A model generated the notes under the pieces. The model saw only the letters and a program-made list of their open reading frames with translations. It was not told the DNA's origin and did no database searches. A stretch of 64,000 bases of DNA from Oikopleura dioica (Eukaryota; Animalia; Chordata), in the NCBI GenBank assembly GCA_907165135.1, contig OU015566.1, forward strand, positions 12,648,001 to 12,712,000. Reading direction: 5' to 3'. How positions within the stretch are numbered: the first letter of the stretch is position 1; each line of letters starts with the position of its first letter. A program made the position numbers and the translations under genes. Of this stretch, positions 1 to 64,000 are shown one piece after another.

Positions 1-1
1 C

Positions 2-919
2 TCCCTTCAACAGATGAATCCAGTTTCAATGATCGACGAAATGGCTGATTCCGCTGGTCAAATTTTGCCTTCAGAACTCGGTCTGAAAGCACGAATAAAA
101 TCGCTAATCAACAGTTTATTTTTTGTTGGCGATTCGGAGATGTTCATCGGTCTTCCAATCAACATTCCCGACCAAATGCCGAAAGACTTCGACTTGTCCG
201 CGGCGATTCTCGCTTCAGGACCTGTTCAATTCGCTGGAAAATTGTCGGATGTTGACTATTGGGTTGATATTTGGTTCCATATCAGAGCTTTTATCGCCAA
301 AGAAAGATCTGTAAGATTCATTAAAATTTCAATAGCATTTGTATGAACTAATTTTTAGCCATTTTCCGGACGAGCCTGGCTCGTGGAAAACAGATACGTC
401 CATACTTTCGACGGTGGAGATGGAATTCTCGATTCCGGATCTTCGTATCAAACAGACTACCTCTACAATCGAGAAATGAAGCTCTTGCCAACAGCAATCG
501 GGGAATTCGAGACGATTATGGGAGTTGTTCACGGACAATTCGAGCTGGCGAAAGTAACTGAGCTTATCCTTCCTTGGAAGATGTTTGGAAATGTCGCGGG
601 TTCTTTCGGTCGAATGGTAAGTCCTTCTATCTCTTTCAAGCCATTCAACGAGTTCTAGTCGCGAGAAATCGCCGATGATTTCCTGGTGATCAACAAACGC
701 GTCAATTCTTCAAGCGAAGCCTGCCCAGTTGAAGAACTCCGACCGCGAAATGCTCGAAGATCCCTTCGACCTTGCCTTCCAATCGTTGACATTGAACCCA
801 TCCGAAATATGATTCTCGAGGAAGACTGCGGAAAAATTTCTTCCTGTTCGATTTTGAAGTATTATTTGAGAAGATGCGCTGCTGAAGGCATTTTAATCGA
901 AGAACCACAATGCAGCTGA
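2..919 (+). CDS. 3' end of a multi-exon gene with a von Willebrand factor type D-like segment (possibly vitellogenin/apolipophorin-type lipid transfer protein); 5' partial
   Basis: Three ORF blocks join through short GT-AG introns (..KERS|PFSGRAWLVENRYVHTFDG..FGRM|SREIADD..PQCS*). HTFDG is the hallmark start of vWD domains and is followed by a Cys-containing C-terminus. Family assignment is inference. Confidence 0.5.
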
Positions 920-1093
920 GCGATTTCATTCTAGCACGAGCAAGATTTACATGTTCCCTTTCTTTTTTCTGAAAACAAATAAAAATTATAACTCGCAAAT
1001 AAATGACTAAAAACGACTAAACTAGTCAAAAATGGAAATTTATTTGAATAGCAATTGAAGGTCAGATTTTGCAGGTGGAGAAGAAGGTTACAG

Positions 1094-1516
1094 TCACGCA
1101 TTATTGGCGCCCGTAAAAAGCTGAAAGCAGCATAAAATCACAATTAGCGGAACGGCGACTTTCAACATTTCATTGTCCAGAAAATTCAGCTGTTCCTTTC
1201 CGCTCTCCGATTTCATGTGCTTCTCCCAGCTTTCTTCCATAAATTTCCTGTTCGCTTTTTCTTGCTCGACTTGAGATTTGACCTTGGAGGTGAATTTTTC
1301 GAAGCCGGCGTTCATCTTATCCATCTTTTCTTTGAACTTCGGATCTTGGGAGAATTCTTGAGCTGAAGATCTTTGAGATGAAGAAGGCTCAGACGAATCA
1401 TCAGAGGAAGATTTTTCTTTTCGCTTTCCTCGGGCTAGAATTGAAGGAGAAATCTGAGAGGGGGCTTCATAAATGATAACGTTATGGGCGAGTAGGGCCC
1501 TTTTACCCGAAGACAA
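1094..1516 (-). CDS. Uncharacterised protein with Ser-rich and charged helical segment and C-terminal hydrophobic (tail-anchor-like) helix; 5' exon(s) unresolved
   Basis: 140-aa ORF ending KVAVPLIVILCCFQLFTGANNA*. Further open sequence lies upstream (~1570-1710), but the start is not resolved. Confidence 0.45.
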   Translation of the reverse strand: MSSGKRALLAHNVIIYEAPSQISPSILARGKRKEKSSSDDSSEPSSSQRSSAQEFSQDPKFKEKMDKMNAGFEKFTSKVKSQVEQEKANRKFMEESWEKHMKSESGKEQLNFLDNEMLKVAVPLIVILCCFQLFTGANNA

Positions 1517-2706
1517 AGGATTAACGAGGGCCCATTGTTAAAAGAAACAGATTAAGAAGGGATACCCTTATAAATTGAGGAAAGAAATTCGTTATTTTTG
1601 AAGCTTTTCCTGAATATTTCTTTGATGACTCATCTTTGAGTAAATTTGTCTCTGTAGTAAAATTCGTCTGACTGAAACAATCATGTTCTTTCTTCGATTC
1701 TCTTTGTAGAAATCGTAATTAATACAACTTCAAGCTTCAAGTTCAAAAAGCCATTCACTGTAAAATGGAGCCAATGAGGAGTCGTATTCAAAATTGGCGC
1801 GCGATTGGAGGATTGAATTTTTGTAGTGAATCGGGTCGATCCGCCCGAGCTGCCAGAATCCTACGCAGCGCCGCGGGCAATGAAAAATGGGAGAAATTGA
1901 AAAGAAAAATGGCGAAAAAAACGCAAGAAAGAGAAAAAATGAATAATGAACAAGAAGAACTTCACGAAAGATGAATGATTCATCAGAGGGATTTATTACG
2001 AAGCAGAATAACGGCGATTTTATGAAAAAAAGAGAAAATTGAATAAAAAAATGGAGAGAAAAAGAAAATATTGCTGAAGAAAATTTATTATTCATGAAAA
2101 TTTTAAAATGAAACTGTTGGAAGATAATCTATTACAACCCCCTATTCGGTTTGATAATTTTTTTATATTAAAATGAAGCTAAAATTGCAGTAACAATTTC
2201 CGACCATTCGCTTATATTGCTTTTAAAAATGTTATAAAATGAACTTACTGAATAATTCTTAACTATTCGTATTGTACCGTCTGGTGTTTTTTATTGATGA
2301 AAATTTTTAAAATGAAAAATCTACATTATAAATAAAGTTGTTTATGCGGCTCGATCCACATGTGAGATCAAATGTATTAAAACTGATAATTAAATCTTTT
2401 TTTCTGCAAATTATAAAATTTGATATTTTAATAAAATGACACTGCTGCGAGAGTAGTTCCCACTCACGGATAAAAGAATTGATAAAATATTATAAAAAGA
2501 AATTACTGAATAAATACTCTTCTCTCAATGTTGAAAGTATATATTAAAATGAATGAAACTTCAATGTTAAAATACTTATTAGTAAGTGAGCTACCGGCTT
2601 ATTTGTGTTCAAAATTTCAATATTAAAATAATATACTATTCCTGTTACTTTACTGTTTATTTTATTAAGAGCCTGTTCTCATATCCATTTCATATTCAGA
2701 TGAAAA

Positions 2707-4380
2707 ATGGCGCGGGGTAAAAAGGATTCGGAAGAATCGAGCAATTCTTCGGAATCGGTTCAGTCTTCTGAAGCTGAATCTGATTCCATCCGAAGCCGCT
2801 CCAAGGAAAGAAAGCGCGAAAAGAAAGCAAAGAAAAAGTCGAAAAAGGCATCGAAAGATCGGAAGAAGAAATCTAAGAAAAGCCATCACAGATCTAGGTA
2901 AAGTAGCGACCCAATTCTAAAATGAAATTATATAATTGCTTCAAAATTGAGCTCAAAGAAGACTTTTTTGTGAAAGAATTTGTTTTCCGTGCTAATAATT
3001 AGTTAGCTATTCTATTTTTAGCTCGCGATCCAAAAGCCGCGAGAAAAAGTCCAAGAAGCGAAAAGATTCCAGAGCAGGGCTGGATATTTTGAAATCAACA
3101 AAAATCTCGAACCCCGAAAAAAACATGAATCATCATCTCATCCATTTCAAAAATGCAATCTCAGAAAATTTTCTGTCTGAGATCTCAATTTTCGATTTTG
3201 CAAAAAAATGATATTTGAAATGCTGAGATCTCAATTATCTCAGAAAACTGCGTGAGTTGGATACGCGCGTTGCAATGAAATGAAATTTGAAATTCTGAGA
3301 TCTCAAGCATTTCAGGTCCATCTGAACCAATCACAAGTCTTGCTCTAAGCCCGCGACATTTGTCCGCGGCCCTTGCGCGGTTTGCAAAATTTTGAGATTT
3401 GAGATCTCGAGATCTCAGCAATCTCAAGAATGGAAAAAATTATGACGAGGGAGTTGCAATAATATTGAAATTTGAGATTTGTTGAGATGGTGCAAAATTT
3501 TGACATAGAAATGAAATTTCACACAAAAATTGATTTGAAATTTTTGCTGATTTCAAAATATCCAGCCCTGTTCCAGAGACTCTCGCGATTCGAGAAAAGC
3601 AAAGAAAAGAGGATCCCGCTCGCGCTCTCGTTCTCCACTTTCTTTGAAGCGAAGACATTCATCAAGAGCGAGCCCCCCGCCACCGCGACGAAGAAGCCGA
3701 TCTAATGACAGGTCGAGATCAAGGCGATCGCCTCCCAGAAGATCTCCTCTTAGGCGAAGATCACCGCCCAGGGAAAGATATCGCTCAAGAAGGTAAATGA
3801 CCGAGAATGTCGATTTTGAAAATCTAAAATAATTTAAAATTTACCGATTTATGATCACTTATTTCTAAAAATCATCATCGAATTCTAGCTCCCGATCTCG
3901 CGAACGCGATCGTCGAATTTCCACCACCTCGAGCCGCTCGCATCAGTCAGATTACTCCCGGAAACGCTCGCCAGTTTCTCGCCCCATCAAGGTTGAATCC
4001 CCAGACATTTCAATTAAAAACAAACGCGTCTATATTTAGACCTTCGCTCCCAAATGCGATCTCTCAGCACTAAAAATCCTGCCGGGCGGGTCGACCTACA
4101 AGCCCGAAATGAACGAAGATCAACAGATCCAAGAGCAGCTCAATAATTTCGTATCCAAGGTAGGCGTAACCGGCCCTGTTAACTACACCAGCGTCACCTG
4201 CCCTATTGATCCGGACACTGTTATTACGGAAATGAACACCAAAAAGAACTCGGTCAAGGCAGATAGGCCCAGGTTTTCAAAATGCTCATTTTGGAGAATT
4301 CTAGCGGCTCAGGAATCCAGAGCTGTCACCTTTGGGCCGACTCTCTTCTATCGCCCCTGATACCCTTAAAGCATCGCTGA
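2707..4380 (+). CDS. RS-domain (SR-related) nuclear protein, interrupted in its second exon by a hAT-like element
   Basis: Exons 2707-2897, 3022-3077, 3579-~3792, ~3888-3991, ~4040 onward give a continuous K/R/S-rich frame (..KRKDSR[A]DSRDSRKAKKRGSRSRSRSP..). The last exon frame is ambiguous (stop at 4380 or ~4403). Confidence 0.7.
3075..3570. mobile_element. Non-autonomous hAT-like element (496 bp) with 8-bp TSD
   Basis: TIR cagggctggatattttgaaatca(a/g)caaaaa at both ends (30 bp, 1 mismatch). Direct repeat TTCCAGAG at 3067-3074 and 3571-3578. Interior rich in palindromic GAGATCTC motifs. Confidence 0.92.
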
Positions 4381-4771
4381 ATCTTAAGGACATCCACCCA
4401 TAAATTCGACCCGCTTTTCGACCGGTCAAATTTGTAGAGCTTATAACCTCCAGCTCTGGAGACTGAGACCTAGATGCTTATAAAATATAAGAACAAATGA
4501 AAACTTTGTGAAACCCCTAAACAGCTTTCTCACACAACAGCATCCATACAGATAGATCGACTGCCAGAACGAAGAAAAATCAGGGCCACTGTGGATGGTG
4601 AAATTAATAAACAAAAACAATGCACCCAATTACTATTTTTTCTTCTCCTATTTTATCTTGTTAGGATAAACGTTACCCTCTCTCTATTTTTCTTTAGTAA
4701 AAAACAGAACTTTGTTTGTCACGCCAAAAGGATCACGTAGCCCTAACCTTACTTTTAGATAGAAGTTGAGA

Positions 4772-7700
4772 ATGAATCGCCACGGAAGCGGAAACCTACG
4801 TTTCAAGTGTCGGGTCGGATTTAATCTTACTGATAGATTTTTTCGTCTATTTCCATTTTTATTACCCCTATGTTAGACTTTTTCGGACAGGAGTCTGATG
4901 AAGAAGTAGCAAAACCAACTGCACGAAGTTCTCGTCTGACGAGTCTAAATGGCCTCGACGAAGTTTTCTGCAACTCTAACGACGGAGATGCGAAATGGAA
5001 AGCCGTCGTTCCTCCAGCAACTCAAGTTGGCCCGCCAAAATTGACAAGAGCGCCGAAGATTGAAAACAACAACGAACCAGTTCCAGCTCCAGTCGCACAG
5101 ATGCCTCATCTTATCCCAATGCCTGGAATGGATGTCAAGGAAGAAGATGTCTTTATCGACGAAAACTCACAAAAATATCAAGTCAAAACAGAAAACGCTG
5201 ATCCTGATGTGCTCTCTGATGGAATGGACATTTCTGATTCGGACGAATACGACGAAGAAGAGGTAGTACACTAAAAATACCATCTGTTTTAACAATTTTC
5301 TTCAGAGAAATTTCATCAACAACTCGACTTACTCCGTTGAAACCGGCCAAACTCCTGTCAAGCGAGAGCCTCCTCCGCTAAAATCGCGCCCCCCTCCTCC
5401 CCTTTCTCGACGAAAATCCCATTTTTCAAACGACCACTTTTGCCCAGATTCCTCTCCTCCCGACCTATCCGGTCCGCCAAAGCTCGCAGCAGCGCCAGGT
5501 GTTCTTGAAGACAGTTCTCCTCCGCCAGAAAACGGTCCACCAAAGCTCGAGCCTGCCCCGAAAGTACTTAGTGCTCAAGAATTCAACGCTTATCAATCAC
5601 CGCCAAGATCACTGAAACAAGAAAAAATCGACGAAGCTAATAAGCGACTCAGACCGCCGCCAATCCCAAAGTTCACCTTGCTCAAAGAACCTCAATATCA
5701 TTGTAACAAAGACTTCGTTCGCGCTGGAAAAGATACCCGCGATTTGGACTGCGAATGCCGCCTCCCCAAGGATCGCCGAGAAATCTGCTGCGGAGAAGAG
5801 TGTCTTAACCGAGCTCTGATGGTCGAATGCAGCAACAGATGTAGAACCGGCGATCGTTGTACTAACAAGAACTTCCAACGTCGAAAATACGCGCCCACGG
5901 AAGTCTTCTGGGCCGAGGGCAAAGGCCACGGACTCAGGGCAACAGCCTTCATCCCCCGAGGGACGTTTATAATCGAGTATCTCGGGGAAGTTGTGAGCGC
6001 AAAAGAATTCAAAAAGAGATCGCACGAATACGCGCGCAACGGGAAGAAGCATCACTACTTCATGGAGCTCTCGCGACAGGCGACGATTGACGCTTATCAA
6101 AAAGGTGCCGTGTCGAGGTTTATCAATCACTCCTGCGAGCCAAATGCAGAAACGCAAAAATGGACCGTCAATGGGCTCCTACGAATTGGTTTCTTCGCGA
6201 TCAGAGATATTCATCCAGGGGAAGAAATCACCTTTGATTACCAATTTATTCACTTTGGACAGGGTCAGAAATGTCTCTGCGGGGCGCCTTCGTGCCGTGG
6301 TATTATCGGCAGGGAGGCTGATCGAATCCCTGCCCAAAGAAAAGCGGGGGACAAGGAGGAAGACGAGAATTATGGCAAGCTCATTCTAAGTACGATTTTG
6401 ACTTTTCGTTTTCCTTTATTTACTAATTTTCTGATCAGATACGAGGAGGGTAGACTGCTCAGAAGATATGGAGAAACTTGCTAGGAACATGTCTAGAACT
6501 TCCTCAAGAGAAATAAAAGCGAAATTGAAAGCCCTCGACCTCATTTTGGTAAAGAAACATCATCTTTATCCTCTCTGATGCGTATTTTCAGAACTCAAGT
6601 AAAAAATTGCAGTCTGTCTTCATGACCAACTTCGGGCTCGAGATCCTCTGGAGCTACGCGAAAGAAGTCCACTTAGACGACAATGCGCTCAAGCATGACC
6701 TACTCAGGTAATATACCTATAAATCGACGTCTGTCAATTTGAATATCGTTGTTTTAGGCTACTTGGCGACCTAGAAATCTCACACCGCGATAAGGTTGAA
6801 GATAATGGGCTGATTGAGATTATTGATAAATGGTCCAAAATTGAGGACAAGTATCAAGAGAAAAGCTTGAGTATAGTAACGAAATGGAAGAGGCTCACTA
6901 GGCGTGTTCCACTGAAACGGGAAGCGACCCCTCCTGCAGAACCTGAACGAGAACCAACTCCTCCGCCGATGCCAACACTAACTCGCAGAGATTCAATTCG
7001 AAGACGAAGTCCCAGACTAGCGAAGGAACCATCTCCTGAGGCTGAAAGAAGTCCTGAGATGGTGCCAGAGACTTGGCGAAAGATTAAAGAAGATCGCAGA
7101 AGGCAATTCGAAGAGAATGTTAGAAGAAGGGACGAACAAGAAGCGCATTTCAGGGAAATCGCCAAGCAAAATGTTGATCAAATGGTACTCGACGCAATGA
7201 ATGAATCAGACAATGAAAACGACGAATTTCATAATCATCATGATCCAAGAACATCAACAGATTCAGCAGTTCTGCCAAATGAGATGGAAAATTCAACTGA
7301 AAACATAGAGGATTTCATACCAGACTCACCGCAAGGAAATCCATACAATGACCCGGCTCATTGGGAAGCAGATGAACAGCGAGATTACATAAAGCGGATT
7401 ATGCAGGATCTAAAACCATCAGAAGACGATGAAATAATCTGTGACGGCGCGGGCTGCGTCGTCTCCAGAGACGATCAAGGCGGACTAATGGTTTATATCC
7501 GCGCTGAAGATGTTGAAGATTTCGAACAGACCTGGAGAGACGGCAAGAAATACCAGGAAAAGAAGGAACGCGCGAAGAAAGAGAAAAAAGACGCCGACGC
7601 GGCAGAGCTCGAGCGTAAAATTGCACAATCGATGGAAACTACAGTAGCTCCCGCAGATACAACTGTCGCAAATGGAGATGCTGTTCCCGACGAAATGCTG

Positions 7701-8167
7701 CCCGACGGCTGGAAATCGCACAAAGATGACGAAGGCTCGACTTATTACTACCACGATAAAACACGCGAAACGAGCTGGGACCCGCCACAAATGAGCAAAG
7801 AAGAGTACGAAACGAAGATCGGAAAACTCAGACGCATGCTTTGTAAGTTCATCGCCGAGGTTCTTCTTGCTTATCGCGATGAAAGCACGACGCACGGGCG
7901 AATAACTAACGAAGCTGATTACAAATATCTGATACGAAGGTTGTCCCATGGCTTGAGCAAAAGAATCACGACAGAGCTGAATACATTTCGACTCACAGAG
8001 GAAGGCAAAATGATGGCTGCTAAATACAGGTACTTACTATCGACTTTCAAAATGCAGGAGATGACCACTCCTTTAGCCATAAATATATGACGCGCCAAGG
8101 TGAATGTTATATAAGAAGGCCTTCTACTCAGAAACCACCGTCAGCCCCAACCAGTACTGTATCCTGA
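4772..8167 (+). CDS. SETD2: Histone H3K36 methyltransferase SETD2/Set2
   Basis: AWS (CECR..ICCGEECLNR..ECSNRC), SET (KGHGLRA, FIIEYLGEV, RFINHSCEPN, GEEITFDY), post-SET (CLCGAPSCRG), WW (LPDGWKSHKDDEGSTYYYHDKTRETSWDPP) and C-terminal SRI-like region, joined by short introns. Start at 4772 or 4870. Confidence 0.95.
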
Positions 8168-8565
8168 GAGTACTGTCTATCGCTCTTCATGAATTTATTT
8201 ATTGACCTAGAATTCTCTCAATTTAAAGCATTTACATACACACTTCAAAAAAGATTTACTAGAAATTTCCGTTACTATCCTTTTTCAACTTATTTCCTGT
8301 AAAAACTTCCTTCCTCCTTTATTACCTTCACTCAGAACCGACAGAGTTCAATCTCAATAAGGCAAAATCAACGATACGTACAACTGCCTTTTGAAAATAC
8401 GAAACTTGCTCAACTTGAACTCCTAAAGTAGGAGTTATTTTTTTGAAAAACTATCTGTTTTTACCTCTTATTCGAATATTTTATGTATTTTATTCAATCA
8501 AATCGATTTAGTAATTTTAAGAAATAAAAAGAAAGTTGGAAATCGGACTCGTTTTTAATCAATAG

Positions 8566-10147
8566 ATGGAATTGCGGGTATGGGTTGATGGGACTCAACG
8601 AGTAGTCTGTGGAATAACAGAACAGACGACCGTCCAGGTATGCTTTTTACTGAAAAAAAAGATAAATAAACTTTTTGCCAAAGGAAGTTGTCATCGCCCT
8701 AGCTCAAGCTACTGGTCGAACCGGCCGTTATACTCTCGTAGAAAGATGGCGGAACGCAGAAAGACTCCTTCCGGTAAATTTGAACACAGAAACAACTCGC
8801 GCTAACAATAATGTAGCCAAGTGAGACGCCCTTAACCGTGCTCAACAAATGGGGCACTTACGCAGCAGATGTCATGTTCATCTTGCGCCGTTCTGCTACC
8901 TCAGACGGCCCAAAGAACAACCCAGCACCTGTTTCTCAAGGTCCTCCAAGCTCATCAGCATCTTCTGGCTTCGACAAAAATCAGCAAATTCGCCAGAGTT
9001 TGCCAACGCACTCCAAAGCGCGTCCGCTCTTCTCGGCAGCAGATAAGTCTAGGAAGTCGCTTGGTCCTGGTCACCGAACGCGCGGAGAAAGTTCCTCGTC
9101 ACTTCCTGTGACCCAAGGTGCGTCTGGAAATATTCATCGATCTGGTTCGCCTCAGCGAGCTCCAAGGACGCCCTCGCGGCCTCCAGTTAGTGGACAAATG
9201 CGAGCCCCGAGTGCCAATCGTCAGCCAAGTCCGAATCGTCTCAATCATCAACGCCGGTTAGAGATTCAGCACGTCATTACAGAACAACAAATGTTGCTGA
9301 AAGATCATGTAAGTAATCCTTAAAAAAGAAAAAGTCTCAAAATCTATTTTTAGACCGAGCATATCGATAGAATTGAGCGTAAAATCCAGGAGGTGTTGAA
9401 GCGTGACGGCAATAGAAAGGTATTTTAGTTGATTCTCTTCCTTGATTTCATCCTTTATTTCATCTCAGGACGAGGAACATCGGTTACTCGAGCAAATCAG
9501 ACAAAACGACGCTAGAATATCAAGCGAGCAAGACAAGGTACGTTTCTCATTCAAACTTGAACCCTCGAGATCGAATTGTCATTTTCAGCGTAATTCAAAA
9601 ATAGCTCTTGAACGAGAAGTTCGCGCGAAAAAAGATGAGCTGGCCGCCGTTCAAGATAAAATTCGTCAGGAAGAACGAAAGGCAATTGAAACCCAACGAC
9701 TCATAGACGGTAGGATAAACAAGCGCATGAGCGTAGTCATTATCGATATCCATTACTTCAGAGTTGAGTCGGTCTACCCGACTGGCGAAGGAGCGCGAGA
9801 GCGACGAGCTGCGAAGAGTAGAGTACGATAACCAGCGCGAGGCCCATCGACTGCAAGAAAAGATGCACAGGATTGAGGAACTCAATCGCGAACTTAGAAA
9901 GGTCAATCTGCAATCTTTTGTTAGGGAGACTGGGTCAAAGGTTGGTATTTTGCCTTTTGACAAGATCGTAAATGATTCTACTCCTCGTTCTTTCATTTCT
10001 TCAAACAATCTTCAGGTTACCGTTCTGCCTTCTCAAAATGCCGAACCATTTCACCGAAAAGAAAACTCAACGAGCTCACAGGGCTCGAGTATTCCCAACC
10101 TCTCCCCTCCGAAACCTGCGCAGGGCAACTCTGGAGTCTGGGTTTAA
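8566..10147 (+). CDS. RASSF8: N-terminal Ras-association domain family protein (RASSF7/8-like)
   Basis: [24 protein letters not shown]|[40 protein letters not shown], then coiled coils and a PDZ-binding-like end (SGVWV*). RASSF7 vs RASSF8 is not distinguishable by eye. Confidence 0.88.
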
Positions 10148-10972
10148 CAAGATCAACATCAACCGCTTAATAATATAATTCCGAGTTTCCTCTCCTTCTT
10201 TTTCCTCCCTTTCTTCTTCGCCCAATCACTAATCAAGAATCTGAACACTTCCTTGCATGCAGCCATCTTTATATATTATTTTTTATTGATACAGTGATAA
10301 ATTATCATGGTATACTGCAAGGGGGAAATCAAAGTGTCTACACTACTTTTTCTAACTAACAACTATGGCTTGTGTAATAATATTTGTCTATCAGTACAAG
10401 CACTAGCCTTATTTCTCTATTTACCTCTCTGTATTTAACGAAAAATACTTATTTTTAAATACGTTCAACAAGTAAACAAAATAACGCTCCTTGTGCCTTT
10501 CTGCCGCAGTTTTTCGTACACTAAGACTTATTTCATAATCGCTAGCTATCTAAAAGTTAAAAACTATTTCCCTTCTCTTTCTCGCTCCCGAATAATCATT
10601 CCTAGAACTTAAATTTTCAAAGTTAAAGAGGCGCATATCCGCCTCGAGCTCTGTGAATATTTTACATTTGGTCTTTGGTATCAACAATTTTTATACACTT
10701 ATATTTTCATTCTCTAATCAAAACATTTCCTATTTGAATTCTAACTCGAATTCGCTCTTTATTTATTAACAAAAATCGTTCATTCTTGCGTATCTTCCAA
10801 TATACTGACCAAAAAACTTCAATTTAAAATTATTATCCTCGTTGTTTTCAGAAAGGAATAAAAAGAAACTCCCAGAAGTTGACACGATTTCGTTCTAGTA
10901 GTCTCAATTTTACGATTTTAACCAGCCAGAGATAGATAAAACATCGAGATTTTAAAAAATGATGAGAAGATC

Positions 10973-13277
10973 ATGATCAAACAGGAAACGAACTCTCCTG
11001 GATTGCCAGTAAATAAACCTGGTAATAGAAAAATATCCAGGGCAAGTTTTGAAATATCTTCAGATACACCTGGTACAATGGAGTGTTCTACCGGCTGTCA
11101 AGCAGATCGGGCCGCTTTGCCTGTCGATTCTATGGTCACGGAAAGGTAAAGGACTGTTTTTGAGTAGATTCTAGCGTTGCTTCTTTTAGCAACCAGGCAG
11201 CACAAGATCAAATGATGGAGTGCAAAATGGAGGAAATGACGAAAATCGAAGAGCAAGATACTAAAATGGAAACACAAGGTTAGATCCCCTCTATGGTCAT
11301 TTTTATAAAAGGAAATTTATAAAAGGTGATACACCTCTTGCCAAACAGCTCGCGTCAAACGACCTGGCTGGTATCACTCCCGAGGAGCTCCACACCAAAA
11401 CAGTTCTTGACATTACAAAACCCAATCTGGATATTCTGTTCGTCGGGATCAACCCTGGCTACCACTCAGCCCTCACTGGTCACCACTATTCTGGGACTGG
11501 TAAGAAATAGCTTCCTTTTCACTTCTAGGAAATTTCTAGGTAACCACTTCTGGACTTGTCTGTACACATCAAGATTAATTCCGGAGCCTTTCACTGCCGA
11601 TAGGGACCGAGAAGTACTTCAACATGGCATTGGGCTATGTAACGTTGTATCGCGGACAACCGCCTCTGGACAAGATCTCAGCTCTTCCGAAATTCGAGAA
11701 GGATGTAGACGTCTTGTTGACAAGTTATCCACCCTCCAGGTAAGCCACTATATTCGAATTCAATAAATCAACAAAATTATTAAAGCCGCTCGTGGCTTGT
11801 TTCAATGGAAAGTCAATATGGGAGTCTTTCTGTCGGGAAATGCTCCCCGGGACATACAAAAAGCGTGACTTCGCTTTCGGCCGTCAGGATATTGCTCCAT
11901 TGCCGGGCATCAAAACCGTCTTTTACGTTATGGCAAGTTCTAGTGCCAGATGTGCGGCGTTTCCAACAGCCGAGACTAAACTGCCTTTTTTCCGAGAAGT
12001 TAAAAATATCAAAGGTAAAAAGACCTTTTCCATCGCTTTTTTCATCAATTTTCAAGACAAATTAAAAAGCGAAGAATCAGCAAAAGGTCTCGCTGGACTT
12101 TCAAGCATCGGTGGAAACCTGCCGAAATTCACTGGCCACGATGTCAGCCCGAAAGTCTATTCCGGCTCGCCCAGACCTCCAGGAATCGACGATGCCAAGG
12201 AGCGAAAAGGGAAGAAACGCCCGATCGAGGAGTCTGATCATCCGAAATCGAAGCTGAAACACATGGTGAATAATCAAGATCGCCCTAGACTAAATAATGA
12301 TTGTATGATTCAGACTAAAAAGGATGATGGACCGGTCATTCCGCAGCATCGACTTGCAGGAGGTGGAATTTCGCACGATATGCTCAAGGATCCGTCAGAG
12401 AATGAACGAATGGAGCGAGTTAGAAAGTAAGAGCAATCATTTTTTAACTAGATTTTTCACGATCATCACCTTTAGATGGGTAAATGGGCAGGATTTCTCG
12501 CGAGCATCGCCAGAGCCGCCTCTGCCGAGTGATACGACTAGAGCTGATCAACAAACACCACAAGACTTATACAACGCGCTGCAGAAACATATGCAGCCAA
12601 TTACGATGCTCCATCACGGCGCAGCTGTTCATCCCTTTTTGTCAAAAGTAAAACATCCTCCTCTCCTTTTATCTAAGCATACTTTTAGCCGGATTATTGG
12701 CCAGCTTTAGGGCTGTCAGACGACCGAGTCCTCCAGTCCGCTTATAACTTACAGGGAGTCACTCAACCACTTGCACCGACATGTAAGAACTTCCAGTTTC
12801 GCTGATGACTCATCCTCTTTTTCTAGCGTTGAGTGCCTTCCAAGGGCTTTCATCAGGTCTATCCACCGCTCTTGCTGGAGGAACTGGCCTGTCAAGCAAT
12901 CCCGGAACTGCACCATGGCCATATGGAGCTTTACAGGTAAGAAAACGCCCCGAAGACAACAATTTAAATTAACTCGTTCAGTCTGGCGTATCTCCTTCGC
13001 TTTATAGACTTCCTGCAATCTCCCCGTATGACTGGAGTAAGGCACTTACAGGCGCAGCAGGTAAATCCAAATACGTCAACCATATGTATCAGCTAAATAA
13101 TCTTCACTAGACGCATCAGCGCGTGTGATACCGTTTGTGCCCGTGATTCCCGCCCAACTACCGACTGGTCTTTCAAACTCGTTGCAGTTCGTCCTCCCCG
13201 GCCAAAATCCCCAGGGCGTGATCTACCCCGGCGGCTATAATTTACCTGAAGGTGGCTCCAAAAACCCACCGCAATGA
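10973..13277 (+). CDS. TDG: G/T mismatch-specific thymine DNA glycosylase with long low-complexity C-terminal extension
   Basis: Spliced frame gives [66 protein letters not shown] (MUG/TDG motifs). Exact ends are approximate. Confidence 0.9.
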
Positions 13278-13715
13278 TATTGAAACTGTTTTGTCCAAAT
13301 TAAATCCCAACGTCCAAAAAATTAAAAAAGACGACCCAAGTTGCTGCTTATTATTCTCAATTTCTCCTTCTCTCTTTCTCTTTACCCCATAAATCAATCT
13401 TTCAGTCAGACTGATCTGTTTTTCTTTTTGCAAAGTAACTTCTGAACAAGCCTGTATTCGATTCTTCGATTCCACTTTTCTTATTCGTACTGTTCAGGAA
13501 TCGAAGATAACCCCCAAACATGATATTCCCACTTTACAATTTTTAAGTTATTATTATTTTTATTCTTTGTGTTCCCTTATTTTTCGTTGTTTGAATACCT
13601 GTATTGATTACCTTTTTTCTGAAAATGTTCTATCGGTTTAATTCTAATTCGCATTTCCCTCCGACTTTCTTTTCTTCAAAGAAACCTTCAGAAGTCGGAT
13701 GATCCTCGGATCAGC

Positions 13716-15859
13716 ATGAGATTGAGAAGTCGAGAACAACAACCAGTCCCTAGCCCCTTGAGAAAACGAACAAGGTACGTGTTCATCTCTAGAATGCTCA
13801 TTTTTCCACCCACGTGACGTAACAAGCAAGTTCACCAGTTTATTCAGCGGTTTTAAAATGGGAAACTGTAACTCTAAATTTAGATCTGCCATCAAATCCC
13901 GTTCAAGTTCGCGATCATCCTCCGTTTCTCGAATTTCGAACAGCAGCAGTAGCTCACGATCCAAGCGCGCTCGGATCGTATCTCCCGATCGCTCCGAATG
14001 CAAGGTCGTCAAAAGAAAGGTTAAAAAGTCTATCACCACTGAGACTGTAAGAACCCGTGCCGCACGAGGAGAGAAGCCGGGCACATCTGCCTCAGCTCTA
14101 CCCGTCCTAAAATCGCCCAAAAAGCGAGGCCGTCCTTTGAAACGGCCTCGAATCAAGGCGTCGCGATGTGCATCACCGACTCCTCCTGCTTCTCCTGTCC
14201 CCAAAGCTTGTTCAACCCCCGAGCAGTCGAAAATCACGAGGAAATCATTCGATTCCCCTCCGCATAAACAAGCCCCAGCTGACGACGAACCGGTAGCGAA
14301 TATTCAAACGGAAAATTGCTCTCAGGTAGAGGAAGAAATCGTCATCGCTTCAGTCCCGGAAACGAGCAACGCAAACTTGGATGACTCTTGTCCAACGATT
14401 GAGCCGGACAGCAGCTCGTACTCGCAACAAAATAATGCTTATTACACTAATGATAACTCTTCCGTAAGAAACCTATCAAAAGGACGAATAATAGTAACAT
14501 CTTCAGGGCCATTCTTCGCAGGGTGGATCTGCTGCATCCACGCACCATCAAAATATTGCTTCCGGAAATTACAACCCAGCGTACTTTATGCGTCACATCA
14601 CTCCCCAAACAGAAGCCATGAAAAATCGAGCCGCAATCTTGGTATACCATTTCTTCCCGTTTCTAGCGCCTAAATCCTCTCTTTTCAGCCGTGCAAAACG
14701 CGTAAGACACCAGAGTATACGCTCGTCCTCGATTTGGACGAAACGCTGGTGCACTGCACTTTGGCCGAGCACCAAATGCGCGACTACGAGTTCACCTTTC
14801 CCATCCGCTTCCAGAACGTCGACTATGAAGTTTTCGTCAAGACGCGGCCATATTTCCGCAATTTCCTCGAGCGCATGTGTGAACACTTTGAGATCATTAT
14901 TTTCACTGCCTCCAAGAAGGTAAATTTTTTATCTTAAAAATATCTGTAAAAGGTCACGTCGTGTCTGTTTCCTTTTGTGGGTCGTCCGAAATTTTTCAAG
15001 GCTTGGAGACACTGAATTCTCTTCTCTACCCTCACAACCAAATATTTTAGGTTTATGCGGACAAATTAATCAGTATTATCGATCCAGACAAGCGGCTTGT
15101 CCGACACCGTCTTTTCCGGGAGCACTGTATTCTTGTTCAGGGAAACTACATCAAGGTAAGCTACCTCTCTTTCCCTCAGATTCTGACGGCTTTCAAGGAC
15201 CTGACAATTCTCGGCCGCGACCTGACAAAGACAATAATCGTCGACAACTCGCCACAAGCATTTTCGTACCACATGGACAACGGAATTCCCATTGAATCCT
15301 GGTAAGTTCACTCTTCGACCTTGAAAAGGTCAAACTCTTATCAACCTGTTTTTCTGAAAAGAGGAAAGGAAATTATGTAAAAGTCATACTCCCTGTCAGA
15401 GCCCGTCACGCCAGCTGAACGTTTAAAAAGTGTATTTTGACCTTTCATCTGGCGTGTCAAAAGCGACAAAAACAAGTAATGAGAATAGACACGAGTGTCT
15501 AAAAATGCTCTGGGGTTGTTGCTACGGCGAAATAGTGGGTGTCTTTCTAGGGCAATCATGAGACATAGATATATTTTTATATTGAGTGGACAATACTTGA
15601 TGATATACCACTGGGTACAGATGACAGAATTATTGAGTATTATCCACGTAATAAGAAAACATTCACCATTCCCTTTCCTCATGATTCTTTTAGGTACAGT
15701 AACCCCGAGGACCAGGAACTGGAGCTGTTGGAGAAATACCTGTACGATCTCGTGAAATTCGACGATGTGCGACCAGAACTCCGCCGAAAATACCGAATCC
15801 GCGATCAAGTGGAGGGCAGAACAGACTGTACGCTAAAACAACTGAAACAGTACTTCTAA
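13716..15859 (+). CDS. CTDSPL2: CTD small phosphatase-like protein 2 (SCP4)
   Basis: Starts MRLRSRE. FCP1/SCP domain with [65 protein letters not shown]. Confidence 0.93.
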
Positions 15860-15991
15860 GTCCTTTCTTCCCACTGAAACTCTGTCTTCTTTCCTGAAGT
15901 ATTCAAAGATCTTTAATTTTTATTCCCCTGAAAAACCAACACTCCCGATTCCAGTTCTCCGTCTTTTTTTTTTTCTCTCCCGGATCTTGTA

Positions 15992-16166
15992 CAGTGGGTT
16001 ACGCAGGTACTGCACCCGTAAAGAGCGGGCAAAGGGTGCAGCAGTCACGCAATCACTTTGAGCGAGTCTAGAAAGAAACAATAGAAAAAGTGCGGGCGAA
16101 GGGTGCAGCAACGCCTCAATCACAATTTGTGATTCACAAAGGGTGCATTACCAGCGCAACCCACTG
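15992..16166. mobile_element. Tc1/mariner-like MITE (175 bp)
   Basis: TIR cagtgggtt(a/g)cgc(a/t)ggta(c/a)tgcaccc (26 bp, 3 mismatches), flanked by TA at 15990-91 and 16167-68. Confidence 0.8.
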
Positions 16167-19100
16167 TAAGAGATATCTTAATATTAATCTAATCCATAAT
16201 TGAAACAAAACAAATCTCGCACCAGTCCAATGCTAAGTATTTCCATTCATCAACTCAGGGATCTACAGTTGATTATCATTTTTTTCCAAACCCAAACAGA
16301 AAATTTCGCGTTCTCCTTTTTTCCCATTTTTTCGCCCGTAAATCAAGACGCAAAGCGACATTTTGATAATTTTGAAAAGTTAGAGCATGTCGTTTTTCTT
16401 GCGTTTTGAAAGTCTTCAATTTTTCAAGTCAAGCATTTTAAAAATTCATGCACAAATACTACCAAGAAGCGCGCGCTTGTCTGAGACTCGCCGCGTCTGG
16501 CAGACAGGGTTCTTCTCCAAAACTCCGAGTCCAAGAAAATTAAACCTATCGCTTGCATTTTATAAAGATTGGATGTTTTTTCGAAAGCTAAACGAAAATT
16601 TTTCGCAAATTCCAAATTTCGCTAAACAGCAATTTTCAGTTGTCAAAAGTTATTAAGCTCAATTTTTTAACCCTCCAGCGTACCGATTCCCGACACACCC
16701 TACTACTGTTCTATTCTGTAAATAGAATCTTGTCTGTGTTGTCCCTTTTTATTTTCTCCCTTTTGTCTGTCTTGTCACAAAAATTGATTCCAAAAATACA
16801 GAATTTTCAAAGCCAAAATTTCAAATCTGCAGTTGAAGGCCGCGTACGTCAGAGCACTTTAGTGGGATAACCATCGCCATTCAAACAGGCTCTTCCAAAT
16901 GGCTCTTCAACCGCTTTCGTCAGAAAAGGCCACTCGGGTCTTCTTTGTACAGCAGTGTGGAGAATCTTTAGACATCGAAGATCAAAGTTTTCAAATCTCA
17001 AAATATCAAAGTGTTTATTTACGCATGATGAAGCTCTGATTACGCTTATAATTATGTCTATCTGCCTAATTGGACCATGCGATCGCGTTTGCTTGATTTA
17101 CAAGAGTTGTTTTTTGCTAGAATGAAATATTTTATTACGAGTATATAATTATCATATTCTTCTAGTCCTGTGGCCAAAGCTGTTTCATTTGCATATAAGA
17201 AGAATGTCTATCTTGCTAAGAAAAGCGAATAGTTTTACTCATGTCCATCAATAATTTACACCAAGAAGCCGCTTTTTTGTTATCGCAATTTGCAACAACA
17301 TATGCATGTGTTATTTGCTAGAAATTCTATCATCATCATCATCATCTATCTCCAGCCCTATCCATAGACATTATAAACAACTGTCCACTGATTCCTCGAC
17401 TCTTTAATTTCCTATCAATCCAAATAACTCTCCATCGACTCAGAACTTCTGAGTCAGAAGCACCTTTTTGTAGTTAAACTGGAACCGACCGGTTTTGCTT
17501 GCTATCAGATCAATATTTTCTTCGTCTGCATCTCACCGATAATCGACGATTACGATGATGATATGACGACGCTTCGCATCCGTTTTCTATCTTCTTGATT
17601 TCGAAAGCAACAACATCAGAAGCAGCATCACAAGGAGGCATTGTATTATTGAGAACCATGGTTGTATCAAAAATCGCTGCATCTTTCTCTTCCCAAGGAT
17701 TGCCTCGTGAGATTCCATCCCATGGGGACTCACCGCTCGGGCCTGACTAGTGATGAACTGGTAAATTTATTAACAAGTAAGATGCTAATTTTTTTAGTAT
17801 TGTGATATTTTCTGATCAGCTAGTGGGGTTGATTTATTATTCAAAAGTTTTTGAATTTATGGGACAGGAAAAGATCGACCGTCTACTTGAAAAATAGAAA
17901 GACGGGGTCAGTTGAAATATTTTGGACGTCATTTTTTTATTTTGATATTTTTCAATATCAAGATTTTTGAATCCACTGGTGAAAATGATATTGTTTCGGT
18001 AAGAAGACGTAAGAATTGACGTCAAGGGCTTTCTTCGGCAAATTATTGAATAATTTGCGAAAATTTGAAGAGTATTCAGCCTCAACTACCCAGTTCGAGG
18101 GGGTCATTATACTCAAATGAACCTGGGTATTTTTCATGTGGGTTTGTTTTCCAACAAAACTGCTGTAAGTGCACTTCAAACGACAAAATACCGGATTTTT
18201 CTAATTACTGAAACATATGGTAAAATAGATTAGAAAGAAAAAAGAGCTAATTAATTCATACACCCGCTGTAAGAATGAATTAAGACTCAGAATAATATAT
18301 CACCGGATTATTGAAATAATGCCCCACTAAATTATGATATACTCGACCATCCTCGACGGGCCTTGTTCATTATCAAGGTGGTCGATGCCAGCTATTGATT
18401 CTCGCCGTACTCCGGATAATTAACAGTGCCTTGACTTATTGCCTGCTTTAGGCTTTTTTTCTTGACCTTGGGGACTTCTCTGTCCAGCGTAATTTGCGGA
18501 CAAGGAAGGCTACTTTCTTATTATATCAAAATATAAATTGCTTCGAACAAAATGTTTTTGGGACCCGGCCAAATAAGGGGTTGAACTCCCAAAAGCATCA
18601 TGGCAAGGCAATTACGCCTCATGATTGATTCCAATAACCGCAAAAAAGATGAGAATTTCCAACTAAATGATTCTATAATTAACATGTGGTATGAAAAAAG
18701 AGTGAAATCCCTTATCTATTTCTTGTCTCACGTGACTAAGTCACATGATCGGAGTTTATATCTAATTCATTCGATTAGATCTGGTCTTTCTTTTCGCCTG
18801 AAACGGGGAGTGTTTTTTTGGTCTGGTGGAACTTATCCTCCAAAATTGTCATCAACCTCCATTAGCTGGCATTTTCAACGTTCTTGGAGAAAAGTAGACA
18901 GCAGCAAACATATTTTATGGCTCCATGACCACGTGGATGGGTAACAATAGTAATACCGGGTCGTATGGTCAGTTTTTTCTTTTTTTATCACTTTCTTTTT
19001 TATTTTGATGGGCATGTTCCGACTGACCAACGCCTGTCCCGGGCAAACTTTTACGATAAACTTTGAACTTCGGCCTTCTAAGGGAAGGAATGTGAGCTGC

Positions 19101-19667
19101 AAATGGATATTTGAGGATGATTTTTTCTTGCGCTGACATTCTGAGATTCGTAGTGAAAAGTGTAGTGGGAGAAAGAAGCTTGCGTTCTGGTTGAAACTGG
19201 TTCGCGAGCAGTGTAGTAGCATAGGCAAGGAGAGAGCTGAGAGAGATGTTGGGAGAAAGGGCCTCTCGGCTCACCAGAGCTCCAACAGGCTCTAGTAGTG
19301 TCAGTGGCGCTGGGATGTCGCTCGCGAGCTGCGCAGCCCCGTGGCTAGGGGCCCTTTAACTCGGCCCGTCGCCGCTTCTCCTCACTATACCAAAAACACT
19401 GAACGAGATAAACCACGGGCGTTTACGTCCCTTTTTTCGACGTCGCCCAACAAGGGTCGAGATTTTATTTGTCGACGGATCCAGCTGCCCCTGCTGGTCC
19501 CTTTTTATAAACAGTTGATGGGATTCCCACGACGACTTTAAAACCGTGAGCCGAGCCGAGATACCACCCGCCGCCACGCTGTTACCCTTTTCCACCTCCA
19601 CCCTGTTTCCCCTATTTATTTCTTCGCATCCGCAGAGCTTGAAGGCTCGCCTTGGACGAAAACAAAA

Positions 19668-21352
19668 ATGATCGAAGAAGTGCCCCAACAATTCACACAG
19701 AGTGCGCTCGATGTGCCGTGCGCCGCTAGTTCTGAGCTCCAAAACAGCTCCGACATCGGCTCAGGGCTCATCCTCCAGCACAAACTATCAGAGCAAAAAG
19801 ATACCTACGACGCTCACCAAATCGATTCCGGCTACCTCGATCCATCAGACATCGAGGAGACCGAAGAAGAAGAAGACGAACTATCTGGTAAGTCAGAGAA
19901 TCACCTGGCAGCGCGCCAACCAGCTAATTCAGAGATTGAAAACGAACACATCCAGAGAGTCTTCGTTCCACGAGAAACTGAACACAAATTGAAGAGAAGA
20001 CGAAATTTACTCGTCACAAAGCTCCATCATCTCCGAAAAGATCTCAACATCCTTGTCATCGGCCCCGATAACGCCGGTACGTAACATTTAGCAATTATGT
20101 CAATAGAGCGTTTGCCACGTGATAAATGTTATTGCTTACGCGCGATACCGTGCGGTGGCACCTGTATCAGTCAATTTTAAATTCATGTTTAGGCAAAACA
20201 TCGCTCATCAACTCCCTGGGTTACATGATCAACCAGGACGACAAAGGAAACCTCAAATGGAGAAACTTTGCTGACTACGATCTCGGCAGAACTTTCAAAT
20301 ACAAGGTACAACATTTATTTTCCCAGTCATTTTTAAAACAATTCTCTTAGGCAGCTCGCGTATGGCCTCTTGAAAAACAGAAGGTGCGCAACTCGCCCCA
20401 AGTCGCTCCAAAGAAGAATTTGACATTCTACGAAGCTTCAGGCCTCCAGAAGTGCGGAGATGTGGAGAAATCCTCCACCATTCTCCAGTACTTTCTTGAA
20501 GGAAGAATCACCCCTGGACTTCTCACTTTGGTAAGTGTTAAAAAAGCGAACGAACCATGTCGGTTATTTTTGGACTTGAAAACTCCAGCTTGGCGGTGAT
20601 TCAATACTCGCTCAAATTTTCGCGATTTATATCGATACTCAAATATTATTTTCTCTGCTCATAAACATCTTTAGTTCCTGTTGATGACCACCGACGACAT
20701 CACTGCTCGATACTGCGATCTTTCCACCGATCCTCGAGTCCTCGAAAGTCGCCGAGTCCACGCGATTGTCCACTGCACTGCCGCTGATCAGCCACCCAAC
20801 AACGATCTTATCAAACTTGTGCAGGCGGCGATGGCTAAGTCGAAAGATCCGCGCGTCAAAAGTAAGCAAGAAACTTCAATCCTAGAAATCATAGACGATA
20901 CAACCTCAAACATTATCCATTGATCTCATCATTCACTTTCAGAAATGCCAATTTTGACCTGCGTTACGAGTCCCCACGGCGAAGTAAAACAAGTCCCTGT
21001 TTACGAGACTTCATCATATGACATGTCTGCCCAAGTGCGCAGCAACTCCGTCTCTGGACCCAGCTCTGGCATGCGCCGAAACTCCTCGACCGGACGCCTC
21101 ACCGGCGGCCACAAGAGCTCCTTCGGCGCGGCGAACCTCTGCGAGCCTCGAGTTTGCCGAGAAGTCACTTACTACGCGCCAGACTACAATCCAGTGACAG
21201 ATGAGTCCGAAACCGACAACATACAGCCCGACAACGACATCAACAACGGGCTTCTGCGACTGTTCGATGACATCCTCCGCGTTTCCCAACGAGACAACAC
21301 CAAGGGACGCGGCCGCCGACTGGTGAATATGATTGTTGAGCTTTTCAATTGA
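19668..21352 (+). CDS. P-loop NTPase resembling IFI44/IFI44L C-terminal domain
   Basis: Walker A NILVIGPDNAG|KTSLINSL across an intron, then LTFYEASGL, ILQYFLEGRI and RVHAIVHC, matching the order of IFI44 motifs as recalled. Acidic N-terminus. Confidence 0.62.
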
Positions 21353-24300
21353 GCATTTCTCTCTCGTGGTTAATTAATTAATTATACACACATACGTTTA
21401 CATTCAACTATTCACTATCGAGCTTCAGCTAGATGCGGCTCGCGGAATCCAGTTTTCGCTCCCAGGCAAGCTCCATTGGGGCACTCACTCAATGCTCAGG
21501 CCCGACTCGTCACTCTAAAAATATGTAGTACTGCCTAAACCTCAAACTATGCTCTCACAAGCACCACATTTTACTCTATCAAGTAGTGGATGCTTTTTTC
21601 TATAATTTTTTCCCAATTTTGACGAGTCGCCCCTGGGCAGTGGCCCAATGGGCACCTGGAGGCGCCCGCGAGTCAGCTTTAGCGAGCAATCATGATGCAT
21701 AACTTTTCAGTTTTTATTTTCACGTTTTGAGTGCTTCAAAACATGTTATTCCGACTAGCGATAGTTTCATTTTATAAGTGCCTGTTTTTAGTAAGCCGCC
21801 TCTTGTCCGACCCTGGCCAGTGTTTTGCTTTAGACCCGCCGTTCTGAATAAGACGCGAGAATAAGGCTCACATTTTTATATATATTTATTTTTTCCTTTT
21901 TTCAAAGAGAATTAGACAATCGGTGTATTGGCCAATGCCTGTATGTGTATACAAGACGAAATCCCAGTCGTTTGAGATGCTTTGAATGCGCGACTGGGAG
22001 AGAAAAAAGTTCTTCCTCCCACACGATTTTGAGGAGAATTAAGGGGTAATGCACATACGGGAACTGCAGCCATGCCCGGTTGGCTATTTTCAGCTGCGGT
22101 AACTCCCTCTCCCAGGACCCAAACGCACCCCATCCATATCCCCAATTTGCCAGAACACCACTCATAAGTTCAACTCGAGTCCAAAAATCCGCAAATACCG
22201 AGACAACATAAAGCGCTAGAAAACAAAACAAAACGTCAACGAAACAAAGTATAAAACACTTAGCAGAACGAGCGTGGTTTACAGCGAGCACTCGCCTAAG
22301 GGCGGCACAGTAAGGGCTTAAAGATACGGGTACTTGTAAATATAGGCATCATGCGATTTTTCACTTTTTTCGTGAATAACGAAGTCGTGGCGAAAGGTTT
22401 CTGCGGGCTGGTAAGGGGATCAATATTTTGATTTTCGGTGGATTCACTCTTGGAATCAGACTTGACAAAAACAGATTTACCTCTCTGGAGAGGATAGAGA
22501 CAAAATGTTATTTTACATTACAGTAGTTGTAGATTATACCCACCGTTCGAGATATTGCCCCGGGCGAGTTCCTAACTTTCGCCAACGATCAACCCTTTTT
22601 CTATTAATTTAAATATGCGTGATCTGTGGCTAAGTCTTTTCCGACAGTCTACCCGACCGGGCGCCAGCCTCAACTTTTTTTCATTCGTCATTGAACTCAT
22701 GCTTCTGTCTTTTTTCATCTGCGTTTCATATTTTACCGTGTTCTTACTGTAATAATTTTTACTCTTGCTGCATGCGAACAGGCGTGACAATCAAGGGATC
22801 GTGTAAACAAATCTAAATTGCTCTTTTTCGCTGTATTAAGTAAGAAGTCAACGATTCCTTGTGTCACCGGTCGGGTACGTCGTTTTTCGCTCGTTTACCT
22901 CTACCCATCTCTTTCTCCTTTACTCTCCCTTCTACTTTTTCTATCAGTCGGAAAAGGGCCACAGTCAACCCAGCTTCTGCTTTCTTGGAACCATTCGAGA
23001 GTTCCCAGTATTGTGATTTCACTGCATAACGATGACTTCGCACGGCTAGGTTCGTTTGGTGGCGTTTTATCGAACCGTTGTCTGGAGACCAATCATGTTG
23101 TGTACAGCGCCTGCTTCTAGCAGATTCTCAACCCCATAAAAACATGAAAAATAAAGAAAAAATATTGATGTCAGAGTGTCCGTTCAACAAGGTGTAACTC
23201 AAATTTTGGACACTCTGGCTCAGATGTGCCTAAAACCCAAAACCCCCCTTCCCCCTCAGACCAAAGAAAAGCCCCCCTAAAAGCAACTCACCCACCCAAA
23301 AAACAAAGTTTACTATCCAAAACTGAGAATCTGGCTAGGCAGGGGTTGTAGGCTAAATCTGATTGGCTAACCGGGGCGGAGTCGATGAACGGTAACCTAC
23401 TGTAAATGTTTTCCACCCGCCTAGTACGTCGAGGTCTGGGCTGTCCAGTCCTGAGGTCGAAGTAAATAACGTTCAAACAAAATATCGCAGGGCTGGACGT
23501 GCACGGCTATTACTTCACTGGCCACCCGATGGTGCTTGAAAGCACTCGCTGGTCCCACGCCACTACCACCAGTTAAAACACCTGCTCTCTCCCACCAGCA
23601 CCAAAAGTTCCACAAAGTTGTATAAGGTACAAATTTCCCTCCTTTCTCAATCGAGCATCGAGTGTGGCAATTTTTCGAATCCAGTAAACAACTAAAACCC
23701 AAACCCTAAAAAACGGTACTCCGGTAGGAGGCGAGCAGGATACAAACACACATAAAAAAATCGAAAAAAAAACTTTCCCCAAAAAAATTGAAAAAAGAAA
23801 AAAACTCTCAACCAACAAAAAATATCAAAACAACAAAAATCTCTCCCCTCCTCCTGAATGTTCTTACTCTCCGAAATAGTTCATATCTGACTCTACATCA
23901 CACAAGCTATTACTGTAACACTTAATATAGTCTAATTTTTATAAACATCGAACTCTTGGTGATCTCCTAACTAAGTGTTGTTTATTTGTTATTCTTGAAA
24001 TTGCATGAAGAAGCAGGCGGCAGACAGTCGATTTATAAGACGATGACAGCAGATTTCTATCAGACTGTAACGTGAATGCATAAACACTTGTAGCGCTTGA
24101 AGCCCTGGGGAAGAACGCAGATGCCCTCAAGCGTGCGTAGACTCTTTATTTTACGCGGATCAATTAACATCAAGATCTAGCAGCATTTTCATCAAGCAAC
24201 TTGATTAATTGAATCAAGTTCATTTGGTTTACTACTCTTGGCAAACAGACTTTGCCCTACACGGTTACATAAGATTACATCACCGAAATTTTGACGAGGA

Positions 24301-26584
24301 ACTTTATGATCTCAATCTGCTCACACACGCACTCGAGATTTTCAAGCGCTTCCACGAAACAATAAAGCCGCCGTTGTCATGGATTTGACAATGGCCGGCT
24401 CTGGATCGGGGCGTGTATGTGTGCACAATTTGCCAGAAAATAAAGTCACGGGACGTAACTGCCTGAAATTGACTATTAGAAATAGGATGAGAAAATCATA
24501 TTTTCACCCAAAAACCGATCATATCATATCTTTATCTCATGGTCAACCGGGCTTATGAATCTATTACGTAGCGATAAAATGGCTTCGATCACAAGACCGG
24601 AAGAATCTCACGCGTTGTCCAAGTGATACTGACCATGACGTCCCAAAGAAGCCATATCTCAGAGTTATGACTTTCCTCTACCTTTTCCTTTCTACATCCG
24701 TATTTTGAGTAGCGTTCGCTGGAGCGGAGATCCACTAGGATCATCTCCAGAAGCCAGGATCGATTAATAAATCAAAGCCTCAGATTGCCTTCTATTTATA
24801 GCCAATTTATTCTAAGGGTACTCTGGTTTGTTAGATCTATTCTACGAGCATCGATTTTTACCAACAGTGACCATTCTATAGGCCAGTCTTTCGAGTATTC
24901 TGAACAGGCACTCAGCAAATTGACCAAGCTCGGCCGCCCGGCGAGACGAGAGATTCAAGTTCATCTTTTTCTTTCTTTCAAATTGCAAAGCCCCCTAAGA
25001 ACTGTTCTGAGCTCAAATTTGGCCCGTTGCCAAGCTAAAGAAAAGAGTATCCCTTTACTACCCGAATTTGTTGTTATACTACATTTTTAATTATAATCGA
25101 GTCTTATTTCAAGCTTCTTTGAACTTTAGACAGTCCGAATAGAGGCTACAGACCGCGTTTAACAACTCTGAAAGACAAGGAAAATAGTTGATGATAGCGA
25201 GACAATGTCTGAGGGAATAAAAATAAATTTATTTTTCTGGCAAAGTTTCAAATACACTCCCCGGAAGCGCCAATTTATCATGAAAACCGCAGCGTTCTGA
25301 GTAAATACGGAATACAATGAAGCTTTAAATAGAATGGAGGTGCTACTGGAATGACCTTTCTACCGTTTGACGTGTGAAATATACAGTCAGCTAAGGACTA
25401 GAATCGATTGCTCGTGAGCTCATTAATATTCTGACACCTCATCACGTTTTCTAGTAGCTTATTCACTTCTTCGGATGTTGCCGCTCTTAGAAATATCATC
25501 AAGAAGAATCCAGAGTACCAATTATACAACTGAGTAATAATTCGAATCAATAAAAGTTCAAGTTGACATTTGTAAACCTCCATTTTCTATTCGTTTTGTA
25601 GGATTATCGAATTAAGACTCAACTGGAATGCACCAGTTTTCCTTTGTTGCGAAAGGCATAAAGATTCATGAATGCCGACGGGGAATGGATTATGCCTTGG
25701 ATCAAGCGTTGCGGCAAAGGCTATTCTTTTTGATACAAGACGAAATCGATTATTTCTCGATTTTCGCTGCCTCTGAATTGTGTCCAGAAATCGACCAATG
25801 CCACCAAATTCCACTCGAAAATGACGGCAATCGAAATCAAAGACATTTTGTCTATCTGAGTACCTCCTAACCGACATAACTATTTTAACAAGCTCTTCAT
25901 GTGACCATAAAAAGCCCCAGTCGACTTCCTCGAGTCCAGATGAGCCCTGGTTTATTTATCCTTCTGATTGAGATGTAACTATTTGCTCTTGCTAATACTT
26001 TAACGCGAGGAAAATCAGCAAATGTAATTCTGAAAACAAATACAGCTTCAATGGCTCCATGACTTTTGAAACTGGCCAGAGTTTATCCAAATAAAATGTA
26101 TGAGTTTATTTGAGGAGAAATTGATAGAGAGAGATTGCTACGGGAGTTGAACAGAGTCGTACGATACTGTACGATACAGTATAAGAAGCTGGCTAGAAAA
26201 AAAGAGCGAAAAAAATGTAAATTTCGTAAATTTTAGCTCGTTATCACCATGAAAAGGGAAAAATGCTATAGATAGAAATTGAACGAGAAAGGGAAAAAAT
26301 AGGCAACAGCTACGGTTTCAATTGAGTACACTTGGTTAGGCTTAGCTTTTGAATGTCAGATGAGTTTCGTTCAGCCCCTCGACATCTGATGCTAATCCGA
26401 TTTCTCAGCCATGAGGAGGGCAAAAGGCAAAAATGGTTGAACTTGAGAAAAGAACAGCTTTTAGACGAGTCAAGGAAAACAGCAATAAAATAGTACGGAA
26501 ATGATCAGAAACACCAGCAAAGTAGAAAAGCAGACAGATAATCAATAATTCACCCGGTCGTTTATAATTTTTAGACTGCTTGTT

Positions 26585-29500
26585 TCACAATCCTTTGTTG
26601 TAAAACGCCTTTATACGGGGGTCAAGGTTGAGCTCTGGCTCCAACGATCCGCCTAGGATCTCCGATTGTTGCTTGAAGAGTGCACAGGTCAGCGGATTGC
26701 CGATCAGGAGACCCAAACCAACGAGAGCGACTTGCGCTGCGGGCGCGCCAACCTTTTTGAGGATACTCAATTTTAAATGAGAGCAGTCTTTGTTTCTATA
26801 TTCCAGGGCGATTCAGAACGAAAGCATAATTAGCCTCTATCCCGCCCGGTGTGATCTTTAAAACGCAAACACTAATTAATTCAATGTCACCTTCGAGCTT
26901 TATTGCTGATCAAAGAAACCGCCCAATTTCGGCATTCCAAAGAATACCCTTGCATCTTTCTACGAGGTGTTTATGATACAGTTACATAAAAAGAACCCTC
27001 GTCAGAAATTGTCAGAACTCGAGATTGATTGGAAATTTACAGCACTCGTGATCATCATGACGAAATGTCATGATCCCTTCGCAAAGCGATAAGCCTAGGC
27101 ATGAGGCCGCGTGTCTGGGAAAATTCTAGGGATCTATTTTTGAAGCGTTAATGCATCGCTCAATTTCTGCTTCAAATTGGCTTTAGCGATTGTGGGGATT
27201 TATCCTTTTCTCCGAACTTTTAATAAAGTCTAAGCAAATGTTTTATATAACACCCGGCAAGTTACATTCTTTCACAAAAAAGTATTGGATATTGTTAATA
27301 GAGTGACGTCAAACACTGTCGGTGTCCTTTGGGAGTCATTACTACGTAAAGCTCAAGCTCCTTTTTTAATTTCCATATTTGGCAAATAAAAAGTGAATTG
27401 CAGGAAGCATCGAGCCATAAACTTGATTCAAAGGATGATTGCCGGGTTATCAATGAAAGTTGATTTTTATAAGGCTGATTTATAAAGCCGGCAACCGCAA
27501 ATGCAAAGATATGATTTGGACACACGATATTCAATATATCAGATAAAAATGGACGTCTGTTTATGGAAAAAATACGGCGAATAAAAGCAAAAGCTAATCA
27601 AAATAATGAGTGAGGCAGTCTCGGAGACAATTGTCTTGGATAATTTAAAACTTTTTATTCGATTAAATGAAGCATTAATTATATAAACTGCCGACTTTCA
27701 GACTCTTGAGTAAAACGATTCGACGAACTCATGAGAATACAAATTCCAAGGACTACCAACTACAGGTACCAACTACCAGGTAGGCCAGTTTTTGTTGCAA
27801 TTAAAGAGAACTTTCGAACGTTACGTAACAGTGTCAATACCGCATGACCTGGCGGCAAAAGCGAATTGAATCAGACAGACTGTCCGAATTGAAGTGCTAT
27901 CAGAAAGACAAACTTCTGGTCCGGCACACCCAAGAAGTCAATGTTTGAATTTTAATGTCATTTCCCGCAAAGCCATCTTTCGAAAGTCAGTTGCTGGTAA
28001 ATAGAAAATGAAGGGTCAGCATTCATGTGATCGATTTTACCGCAGAAATTCTGTAGAAACGTTATGCAGCTTTTACACAATTTAAAACTCGATAACCTTT
28101 CCCAGAAAACTCTCACAGAAAAGCTAGAATTTATGACAACGGTACTCATTTTTTCGAAAACGAGCAGTCGGTAGTTACGTGGACTGTCACATGGCTACAA
28201 CTCGGTCCAAAAAGGGATAAACAAAAAACATCTCGTGATGAAGAAGTTGGAGCATGTGATTACGCAACAAGAATTGCAGTAGTGAAAGATCGCGTGATCG
28301 TAGTGAACAACCGGGCCGCGGGCCGCCCTTGGGCTGTTCTTGTTCAGGAAAAGCATTTGAACTTTTGATGAGCTTCTAAGTGAAATACTGCTTTATCATC
28401 GCAAACATTTTAATTCTATGGCATAATCAGTTTTCTGCCTAAGTCTGAGATATCATACGATGATATTCATAGATAGGAAATTGTCGTCAACGGATGACAA
28501 ATTTATATTTACGAAGGGAAAGCTGAAAAAGGATGGACCGGAAGTAGTTAGCACTTTATAATAATGGAAATTCCAATAAAGGATGACAATAAGTCATTCA
28601 AATTATACCCCTCGAAAAAACATGAAAACATCTTGTTAACTTGCATCAGTCCGGACTTGGAATACTCATCCTTTTCATGCAATTTTAAACAAGCAGCTCA
28701 TCCCTTTTAATCTCTCCCGTCCACAAAAATTCTTCAAATCCATTCAAGTTCAGGATTTGGCACGTCTTAGTAACTAACGCTCTAAGCGATTTCGGAAGCG
28801 GCAAATTGAAAGGAAGATTCTCTTCCTTGATTTCATTATTTTTTCAGTATCCATCCCTTAGATTTGGCGAGCGCTGGGAACCTCTTCTCCAAGAAGATCA
28901 TTCCCAAAAGTGGCAGAACCATGGCGGGTATCGCGCAGCTAATTCGTTGCACTTTTCAATGCTGTTTTATTTGTTCAAAAAGAGTATAAAGCCGAAGGTC
29001 TAACAACATTCCTATGACTTGTCCGACCGCTCTTTGTGCAGCTATTGATGACTTCCCAAGTTCATTTCCATTTTCGTCGAGCACAGGAATGCCATTTTTA
29101 ATTTCATTTGAGCGCATCAGGGACGTATTCAGCACATTTGCAGCGCAAACGGCGAAGAAAGGGGATAATCGTGCCATTGACTTTGGAGCAAACTGAATGA
29201 AAAGCACATCAGCGAGGGGTTAGATTCTCTGAGTTTTCTTCAAAATTGAGTCAGATACGGGTAATTTATTTTTTCTTTATAAGGGGATTTTGAGATCGAA
29301 GATTCTTTTGGATCTCCACTTAGATTCTTCCTCAAAGAAACTAGAATAAGTAACTGCCAAGGTCTCCCATTTGAAAAGTCAAGATGCCCTCGTAAAGCGT
29401 CAGACTCTGACAGTAAAAATATGGCATGTTCTTTTTATCTATTCAATATGCATTTTAATGCTATTTGCCAAGTTACCTTTTTAATGCCGAGCGCGGTCCC

Positions 29501-30188
29501 GCTTGCCAAGGTCGTTGCACCCAGGAAGTTTCTTGACAGCTCTGTCGTGGAAATTGCAGCATCTCCGCTTCTATTCGTGAAATTTACAACTGCATTTACT
29601 GACTGATTCGCGAGCTGCCAGAAGATCACTTGTTGGGGCGTGCTTTGGTATGCCAACATTGCTCCGGTGATGAGCATGTTTCCAGGAACCTATAAAGAAA
29701 AATGGTGAAAGCTCATCAAAACATGTTATTTGGCGCCTGAGAAGGCATTTTGATGTTTTACGGACTTTCAAACTGGACAGGCTATAAAAACGAAAATTAT
29801 TGCTTTTACACCTAAACGTCTAAAAGTACCAAAAAGACTCGACTTTGAACTTACCCAAAACGACATTCGCCCCGGTAGGAACATTTTCTCCCCAGTATCA
29901 GGGTGGAAAGCCGAGTCATGCTCGTATTTGGCTTTCCAAAGCTGCTCGTTCGTCAATCCCAAATCCTCTCCTTAGTTTTTGTTTGAAGGGGTCAAAAACA
30001 AAATTCGCCCTACCGTTTTGGTGACGAGTTACAACATCCTTCGCGTTCTGCAACTGAGAGTCTGTGAGAAGCGCGTTTCGCGGATCTGTGAGTTTGCAAA
30101 AATGAAACACTCTGCCAGAATAAGTTTCTTGGTCGAACTCTGCATTTTTGAGATTTATCCTGTTCGCGGAATTGGAAGTTTCGCCCAT
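26585..30188 (-). CDS. SFXN1: Sideroflexin (SFXN1/3-like mitochondrial carrier)
   Basis: [90 protein letters not shown] and terminal FYNKGL*. Last exon lies beyond a ~2.1-kb intron. Confidence 0.93.
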
Positions 30189-30329
30189 TCAAAATCTATT
30201 ACAATTCAAGGCTGATTTATATTCAATTTGAATAATTTTAATTTATACTAAAATAACAAAACTTTGAACAGAGGTTTACAGAAAATAAAGCAGTTGGTAA
30301 AGCGATTTTGAAAACGACTTTTTTCGTTT

Positions 30330-33300
30330 TCAGATTTGGTTGAATAAGGACTTTTTCATCTTTTGAGCTTTTGGCGTGTCTGGTGCTGTCTTTTGTCGCT
30401 TTGGGAAGCTGCCCGCTCCGTCTAATCGGTAGATTTTTATTAATTGGCTCTAGGAAGGAAAGATTGCTTACCTGACTGTCTTTTTCGGTTTTCCTTTTCC
30501 GCAGCTTGGAAAGTCATTGGCTTCGAAAAAGCGTCTCCTTTTGATAAACTCGCGAAAGCTTGGCCGAATCGGTCTTTTCGCTAAAAAAGGCAGGTAAGGC
30601 CGGTACCGTATTAACTTTATTTACCCCTCGTTATGTAACATTACGAGGTTATGCTAAGTTAATCGTAAACCCGCGTAAACTAACCTTCTGATTTGCACCC
30701 TTAGCAAAACTATTCTTTTTGCGCTTTGTAGTTAACTTGACAGCCGTCCCAGAGGAAAATAACGATGACTGAGTATTTGTGAAAAGACTCTCTTGGGTCT
30801 CTTGATCGACGAGAAGCTCCCGTTCGAGTTTTTGCTTCAATCTTAATTTTTAATTAATAAATTTAGTATTTTCAAATAAAACGCCGTTCTTACCGGTCAG
30901 ATTCCTCGTTTTGCAGGGCTTTGACTTTTTCTTCGTCGACTTCTCCTTCATCAGAAGATCCGTCGTTACCATCGTTGTCGAAGCCGTCGTTGTTGATGAC
31001 CCACTTGTACTTGCTTTTTCTCGCCTGCGCCATCGCTACATCATCGTTGTATTTTCCTTCGATTCTGGCGATGATTTCCTCGTCCTCATCTCGAACGAGT
31101 TTGTTGTGCACCTTTTGGATCTCTTTTTCCATCTTCCTTTGACTGGGAAGGACTTCCGTGATCTCTTCATGCTCGTATTCGTCAAGTCCTTCTTCGTTTT
31201 CGTCGTCAGATACTTTGGCCCCGTCATCAGATAGTTCTGCTTCATCGGCTTCGGCAAACTGGTTCATCGAAAATCCAGGTTTTGGCTTTTTTGCTTTTGG
31301 CTTGACTTTTTTCTTGACGATGACCAGATTATCATCTTCGTCGGAGTCTAAGTTTTCAGGAGGTAGTTCTGGCTCGTCGTCGATAGGGTTCGATTTGGTG
31401 CTGCCTTGAAGAGACGCATTCAATATATCAATATCCGGCAGTGGAAGGGAATCATTCTTTTGCCGAGCATTTGTGTCTTCTGTCAATGTTTCTACCTCTT
31501 CATGATCATCGAGGTCCATTAGGTCCCGCGAGTCGTTCATATCTGAACCAAAGCCGAGAGACACGCAAGCTGCAATTGATCTCGTTGGACTATTGGTATT
31601 TGAATCGGCGTTCTTTGGTCCATTCTTTCCCATCATGGCGGCAAAATCTGCATCGCCCTCCTCGTCATCAGATCCACAAAGAGCTGCTAATGCTTGAGTG
31701 TCTTGGGTTTGCGAATCTGGCCCATTGCAGAGGTCATTTACTCCTTGCTGAAAGAAAAATAAGAACCGGAAACAGGAAAATGGAAAACACAAAGTAGCAA
31801 AATGGTTAGTCAAGAAAAAAACGATCAAGATCAAGAACGAACAAGATCTTACTTTCAACTTCTTTCGCTAGAAAAGACACCTTAGCACTTGATTCGCCTT
31901 TATGTACCTGTACATCATGTGCATCATTAGCATCTTCTTGCGCCAGAAACTCCTGCAGAAGATGATCTTCTGCTGATTGAGAGGGCTGGCTTTTGAACAT
32001 ATTATCACAGTCAGGCGTCTGCGTGTTTCCTCGACTCATTTGGCTCTCGGTGTTTTCGTCGAAATCAAAATCGAAGCTGAAGTTTCCAGGGCTTTGGTAT
32101 CGATAAGGCACTGACAGTGATTCAGAGGGAGTTGGTGTATCGAAGGATTTTGAACTGATGCTTGAGAGACGATCTGGGGTAGCTGGGAGCGGCTGAAAAG
32201 ATGGATAAGTGGATGAAAAGGGATGATTTTTTAACCTGAGCCGCCGTCTGTTGCATTGTCGCGTTTTGATAGTTATTCTTTGCCGTAAGTCTGCTCATTT
32301 GATTGTAAGGATTGCAGCTGCTCGAGGTCGACATCTGTGAGGTAGTATCGGAATCGACATTATTCTGAAACGGCTCTGGAACTTGCTCTTCATCTTCATC
32401 AGAACTTTCCAAGATTTTTCGCGCCTTCTTATCGCGTTTCTTCTTTCGCCGCTTTTTCATCTTTGGTGGCGATTTATCAGCCATATTTTCGTCTTGAGAG
32501 TCTTTTTCGTCGTTTGAATCTTCTTGATCATTTTTACTTTTCCGGGTTTGCACTTTTGTCGATCAAATTAGCTCATTTAAAAAAATAGAGTTCAAAAAAT
32601 GAAATTTGAAGAGTTTCAAAGCTACTTTCGATTCCATGCTTTTCCCAGCGGTAAAGAAGAACAGGAAGAGTACTGGGAAATGTGGTCCGATATAAAAACT
32701 ATCCGCGGACGGGTCCTCTCGAAGGACCAGAGAGATAATGATTCTATGCGAGTTTACAATGGATTCAGCCTTTTCACGATTCTAGGACGGAAGAACGAGT
32801 TTCGAAACGTCCAGGTAAAAATGGCCCCTCAAAAAGATAGAAGTTTAACTTATTCAGTGTATGGACGAGGTGTTTCTTTACGGATTGCCGGCGACTCCAC
32901 GCGATCATACTCTCTTACGGTAGGCCCTTTTCTCTGGGATTTTCTCATAACGCATGTTTTTCAGCAATTTGACATCCGTTCTCAAGCGGACCGACTCATC
33001 CGAGGCCATTGCCGATTCTGACTCTGAGAATGACACGGATACTTCTGCCGAATTCATGTCCGATACTGCTTCGAGTGGAAAGCCTTCGACTTCTTCTAGC
33101 TCTAGCTCAAGCAGTTCTAGCTCTCTAGCCTCTTCTGACGACGAAAAACACGAGGGTTTTCAGCAGCGGACACTTTCAGACTCGGATGAGGATTTCTCCT
33201 ATGTTTCTAAAGTTCCAGAATCTCCAAAAACGAGCGAAAAGCAAGAGAAAAAGTCGCCTCCTTCCAGCTCGGGTCCTTCATCAAAAATCCCTCGCCTCAC

Positions 33301-35335
33301 TCTTCGACGAAACATCAACGGGCATTATTCCAAGGTCGAAAAATAATTCTCAAGTTTTCTCTAAAATTATCAAACCGTGCCTTTGATTAGTTTCGTCATT
33401 TTCTTCTTTATCAGTGCTTTCTTCATCTCCTTCTTCGCCGGATTCGCTTTCTGATGAGTCCAGAGCGTCTTTTCCTGGTTGAAATTTATCAAGACCATAA
33501 AGAACATTAGAATGAGAACTATTAGAAATTATTTTGAACGGTTGGTTTTCAGATCAATGACTACACACTCTGCTCTAGTGCCCATGAGAGTATTATTTGT
33601 TTTAATTTATAAGATCTACCTAAACCTACTGCAAAGTTTCAAATTCAAGCCACTTGAAGATCATGATCCCTAAGGGGACCCGCTAACTTTTCAACCAAGC
33701 CTGGAGGATGCTCATTTTCGAGCTCCTTATCAATTTTATCGAGATAATTGTCCTCGTCCATTTCTTCTTGAGCTTTTAGCCGTTCTTGCTCTTCTTTAAA
33801 ATTTCGCATCCTCTCAGCTCGCAAATTCTCCCATAATTGTTGTTTTAACCCTGTTAATTTTGACTAAAGAAATCATCTTCAACTCTTATTCTTCATCTTT
33901 TTCATACCTTTTTATTTTTCAAACTGTGGAAAATTTCCTCATCTTCATTTTTAACTTCGACGCGAATTATCTTTTCTGAAATTTCACTTTCTCGAAATCA
34001 AATAAACCCAAATTCCAAAAACCTTTGATTTCTACAATTTCTCCGACGTCATTTTTGACCGCTTCAGTAACTTTGGTGCACATCTTTTTCGGCGATTTTT
34101 TTTTCGTCAGATGCTTGACCATTTTCTTTTGCAAATCGGACATTTTTGGATTCAACTGGAGAAAGCCCTGGCCGGGTGTTGGCGCTTTAGCCGCGGCGAG
34201 TGCGGCTATGCGGGCTTTTTTCGCGGCTATTCGGGCTTGTTTATCGGAGATAGAGGGATTTTGATCTGGAGCGGGATTCTTTTGGGATTCGGCAGTGGGA
34301 TTCGGGTTTTCAGAATCGGCATTTGAAATTTGCGAGGTCTGGTTTTCAGAAACAGCGGGAATTGGCTTTTTTGGCTTTGAACTTTTCGGCGGTGACATTT
34401 GATCTTGAAAAAAATAATAGTTTTTGCTGAAGAAATTAGGGCTCGGCTCGGCAACCTGTGTAGAAAACCTAACTCAGGGTCTGAAAGGTCCCTAATGATA
34501 AGTTGGCTATTTCAAACCCTGACTCAGGTTTTCAACACAGGCTGCGGAGCTCAGGAGAAAGATTTACCTAATGAGAAAACTTTTTGATGTCGAGGTAGTT
34601 TAATTTCCGTTTCTCTGAGCAATCGAGCTTGTTCTGCTTTTGCATCTTCGTGCTCTTCTCTCATACGAATTTGGCGATCACGGAAGGACTCTTCTTCTTG
34701 TTGAACGGGTCGTTTTGGCTTTTTTGACTTAGAACTCTTAGGAGCTGCTGCTGAACTAGATGTTTCCATCATTTCATCGTCCGATCCACTTTGCTGAGTT
34801 GGAAGAGGAGCTGAGCCGCGGAATATTCTCACTGGCTCATCGTCGGAATCGGAATTGTCGGAGTTGTCCGAATCTTCTGGGCGATCCCCGTCGAGTTTTG
34901 TTGCTTCGTTTTCAGAACCTGAGTCGATAGGTCTGGAATCCATCGATTCTTCCTCATTCTCTGCTTTGTCTTCTGACTTTCTTTTGATCCTGACTTCGCT
35001 GTCCGTGTCCGAGTCTGACGAAGAAGAACTGCTCGGGCGGGATTCTGGATCGCTGTGGATAATCGGCCCCTGATTCGTGTCGGAATCGTCTGAATCTGGG
35101 AATCTACTTGCTTTTGAAGAATCGCCATCAAGTGAGACATTCGCAAAGGTCTTTTTCAACGATGCTTCTTGTGATTCTTGAGATGATGGTAATCCAACAA
35201 TACTGTCGATTTTTTCGAGCGCGTCGAAAATCCCATCTAAAATTCAAATTCTTTATCCCTTGGAAACAAAGGGTGTTTACCTTGCGACCCCTGTGAGTCC
35301 TGACAATCATCATCACTGAAGTTGACTTCATTCAT
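30330..35335 (-). CDS. CLSPN: Claspin (replication checkpoint adaptor)
   Basis: Acidic multi-exon frame: EQARLLRETEIKLPRHQ (N-terminal conserved block), KLTGLKQQLWENLRAERMR, and FAEADEAELSDD..DEYEHEEITEVLPSQRKMEKEIQKVH (MRC1-like domain). Starts MNEVNFSDDD, ends KKSLFNQI*. Confidence 0.82.
32599..33346 (+). CDS. Uncharacterised 219-aa protein encoded antisense inside a Claspin intron
   Basis: Exons 32599-32814, 32858-32919, 32965-33346, joined by 43- and 45-bp GT-AG introns with matching phases (0, 2). Globular-looking N-terminal ~100 aa plus Ser/acidic tail. Confidence 0.75.
34447..34549. repeat. Degenerate fold-back (MITE relic) in a Claspin intron
   Basis: 40-bp inverted arms (ctcggcaacctgtgtagaaaacctaactcagggtctgaaa vs rc ctccgcagcctgtgttgaaaacctgagtcagggtttgaaa), 34/40 identical. 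No clear TSD. Confidence 0.6.
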
Positions 35336-35920
35336 AATAATGTTACTGTATTTTCTTCTCTTTCACATCGAAATATTTACTCTTTTCAGCTCTAGAAATC
35401 CTTTTTCAGTGGCTTTTTCGGATGCCCTTCTTGATGAAAGAATATTTTTCTCTTCCGCTCAGCAAATATAGAAAAAAAGCTTGTCAACTGAAAAAATACA
35501 TTTTCTTCTTTTTGAGAAATTAGCGCGCAACGGAACGGGCGCGCAAAAAAATTGGCGCCTTGGCCAATCAACACGGATCCGGGCGATTTGAATTTTGTTC
35601 TACTTCCATACAGCTGGCGATTTCAACCCTTTTCCATGGTCCGTTTCGCGATTGAAATAACTCATTCTTGAGCCCGATATCTGAGCTTTCCGATGGTGAC
35701 AGTTTTGACAGAACATTTTCGACTCAAAATGATGGAATTTCGAGTCAAATGAAGACCGAAAAAATCTTCTAGACATGATTTCTAGACAGACTTTTCTTCG
35801 GAGGAAAATCGGCTCCGCCCTGGAGCGAGAAAATTTGCAATGAAGACATCTGATTGGCCCGCTTCTTTCCACGGAGTGAACGCACTCGCCGTCCGGCTAG
35901 AGAGCGAACGCCGACGGAAA
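35336..35920. promoter_or_regulatory. Divergent (bidirectional) promoter region between Claspin and BBS7
   Basis: Head-to-head ATGs at 35335 and 35921. E2F-like TTGGCGCC/TTAGCGCGC, CCAAT and TTTGAA motifs cluster at ~35520-35595. Confidence 0.5.
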
Positions 35921-38900
35921 ATGCTTGAGACGCCGTATCACAGAAATGATATTTTGAAAACGAGCAGGATTTTGAAGGCGCAGACGCTCGATGGTCATCT
36001 TGCTGTGTTGACGAGAGAAAGTAAGTACAGAATCGCATGGTCATTTTTTATTCAAATTGTTCAGCATTTTTTTTTAAAGACAAAAATGCGTTTTGGTTCA
36101 TTTTCTAATCAATTTATTTGTTTCAGTATATTTTCAATATTCGGAATATACCTTTATCTTAGATGATGGCTCAACGAGTGTTGCCTCATTTTCAATACTG
36201 CCCCTCAGAATCGGACCATCCCCTTTTATAGCTTGAAAATTGATACGAATCTAAGATCAAAACAGTTATTTACTTGCCTACTTCATGGCCTCAATTTTCC
36301 ATCAGGGGAATGAACCAAACACTTGCTTCCAAACGGTTTCGTGAAATCTATAAATTATTTAATGAATTATTAATTTTTTATTCGAGAAAGATATTAGAAC
36401 CCAGAAATAATTGAGGGAATTGCTTCGGCATTTTCATTTTATCTCCATAATCATTTGATGATACCAGGTAGAGTTGACACATTTAAAAATCTTTTTCGTA
36501 CATTGTTTTCTTAGAAAGTCAAAAAGTTTTCATTTTTTTGGTGTGCCCAATCTTAGCAAGAGTCCCCTTTTTATACCGGCCTTAATGATAAACATCAAAC
36601 CCAAACCAAACCACTACAGTAAATTTTACGGCCTCAAAGAGGTCGTATCTATCAAAGGAATGAACAAAAAAAAAACAAATTCTCTTCAGATTTCCTGATC
36701 ATCTTCGCCGCAAAATACGGAAGCGTTCCGGAGCTCCGCGAAGTCTTCAGAAAGAAATTCAATCATGCGGTCGACTTCGCCGCCTTCGAATCCGACTACA
36801 TCATCGTGCTCAACTCCCAAGAACCGCACATCTCCCTCGTCCAGATTTTCAAAGAAAAAGTGATTTTCGAAGGAAACTGCAACTGCCAAGAACCAAGTCG
36901 AATTTACAATCTTCACGGGCGATTCGCCGTCATCGACAATACCAACTCAGTTTTCATCTGCGAACTGGCGAAGAAGAATATCAAGAATATCATCACGCTT
37001 GAAAATCGAATCCCAGTCGAGTGTATTCAAACCGTTTCAAAGAACAGCTTTATTATTTCGCTTAAAAATGGATTGGTTCATTTGTATCACGAGCACAAGA
37101 GCGAAGAGTTTATTAAAGGAGGGGTCAATATCGAAAATATTAGAGTTCAAAAATAATCCATTTGATAAGATACATTAATTGGGCGGAAGTTGGCTCTTGG
37201 AAAGTCTTTTGCTTAGGGAGGATGGAAAACATGAAACAATAAAAAAAGTTGAAAAATATTTTTTATTGTTTTATTTTGTTCATTTTCGCTTCATATTAGA
37301 AATGATGTTCTCTTGATTGTGAGAATTCTTTTAATACATCGTAATTCCGGAACATCTGCTATTTGTCCAAAGCTGGTGAACAGATCTACACAGGTTAGCT
37401 AAGTCAACTTTTAAGCCTTTGATCCATCTTTGTTTGGTGTTGAAGATCTAATGATAAGGAACACCATGGAAAAATATAGTTGAAAAAAAACGCCTGAGCA
37501 TCTCATCCCCTAAGACCTCAAATAAGAATCCTGCGAATTTCCCTCTGCCATGAAAAAGTTCCAACTGTACAACCCCCTCGACTGCCGCTACGCCTTCGCC
37601 TGTGCCGACGGAAAAATCTATCCGGGCAAGATCATCGTCTCCGATAAACTCACCTTCTCCTACGAAAAAGACTCGCCCCTCATCTTCGGGGAACACTGCG
37701 AACAAGGAGTGCAGCAATTTGTCTTCGCTGATTTCAACGGAGACAGCGAGAACGAGATCGCGGTACTGCGCGACGACTACAACATTCAAATCTGGCAGAT
37801 TTGGCAAAACGAGCCGGTTCTTTCTTTCTCCAGTACGGCGAAAGACAATCACGATTTCGGCTCCGTAGCGTTGATTTATTCGCCTCCGAGGAAGCGCAGA
37901 TCGCATTTGATAGTCGTTGCCACTTCCGGGTGGATCTTCTTTCTTGGAACTGAAAAAGAAAAGGCCAAACCCAATTCTGAAGAAATCTACAATGAAGTGA
38001 TCGAAGAAGTCACGAAGGTTCAAACTGCTATTGATCGAAAACAAACGTCGCAGAACGAGTGGATCATCCCGCCAAAGATCAACTGTCTCATGGAGATGAA
38101 GACTGTTGCCAGCTTGGCGCTCAAGAATCTCATCGTCGAGTGCGAAACGCCGATCGAAATGGTTCAAATTTGTTCAACGACGAGGGTGGAAGTGGTCGAG
38201 GATAAAAGTGGAAATGCCTTGTCGAACCAAGCAGTGATTACTGTCAATGACAGGCCTGGGCACGAGTGGCCGATGAGCATTTTATTCAGGTGCCAGGAAA
38301 AAGTCAAAGAAAAAGAACTAAAAATTGACCTCGACTGACCTCAAATGACCCCGGTACTGTCCTTATCGGACATAGTTCCATCAGGAAGGGTAGCAGACGG
38401 AGCCTTCTTGGCGCAGTTGGTTAGCGCGTCAGTCTCATAATCTGAAGGTCGTGAGTTCGAGCCTCACAGAGGGCATCCTACTTTTGCTTTTCTAGAATTA
38501 TTCATCCCTTTTTGACTTTTAAAAGGCAGGAACTAACCGGTTGGACATCAAACTCCGGCCAATTGAGGGCAAATCTGGCGATATTGAAGTCTTCTGCTTT
38601 CCATACTTGACGATCAACAAGATTATCTTGAAGGAATCCTTTCATTTGCCAGGTTTGATATCGAAAAAAGGGTTTCTTTGATGAGTGTTTGAAGCACTGA
38701 GTCTTCATTCTCCCGTGGCGAGTCTTGAAGATGTTGGTCAGTACAGTGAGCTGAAGGTTACAGGGGCCGGTTCACTAGGATTCTGAGAGTTCAATCGACT
38801 CTTGATTACAATTTTTGAACCGAATAATAGGATCGTTCAGCGCGAATATTATCACAAGTTGGCTAAATGACATCTTCATCGATCTTCCAATGGACACAAA

Positions 38901-39546
38901 TTCAATGTCAAGATTCATCTGCTACCGAAATTACCAAACAGGCAGTTGGCTGAGAGTTGGTTGGGCCGCTGGAGAAGCGCATGTTCACTCAAATAATCCG
39001 ACAGTTTTGCAGATTTGTAAACAAGTTTTGCTCCAACATGCGTATGACTGTAGCCAAGAGGTACTTGATTCAAGTTCAGAAGATACACTTCCTCAATTTT
39101 CAGGTGGATGTTCAAGCAAGCTTATCAGAAGTTTCAACGAAAGAACTAGTCGAACAGATTCTTCGCAAGTTTCAAGAGCATAAAGAATACATCAAGTAAA
39201 CCGTTCTCAATAATTCCAGCGCTAAAACCTTATCAGAAACGCCGATATTGTCGGCATTCTCCGCGATATAACGCTGCTTGATGACAACAAGGACTCGATC
39301 CCGCAGAAATATAGAAGCATGCTTGCAAAAGGTACCCTCTTCCATCCCTTTCAAAATCACGAGAAAATCGTAGGAGTGAAAAATGCAGAGTTAGATGCAA
39401 ATCTTTACGAAACCCTTTCTGCTGTTATTCTTGATCTTTTCATCGATCAAGAAAAGCTTGCCGGAAGACCTGGAGTGGAGAAAGCGAAGGATATTGCCGA
39501 GAGTTTGAAAGACTTGGAATTTGATGAAGTGTTAAAGTTCTTTTAG
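35921..39546 (+). CDS. BBS7: Bardet-Biedl syndrome 7 protein (BBSome subunit); N-terminal exon boundaries only partly resolved
   Basis: RDDYNIQIWQIWQNEPVLSF and IVVATSGWIFFLGTE (propeller), then FRCQ|AGTNRLDIKLRPIEG, LSLH..LKVTG|SFS..SWL, LSAVILDLFID and EVLKFF* follow the BBS7 motif order as recalled. The ORF-track pieces 35840, 36806, 37550, 38815, 38957 and 39319 belong to this gene. Confidence 0.82.
38402..38475 (+). tRNA. tRNA-Met (elongator), anticodon CAT, intronic in BBS7
   Basis: Cloverleaf: acceptor GCCTTCT/AGAGGGC-A, anticodon arm TCAGT-CTCATAA-TCTGA (CAT at 38436-38438), T-arm GTGAG-TTCGAGC-CTCAC. A/B boxes present and T-run just downstream. Confidence 0.95.
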
Positions 39547-40034
39547 TTGATGTTTATATGTTTCTATTTTTATACTGCAATAAACGACTATCTTCGTAAT
39601 AACGATCAACTGAAGTTTGCTTGAGAATTAAAATTTCAATATTAACTTGAGTTTGAATTTGATAAAATTTGAACAAGGTGGGAATATAAACTCTCCGAGG
39701 CTTTCGGAAAACTAAAATACTTCCATAATATTTGCCATTATCTCGGGATACCGAGCGGTTTACACTCTACTAAAATTATATAAAGTCGAAAAAATGATTA
39801 GAGTTACGGTTCTCCGAAAAATCAAAATTTTTGTCGAAGAAAGCGTCCCGCGTAGGTGAGCGCAGTCTGAAGAGCGGCGGGATCGACCAATCGAGGCTCT
39901 TGTTTTACTTTTTTCGAGCGCGGACGCTTTAGCGTAAAATTTTTCCCTTCCAAAAAGAAATACGAACTTGAAATTTACGGTATTAGAGACTGCATCGAAG
40001 AGAGTTATCAGAAGATACCCGTTGAAAGAGAAGA

Positions 40035-41745
40035 ATGGCGCCGGTGATTCAGCCGACCGGGGACTCCAAATTTGAGGTACGAAATTGATGAAAATTACGT
40101 AACTTTAATTATGAAGTAAACTCACAGAAAGATGTTTTTCGAATTTCTCTAGAATACCACATATTTGCTCATTCAGAACTCTGTCGACAAAACCTGTAAA
40201 GAAGATTACGCGCTACATCCAGAACAAGAACTCAGATTCGAAGTCGAAAAGGTCAGTTTCAGAAAAATCATCCTCTCCTCAAAAATCATATAGGGAGAGT
40301 ACTGTAAAATAGAAGTGCTTGATGGAAACGCAGAACTCTTTGGGACCGAACTCATAAAACAAAAACGTAAGAAACTCTTCCCCTCTTTCTCGTCTTCAAC
40401 GAAATTATAGCGTACTACTTCAACGGCGGAAAAGGATATGGGATCTTTACATGGAGCAGTTGCAAAGTTCGAATCACCGGAAAGACAGAATCTGCTTACA
40501 TTTCGAAGGATACGCCGATGGTGCAATACGTCAACATTGCATTTGCGATTGAAGGGTTGAGAAAACAAGCTGAAGCGAGGGAGAATCAAGTCGACAACCA
40601 GGGAACAGCTCTTGATTCTAGGGTAAGTCGAATGACTTTTGATCGTTTTCTAATTGAAATTTTAGGGACCAAGAGTGATGGTCGTTGGAGGAACGGATGT
40701 AGGAAAAACAACACTGTGTCGATTGCTGCTGAATTACGGCGTTAGGCTTGGAAGACGACCAGTGTTCATCGACTTAGATGTTGGTCAACAGAGCATCGGA
40801 ATTCCAGGAACCATTGGGGCCCTCATGGTCGAGCGCCCGGCCGATCCTGTCGAAGGTAAACGTCTTACCAGCCACCAGTACTGATGATCTTTAGGTTTCG
40901 ATATGAAAGCACCAATCGTCTACCACTTCGGGCACACAACGCCCAACGCAAACATGAAGCTCTACACAACTCTGATCACTCGAATCCAAGACTTATACAA
41001 CACAAAATGCTTATACAATCAAAAGGTCCACCACTCCGGCTGTATCATCAACACATGCGGCTGGGTGAATAGAAAAGGATACGACACACTGCTGGAAACG
41101 GCGAAAACTTTTGAGGCTGATGTCGTTTTGTGTTTGGACGCGGAGAGGCTTTATCAAGATTTAGTCAGGGATCTCCCGGACTTTGTTAACATCATGCTCC
41201 TCAGAAAGGTACCTTTTTCATTTCATCACTTTTCTGAACCCTTCCCTAGTCTCCAGGAGTCCTTACTAGATCAAAAGAACAGCGCCGTGACGCCCGGGAA
41301 GCTCTTATTCGCGAATACTACGACGGCCCTCGTGGCCAATTCTACCCTCATTCGTTTGATGTTCCCTTTGACAACATCGAAATCTTCAAAATTGGTACTC
41401 CAAGTCTCCCGAACAGCGCTCTGCCGATCGGAACAACTTTGGCGGATACAGAGACAAAGCTGGTCGCAGTTCAACCTTCCCCAGATATCATGAATCATAT
41501 CCTCGCGGTTTCAAGAGCTGAGACGTTTGAGGAAGAGTTAACTGAAACGAATGTTTCCGGATTTGTTGTTGTAAAAGGTTTGTACTATTCCAAAAGAATT
41601 TCCCATCTCAAATGGACCATTTGACAAAATGTTTTTAGCTGTTGATGAAGAACGACGAATTATGACTGTAAAAAGCCCGGCGCCGCATCCGCTCATTGGC
41701 CGTTACTTGCTTCTTTCAACGCTCAGATACATGGATCAACTTTAA
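40035..41745 (+). CDS. CLP1: Polyribonucleotide 5'-hydroxyl-kinase Clp1
   Basis: [74 protein letters not shown]. Confidence 0.95.
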
Positions 41746-41870
41746 TTTTACTAGAAAATTATTTGTCCTTCATTTTCATTATTGAAAATTATCAAGTTTA
41801 ACTGCCTGAAAATCTCTCAACAAGGATAACATTTATCGACGCTCTCAACTGATCATTTCCACAATTCAGA

Positions 41871-42184
41871 ATGGCGGACCAGATGCAAGCAATCCAGGCG
41901 ATCCAGCAACTTGCTGCTCAAGATCCAGAAATTCAAAAGCTCCAGGCTCAGGCACAATTCAAGAGTGTGATTCACGGACATACCGATCGATGCTGGGAGA
42001 AGTGCAACTTGGGAAAGGAAGCCACCCAATCCTCTCTTTGTAAGTTGCCTTAATTCTTTCAGAGCTTTATTTTTTTGTAGCCGGTCGAGCAAAATCCTGC
42101 CTTGACAACTGCGTCCGAAACTTCTTCACCTGCGAGGGAGCTGTGAATGAAGTCATGCAGAAAATGATGTCTGGCAACAACTAG
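41871..42184 (+). CDS. TIMM8: Small Tim chaperone Tim8
   Basis: Two exons. Twin CX3C: QAQFKSVIHGHTDRCWEKC..SGRAKSCLDNCVRNF. Confidence 0.85.
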
Positions 42185-42302
42185 GAAAGAATGACTACGA
42201 ACCCGATAAATTATGAACTTCCCTCGATCGTATATTAATTCGCTGATTGATTGGATGAATTGAGACTTCATCGCCGATTTCAACTTGTTTATCAACTCTA
42301 GA

Positions 42303-42729
42303 ATGGGCGCCAGGATGAGTAGAGGAGTCGGCAAAGTTCCGAAAGAAACACCAAAGGCTCCGACTGCTCCAAAGCAGAAATTACCAGGTTCGAAATGCTC
42401 CTGTGTCCGATTCCTAACAAACGTTTCAGAATATGTCCCTGGCGAAGGCATCCGCTCGCTAGATACGTCAGCTGGCTTCCGGACCCTCAATTTCGAACTT
42501 TACGTCAAGGCAAACAAACCAATCATGGCATTCGGTATTGCCACAATGTCCATTATCACACTCTATTTTGCCTACATGAAAGCGACAACAGAGGTTTAAT
42601 CTCTTCGCTCTCAAACACCTTACTAATCAGTCTTCCCAGAACAAAACTCTCGACGCTGAATACGATAAACTCTATGGCGAAGGTGCTGCGAATTATATGC
42701 GAACGCGGAAAGTGAATAGTTGGGACTAA
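42303..42729 (+). CDS. SMIM8: Small integral membrane protein 8
   Basis: GIRSLDTSAGFRTLNFELYVKANKPIMAFG..TM..; third exon ends YMRTRKVNSWD*, like SMIM8 as recalled. Confidence 0.85.
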
Positions 42730-42832
42730 ACTTCGAAAAAGAACTTGCCAGTTACTTCTCCTTTACCTCGCTCTACATTCTGTTAATATTTAATTTATTC
42801 AAATATCCATTTCAACCCCGTTTTTTGCTAGA

Positions 42833-43637
42833 ATGGCTGCAGTTCAACCCTGGCACCGAGTTCTCCGATACGGCGCTCTCGCCCTTGGTGTCTACCACGG
42901 CAAGTATGCCTACGACCAACTCGCCGTTATCCGAGCTAACGAGCGAAAGGTAAGCCCTTCGTTTCGCCTCTAGATTTTATCTCCTTCTTTAGGAAGAAAT
43001 CGAAGTCGCCAAGGCTTACATGGAGCAGACTCACATCGCCAACAAGCTCGTCGAGGAAGAAGGCAAGCGAGTAAGTCCTAGAATGACCGATCATTTGTTC
43101 AAAAAGCCATCTTTTAGGACTCCTACCTTTTCGGTACCAAGCTCCCAGAAGCTCCCAACGCCGCTCCATACAACGCCACCAACGACATCCTTCTCACCCT
43201 CGAAGGCCCTAACAAGCTCCACCCCCACCTCCAGGCCCTCTGGGAAGCCAACAAGGACAAGGTACGATCCTCTTTTTCACTAGATCCTTGATAATAATTT
43301 CCCCTAGGCTCCCTTCGGCAACCACATCACCAACGGCAAGAAGGATCTCTTCCCCGGACCCCAGCAGTACATCGCTTCTCTCCCAACTCCCCTCATGGGC
43401 CGAGCTCGATCCTCCTTCGACAACCAGGTCCTCACCCTCAACTTCCTCATCGAAGTCAACAAGAAGCTCGGTATCGACACCTCCAAGGTCGAGAACATCG
43501 TCTTCCCCAACATCGTCCGAGACGAGAACAACGGTATAACATAAAATTTCATCAACAATCGTCTCATCCGCTTTTTAGTCGTCAAGGTTGTCGGTGGCAC
43601 TGCTGCTCCCGCTTGCGCCTGGACCTCTACTTTGTAA
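42833..43637 (+). CDS. ATP5ME: ATP synthase subunit e with ~135-aa C-terminal extension (~207 aa total)
   Basis: Five exons with canonical introns. N-terminus VLRYGALALGVYHGKYAYDQL (GxxxG TM) plus coiled coil. Strong C-ending codon bias throughout, including the extension. Confidence 0.72.
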
Positions 43638-43928
43638 ACTGTTCACTGGAGAAACTGCGCTCAAGTCTAGACAGCTGATCATATGAAAATTCATATGATC
43701 TGCTTGTCTAAAATTATCCAACATGTTCATGTCTGAGTTCCGTTCGAATTCTGTTACAATTAGGCCACTACTCTAATTACTGTAACTCCCCAGTAAACAA
43801 CATATTTATTGCAAGTTTAATCTTGTTCAAGAAAATTAAGAAATTCCCGAAAATTCAATAAAAGAAAAAGCTAAAAACGAGTGGTTTTCAGATAATTTAA
43901 ATCGCAGTTAATTGCAGATTATGCAAAT

Positions 43929-46153
43929 ATGTGGGCAGAAGCGAGAAAGCATGAGAAAAAGATTCGAGGGATCGTTATTGACTTGAAAAAACGAGCAGAG
44001 AGGAGGAAGGCGTATTATGAGGCGATCAAGGATGATCCAGTGTCTTATTTGCGGATTCATGGTCAGTCGATGAAGGTGCATCTTGATCCGAAGATTTCGG
44101 AGCAGGCGAATGCTTGTATGATGCCCTGGCCAGGCTCTACTGAGGAAGATGACGAGAAAAAAGACGAAATCGATAGGTTTGATGCCCGAGTTCATCTTGA
44201 AGCTATTCCTATCAAGAAAAAAGTAAACCCGTTAAAACAAACAGTAGCTAACTCAACTCTAGAACGACCAAAACTTCGATAACAAGCTCGAAAAAGACGT
44301 GTTATCAGAAGTGCAATACGAGCGATACAGAGAACTCATCCACAATGACTTTCGCGGTGTAGACCAGAAAATGGTCTTGTCAGAAATTGCTGCGGAAGAG
44401 AGTTTTGAAAAAATGGCTAAGAAGCTTGATAAAAAACGCGAACAGAGGGCGGCAATAAATGTACAATACAATCAAGGGGATAAAAGTAAACCAAAAGGTA
44501 AGAAGAAAAACTATCACTAGAGAGTTATCTTTCGCTTCTTAGATGGTTCTGATTCGGACGACTCTGGTTCCGATAGTGATCCTGGAATCGCCTTATTAGA
44601 GGATGTCATGAATCCGACCCTTTTATCGAGCCATGATCAGAGCTCAGTCGACAACAGAGCGATGGATTTCGGTATTGCCCCCGGAATGTTCATCCGCTAC
44701 CTCAGAAATGACAGACTCTTTCTCGACAGCAAACGACAGAAGCAAAAAGAAGACATTGAACACGCAATGTCAGGCGAGAAAAAGTCGAGAAGAGGAAAGC
44801 GAAAGAGGAGGGACAAGAAACTCAAATCGATTATCATTTCCGAATTGCCGAGTTTTTCCCAACAAAACGTGAGCGTTTTTGACTTTTCGAGATCTTTATT
44901 TATGTTTCAGAATATGGAGCTAGAGGAAGGAGAAATGTCAGACTCATCGTCCGATTCTTCAGAAGAAGACAACGAAGGAGAGGTTCAAAAGATCACATCT
45001 TTCGGCGGCTCTTCGGAAGACGAAGCGCAGGAAATGAAGGAAATGAACAAGGCGAAGAAGAAAGCGAGGAAGAAACGAGAAAAAGAACGCGAAAAGGAGC
45101 GACAGAGAAGAAAGGAGGAGGAGCGCGAAAGACGGAAAAGAAGATCAAGGAGTAGATCGAGATCGCCAAGAAGAAGAAGACGTAGGTCACGCTCAAGATC
45201 AAGAAGCAGATCCAGAAGGTAAAAAAAATCGAAACTGGCAGTTGTTTATTTAATATTTAGTTATGAGAGAAGACGGAAGCGAAGCAGAAGTCATGATCGT
45301 CGCCGTCGAGATCGATCTAGAAGCCGGGATCGATCAAGAAGTCGCGATCGCCGCCGTAGAAGATCACGATCCCGATCTCGTTCCGCCTCTCGAGAGCGTA
45401 AACGATCAAGACATCAAGAAAAGCCAGATCGAAAGCGGACAAAGACTCGTTCCCAGAGTCCCGTTCCTTCTCCGCCACCGCGGGCGAGAACTCCGCCGAC
45501 GCCGAAAAGAAAATACAGTTCTCCTTCGTCCAGCTCTTCCTCCTCGTCTGACTCTTCAGACAGCGATGATGGTGTTCGACGACCGGGACAAGCTCCAGGT
45601 CGAGTAAGAATCGGTCCAGTGACACCAGCGATGTTCAAGGGCCCTGCTAGACCAGTTCAAGCCATGTCTCAAGCGGAAAGAATCAAGATGATGATCAAGA
45701 ATCGACTGGAAACAACTCACGAAACAGAAAAGGTAAGATTCGATTTTTCATTGAAACAAGTTTGTTCTCAGGTGACCCGAGTTCTGAAAAAGGAAGAAGC
45801 TGAGGAGCAAAAACTCGAGCGTCAACGAGAGTGGCGTCGGCAGGTAATTAAAAAGCAATTGAAGATAAGAGCGCTTTGATATCGCTTCTTTCTAGCTTCG
45901 AAAACAGAAGGAACGTGGCCACATTGATGTCGATGTAGACAAGTTTACGAACGAGCAAATGGAGCGAATGATCTTTCACAAAGACTACAACCCTCTCAAG
46001 GTTTGCTTTTTATGAAGAATCCCGTGTAATATTTTTCTGTAGAAACGAGAGGACGATGAAGGCGACGGAGCCGAATCCATGTCCGATGATGAATCCGCCG
46101 CCGAAGCAGCCAAACGACGTGCAGAACTACGAGCTCGTTTCAACGCTGCCTAA
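43929..46153 (+). CDS. CLASRP: CLK4-associating serine/arginine-rich protein (SFRS16)
   Basis: MWAEARKHEKKIRG..KKRAERRKAYYE..LRIHG..MMPWPG..IDRFDARVHL, YERYRELIHNDF, then RS domain. Confidence 0.92.
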
Positions 46154-46791
46154 ATTTTCTCAATTCTATCACTGCTATTGTCGAATTCTTAGGTTCAAAT
46201 TTTCTGCCATTTCAAAATTCATATTTCAAAATAAACAAACAGCGATTTCTCCCATAATAAACGGCGAACTTGAGCAAAGTGGCTATTCTTGGTTATCTTT
46301 TTATTTCTGTTGATGCAGGGCAAGTTCCGTTAATAACAATAATAACCCGCGCATCAATATCCACTTGAAGATTATGCTTATTATAACTATTCAACAGTTA
46401 TTACTTTAGATTACGGCAGATATCATGGTGTCGTCTTGAGGAGCAGGCACTTGTGAAATCTGATTGGACTCGCGAAATTGTAAAAGTTGTTCGATTTTCA
46501 CTGTTGGATATTCAAACAGTGGCGTTGAGTTCGGAGAGTATAAAACGTGTGCCACATTTACCTTCACGAAGAACAGGAAATGAGTTTTTTCGCTTTAAAT
46601 CGAGCTCTTTCTGCGTTGGGAGTAGGAGCAGTACTTTATAGAAGGAGAATGAAGAGGGATGATGTTGAAGCTAAATCAGGTTTTTATGAGAACATGTGAT
46701 ATCCAAAACAGCTTCTCCGTTATCGGGGATATGAATAGTGTGAACCTTAGAGTTTAAAATCAGTGTAGTAAGATTTATTATTTATAAAAAA

Positions 46792-49230
46792 ATGACTATC
46801 TTCAAAAATTTCTGGTTTTTAGCTTGGTCTTTATCCGAATTTGAACTTCTCTCCCCAATCAACGGAATCTCCAAGTTCCCGACTTCTTCCTGGTCCGATT
46901 TCATCACATTCAAAAACAGCAATGGCGAATCAACCTCGCTTATCTGGCCCCATGCCGTTGCGAAAAACTACTCCGAAATCGCCATTTCTAATCTCTTCCG
47001 ATACGCGCTGAAGCTAGACCCAAATATTTTGAAGTCCCCAGCTTGGCAAGGAAAGGGATTCTTTATGCGTTATCAGCAACTTGGTGAGCGTCAGCGAAAA
47101 TTTCAGACTAAATGAACTTTTGCCCTAGAATTTACGCAAGAGTTTTACGATGCGCTCAGCTGCCCTAGAATTTTTCAATCACCAGATGCACCAACTTCAA
47201 ATCTTCATGTCCATACGAATATTATTCAAGTCGGAAAATCTTCTGGTAAGCCTTGGTTAGGGTTAAGGTTGAAACTACGCCTTGAGATACTAGAAAATTT
47301 AACGATAAGACAAAATATAGTTTACTTTGCAGATTCTGGTTCGCATCATCAGAAGACGTTGGCGGCTTTTGCGGACTTTCAAAAGCCCGCTTGACAGACA
47401 TTTCCGATAGTTTGGGACACTTACCATTTCCGCGCGACAACTTATTATTTATCGTGCGACTTGGCGTAAACATCCGTTTGACATTTTTTATCTTTAGCTG
47501 TTGCGGAGCAGCTGCTTGTCGTCGACGGGAAGCGAGTTGGAAAGAACTTGCAGCAGATAACCTGTATAGAACGTGGGAAGCCTGGGGCTGCTCCGTTGCC
47601 CGACGAGTTTTTGGAACTAGAATATATCAAGGCAGGGATAGAAAGTTGATTTTTGAGGCAGTATATTTACAATGACACAAATATATCCCGAAGTAGCCTT
47701 TACGAAAAGCTCCCAGACCGAATTTTCCAAGGACGTTTTTACCAGATCCGAAGTTAGAAGAAATCGGATCGTTGAAAATGGGTTGCTTTCAAAGTGACAC
47801 TGATGAGAACTGCCACATGAATGAAAGTGTCTATTTGAGGATTTCTTTGGATGCGATTTTTCATTGTGAAAAATTGACGAAAAAGGATCTTCAAGTTGAA
47901 AAAGTTCAAGCTCTTTATCACAAAGAAATTCTAGGTAGGGACATTCTACAAGGATTCTTTTTACAACCATTAATTCAGCTGGTAAGAGTGTTGACGTAAA
48001 AGTATACCGCGGACCCGATGGGACTTATGTTACAAGCTTTACTGTTGATGGCAACTTCTCCTTCCAGAGCAAGATCAAAACGCGAAGAATTTAACGCTCT
48101 GTTCCAATACTAGTTCTTTCAAATTTTCAAAGTTCGAAATGCAAATGAGATTCTCAATACATTCTTTAACAAATATATTCGATGAAACAGGAGGCCACTC
48201 TTGAACTTGAGTGTCCGTTTCTATGAAGATGCTCCAGAATACCCTTATCTTTATCAATTACGTTGAACCACAGACTCGCAGAGATAGAAAAACGCATACT
48301 TGCACAATTGCATTCTAGGGAAAATCACATCGCGTAAGAATTGATTGGAAGCCACCTTAATTCTATGATAGCTGAGTGCGATTAGCAAAGCAACTTATCA
48401 ATAGGTTTATCGTTAGCCCGCGGCCTTGGAGAGGCGCAATTGTCCGCAGTATTAATCTGCTGCATGCAGCTCCCGACGTTTATTTGCTGCTGAAATAAAT
48501 TTCAACCGATAATGTTGAAGTTTTGCGTTTTTTCGTTTTTGATGCTCACTGGAAATACCCTTGCCGGAACAGCTAAGAGGCATAGAAAAGCGATGAAAAT
48601 GTACGAAGAAAGTAAGATGAACGCCTCCCTGCGAGGGAGTAGAACGATGGGTAAGAAAGGAAACTCATGCTTGTTGATTATAAAACATGATTTAGAATTG
48701 CCTGACGTCGTTAACCTGGTGCGAAGTGAAACTGGCTCAATTTACGAATGGGTCGAAAGCAACATCCGGGAATCATCAAACTCAAGGCGCGTCCTGTCAG
48801 CACTCAATAAATTTGAGCAAAAATTCGAGGTGAGCACTTCCGAACATCTAAGCTTGCCGTTTTCCTGCTGCTGACAGTCCTGACATTTCGTATAATTCTG
48901 TCGAACGTGGGGACAGCGAGAGTAGCAGTTATGCTATAAATTATTCAACAACTTCCCATAAATTCATTAATTTCGAAATTCTAGGGCATCTTCAATCAGT
49001 ACGGCGTTTTACTTTGTAAAACAAAAGACTCCTCTCGAATCAGCTTTCTTGGTTTTTTCGATGACTTAGTCGAAGGAAGGGATGGAGATTCGTACAACGA
49101 TGATGATGAGCACATTGGAATCTCCCCTGGAAGAGGTCTAGCTCCTCTCCCCAGATTCGAGCAGACATCGAATCAACATGGATCAAGTGAATTTTCAGAG
49201 AAATACGCTTCTCTCAAGCCCGTAAGTTAA
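46792..49230 (+). CDS. Uncharacterised multi-exon gene, possibly a single-pass membrane protein; exon chain not fully resolved
   Basis: Signal-like start MTIFKNFWFLAWSLS, several same-strand ORF blocks bounded by GT/AG, hydrophobic segment near 48400-48570 followed by basic residues (KRHRK). Confidence 0.4.
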
Positions 49231-49834
49231 AAACATAATAACACCGCCGAATGTTATATCATTTTATGTCACCTTATCGGCTGATCCGGACATTAGATAA
49301 TTTCATCGGCTCTTACGTTCAAACTTTTCATAAGAACGAGAGTTTACCAAAACAATAACAATGATGTTTAGATCTTGGAACGAATCCGAGATACCATCAC
49401 GAAATTCACGAGTGCCTGCGCCAAGCATGACAATTTTCTTGAACGAGTCCAGAAGATCGAAAACCGGGGGATCAATGCTTTACTTGATGAAATGATGTCC
49501 TCCGAATAATTTGATTCACCCTCCCTTTGATTCCTGCGCAAGAAAATTAAAGTGCCAATAAAGATAAATTCTTCCAAGTCAATTTTTATTTGAAGCCAGA
49601 GAGTGATATTTTCAAGGGTTTTCTTTTTACAGTGACGAAGTAAAACTGTCAATCTCACACTTTTGAGTCATTTCATAATATGCTGAGTAGTCCAACTTGA
49701 AATTGGAACACTAATCTTTATTTTAAAGGATATCTACTCACTAACGCGCTTGTACAAGCTAGTTTGCTGGTAAACACAATTTTAATATATTACATAAGAG
49801 AGTATTAAGACAGAGTCAATAAAAAATCGTGTCT

Positions 49835-52800
49835 TCAAGAGTACACGAAGTGGTTGGCCAGTTCCCGTGCGCCATATCGCATCGTGTAGGGAGCGTACCG
49901 CGCAGCTGCCATTTGATGGAGGCTCGGGGTGGGCAACGCGGTCGGAGTTGAGGTCGCTGGGCGGACTGCCGGCTCGGAGGCAGATTTTGAAGTATTCGAG
50001 AGGTGGACTTCCTAGGAGTTTACGTTAGGCAAAGTTCTGACATTCCACAGATCACAAGAAATGTTTATCGCAATCAAAGAGGACTCACCTTAACATGCTC
50101 GCCAAGAGCTTCTGTTGTGGAAAACTTTTCATTGCAGTTTCCCCAGTTGCATGCTTTTTCGGGTTCAGCTGGTTGTTCAGGAAGTTGAGGAAGACTGAGA
50201 GGGAATGCACTGCTTAGACTGGAGGTGAGACTGGAGAGTCCAAGCTGGCTCCATGCAGGATATAAATAAGGATTGTAACCGACAGGTGATGGTGTAAGCC
50301 CAGGAAGACCGAGGGGATAAGCAGCAGACGCATAGGCGGCAGCGGAAGGCCAAGAAGCTGAAGCTGTGAGTTGCCGGTATAGAGTAGGATTGGTGATGCT
50401 CAAGTGAGAAAGAAGCGAAGCGTCGGTAGCAGTAGCGCTCAAGTCTGGAAGCACTTTGGCTGGTGAAAGCTTGGCGGACTTAGACGGGAGGGGATTTAGA
50501 GGCGACGAACGGCGCTTGGTAGCTGGAGTCTTTGGGGAACTTTCCTCCTTGTTTTCCGAGACAGGTTCGGCTTTGCGCTTCAAGGCGGTTTTCCCATGCG
50601 ACTTCGACGAGTCAGCGGAAACAACAGAAATGTTAGTATCGTCGTTAACACTGAGAGCTTTTTCGCGGGTTTGGTTGTTGGTTGATGAAGACGGAGTAGA
50701 GTTGGTAGCAGATTGGTATGCTGAGCTGGTGCTGGGAGGCTTGGGACTATCGCGGCCGATGGCAGCGCATGTCATCTGCAGCATCTCGAGGGGACACTTG
50801 CCGCCCAACTGAATTATAATTTTAGCTGTTGAAGTTTATTTTCGGTCGAGTGAATGGCTTAGTCTTGTCGATGCTGTGACGCGTGATTGACGCGCCCGTC
50901 ACAAAGCTCAAACAGACGACATTTTGATATTCAAAAAACTTTCACGTCGCAACTGTCACACTATCGAGACATCACTGTCCTTCCTTCCAAGCCCGACATG
51001 ATGGCCCGCTTCTTATCACTCGCGGACAACTAGAGACCAAGTCATCAAAGAAGCCGTAACTTAGTGATTCGCTATCGACAATCATACTTTGACAAGTTTG
51101 TAAACTACAGAATCGTAATCGAATGAAATACTGAACTTAACTCTGCATATCAATACTTGCCCGAGTGAACTTGAGGCTACTAGTATTCCAGAGAAAAAAA
51201 AGGCTTGAGCTGAAGTTAATGTTTACTCGAGCTCATGAAGTTTCATATGGCGGTTGATTTACGTCGAGAAACTTTTGAAGTACCCCACTTGGGCTGTAAA
51301 TCATCAGCTAAAGTGATGAAGACTTGTTGAGCCCTGAGTGTCGTCCCCGTGGCGAGCTCCAAGAGCCATAAAGAGGGCGACATTGATTGATTGGGGGTAC
51401 TCGATGGCCATAGGAAGTATAAACGGTGTCAAGCATTTGACAAGCGCGTTAGATTGATCTGACAGGGCTCAGCATTCGCCGCCCAAGCGACAAAATCGAC
51501 ACTCGATCAAGCCACACAGACGTCCGTCAACATCATCCCCAGCTTATACTACCCGTCGCTCTGTTAATCATTACGTTATCTCCCAATTAGAGCAAATGCA
51601 GTTAAAAGCATGCACTCAACAGTCTATCGATTAATTCTCTAGAAAGTTCCACCTTTCAGCGCCCAAGAATCAATTTGTCTAACTGTGGCTCCTTACGTCC
51701 CCGGAAATCATCGCGCGCTCAGAGTGCGTTAGTTACCTGTAGACACCTTGTCATTTATCAGTTGCTCGCGGAGTTTTGAGATGACCAACGATTTGTTGAG
51801 AGGAAAGACAGGGCTTAAATCCTTCAACTCACCACAGCTGGCCATCATCATCAATCCTAGTATCGTCCTTATAAACCCTCGCCGCCGAAGACGATCCATT
51901 ATGGACCGCCGTCGAAAATTTTAACTGATGAATGCAATTAGTTATGCTCGAGTCAACTCGTGTATCGTTGTAATCTGATTTAGCTGATTTACGAACATGT
52001 TCACAAAGAGCATAAATCAGGGGCAACTAGCGAATGCCCTGGGAAGCGCGTATTCCCCGATGCACTAGAAAAAGTCACGGGCTATTATTCGCGCATTAAA
52101 TTACCGCTTTATCAGCGAGGCAGAAGACACTTGCGGAAGAAGAGGGTGACAGACAACTTGCCATAACACCGGCGGGCGCACTCTTAGTATGGCATGCCGC
52201 TGTCATATACACGTTTGATCATGTGAAGAGAAATTTCGCCGGCGGAAGCTATCTGACCTCCCGTTCGACAAAAGCGCAAATACCCGCGGAATCTTCAAAA
52301 AACCATATACATATTTTGACAGATTAAAGTTTACTAACTATGCGAGAAAAAACAATGCAACTTTCAAGGAGAAAATTTGCTTACCGATGCTGGAGGGTCT
52401 GACGGTGACAGATACTGCTCGTTTGATTTTGGCATCTCTCTTTTCTGGCTTTACTTTGAAGTGAAAATCTCTGAGGTTTTATTGTCGATGTTTTCTGTTG
52501 AAAAAAGAGTTTTTTTTTGTTTTATGTTTTTGTCTGGATCGCGCAGAAATTTTGCAGGAGGACTCCAAAGTTTCGCCCAGGAGATGATAGCGCGCGGATG
52601 GGTATGGTGGCGCGCGCACAGCTCAGTAGGGTAGCGCTCGCGCGTTGTCGACGGACTCGTAATGCTCGAGCACCAAGATTGAGCTAGAGGAGCTCCTAGG
52701 GTGAAAATAGGCCAGCGCCCATATGCAGCCGTTTTCGCATCAATCAGACGTTCTGATGACAGTAGCTGTAATTTAATGAGAACGCATAAGAAACTGCTTA

Positions 52801-52918
52801 CTAAGACTTGGGTTAGTTGAGTAGTTTCTAAGTAAAAGCTCAAAGATGAGTCTCGAAGGTGATTAGGACTCTCGGCGAAATCGGTAATCATCAATTTCTG
52901 AAATTGCGCTGTACTCAT
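49835..52918 (-). CDS. ZNF503: NET-family zinc finger (NocA/Elbow/Nlz; ZNF503/ZNF703-like)
   Basis: Exons 52918-52802, 50808-50089, 50011-49835, all phase 0 with GT-AG introns. Sp motif KCPLEMLQMTCAAIG, single C2H2 CNWGNCNEKFSTTEALGEHVK|EVH, and C-terminal ARYAPY motif. Exon 1 (MSTA..) is less certain. Confidence 0.88.
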
Positions 52919-54400
52919 TTATCAAGATAAAAAGGACAGGTATAAAAATGATGAAGGATCCAAAATTAAAGAATCAAAAACATTAAAATGCACTTCATGA
53001 TGAAAAAGGATTATCGATGAAGACGGAGGACTCTATCCATTTGTCTTTACTGACTGCCAAAGAACTTTAAGAATGATCTATTTGGCTCCGTATATTTCGT
53101 TTCATTCAGGCAAAAAAGTTCCATGGAGACATCAGATTTTCTTATCAACGGCCTATCACGAGGCAAACAAAGAGAGATGCAAAATATTGTAACCTTCAAT
53201 CACGGAGACGTTTTAGTTCTTGATACGGGAGTGGTATCGGATTGAAAGTCAAACTTTTGAGTCTTTGTTTTGATGAAAAATTTTCGAGTTACCGTAGATC
53301 TACGATTGTAAATCAATGGATCAGTTATAAGAACTTATTGATATGTATTTGGGGGCCCTAAATTAGGCCTACTAAAATAAACCTCAGCGAAAAATCAATG
53401 CCCCTCCGATTTTGTTATTCAAATCGGATATTGTGATAACCTACTTTACCGCAGCAAGTCAGTCTGAGAAGCGTGGAAATCAATTGACAATTGGCCCAGA
53501 ATTGTCAGCCCCGTTCTTCTCCCTTTTTTTTGTATATGGGCGCCTTGCGTGAACTCGTAAAACCACACCCGGACAAACAATTTTCTCAAGTAATCCCCTT
53601 TCATCGAGGTCAAGTCATGTCGACGGCGATGTTTGACATCACGCTGTCACCAGCAGCGCGTGAGTTAGGGAGAATTAAGCTACTAAAACCGTCAATCTAA
53701 AAAAAGGATATTGCTTGAATTTATGGAATAAGAAGTCTTTATTGAAGATTATGGAAGAAAATTTATGTAAATCAAGCTTTGTCTTCTTCTAAAGAGCCCG
53801 TACTTGCCATGGCTAGTAATGATGATAACGACGATCCAAGAAATATTGATGGATGGCGGCGGACAGTTTGATAGTCAATGATGAAGATTGACGGCGTCAC
53901 TGCGTCGACAGCGCGCAAAAAGCTCGAACTGAAGACATGCGAGAGTGGCGAGTTTTCCACCCCTTTCGGCCTCTGTAAATTACAAATCATGCGCAAGGCG
54001 GCGACAGGATCAAACGCAAAAAGGTTGTTTTTAGAGTCTGATTTAGATCCTAACACATTTTCAAAGCGATCAACTTGTTGATTGCTTTTTAACTCCTCAG
54101 TACACTTATGTCCCGTTTTAGCCCCTTCGTCTCAAGATTCAAGGATTACCAAGGTCCATGGTGCTCGAATACTTTTAGAAAATATTTCAAGAAAACGCCG
54201 AAAAACGCCTCCGATGGAAATTGACTTCCTACAACATAATTCGCGGTACAATTACAGATTGTTGGCGAGTGTCGGCCGCCCGTCCGGCGTTGCGGATTCA
54301 TTAACTCCATGTCAGCGACTTCCTCGTCATCCCTCCTAATTCATCATTCTTGGTCGACTTTCTCAGGAGCAATTCGCTGTAAAGGTGATCCTCCCCTCGA

Positions 54401-54847
54401 TCAGTATTCGCTCACGGCGGGAAATTCCGACCACAAATCAATTCGTTTCAAATCATCTTTACTAATAAAATAATCCAGATTTTCTCGAATCTGACGAAAT
54501 AAATTTACGGCGTTGTCTTCATTTCTAAGAATGGCCTTGGCAATAATCGTAACTCTTGGACAGTATCTTAATTGCATAATAGCTCGATAACCCTGCAGGT
54601 CTAAGAGTCTAAGATTAGCGTCAGATAAGTCTCCTTTCCCAGAAATTTCTTGGGTACAGCAAGATTGGCCCCTGCAATCCTCCTGACAAGCGCACGACAA
54701 TCAGTTTGAGTTTTATTGGAACAATATGTCAAACGAAAATTATCGTAAATCATTTCAAAGTTTATTCGAAACCTGGCTGCCTCTCGTCATAAATCGTACG
54801 GCGGAGGGGGACATTTTCGCCTTGCTGCTCAAATCAACTTTTGACAT
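54401..54847 (-). CDS. Possible small two-exon gene (118 aa), no recognised family
   Basis: ATG at 54847 preceded by AG, 75-nt exon, 90-bp GT-AG intron (54772-54683), phase-matched to the 54401-54700 ORF. Confidence 0.3.
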
Positions 54848-56500
54848 GTTCTTATTAACATTTTCGACGATGTTGGTATTTTTATGTTACAATAAATTTT
54901 CTTAGAAATCAAAAGAAGCTTCCAATGCGACTCTGAATTCGATTGAAACCAGAGTTGAATCTAACTGGACAGATCTGTCGAAACTTCAAAATTCTGCGCC
55001 TTCGTTTTGGAATATTTCAGCGCCGCGAAATCGACGGCTGCTTGTCGGTATCGCCTCGTGCTGACAGTGCTCGGACGTTTCGCGCGTATGACGAGTTGAC
55101 TTATCGAAATGTTAAATTTTGATCGACGTTCCATGTCAACAAACGACAGCACTTAGAAAGGCATGTTTGACTTATCGAAGGCGAAAATTATAGATCGAAC
55201 ATCTGACACAGCAAATCAAGCTTACGATAAGGAGAAAATAAGAATCTTGCCAGGTCTTTTACTTGCAGAAACGCCGGGAAAATCGACCTTCAAGAGTCCA
55301 ATCTGGAATTTCGGGCTATTGAATTCTCAAAATTATTTTACAATAGAAATTTTCTGTAGAAGCTGTTTTCGAAAATTTACGAGGAAATGAATTCTTAGGT
55401 GACAATTAGTAGTAGCATCTCCCTGTGTTTTCAAGCTTGCCTTTTTCAACTCTATAAATCCACCGATGATCGATGGCCTCCATAATCCTCATGTCTTACT
55501 GCTTTTTTTTCATATCCATGGAGATAAATCTAATTGACACTTTTTGACTGCTTACGTGAACTTTCACCGTGATTATGCGCAATATAACACTTTTACGAAA
55601 ATTGATTGTGTGACATGTTTATTGGCTCGGGATGATTATTCTCCTCCTCGTTGAAAAGTGCTTTTGGACTTCCGAAAAGGCGACAAAAAGCCGACAGAAC
55701 GCCGACATTTAGGCACCTTCCCCCGAGAGGACCTTTTCAGCTTTGTGACGGGAAAAGCCGTTACGAAAGCGTCTCAAATCGACAGACAAGGATATCTGAA
55801 GCGGCAGAAAATGAGGCGTTGAAAATGTTACAGTTGAACCATTTAGACGGAAGCAGCGTTTCTTTTTTTGAGCGAAGGGTTGACAGAATTGGCGCTCGGT
55901 GTTTTTTTTATCGGCTTTGTTGAATGATGGGCCGAGTAAGTTGCGCTGTTCGGGATGAATTATTGCCTCTTTTCGCACGGTCAATCAGCTGCTGCTTGAT
56001 GCAAAGGTCATTCAAATTACAAAATCACACACACTCCTTGAAACGGCGAATGTCAACGACTTTGGAGCATTTAAAATTCTACGGCTTTGATTTCTTTGAT
56101 TTAAAGATTTTTCCCCGCGAGTGGAGATTTACTGTCATTCGTGGCTTTCTCGCTATAAATTAAAAAGTTCGCTCTGGAATCTCTAAAAACTAGCAATAAA
56201 CAGATCTTAACTCTCTTTCAGAACATTGTCAACTCATTGTCTCAGGGTCAGAAAACCGCGGCTAAATTTGAATAAAAAGCCGCGGGTTTTCCGCCTCAAA
56301 TTTTGATCTACAGTCAAAGGGCACAGTAACTGTAGTGTGACAGTCCCGAACCTGTCAAATGTGGCAAACGTCAGCAGAAGCATTTGAAAGCTACTGTCAC
56401 GGACAGTATTTACCAAATCTGGCATCGATCAAGAATACGACATGAACCGAGAATGATACCGGAGAATAAAGCCCTTTGAACTTCTCCTGGAAAATTCGAT

Positions 56501-56858
56501 GAGTAGGCTTCACTTGGACAAGAGCTTCACTTGGACAGAGCTTCATTTGGACAGAAGCTTCACTTGGACAAGATTTTTACGAATTTCAAAAACGACTATA
56601 TATGAATAACGTAACTAATAATAAATTATTATGGCGAAATTTCATTAATAATTAACACTATAAGATGTTTTTCTTTATCTAAAAAGTGAAAAATACCATA
56701 TTATCACCAATAAATTTATTTATAAGATGTTTATGGAAGAAACTTGCAAATTTTATAAAAAGCGTTACTTTCTTCCTAAGAATCGTACGTAAAATTCGTA
56801 AAGAGGACCTTTAAAAAATCTTGTCCAAGTGAAGCTTCTGTCCAAGTGAAGCCTACCC
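56501..56858. mobile_element. Mutator-like MITE (358 bp) with 9-bp TSD
   Basis: Ends g(a/g)gtaggcttcacttggaca.. inverted, with tandem (A)GCTTCACTTGGACA subterminal units. Direct repeat AAATTCGAT at 56492-56500 and 56859-56867. Confidence 0.8.
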
Positions 56859-57628
56859 AAATTCGATATGCAAGTCTACAGTCGTTTTTCCAATCAAGAC
56901 CTTTTTCCAAACGATTCGCGAAGAATAAAACAAATAGATCAACTGAACTTGTCACAAAGTTTTTCAATCCTAGATGGATAAACGTTCAGTCGAGTGAGTT
57001 CTCAGCTCAATAAATCACTCTTTATAACCTGCTGATCTGCCTAGATCTGTCCAATCCAACTTCAGCTGCTCTGGCTTTTACTGATTGAATAAAACTCAAC
57101 AGTAAGTGCTGACGCGAGATACTTCCTAAATCATCGAGTGCTGTCGAAGGGCGGCCGCGCGAAATTTATAGTTTCTGACACTTTCACCATCGGCGCGACA
57201 ATAAATTAACACTTTATTTAATTCTATTTATCAATTTAATTGCAGCACTTTGGGCGCGAAATCGATGACTGGGACGGGGCGATTTATCAAAGCCAATGAA
57301 GATCTCGTCCGACACAAGCCATTTATCTTTTCTGGACTCTTTCTGATCATCGCCGGTTGAGTAATGGCAACAAATCGCGGGTTAGAATTTATCCAACTTT
57401 TAACCTCTAATTATATGCAAAAATAACGTCTCAGGAAGGAGCTGAACAGGGAGAATGTAGACTTACAAACAATGAAATGGTACAATCGACCTCGCAAAAG
57501 AAAAGAAATACCAAATTGTGCTTTATTCCTGCAGATTTCTGGTTTTCTCGAAAAAAAAAAATACAATATTTCTTTCAACAACGAAGTACCTTACAGGTTT
57601 TTCTAGGAAGAAATTACGTCTGCGAGTC

Positions 57629-58345
57629 CAGAGTTTGAAATGCTCGCAAATGCTCGCGAGCGCAAAGAGCGAGAGCAAAAATTTATCATTGCTCTGAGAG
57701 CAGGAGAGCGGGAGCATGAAAATAAAGTTGCTCGAGAGCCAAAAGAGCGCGAGCCCAAATTTGAAACCGCTCGCGAGCGCGGAAAGCACGAGCGCATATG
57801 TTGGCAATGCTCGGGAGCTAGACGAGCGGGAGCGGCTGCTCTCGTGCTCGCCATGGAATTGACTCACGAGCGGCTCGCGAGCAAAATTAAAGGAACAATT
57901 TTTTGCGTTATTATTCACTTTCATGGATAAATTTCTCTCGTGGATCAATTTTTCGTGTTTCCGATTTGTGCAAGCTTCATTAGGTCCGTAATCTCGGCAG
58001 CGGAACGCGAAAAGCCGAGAGTAAATAGATAAAAGATGCCCACCGCGAAGTGCTAACTCCTGTGAGAGGGACTCATTTGGAATTTGTTACGGGGTCGCCG
58101 AATCATTTTAGGCTCTTGAAAGCTGCTCGCGAGTCAGATTTTTCAGCTCGCGAGCCAATCGAGCGAGAGCAAAATTTGACCAGTGCTCGGGAGCCAGGAG
58201 AGCGAGAGCGCGAAATGAAATGTGCTCACGAGCGCAAAGAGCGCGAACGCTGAAATAAATGCGCTCGGGAGCACAAAGAGCATCATGCTCGTGCTCGCTC
58301 GCTCTCAAGTGAGCCGCTCGCGAGTCTCGAAAATTTCAAACTCTG
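57629..58345. mobile_element. Non-autonomous hAT-like element (717 bp) with 8-bp TSD
   Basis: Perfect 13-bp TIR CAGAGTTTGAAAT. TGCGAGTC at 57621-57628 and 58346-58353. Interior packed with GCTCGCGAGC/GAGCGCG motifs. Confidence 0.9.
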
Positions 58346-60396
58346 TGCGAGTCAGCAAATGATGTATTTTTAGTCCTAGAAAAGCCTCAGCTGACAAGTA
58401 AAATCATTTCATACGTTCAATATAAGTCAAATAAAATCAATCATCATCATAAATCGTAATTTTTCTTAACATCGGCTGGCAAGGAATTTATCATTTTAAG
58501 ATGACACTAATATAACGAAGTGGTGACAGGTTATGATTGATGGATCATTACGCGTTACGGAGGTGCTTCCGTCATTGGAGATCGACGAGTTGCCAAATTG
58601 ATTGATCGGGCTCCAGGAAGCTCCAGGAAGCGTGGTTTTTTTACGGCTATCGAAGAAAGTACTTTTGAGGGAGGAAAAATGATAAGATTGAATTTGCAAA
58701 AAGATATTCCGTTTCCCGGATATCCTTATTTTAAAATTTCCTGGGTCCATTTGTAGCAATTCAAGGCAGTTGGATTGGAAACCTTCGAAGCTTTTGCAGT
58801 CTTGATTGAAAGGCAAAATTTCATTTCACTAGCCAGATGCCGGCAAGACAACAAAAAAACTTTATGGGTGGTGAGTGCAGGTGGCGGGATGAGAGAGCGA
58901 GTCCCAACTGCCATCGACGAAGAGACAGATTTACGCGAGGAGATCTAACTTGCCATAACTGTCAGAGCGTCAATATCGATGAGTTTGCCCAAATAAACCG
59001 ACGCATATGCCACTAGTTGTCAACCCGCAAACGGGCAATTTGCACATCACAAAGCTGGACTCGTCAAATAACCCGAAAATATGTAAATTCGTATCGACCT
59101 GGGAAGGAGAAAATCTTTACTTATTAGCTGTGAGAAGTTATGGACGGAAGGTGTCAATAAGCCTTTCTTTGCGAGCCAATATATCAATAAAAATGTCCTG
59201 ATCTATAAATTGGATTTGCAGTCCGTTTTCAGACAGCAAAGAAAACTAGACTTAGCGATATGTTAAACCCTGCTGTTTGCTGATTACTTTTGTTACAGTA
59301 TCGAGCAATTCCTGAGTCGCAAATCTCACGGCGCAATAATTGCATTTGATTTACGCGCGCAACGGGTGAACCATAATAGTTGAGTTACTGCCCGTCCACT
59401 TATCCCTTCGTAAATCTGGCTCCCCAAAAAAGTTCAAGCCCGTCAAAGATGAAACGCGCGCCGTTTCGTAAATCTGTTTCACGCTGCCTTTGGAAGACAG
59501 AGAGACGTTTGGGCACATGCCTTTCTCGACCGTAAATCGCCACTTTGGACAAGTCTGATGACATTTGCAGGTTGTCGCGTTGTCGACGGCGGTGGCGATT
59601 GAAGATCAATCAGCGGGGAGAGCACCAATTTCCAAAAATTTAGGGGAAATGTCAAGCGTAATTTCAAACCAGTGAAATCTTTATTGTCCGCCACAGGAAT
59701 TTTCCTCGTCACTTTTTTCGTAACAACGAGCTTGTATCTTCTTGAACAACAAAAGAGAGGACGATTGCCTGAGAAATATCACATACTGTCTGGAAATATA
59801 TTATATTATGTCTCTGTCCCCTCGTGGCGGTTATAAAGTCGTAAGAAAGGCCAATCCACGTGACTACTTACCACTTTGAAAATATACCAAAATGAAGCAT
59901 GAAATTTTGAAGTAACAAACTAAACTGTACAGAGCAAAAAATAATGATACGAGAAAGATTCAAACCAGCGATTTACACCTTTTTAGCGGCTTTTTGCCAG
60001 CCTATCATCATTTACAGGTAATTTGACAATCACAGATGATGAAATAAACAACCCAAAGGTTGACAGGCGACAAAAGACTTCTCAGGTGTTATGGACTTCT
60101 CGCCACGGCCTCTTTTCTTTGCGGTTTTATTATTCCAAGGGATAGGGTTGAATTATATCTTGCAAATCTTCAAAACTACTTTTGAAAAATATTTAGTTTA
60201 ATTCGTTTGAATATTATAAAAAATTTAACATTTGTGACACAAGTCAGAGAGATTATTCGGGCAGTTTATCCTTCTAGAATTTAGTCCCTCTTTTTCGTTA
60301 CTAAAAAATTAAAAACGTAGATAATTAAGGCCTCTTCTGGTCTTCAATTTCAATTTTCATCCAGTTAAAAGACGAGGCTATTTCCTCGAGAACGAA

Positions 60397-60651
60397 GTGT
60401 TCTACTTCTCCGACTTCTTCTTCGAATGCGGACCCTACATCCTCTTCACCATTTTCCTCATCTCAACAGTCTTCTACCTCCGATTCCTCTACCTCATCTC
60501 CATTGAGCATTCCGACTTATCAAAAGACCTTACCTTCAAAGCCAAATTCGTCCGGATTCTGCAATGCATTTTCTTTCCGGAAATAATAGTCTGTAGAATT
60601 GCCAAAAACAAAATCGCCAAGAAGCCTGACGTTTTACTGCCAACATTATAG
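60397..60651 (+). CDS. Possible small membrane protein or exon
   Basis: 84-aa ORF (GTG start) with a hydrophobic stretch YILFTIFLISTVFYLRFLYLIS and C-ending codons. No ATG or family match. Confidence 0.3.
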   Translation: MFYFSDFFFECGPYILFTIFLISTVFYLRFLYLISIEHSDLSKDLTFKAKFVRILQCIFFPEIIVCRIAKNKIAKKPDVLLPTL

Positions 60652-61982
60652 TTTATAAAATAAATGAAAATAAGTTGAAATAAGCTCGGAAGTTTTGTGT
60701 TAATTGGCACGGGCGCCAGTTTGATGGATCTGCTTCGGAAGCGCGCTGGACACGATGAACATGCTCGATCGAGAAGGGCCAGATGGGCGATGGAGACGGA
60801 TCGGGACAAGGAAGCTTCCGACTCCCTAATAGAAGACTTTTGATGAAGATCGACCAATTCTACTTTTTTGCCGTTGACGATTATATAGCGTGATTGGTCG
60901 CCTTAGCACTTTCGTCGAGAGACTACGGCACCGATATGTATCGATTAGCAACAGTTGATTGGCAGCTTCCGAATTAATTACAAAATCCGACAACTCCGCG
61001 CGCTCAAAAGGATGAATAAGCGTCCCGATGCCCTGGCCTGTCGCCTGATCCATCACACGTTTGGTTTAGTTTTTGGCCCCATAATGAGACCAGTCAGATA
61101 TCCACAGTCGCCCACACTGTGGTCAACGGGTTCATCAGGGCACACGCTACGACTAATCAAAGGCCAATTAAGGAGATTGATTGTTTAATGAGATTTTAAA
61201 CGAGAAATTTGAATAAGAAAAACGAACCTATCTAGACATAAGTATGAGAATTAATCGACAGCGACGAGAAACTACTAATATAAATCAATGCCGATTTCGA
61301 TAATTTATCGACACGATATAATTTGAATGAAAGGGGAAAGTAGTTTGACAGGTTTAATAGCTTCTTGAGTTATATGAAGCTCTAAATATAATTGACGAGC
61401 GCACATTTTACCTTTCTTATATCTTTGCATCGTAAATCACACCTGTGCTTACCAGTGAGCAACCAAGGGCGAGCGTAAATCATTGAATTTATATTCCTTT
61501 CCGCTACTTTTCGTTGAAATCAGCGAGAATGCCCTGCAAAGTCGATGATTTGAACATGTGAGAAGGTCTCAGCGCAGTATCTCACATAAAAAGGGTTGAT
61601 ATTGTCCGTATGTAATTTAATTAATAGAAGAAATAGACAGAATCAAGAATACATCCAGATCTACAGTTGTAGTACTTTGATAAGACGTGGTATTTTTGAA
61701 GGAACTCTCCGGGAAGACATTTTGAGTTTGAGGCAGTTTATCTGGATTGGTAAAAATAGGTCAATTTACATAAAGATTGGCGTAAGCATTGGCTTCTTGA
61801 ACAGGTCTCTTACTCTGCGGTAATTTTAAATCTCAGTATCTTCCAGCAACACCTTAAAACTAGACAAACTTCATCCTCATTTACTATTCCAAGAACAATT
61901 CCGATAAATAGTCTTGTTAGAAGTTTATTTCAATCGTGCTTTTTAGTTTGGTAGTTTGCTACAAAGGGATAAAAAGAAATTC

Positions 61983-64000
61983 TTAGGAATTATGCGGCTT
62001 TTTCTCTTCTTACCGCGGTCAAATCTTCTGGATCGGTCGAGACTTTCTTTGAAGATTTGTAGTAAAAGACCTGAACGACTGTAAGAGAGATTTTCAAGGT
62101 ATTCTACCTGGCAGATGATAAGGCAATCGACTGTAACTTGGATTGAGCCACAGAGAATAAATTGGAAAGGCTGATTCAGAAAGACGAAATATCCTGTTTT
62201 GAAGATATCCCCAACGAGCCAGCCGAGAACCATGAACATTGACATTCCAGTCGCTAAAATAACTGTAAAAGGGTTCCCAAGCTACTTGTCTTACTTGAAC
62301 TATTCTGGTAGTTTTTCCATAGCTGAGGCGTGGCAAGAAGGGATTCTGTTCCTAGCGCGAGGAAACCAAGGATATTGAAGTAACTGGCTACAATTGAGTT
62401 TGGGAGTTGAAATATTCACGATACTCTTACGTGAGTGAAGAAAAACATAAGTGGTAAATGCAACAACGATCCAAAAAAGAACCATGAACTGGAGGTAATC
62501 AACAAAATACGTCCAGTTCCAGAACTCCTCTGGTTTCAGGCAGGGCTGCACAATTGGATTGGAATCCAATTGGTTTCCAATTCCAATTGGATTGGATTGG
62601 TAAATTGGTTGGAAAAAGGGCGGGAAAATCAGGGTCTGTCCAATTGGACAGCCCTTCCAATTGGAAAATGGGGGTCCAATTGGCAACTGGTAGCCAATTG
62701 GTAAATTGGCAAAATGATTGGATCGAAGCACCTCTTTTCACGCGGAAATGCCAAATTATGCTTGAATTAGTGCCTCAAACGATCAGTTCGTCAACAATTT
62801 TCTCAAAAAATCGAAAATTTCAAAACAGCCATATTTTGGCTTCTTAGTGTGCCTGAAAGTTCAATTCATCATAAAAACTTGTTGACCAGGGAGCACTTTT
62901 TGACCAATAAAAATCCAAAATTTTAGCGAAATTGGGACTTTTTCGTCAAAAAGTCCGATTTTCAAACGCGATTTTGAGGGCTTGCCAAACTGCCTGAAAG
63001 CGCCTATATTGCCCAAATGTCCGAAATGCCCGCTCTTGCCCGGCCAAATTTTATGGGCTTAGCTGTCCGAATGCTCGGCCGAACCCTTTTTCCCCGAATG
63101 CCCGATGCCGATTCGCTTTAACCCCTATACGCGAAGCTGCCTAAAGAACCCCCTTACCCGAAGTGTACAATTTTTGTCGATTTGGCCTTCCTCTCAAGAT
63201 AATCTTTTCAAAGTATCAGATTATACTAAATCTATCATTATCTTTCGAACTGCACTTTTACATTTTCGGTAAAATTGATATTTAGTGCTAAAATTGGGGA
63301 AAGAAATTTTAACACTATAAAATTTATTATGTGATAATTATGAAAAATACTCATCTGAGCCATTTTTAACGGTGATTTTCGAATTCTCCATACTAAAAAA
63401 CCTAAGAATAAACTAAAACTGAAGCAAAAATGAGAAAAGGGAATTTTTTTCTTCCTTGGAGCGCGCGAGGTGGCGTGAGAAAATCAGTACTGGTGCAGTG
63501 CTCACTGGGCTTATCACGCGGAAATTTTGCGGAAAGGTGGGCAAGTCTTGTGCAAATACTCATTTGAGTTTTCAGGTCATTCTGACCCACCAGCTCCATT
63601 GGGCGAGCGACTATATCCCGAAATCGACAAAAATTGTACACTTCGGGTATAGGGGTTAAAAATTCTCTCGTTTGTTAATTTTAAAGGATTATTTAAAAAT
63701 TTTAATTTAAAATTTAAATGAACTAAAAAAAAACTGACTTTTCCAATTAGAATCCGATTTTCAATTGGAATTTGGCTGTCCAATTGGCAAACTCGTGCTA
63801 ATTGGAAGCAAGATTCCAATTGCCGATTGGTCCGCCAAATTCCAATTGGAAATTGGAATTGGATTGGAATTTGGTTGGATTGGCAAAATTTGGGTTGGAT
63901 TGGATTGGCAGTTGGTTGGAAAAATCCAAATTTTTTTGCCAATTGTGCAGCCCTGGTTTCAGGTCGGCCATATATCGCTCAGAGCCATTTTTCTTGCTGT
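61983..64000 (-). CDS. SLC66A2: PQ-loop repeat protein PQLC1/SLC66A2, 3' part (5' runs off window), interrupted by a hAT-like element
   Basis: ERYMADLKP|EEFWNWTYFVDYLQF..ILGFLALGTESLLATPQLWKNY..GMSMFMVLGWLVGDIFKTGYF..QFILCGSIQVTVDCLII matches the PQLC1 second PQ-loop as recalled. Confidence 0.88.
62541..63955. mobile_element. Non-autonomous hAT-like element (1415 bp) with 8-bp TSD, composite
   Basis: Perfect 17-bp TIR CAGGGCTGCACAATTGG. GTTTCAGG at 62533-62540 and 63956-63963. Arms of ~200 bp rich in CCAATTGG/GATTGG repeats. Confidence 0.93.
63122..63655. mobile_element. piggyBac-like MITE nested in the hAT element
   Basis: TTAA at 63118-63121 and 63656-63659. Termini CCCCTATAC(G/C)CGAAG, and shared inner block ccgaagtgtacaatttttgtcgattt in inverted orientation. 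Confidence 0.8.

Follow-up and report, generated by a model that had tools for sequence, protein, structure and literature searches.

A young polymorphic hAT-type MITE insertion in an RS-rich coding exon of Oikopleura dioica, and the possibility of its removal by splicing

Exonic transposons such as Tc1 in C. elegans and Ds/dSpm in maize are spliced out at cryptic sites in or near their ends. Like them, the element described here is a DNA transposon within an exon, and its removal close to the ends could leave small in-frame footprints; however, those cases were shown by cDNA of mutant alleles, whereas the RNA seen at our site comes from non-carriers. In structure it resembles the hAT MITEs, with which it shares an 8-bp target-site duplication (TSD) fitting nTnnnnAn, a short terminal inverted repeat (TIR) with a YARNG-type CAGGG start, which we take to be a hallmark of hAT ends, internal short repeats, the lack of a transposase ORF, near-identical copies and polymorphism with a clean empty site. 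It differs in that no partner transposase gene was found within the window (the whole stretch of DNA analysed, 64,000 nucleotides) and in that the family assignment comes from TSD and TIR features and not from a catalogue match.

The kind of event considered here is already known from introners and from MITE-derived introns of Fritillaria. Introners of Micromonas, Aureococcus and dinoflagellates (reviewed in PMC11282704) are, like our element, DNA transposons with TIR and TSD in coding sequence in which the element could supply one splice site and the TSD the other, as the first-pass annotation proposed; they are defined, however, by splicing and by many similar introns in different genes, whereas at this locus we find a polymorphic insertion and transcripts that come from empty alleles. 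In Fritillaria borealis, a larvacean of a related group, the MITE-derived introns of Henriet et al. 2019, as summarised in PMC11282704 and PMC13326754, likewise carry TIR and TSD and are handled by a U2-type spliceosome with relaxed site choice; in the same summaries their termini are mostly AG/AC and AG/AT, with a YAY signature and a duplicated U2AF, whereas the verified introns of our host gene are GT..AG (three) and GC..AG (one). If spliced, the element would work like an introner or a Fritillaria-type MITE intron (PMC11282704, PMC13326754).

The element lies in coding exon 2 of an RS/KS-rich gene. The model of this gene was built from the junctions of metatranscriptome contigs, from translation and from an orthologous polyadenylated mRNA contig of a public RNA run (L006), which confirmed it over its whole length. 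The features are as follows.

2707-4555, plus strand: RS/KS-rich host gene, ~272 aa
2707-2897, 3022-3792 (interrupted by the element), 3889-3991, 4040-4266 and 4525-4555, plus strand: host-gene exons, with stop TAG at 4553-4555
3067-3074, plus strand: left copy of the TSD, TTCCAGAG, 8 bp, exact, with T at position 2 and A at position 7
3075-3570, unstranded: hAT-like non-autonomous element (MITE), no ORF longer than 80 aa
3075-3097, plus strand: left TIR, 23 nt perfect, CAGGGCTGGATATTTTGAAATCA, beginning with CAGGG
3178-3417, unstranded: zone of palindromic GAGATCTC motifs, at 3179, 3225, 3297, 3401 and 3409; repeat families D1 and D6
3209-3211, plus strand: TGA, first in-frame stop on read-through into the element, after ~120 residues
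3548-3570, minus strand: right TIR, 23 nt perfect
3571-3578, plus strand: right copy of the TSD, TTCCAGAG repeated

The N-terminal two thirds of the host protein are rich in K, R and S, while its C-terminus is non-repetitive and matched no Pfam or Atlas family; exact-protein look-ups of three ORFs of the window found none on record. Contigs from wild metatranscriptomes show that the gene is expressed. The acceptors of its four verified introns are all YAG (TAG or CAG), and the GC..AG intron, 4267-4524 (258 nt; AG|GCCCAG...AACAG|C), has a poor donor whose use is seen in the contig ends of wild samples X1 and X2. The counterpart of this intron in sister-lineage genomic contig L003 (719-797) has GT..AG ends and a length of just 79 nt. 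A SETD2-like gene at 4870-8090 (AWS, SET, WW and an SRI-like end) lies ~300 nt beyond the RS gene. We considered that the host might be the N-terminus of this SET-domain gene and rejected it: the L006 counterpart of the stop at 4553-4555 is followed by polyA, and the SET/AWS/WW gene begins at 4870.

Sequence reading and a repeat search both delimit the element as 3075-3570, 496 bp with 36% GC, and the first-pass annotation of a hAT-like insertion in coding sequence was borne out in its TSD, TIR and coordinates. The annotation had given the TIR as 30 bp; inverted ends are present, but the perfect part is 23 nt, and the ends are ~90% complementary across 37-40 nt. The window has two occurrences of the 23-mer, where shuffles give 0, and five of CAGGGCTG, where 0.94 are expected. 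All five copies of GAGATCTC in the 64-kb window fall within the element, and they may be transposase-binding repeats. The window holds no second copy of the element, and an Rfam search of 2600-4700 gave no match. The region is predicted to fold at -173.8 kcal/mol (z -7.5), with a 26-bp TIR stem enclosing the ends. Excision of the element together with one duplication (504 nt) restores K-D-S-R-D-S-R-D-S-R-K (...KKRKDSRDSRDSRKAKK...) in the only open frame, while read-through runs into the TGA at 3209-3211, as had been claimed. A young, non-autonomous hAT-type insertion in a coding exon is thus confirmed.

The empty site was found both in DNA and in RNA, and a single copy of TTCCAGAG stands there in X26, X2 and X1. 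In DNA run X26, a contig with the 3066>3571 joint has a depth of 45.5, against 44-49 for unique flanks; introns and flanks are covered at depth 38-60, indicating that X26 is genomic DNA, and it represents an individual under the same species label without the insertion. In metatranscriptome X2, one 363-nt contig joins 2703-2894, 3019-3066 and 3571-3693, with intron 1 removed as GT..AG; its 3066>3571 joint leaves out 504 nt, is ambiguous over the 8 letters of the TSD, as is the X26 joint, and is the exact empty site. A contig of metatranscriptome X1 begins at 3571 and is preceded by AAGCGAAAAGA, equal to 3056-3066, so that this loose end shows the exact empty site as well. Neither the X1 nor the X2 contig has the extra CAG predicted as a +3 nt footprint; both match the empty DNA allele. 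The sister-lineage sequences L003 (genomic) and L006 (polyA mRNA), 99% identical to each other, have an uninterrupted exon 2 (...AAAAGATTCTTTAGACTCG...; D-S-L-D-S-R) with no extra codon and with the same codon count across the site as the empty form of the window, which makes the empty site the ancestral condition and the insertion a derived one. Since the empty form is present as DNA in X26 and in L003, the X1 and X2 RNAs come from non-carriers.

[quoted passage not shown] It was rejected, given that the same form exists in DNA and that none of the nine equivalent registers of the joint (TT..TG, TC..GT, CC..TT, CA..TC, AG..CC, GA..CA, AG..AG, GC..GA and CA..AG) is GN..AG. Contig L002 starts too far downstream for the site to lie within its span, and a protein search with the RS-rich exon 2b for transcript-derived fragments across the insertion site gave no match. 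The share of sampled words of 2900-3750 was 0.83 in DNA run X25 against 0.53-0.64 in the other samples, which carry the empty site, and this suggests that at least one sample, possibly the assembled one, carries the insertion.

Over the element itself, X26 contigs reach a depth of 370-2400 against ~45 for unique DNA, 8-50x as high and corresponding to roughly 10-50 copies. One 270-nt contig at depth 324 (~7x or more that of unique DNA) is a single letter off the 496-bp element, and loose ends at 3072/3073 continue into other flanks. These near-identical, multi-copy contigs, together with the empty allele in the same DNA, indicate that the family is young and multi-copy and that the insertion is a presence/absence polymorphism. 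A family variant in X26 has 56 nt (3341-3398) replaced by TGAGATT. In oligo-dT metatranscriptome X1 a 195-nt contig covers part of the element interior (3250-3444), so some family copy is transcribed. A metagenome scan with the 23-nt TIR returned one exact match (L001, 193-215), in a bacterial-looking DNA polymerase III alpha gene on a 421-kb contig; it has no second TIR, and we read it as chance and not as a family copy.

The window sequence is present in marine plankton metatranscriptomes and metagenomes. The C-terminal ORF of the SETD2-like gene has 65% protein identity to the cluster containing Oikopleura dioica CBY21951.1, indicating a wide distance between the window lineage and the Bergen reference. 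The representative of this cluster is encoded on L003, a JGI contig whose exons are 78-89% identical to the window in nucleotides. Cryptic species have been published for O. dioica (PMC11067885), and in line with them the window appears, by its sequence, to belong to the O. dioica species complex but to a different lineage from that of the Bergen reference. Raw RNA run X10, under the same species label, yielded three mapped reads, 90-95% identical; it comes from a divergent lineage and is uninformative for the site, and none of the indexed RNA runs under that label contains the stretch.

A search of the window for perfect TIRs of at least 10 nt flanked by an 8-bp TSD gave four elements in 64 kb, two in coding sequence, one in non-coding DNA and one doubtful. 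Besides the 496-bp element these are the following.

62541-63955, host gene on the minus strand: element of 1415 bp in the PQ-loop gene PQLC1, TIR 17 nt perfect CAGGGCTGCACAATTGG, TSD GTTTCAGG, not GGTTTCAG
57629-58345: hAT-like element of 717 bp, TSD TGCGAGTC, TIR CAGAGTTTGAAATGCTCGCA, in non-coding AT-rich DNA
56562-56830: inverted-repeat-ended stretch of 269 bp flanked by palindrome GAAGCTTC

The GAAGCTTC flanks of the last may extend the inverted repeat and not be a TSD. The 496-bp element has no significant similarity to any of the three. This agrees with the earlier view of it and the PQLC1 element, whose interiors are unrelated and which have nothing significant in common beyond 8 terminal bases. 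The PQLC1 element interrupts its coding sequence five codons past the ATG; a protein search with this exon for other alleles or transcript-derived fragments gave no match. Two of the three clear young 8-bp-TSD elements of the window thus lie in coding exons, a considerable burden were every one a null allele; they could stem from a burst so recent that selection has still to remove its products, or they could be tolerated via splicing.

The anatomy of the element, its polymorphism, the empty orthologous site and the youth of its family speak for a recent, derived, polymorphic hAT MITE insertion in the RS-rich exon whose carrier allele is loss-of-function or hypomorphic unless splicing rescues it, and we consider this reading probable, with confidence that stops well short of certainty. 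On this reading a non-autonomous element of the hAT superfamily, presumably mobilised in trans, inserted very recently by cut-and-paste at the target TTCCAGAG within exon 2; the host, an RS-rich gene of an O. dioica-complex lineage, is conserved and expressed. The assembled haplotype is a carrier, and other individuals and the sister lineage have the exon intact. Carrier pre-mRNA would gain 504 nt folding into a long hairpin, and unless cryptic splicing intervened translation would be expected to stop at the TGA within the element. The carrier allele would then by default be loss-of-function or hypomorphic, and probably heterozygous or tolerated. As a counter-point to loss of function, the window lineage does splice a weak non-GT donor, that of the GC..AG intron at 4267-4524, in wild transcripts.

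It is rather unlikely, though deserving of weight, that some other pair of cryptic sites removes the element wholly or partly, in frame or not, yielding mixed isoforms of which some would be functional in a low-complexity RS region that tolerates indels. Many candidate GN..AG pairs exist, and a perfect branch-site-like TGCTGAT at 3545-3551 is followed by AGs at 3565, 3576 and 3578; moreover, the length of the RS region differs by whole codons among lineages, and the spliceosome of the window lineage appears permissive. Against this, no junction of the kind appears in the contigs, and every wild RNA has the exact empty form, for which no register of the GN..AG type exists. A broader proposal, which we regard as improbable, is that active exonic hAT MITEs are removed at once by a permissive GN-AG spliceosome, with the G-run of CAGGG serving as donor in any phase and an AG in or beside the TSD as acceptor, and that introns are here caught at birth.

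Quite improbable, in our judgement, is the specific form of splicing put forward in the first-pass annotation, by which the spliceosome would remove from transcripts of carrier alleles a GG..AG intron at 3078-3578 (501 nt), under a donor rule shared with PQLC1. The donor would be CAG|GG at TIR position +4 and the acceptor the AG ending the second TSD, with the predicted junction ...TCCAGAGCAG|ACTCTCGC.... The arithmetic is correct, in that the frame is kept, one Ala is added and no stop is met. Tunicates are recognised to have a GV/AG class of introns (PMC13326754), non-GT/AG introns are reported to make up 11-12% of the total in O. dioica (PMC8008620), and the host gene has its own poor-donor GC..AG intron. 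In PQLC1, joining CAG|GG to the CAG that lies 3 nt past the TSD would permit exact GG..AG removal, as the 11-nt direct repeat CTGAAACCAG (TSD plus CAG) restores the exact empty-site sequence. However, CAGGG offers G donors at 3077, 3078 and 3079, one per phase, and 48 stop-free in-frame GN..AG pairs lie within ~60 nt of the ends, including the canonical GT(3049)..CAG(3576); chance is therefore expected to provide some in-frame solution, and the frame fit is not diagnostic. The acceptor GAG| sits 2 nt after a better CAG| at 3576, which with the same donor shifts the frame, and differs from the YAG of the gene's four verified acceptors. Agreement of the donor with the U1 consensus is limited to positions -3 to +1 and +5, the donor is base-paired in the predicted 26-bp TIR stem, and the +3 footprint junction is absent from every contig, the contigs being from non-carriers. 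The suggestion that both elements follow one splicing rule is weak as evidence: agreement in the putative donor position has a prior of ~1 in 3, and the acceptors do not coincide, the proposed one here closing the TSD and that of PQLC1 lying 3 nt further on. Together, the sequence argues weakly for conversion of the element into a GG..AG intron.

That the element was misplaced in assembly and no animal carries an insertion at this site is very improbable, for although the only DNA sample aligned to the window (X26) is without it, a perfect 8-bp duplication of a sequence that the empty site has only once is the mark that real transposition leaves, and X25 holds more of the words of 2900-3750 than do the carriers of the empty site.

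As it stands, the locus is an unexceptional example of a young, polymorphic transposon insertion that interrupts a coding exon. If carriers do splice the element, presence and absence alleles within one species would provide a direct test of transposon-to-intron conversion in an animal. In Fritillaria and among the introners of algae and dinoflagellates, such conversion has been deduced mostly from fixed copies. And if exonic MITEs are indeed promptly removed as GN-AG introns, intron birth would be observable in a culturable chordate.

Follow-up and report, generated by a model that had tools for sequence, protein, structure and literature searches.

In the Okinawa lineage of Oikopleura dioica, a coding exon of SLC66A2/PQLC1 has very recently received a non-autonomous hAT-type transposon, which lies where removal of a single 1423-nt GG-AG intron would return the original message exactly. 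The data show the insertion with its transposon hallmarks, its absence from the same exon in other O. dioica lineages, and no detectable empty allele in contigs that match the assembly. As to what the insertion does to the gene, we tentatively favour the reading that GG-AG splicing keeps the allele functional.

The insertion and its host gene

The host gene is g3467, on the minus strand of O. dioica OKI2018_I69 (Okinawa) chr1, to which the window (the whole 64-kb stretch of DNA analysed here) is identical. It is the PQ-loop transporter gene SLC66A2/PQLC1, with matches to Pfam PF04193 on two exons, and its conservation extends from the other O. dioica lineages to vertebrate SLC66A2. Two Okinawa haplotypes differ at nine exonic positions, all nine of them synonymous, which indicates that the gene is under purifying selection. 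The parts of the locus, in window coordinates, are as follows.

61829..62387, minus strand: remaining g3467 exons, encoding the second PQ-loop, with small GT-AG introns between them
62150, 62195, 62320, 62326, 62335, 62338, 62486, 62504, 62507: synonymous exonic SNPs
62431..62529, minus strand: interrupted exon, downstream part (EEFWNWTYFVDYLQFMVLFWIVVAFTTYVFLHS), identical to residues 92-124 of protein P0152
62533..62540, no strand: one copy of the target-site duplication GTTTCAGG (gene strand: CCTGAAAC)
62541..63955, no strand: the 1415-bp hAT-like element, non-autonomous and a composite MITE, delimited by inverted repeats and target duplication
62541..62557, plus strand: left terminal inverted repeat CAGGGCTGCACAATTGG, the element's 3' end on the gene strand; it holds the AG (62547-62546) that is the acceptor in the public gene model
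62566..62701, no strand: six exact copies of the palindromic motif CCAATTGG in a subterminal array
63118-63121 and 63656-63659: TTAA copies bounding the nested MITE
63122..63655, no strand: nested TTAA-flanked (piggyBac-like) MITE, 534 bp, with inverted-repeat pairs I2 and I8 as its arms
63939..63955, minus strand: right terminal inverted repeat, the element's 5' end on the gene strand and the source of CAG/GG
63953..64000, minus strand: interrupted exon, upstream part (...SKKNGSERYMADLKP); the exon runs past the window end
63956..63963, no strand: the other copy of the target-site duplication GTTTCAGG

The 17-bp terminal inverted repeats are 100% complementary (inverted-repeat pair I10), and the 8-bp duplication is exact. 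The CAGGGCTGCACAATTGG motif occurs three times in the window where 0.09 copies are expected, a count reached by 0 of 100 shuffles. Besides the subterminal array, two further exact copies of CCAATTGG lie at 63780-63849, together with many degenerate ones; all eight exact copies in the 64-kb window fall inside the element, at its ends (1.0 expected; the count is matched by 0/100 shuffles). Terminal inverted repeats of hAT transposons have the consensus start YARNG. With its 8-bp duplication, repeats that start CAGGG and subterminal repeats, the element is hAT-type and non-autonomous, and the perfection of both repeats and duplication marks the insertion as very recent. The 1415-bp element contains no transposase-like or otherwise meaningful open reading frame, and an Rfam search of it returned nothing above threshold, its sole matches being hairpins in the subterminal repeats that fell short of the cut-off; a gene or known RNA as cargo of the element was rejected on these grounds.

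The element belongs to a larger family. Contigs from run X28 join 63117 directly to 63656, skipping 538 bases with four shared letters, and hence other copies of the outer element exist that do not carry the inner MITE. Shorter variants of the family are also seen, in short-read contigs that join 62571 to 63851. In two DNA runs, word depth over most of the element is 5-47x that of the flanks, from which we conclude that the family is multi-copy, its copy number being an estimate from depth alone. Within the 64-kb window no further copies of the family were found. A lone CAGGGCTG is present at 23488, with no partner repeat found.

The preliminary description of this locus had placed a hAT-like element inside a PQLC1 coding exon and had expected the reading frame to end within it, and both statements hold, as do all its others about the sequence. 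When the element and one copy of the duplication are taken out, the sequence reads SKKNGSERYMADLKPEEFWNWTYF... in a single open minus-strand frame; left in place, the element stops the frame 52 codons in (...NLASN*). An empty-site comparison, which had been put forward as a check, gives the corresponding picture from outside the Okinawa lineage. The same exon is intact in other O. dioica lineages, in genomic metagenome contigs (L002-L005) as well as in cDNA-type sequences (P0002, P0151), and the orthologues of three other lineages have the complete loop at equal length (ADLNIKEFW, GDMKPGDFW, SDFNPEDFW). Since the exon is uninterrupted in the contigs of another lineage, the ancestral state had no intron here, and exact removal of the insertion would yield the conserved protein.

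Proposed removal as a GG-AG intron

Two introns have to be considered at this site, one deduced here and one in the public annotation.

63952..62530, minus strand: 1423-nt stretch that is the candidate GG-AG intron; by sequence logic, cutting it out would restore the exon exactly
62546..64000, minus strand: in-window part of the annotated g3467 intron, GT...AG, 1468 nt in full

On the gene strand CAG follows both copies of the duplication, which in effect extends the direct repeat to 11 nt and allows 12 equivalent exact cuts. Among these 12, only GG(63952)..AG(62530) has an AG acceptor. The earlier proposal that an intron with these ends restores the mRNA exactly is thereby confirmed as a matter of arithmetic, and GG-AG is the one exact solution that ends in AG. 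The candidate intron begins and ends GGCTGCAC...GAAACCAG, with CAG/GGCTGC...AAACCAG/AG at its borders, and the exon before it ends in AG and is followed by G (AG/G). Exact removal would give the junction ...CCTGAAACCAG/AGGAGTTC...

Under the favoured reading, a hAT-family element with the TTAA MITE already aboard would have inserted recently into the SLC66A2/PQLC1 exon, and the O. dioica U2 spliceosome, which accepts G(A/C/G)-AG introns, would keep the allele functional. The donor would be cut at the CAG/GG supplied by the terminal repeat and the acceptor at AAACCAG, which is made up of the second target duplication and the next three exon bases of the flank; the loss of 1423 nt would then bring back the original frame. 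In the pre-mRNA, pairing of the terminal repeats would hold donor and acceptor about a dozen nucleotides apart, and the PQLC1 locus would represent a polymorphic, newborn transposon-derived intron. The MFE fold and the centroid fold both pair the terminal repeats. The same predicted pairing could hinder U1 binding, as the donor sits within the 17-bp stem.

The candidate departs from typical introns of this animal in several respects. Beyond CAG/G and a G at +5, the donor GGCTGC bears little resemblance to a 5' splice site; it has C at +3. The 3' end reads CCCTGCCTGAAACCAG, and neither the donor and acceptor context nor the short length typical of the class is found: at 1423 nt the intron is ~30x the O. 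dioica median of 49 nt (PMC8008620). A rival AG lies at 62546, 16 nt upstream of the exact acceptor, and 91 other in-frame G(non-T)-AG pairs are present in the window part of the region alone. The RNA-hinted public annotation has no GG-AG intron at the PQLC1 site, which counts against the GG-AG reading. On its sequence, splicing of the element as a GG-AG intron would be plausible; the label "introner" is premature for this insertion.

Transcript resources bear little on the choice. Two bulk RNA runs under the same species label (X5 and X6) gave 16 and 5 partial reads, all on the last exon and 90-95% alike, a divergence that places them in a different cryptic lineage and makes them uninformative on splicing here. 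A full-length orthologue query of the protein collection for Okinawa-lineage cDNA returned none, the annotation protein P0152 being the sole member from that lineage, and a fragment query centred on the exact junction returned no candidates. Metagenome scans that used the exon beside the insertion site and the terminal repeat as queries gave 0 matches.

It had also been suggested that the symmetry of the terminal repeats would let such an element provide its donor in either orientation. This is correct for the donor, as CAG/GG is present on either strand. Exact restoration, however, needs a fortuitous CAG after the duplication (~1 in 64), and a generic cut from CAG/GG to CAG/CCCTG leaves 16 extra bases and shifts the frame.

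Other readings of the allele

The insertion may instead have produced a null allele or a strong hypomorph, either through read-through to the stop in the element or through element-internal GT donors followed by decay. Such an allele could persist by virtue of its recent origin, the dispensability of the gene in culture, or drift in a small laboratory population. We assign this reading a sizeable probability, though one well short of even. The unspliced frame does stop inside the element, the GG donor is weak, the perfect repeats and duplication show the insertion to be very recent, and the searched protein collection contains no Okinawa cDNA-derived protein. Conservation of the gene among O. 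dioica lineages and in vertebrates, together with purifying selection in Okinawa, argues in the other direction.

The genotype data fall on both sides of this question. A short-read contig of 4251 nt from run X25 crosses the left junction with 0 differences and reaches 27 nt into the element; it does not branch at the junction, and no empty allele is detectable in the assembly-matching contigs. This suggests that the sequenced mature male is homozygous for the insertion, and the lack of an empty allele in the assembly-matching sample is not what a null allele would lead one to expect. That animal, however, was drawn from a laboratory culture then at generation 47 (PMC8008620), and drift of a null allele can be an alternative source of homozygosity. 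In sample X28, a contig ends precisely at the insertion boundary, 62540. This is the pattern expected where filled and empty alleles branch, so the insertion may be polymorphic; it suggests that this second sample carries both states. If the allele is null, the locus holds an ordinary polymorphic transposon insertion, and the public g3467 model (231 aa) has been distorted by the element.

It is also conceivable, though we think it unlikely, that the transcript is spliced as annotated. A cryptic exonic GT donor (GTC/GTACGAGT; the donor G is window-equivalent 64013, or L001 6301, 13 nt past the window end and so out of reach of the preliminary description) would be joined to the AG in the terminal repeat (TGTGCAG/CCCTG, 62546), giving the junction GAGCTTGTC/CCCTGCCTG. 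The product stays in frame and is 15 residues short (231 aa versus ~246), having lost 20 loop residues (VRVNHSKKNGSERYMADLKP) and gained PCLKP. Donor and acceptor are both canonical, a scan that starts within the element meets the AG at 62546 before any other, and the segment hit is, in an alignment made by eye, the variable loop between the PQ-loop halves. P0152 itself reads ...ALVELVPCLKPEEFW... and its exon map on locus L001 fits these sites (...ALVELV/PCLKPEEFW). The GT-AG choice may be a gene-predictor artefact: AUGUSTUS favours GT-AG and may have settled on the only canonical in-frame path, and a non-canonical junction that can be placed in 12 equivalent ways would probably be lost as an annotation hint. 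Moreover, lineages with an intact exon do not use the same GT as a donor (P0002 and P0151 retain the loop), the acceptor falls within the 17-bp stem, and three other lineages conserve the loop's length, with 23 residues between ELV and FW.

That long-read misassembly placed the element in the exon, a chimera that the preliminary description had named as grounds for refutation, deserves next to no weight: the element is repetitive and the assembly Nanopore-based, but the independent X25 contig shows that the left junction was not created by the assembly, and an exact 8-bp duplication is the mark that genuine transposition leaves.

Relation to known intron classes and intron-forming transposons

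Denoeud et al. 2010 is reportedly a source on the GV-AG introns of O. dioica. The G(non-T)-AG splicing in larvaceans on which the GG-AG proposal drew is documented, and the genome is that of the species concerned, in its Okinawa form: 11-12% of the introns of O. dioica are not GT-AG (PMC8008620), its GA donors are reported to conserve A at +3 (PMC7072748), and tunicates have a recognised GV/AG class (PMC13326754). Like introns of the O. dioica class (GA/GC/GG-AG), the candidate starts with G and a base other than T, ends in AG and has the AG/G exon context. It differs in that class members are mostly very short and have GA donors with the conserved A, whereas the candidate is 1423 nt long with a GGC donor. 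No transposon origin for the class is stated in PMC8008620, PMC7072748 or PMC13326754.

MITE-derived introns are described in Fritillaria borealis, like O. dioica a larvacean host that lacks the minor spliceosome (PMC11282704, PMC13326754). They resemble the candidate in their lineage-specific positions, terminal inverted repeats, target duplications and borders formed by transposon end plus duplication, and they are removed by the U2 spliceosome despite their non-GT ends. They differ in that AG-AC and AG-AT dominate, with a YAY/TAC signature, in >90% of introns and with RNA and assay backing. The candidate, in contrast, is GG-AG, in Oikopleura, a single 1.4-kb insertion, probably polymorphic and known from sequence alone. 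Henriet et al. 2019 (Curr Biol) is said to be the study of these non-canonical MITE-derived introns in Fritillaria borealis.

In maize, exonic insertions of the hAT transposons Ds/Ac in waxy and adh1 were reportedly found by Wessler and colleagues in the late 1980s to be spliced out. Cryptic sites in the Ds termini, including several GT donors in one end, are said to be used, usually with imprecise removal. The parallel with the candidate is that a non-autonomous hAT element interrupts coding sequence, that splice sites, putative ones in the candidate, lie in or near its termini, and that removal would partly rescue function; the difference is between imprecise removal from GT donors and an exact cut that needs a GG donor. 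Introners (Huff et al. 2016, Nature; Gozashti et al. 2022, PNAS, PMC9860276) are likewise non-autonomous DNA transposons in transcribed genes, with one splice site from the element, the other completed by duplication or flank, and the frame restored on removal. They come, however, in hundreds of near-identical, demonstrably spliced copies, usually GT-AG or GY-AG, whereas the candidate is so far a deduction from sequence. The text of the introner survey does not mention tunicates (PMC9860276).

O. dioica has among the highest intron turnover rates of any animal, its large share of non-GT-AG introns is unexplained, and its relative Fritillaria demonstrates that MITE insertions can turn into non-canonical introns. 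If the favoured reading is true, the GV-AG class would be linked to hAT elements by way of a recent, probably segregating insertion with a GG donor in the transposon end, and intron birth would be open to study in a chordate that can be kept in the laboratory and has a generation time of 4 days. A broader version of this proposal, which we regard as doubtful, is that hAT-type MITEs ending CAG/GGCTG have repeatedly given rise to new GG-AG introns in O. dioica. Such elements would offer a donor on either strand, exonic copies would survive where the duplication or flank provides an in-frame AG, relaxed G(non-T) donors would neutralise them, and the PQLC1 locus would be an intron birth that is still polymorphic.

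The window contains a second MITE, at 3075-3570, with the same terminal CAGGGCTG as the PQLC1 element, a case that speaks for the GG-AG reading. Splicing from GG(3078) to AG(3578) would insert one alanine codon there (...DSRADSR...), a product that an empty allele would not yield. The public annotation has no intron there, a point against that reading, and splits the region into two small models (gene ranges via g3447), a split that is uninformative as a proxy for RNA. This MITE sits in an open, putatively coding arginine/serine-rich (RS-rich) frame, and an in-frame GG-AG solution exists for it through the same CAG/GG.

The interrupted exon of g3467

On its minus strand, the window is identical across 3001 bases to chromosome 1 of Oikopleura dioica OKI2018_I69 (GCA_907165135.1, OU015566.1, ~12.71 Mb), where g3467 encodes a PQ-loop protein, with Pfam PF04193 matches in two exons, that is orthologous to vertebrate SLC66A2/PQLC1 (44–50% identity). 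Two elements, one inside the other, interrupt the gene:

62541-63955, in an exon of g3467 (minus strand): outer hAT-like element, 1415 bp
63122-63655, inside the outer hAT-like element: TTAA-flanked (piggyBac-like) MITE with long inverted ends (pairs I2 and I8)

The plus-strand order is ...CTCTG GTTTCAGG (duplication) / CAGGGCTGCACAATTGG (left end) ... CCAATTGTGCAGCCCTG (right end) / GTTTCAGG TCGGCC.... Complementarity between the 17-nt arms (62541-62557 and 63939-63955) is perfect in the inverted-repeat search (pair I10), and the 8-bp direct repeat on either side is exact. The 64 kb contain three copies of the arm motif where 0.09 are expected, a count reached in 0 of 100 shuffles, and all eight exact window copies of the palindrome CCAATTGG (1.0 expected) fall within the element's subterminal regions. 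An ORF check found no transposase-like ORF in the element, and no RNA family matched within it above threshold. Taken together, these features lead us to class it, by sequence, as non-autonomous and as bearing hAT superfamily hallmarks. In two DNA runs, word depth across most of the element is 5–47 times the flank level, which shows a multi-copy family; no second copy lies within the 64-kb window. Contigs of one DNA run, X28, join 63117 straight to 63656, skipping 538 bases with four letters shared; other copies of the outer element therefore lack the inner one. In the DNA runs the inner element has high-copy ends, but its interior (63249-63603) reaches only ~1.5–2 times flank depth.

When the element and one repeat copy are deleted, the exon reads ...SKKNGSERYMADLKPEEFWNWTYFVDYLQF... 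in a single frame; left unspliced, the frame meets a stop 52 codons inside the element. The preliminary description had proposed just this, a hAT-like transposon lying in coding sequence and closing the frame, and both parts hold. Loop length is equal in proteins of three other O. dioica lineages, P0002 (...ALADLNIKEFWHW...), P0151 (...FMGDMKPGDFWNW...) and P0153 (...LSDFNPEDFWMW...), and four genomic metagenome contigs that represent another lineage (L002-L005) show no break in the exon; among them, L002 aligns to either flank of the site and leaves no space for 1423 bases. It follows that the insertion is derived and that the ancestral exon had no intron here. The recent exonic insertion into a conserved gene is real.

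The candidate GG-AG excision

The gene strand runs ...GACCTGAAAC CAG/GGCTGCAC...CAGCCCTG CCTGAAAC CAG/AGGAG..., with slashes at the cut sites. Because CAG follows both duplication copies, the direct repeat extends in effect to 11 nt, and the exon can be restored by any of 12 equivalent deletions. A single one of these ends in AG, and that one starts with GG (63952..62530, 1423 nt); the earlier claim that this intron would restore the exon exactly is therefore sound as sequence logic. GT is absent from the in-window part of the upstream exon and from the element's first ~150 nt on the gene strand. In-frame excisability is in itself cheap, since the window part alone holds 91 in-frame, stop-free G(non-T)...AG pairs; what is special is the exactness alone, and it depends on the CAG after the duplication, a ~1-in-64 coincidence or survivorship.

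Several points favor splicing at these ends. Non-GT-AG introns make up 11–12% of O. dioica introns (PMC8008620), GA-AG introns are abundant and RNA-confirmed (PMC7072748), and a tunicate GV/AG class is recognized (PMC13326754). The candidate donor at 63952 has an AG/G context, and the whole-intron fold pairs the terminal repeats in its MFE and centroid structures alike, which would place donor and exact acceptor no more than ~14 nt apart across the stem base. Against this, donor positions +3 to +6 (CTGC) match the 5' splice-site consensus at +5 only, the donor lies within the predicted stem, a rival AG precedes the exact acceptor by 16 nt, and the candidate intron is ~30 times the median length. 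On balance, a role of the element as a GG-AG intron is plausible, if still tentative.

It is established that transposons have given rise to introns in algae, fungi, dinoflagellates and other groups (PMC9860276, PMC11282704). For the larvacean Fritillaria borealis, summaries in PMC11282704 and PMC13326754 describe how the U2 spliceosome removes, at AG-AC and AG-AT ends, MITE insertions whose repeats and duplications lie at the intron borders. "Repetitive introns" of O. dioica were noted by Denoeud 2010, as cited in PMC4540971. Within the searchable library, no text was found that connects hAT elements with the GV-AG introns of O. dioica.

State of the allele and the annotated model

Bulk RNA runs X5 and X6, which carry this species label, yielded 16 and 5 reads; every read was partial, 90–95% alike and confined to the last exon, so the runs derive from another cryptic lineage. 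The searched protein collection held no cDNA-derived Okinawa-lineage protein for g3467, and metagenome scans with the exon beside the site and with the terminal repeat gave no matches in either.

In DNA run X25, a 4251-nt contig shows no differences in the left flank and continues 27 nt into the element, unbroken at 62540; it represents a single haplotype with flat depth and no alternative letters. In 31-mer graphs an unbroken contig implies no empty allele at detectable level, and this contig structure suggests that the assembly-matching sample is apparently homozygous for the insertion. The sole left-flank contig of X28 differs at 23/641 positions and ends exactly at 62540, as expected of a filled/empty branch, so the insertion may be polymorphic. 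Of the 23 differences, nine are coding and without exception synonymous, which indicates purifying selection on g3467 in this population. A null allele, whose unspliced frame would end within the element, is a possible, slightly less likely reading of an insertion that is probably still segregating.

The second Okinawa haplotype, that of X28, diverges from the reference by 3.6% over window 61900-62540, mostly in tiny introns, and illustrates the very high heterozygosity of O. dioica.

The annotated GT-AG excision is an unlikely alternative to the exact cut. P0152, the 231-aa protein of the annotation, has ...MFALVELV/PCLKPEEFWNW... across the junction, and when mapped on the matching chromosome 1 locus (L001) the model exon ends at 6300. 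Its donor, GTC/GTACGAGT, is canonical, with the G at window-equivalent 64013, 13 nt past the window end and hence out of view of the preliminary description; its acceptor, TGTGCAG/CCCTG at 62546, lies within the terminal repeat. This excision stays in frame, removing 20 loop residues and adding PCLKP. The model comes from AUGUSTUS with RNA-seq hints (PMC8008620), for which a non-canonical junction that can be placed in 12 equivalent ways may have been unusable; we therefore treat it as a rival and not as evidence of cellular splicing. Judged by sequence, the public model is distorted by the insertion.

In the model (L001 6001-8488; window 61829 to beyond 64000), the 20 missing loop residues are conserved ones, and five residues of the deposited protein are encoded by the terminal repeat of the transposon together with the target duplication.

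Other elements in the window

The window holds the following further features, the first of them detected in a search for inverted repeats flanked by duplications:

3075-3570: second hAT-type MITE, 496 bp, duplications TTCCAGAG at 3067-3074 and 3571-3578
57629-58345: element of 717 bp, 8-bp duplication TGCGAGTC, ends CAGAGTTTGAA
56506-56853: 348-bp inverted-repeat element with TA flanks, ends GGCTTCACTTG
4870-8167: SETD2-like histone methyltransferase gene with AWS, SET, WW and SRI domains, 1021 aa annotated

The ends of the second MITE start with the first eight bases of the outer element, CAGGGCTG, and the two are otherwise unrelated. With it removed, an arginine/serine-rich frame, putatively coding, is continuous across the site on the plus strand. 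A GG(3078)...AG(3578) excision has the potential to be in frame with one added alanine; unlike the exact cut in g3467, its product would differ from that of the empty allele. Annotation over this region consists of two short models (2700-3092 and 3705-4073), one ending inside the element. No open frame crosses the site of the 57629-58345 element, which appears non-coding, and the 56506-56853 element could be a Tc1/mariner-type MITE. The SETD2-like gene adjoins the arginine/serine-rich gene.
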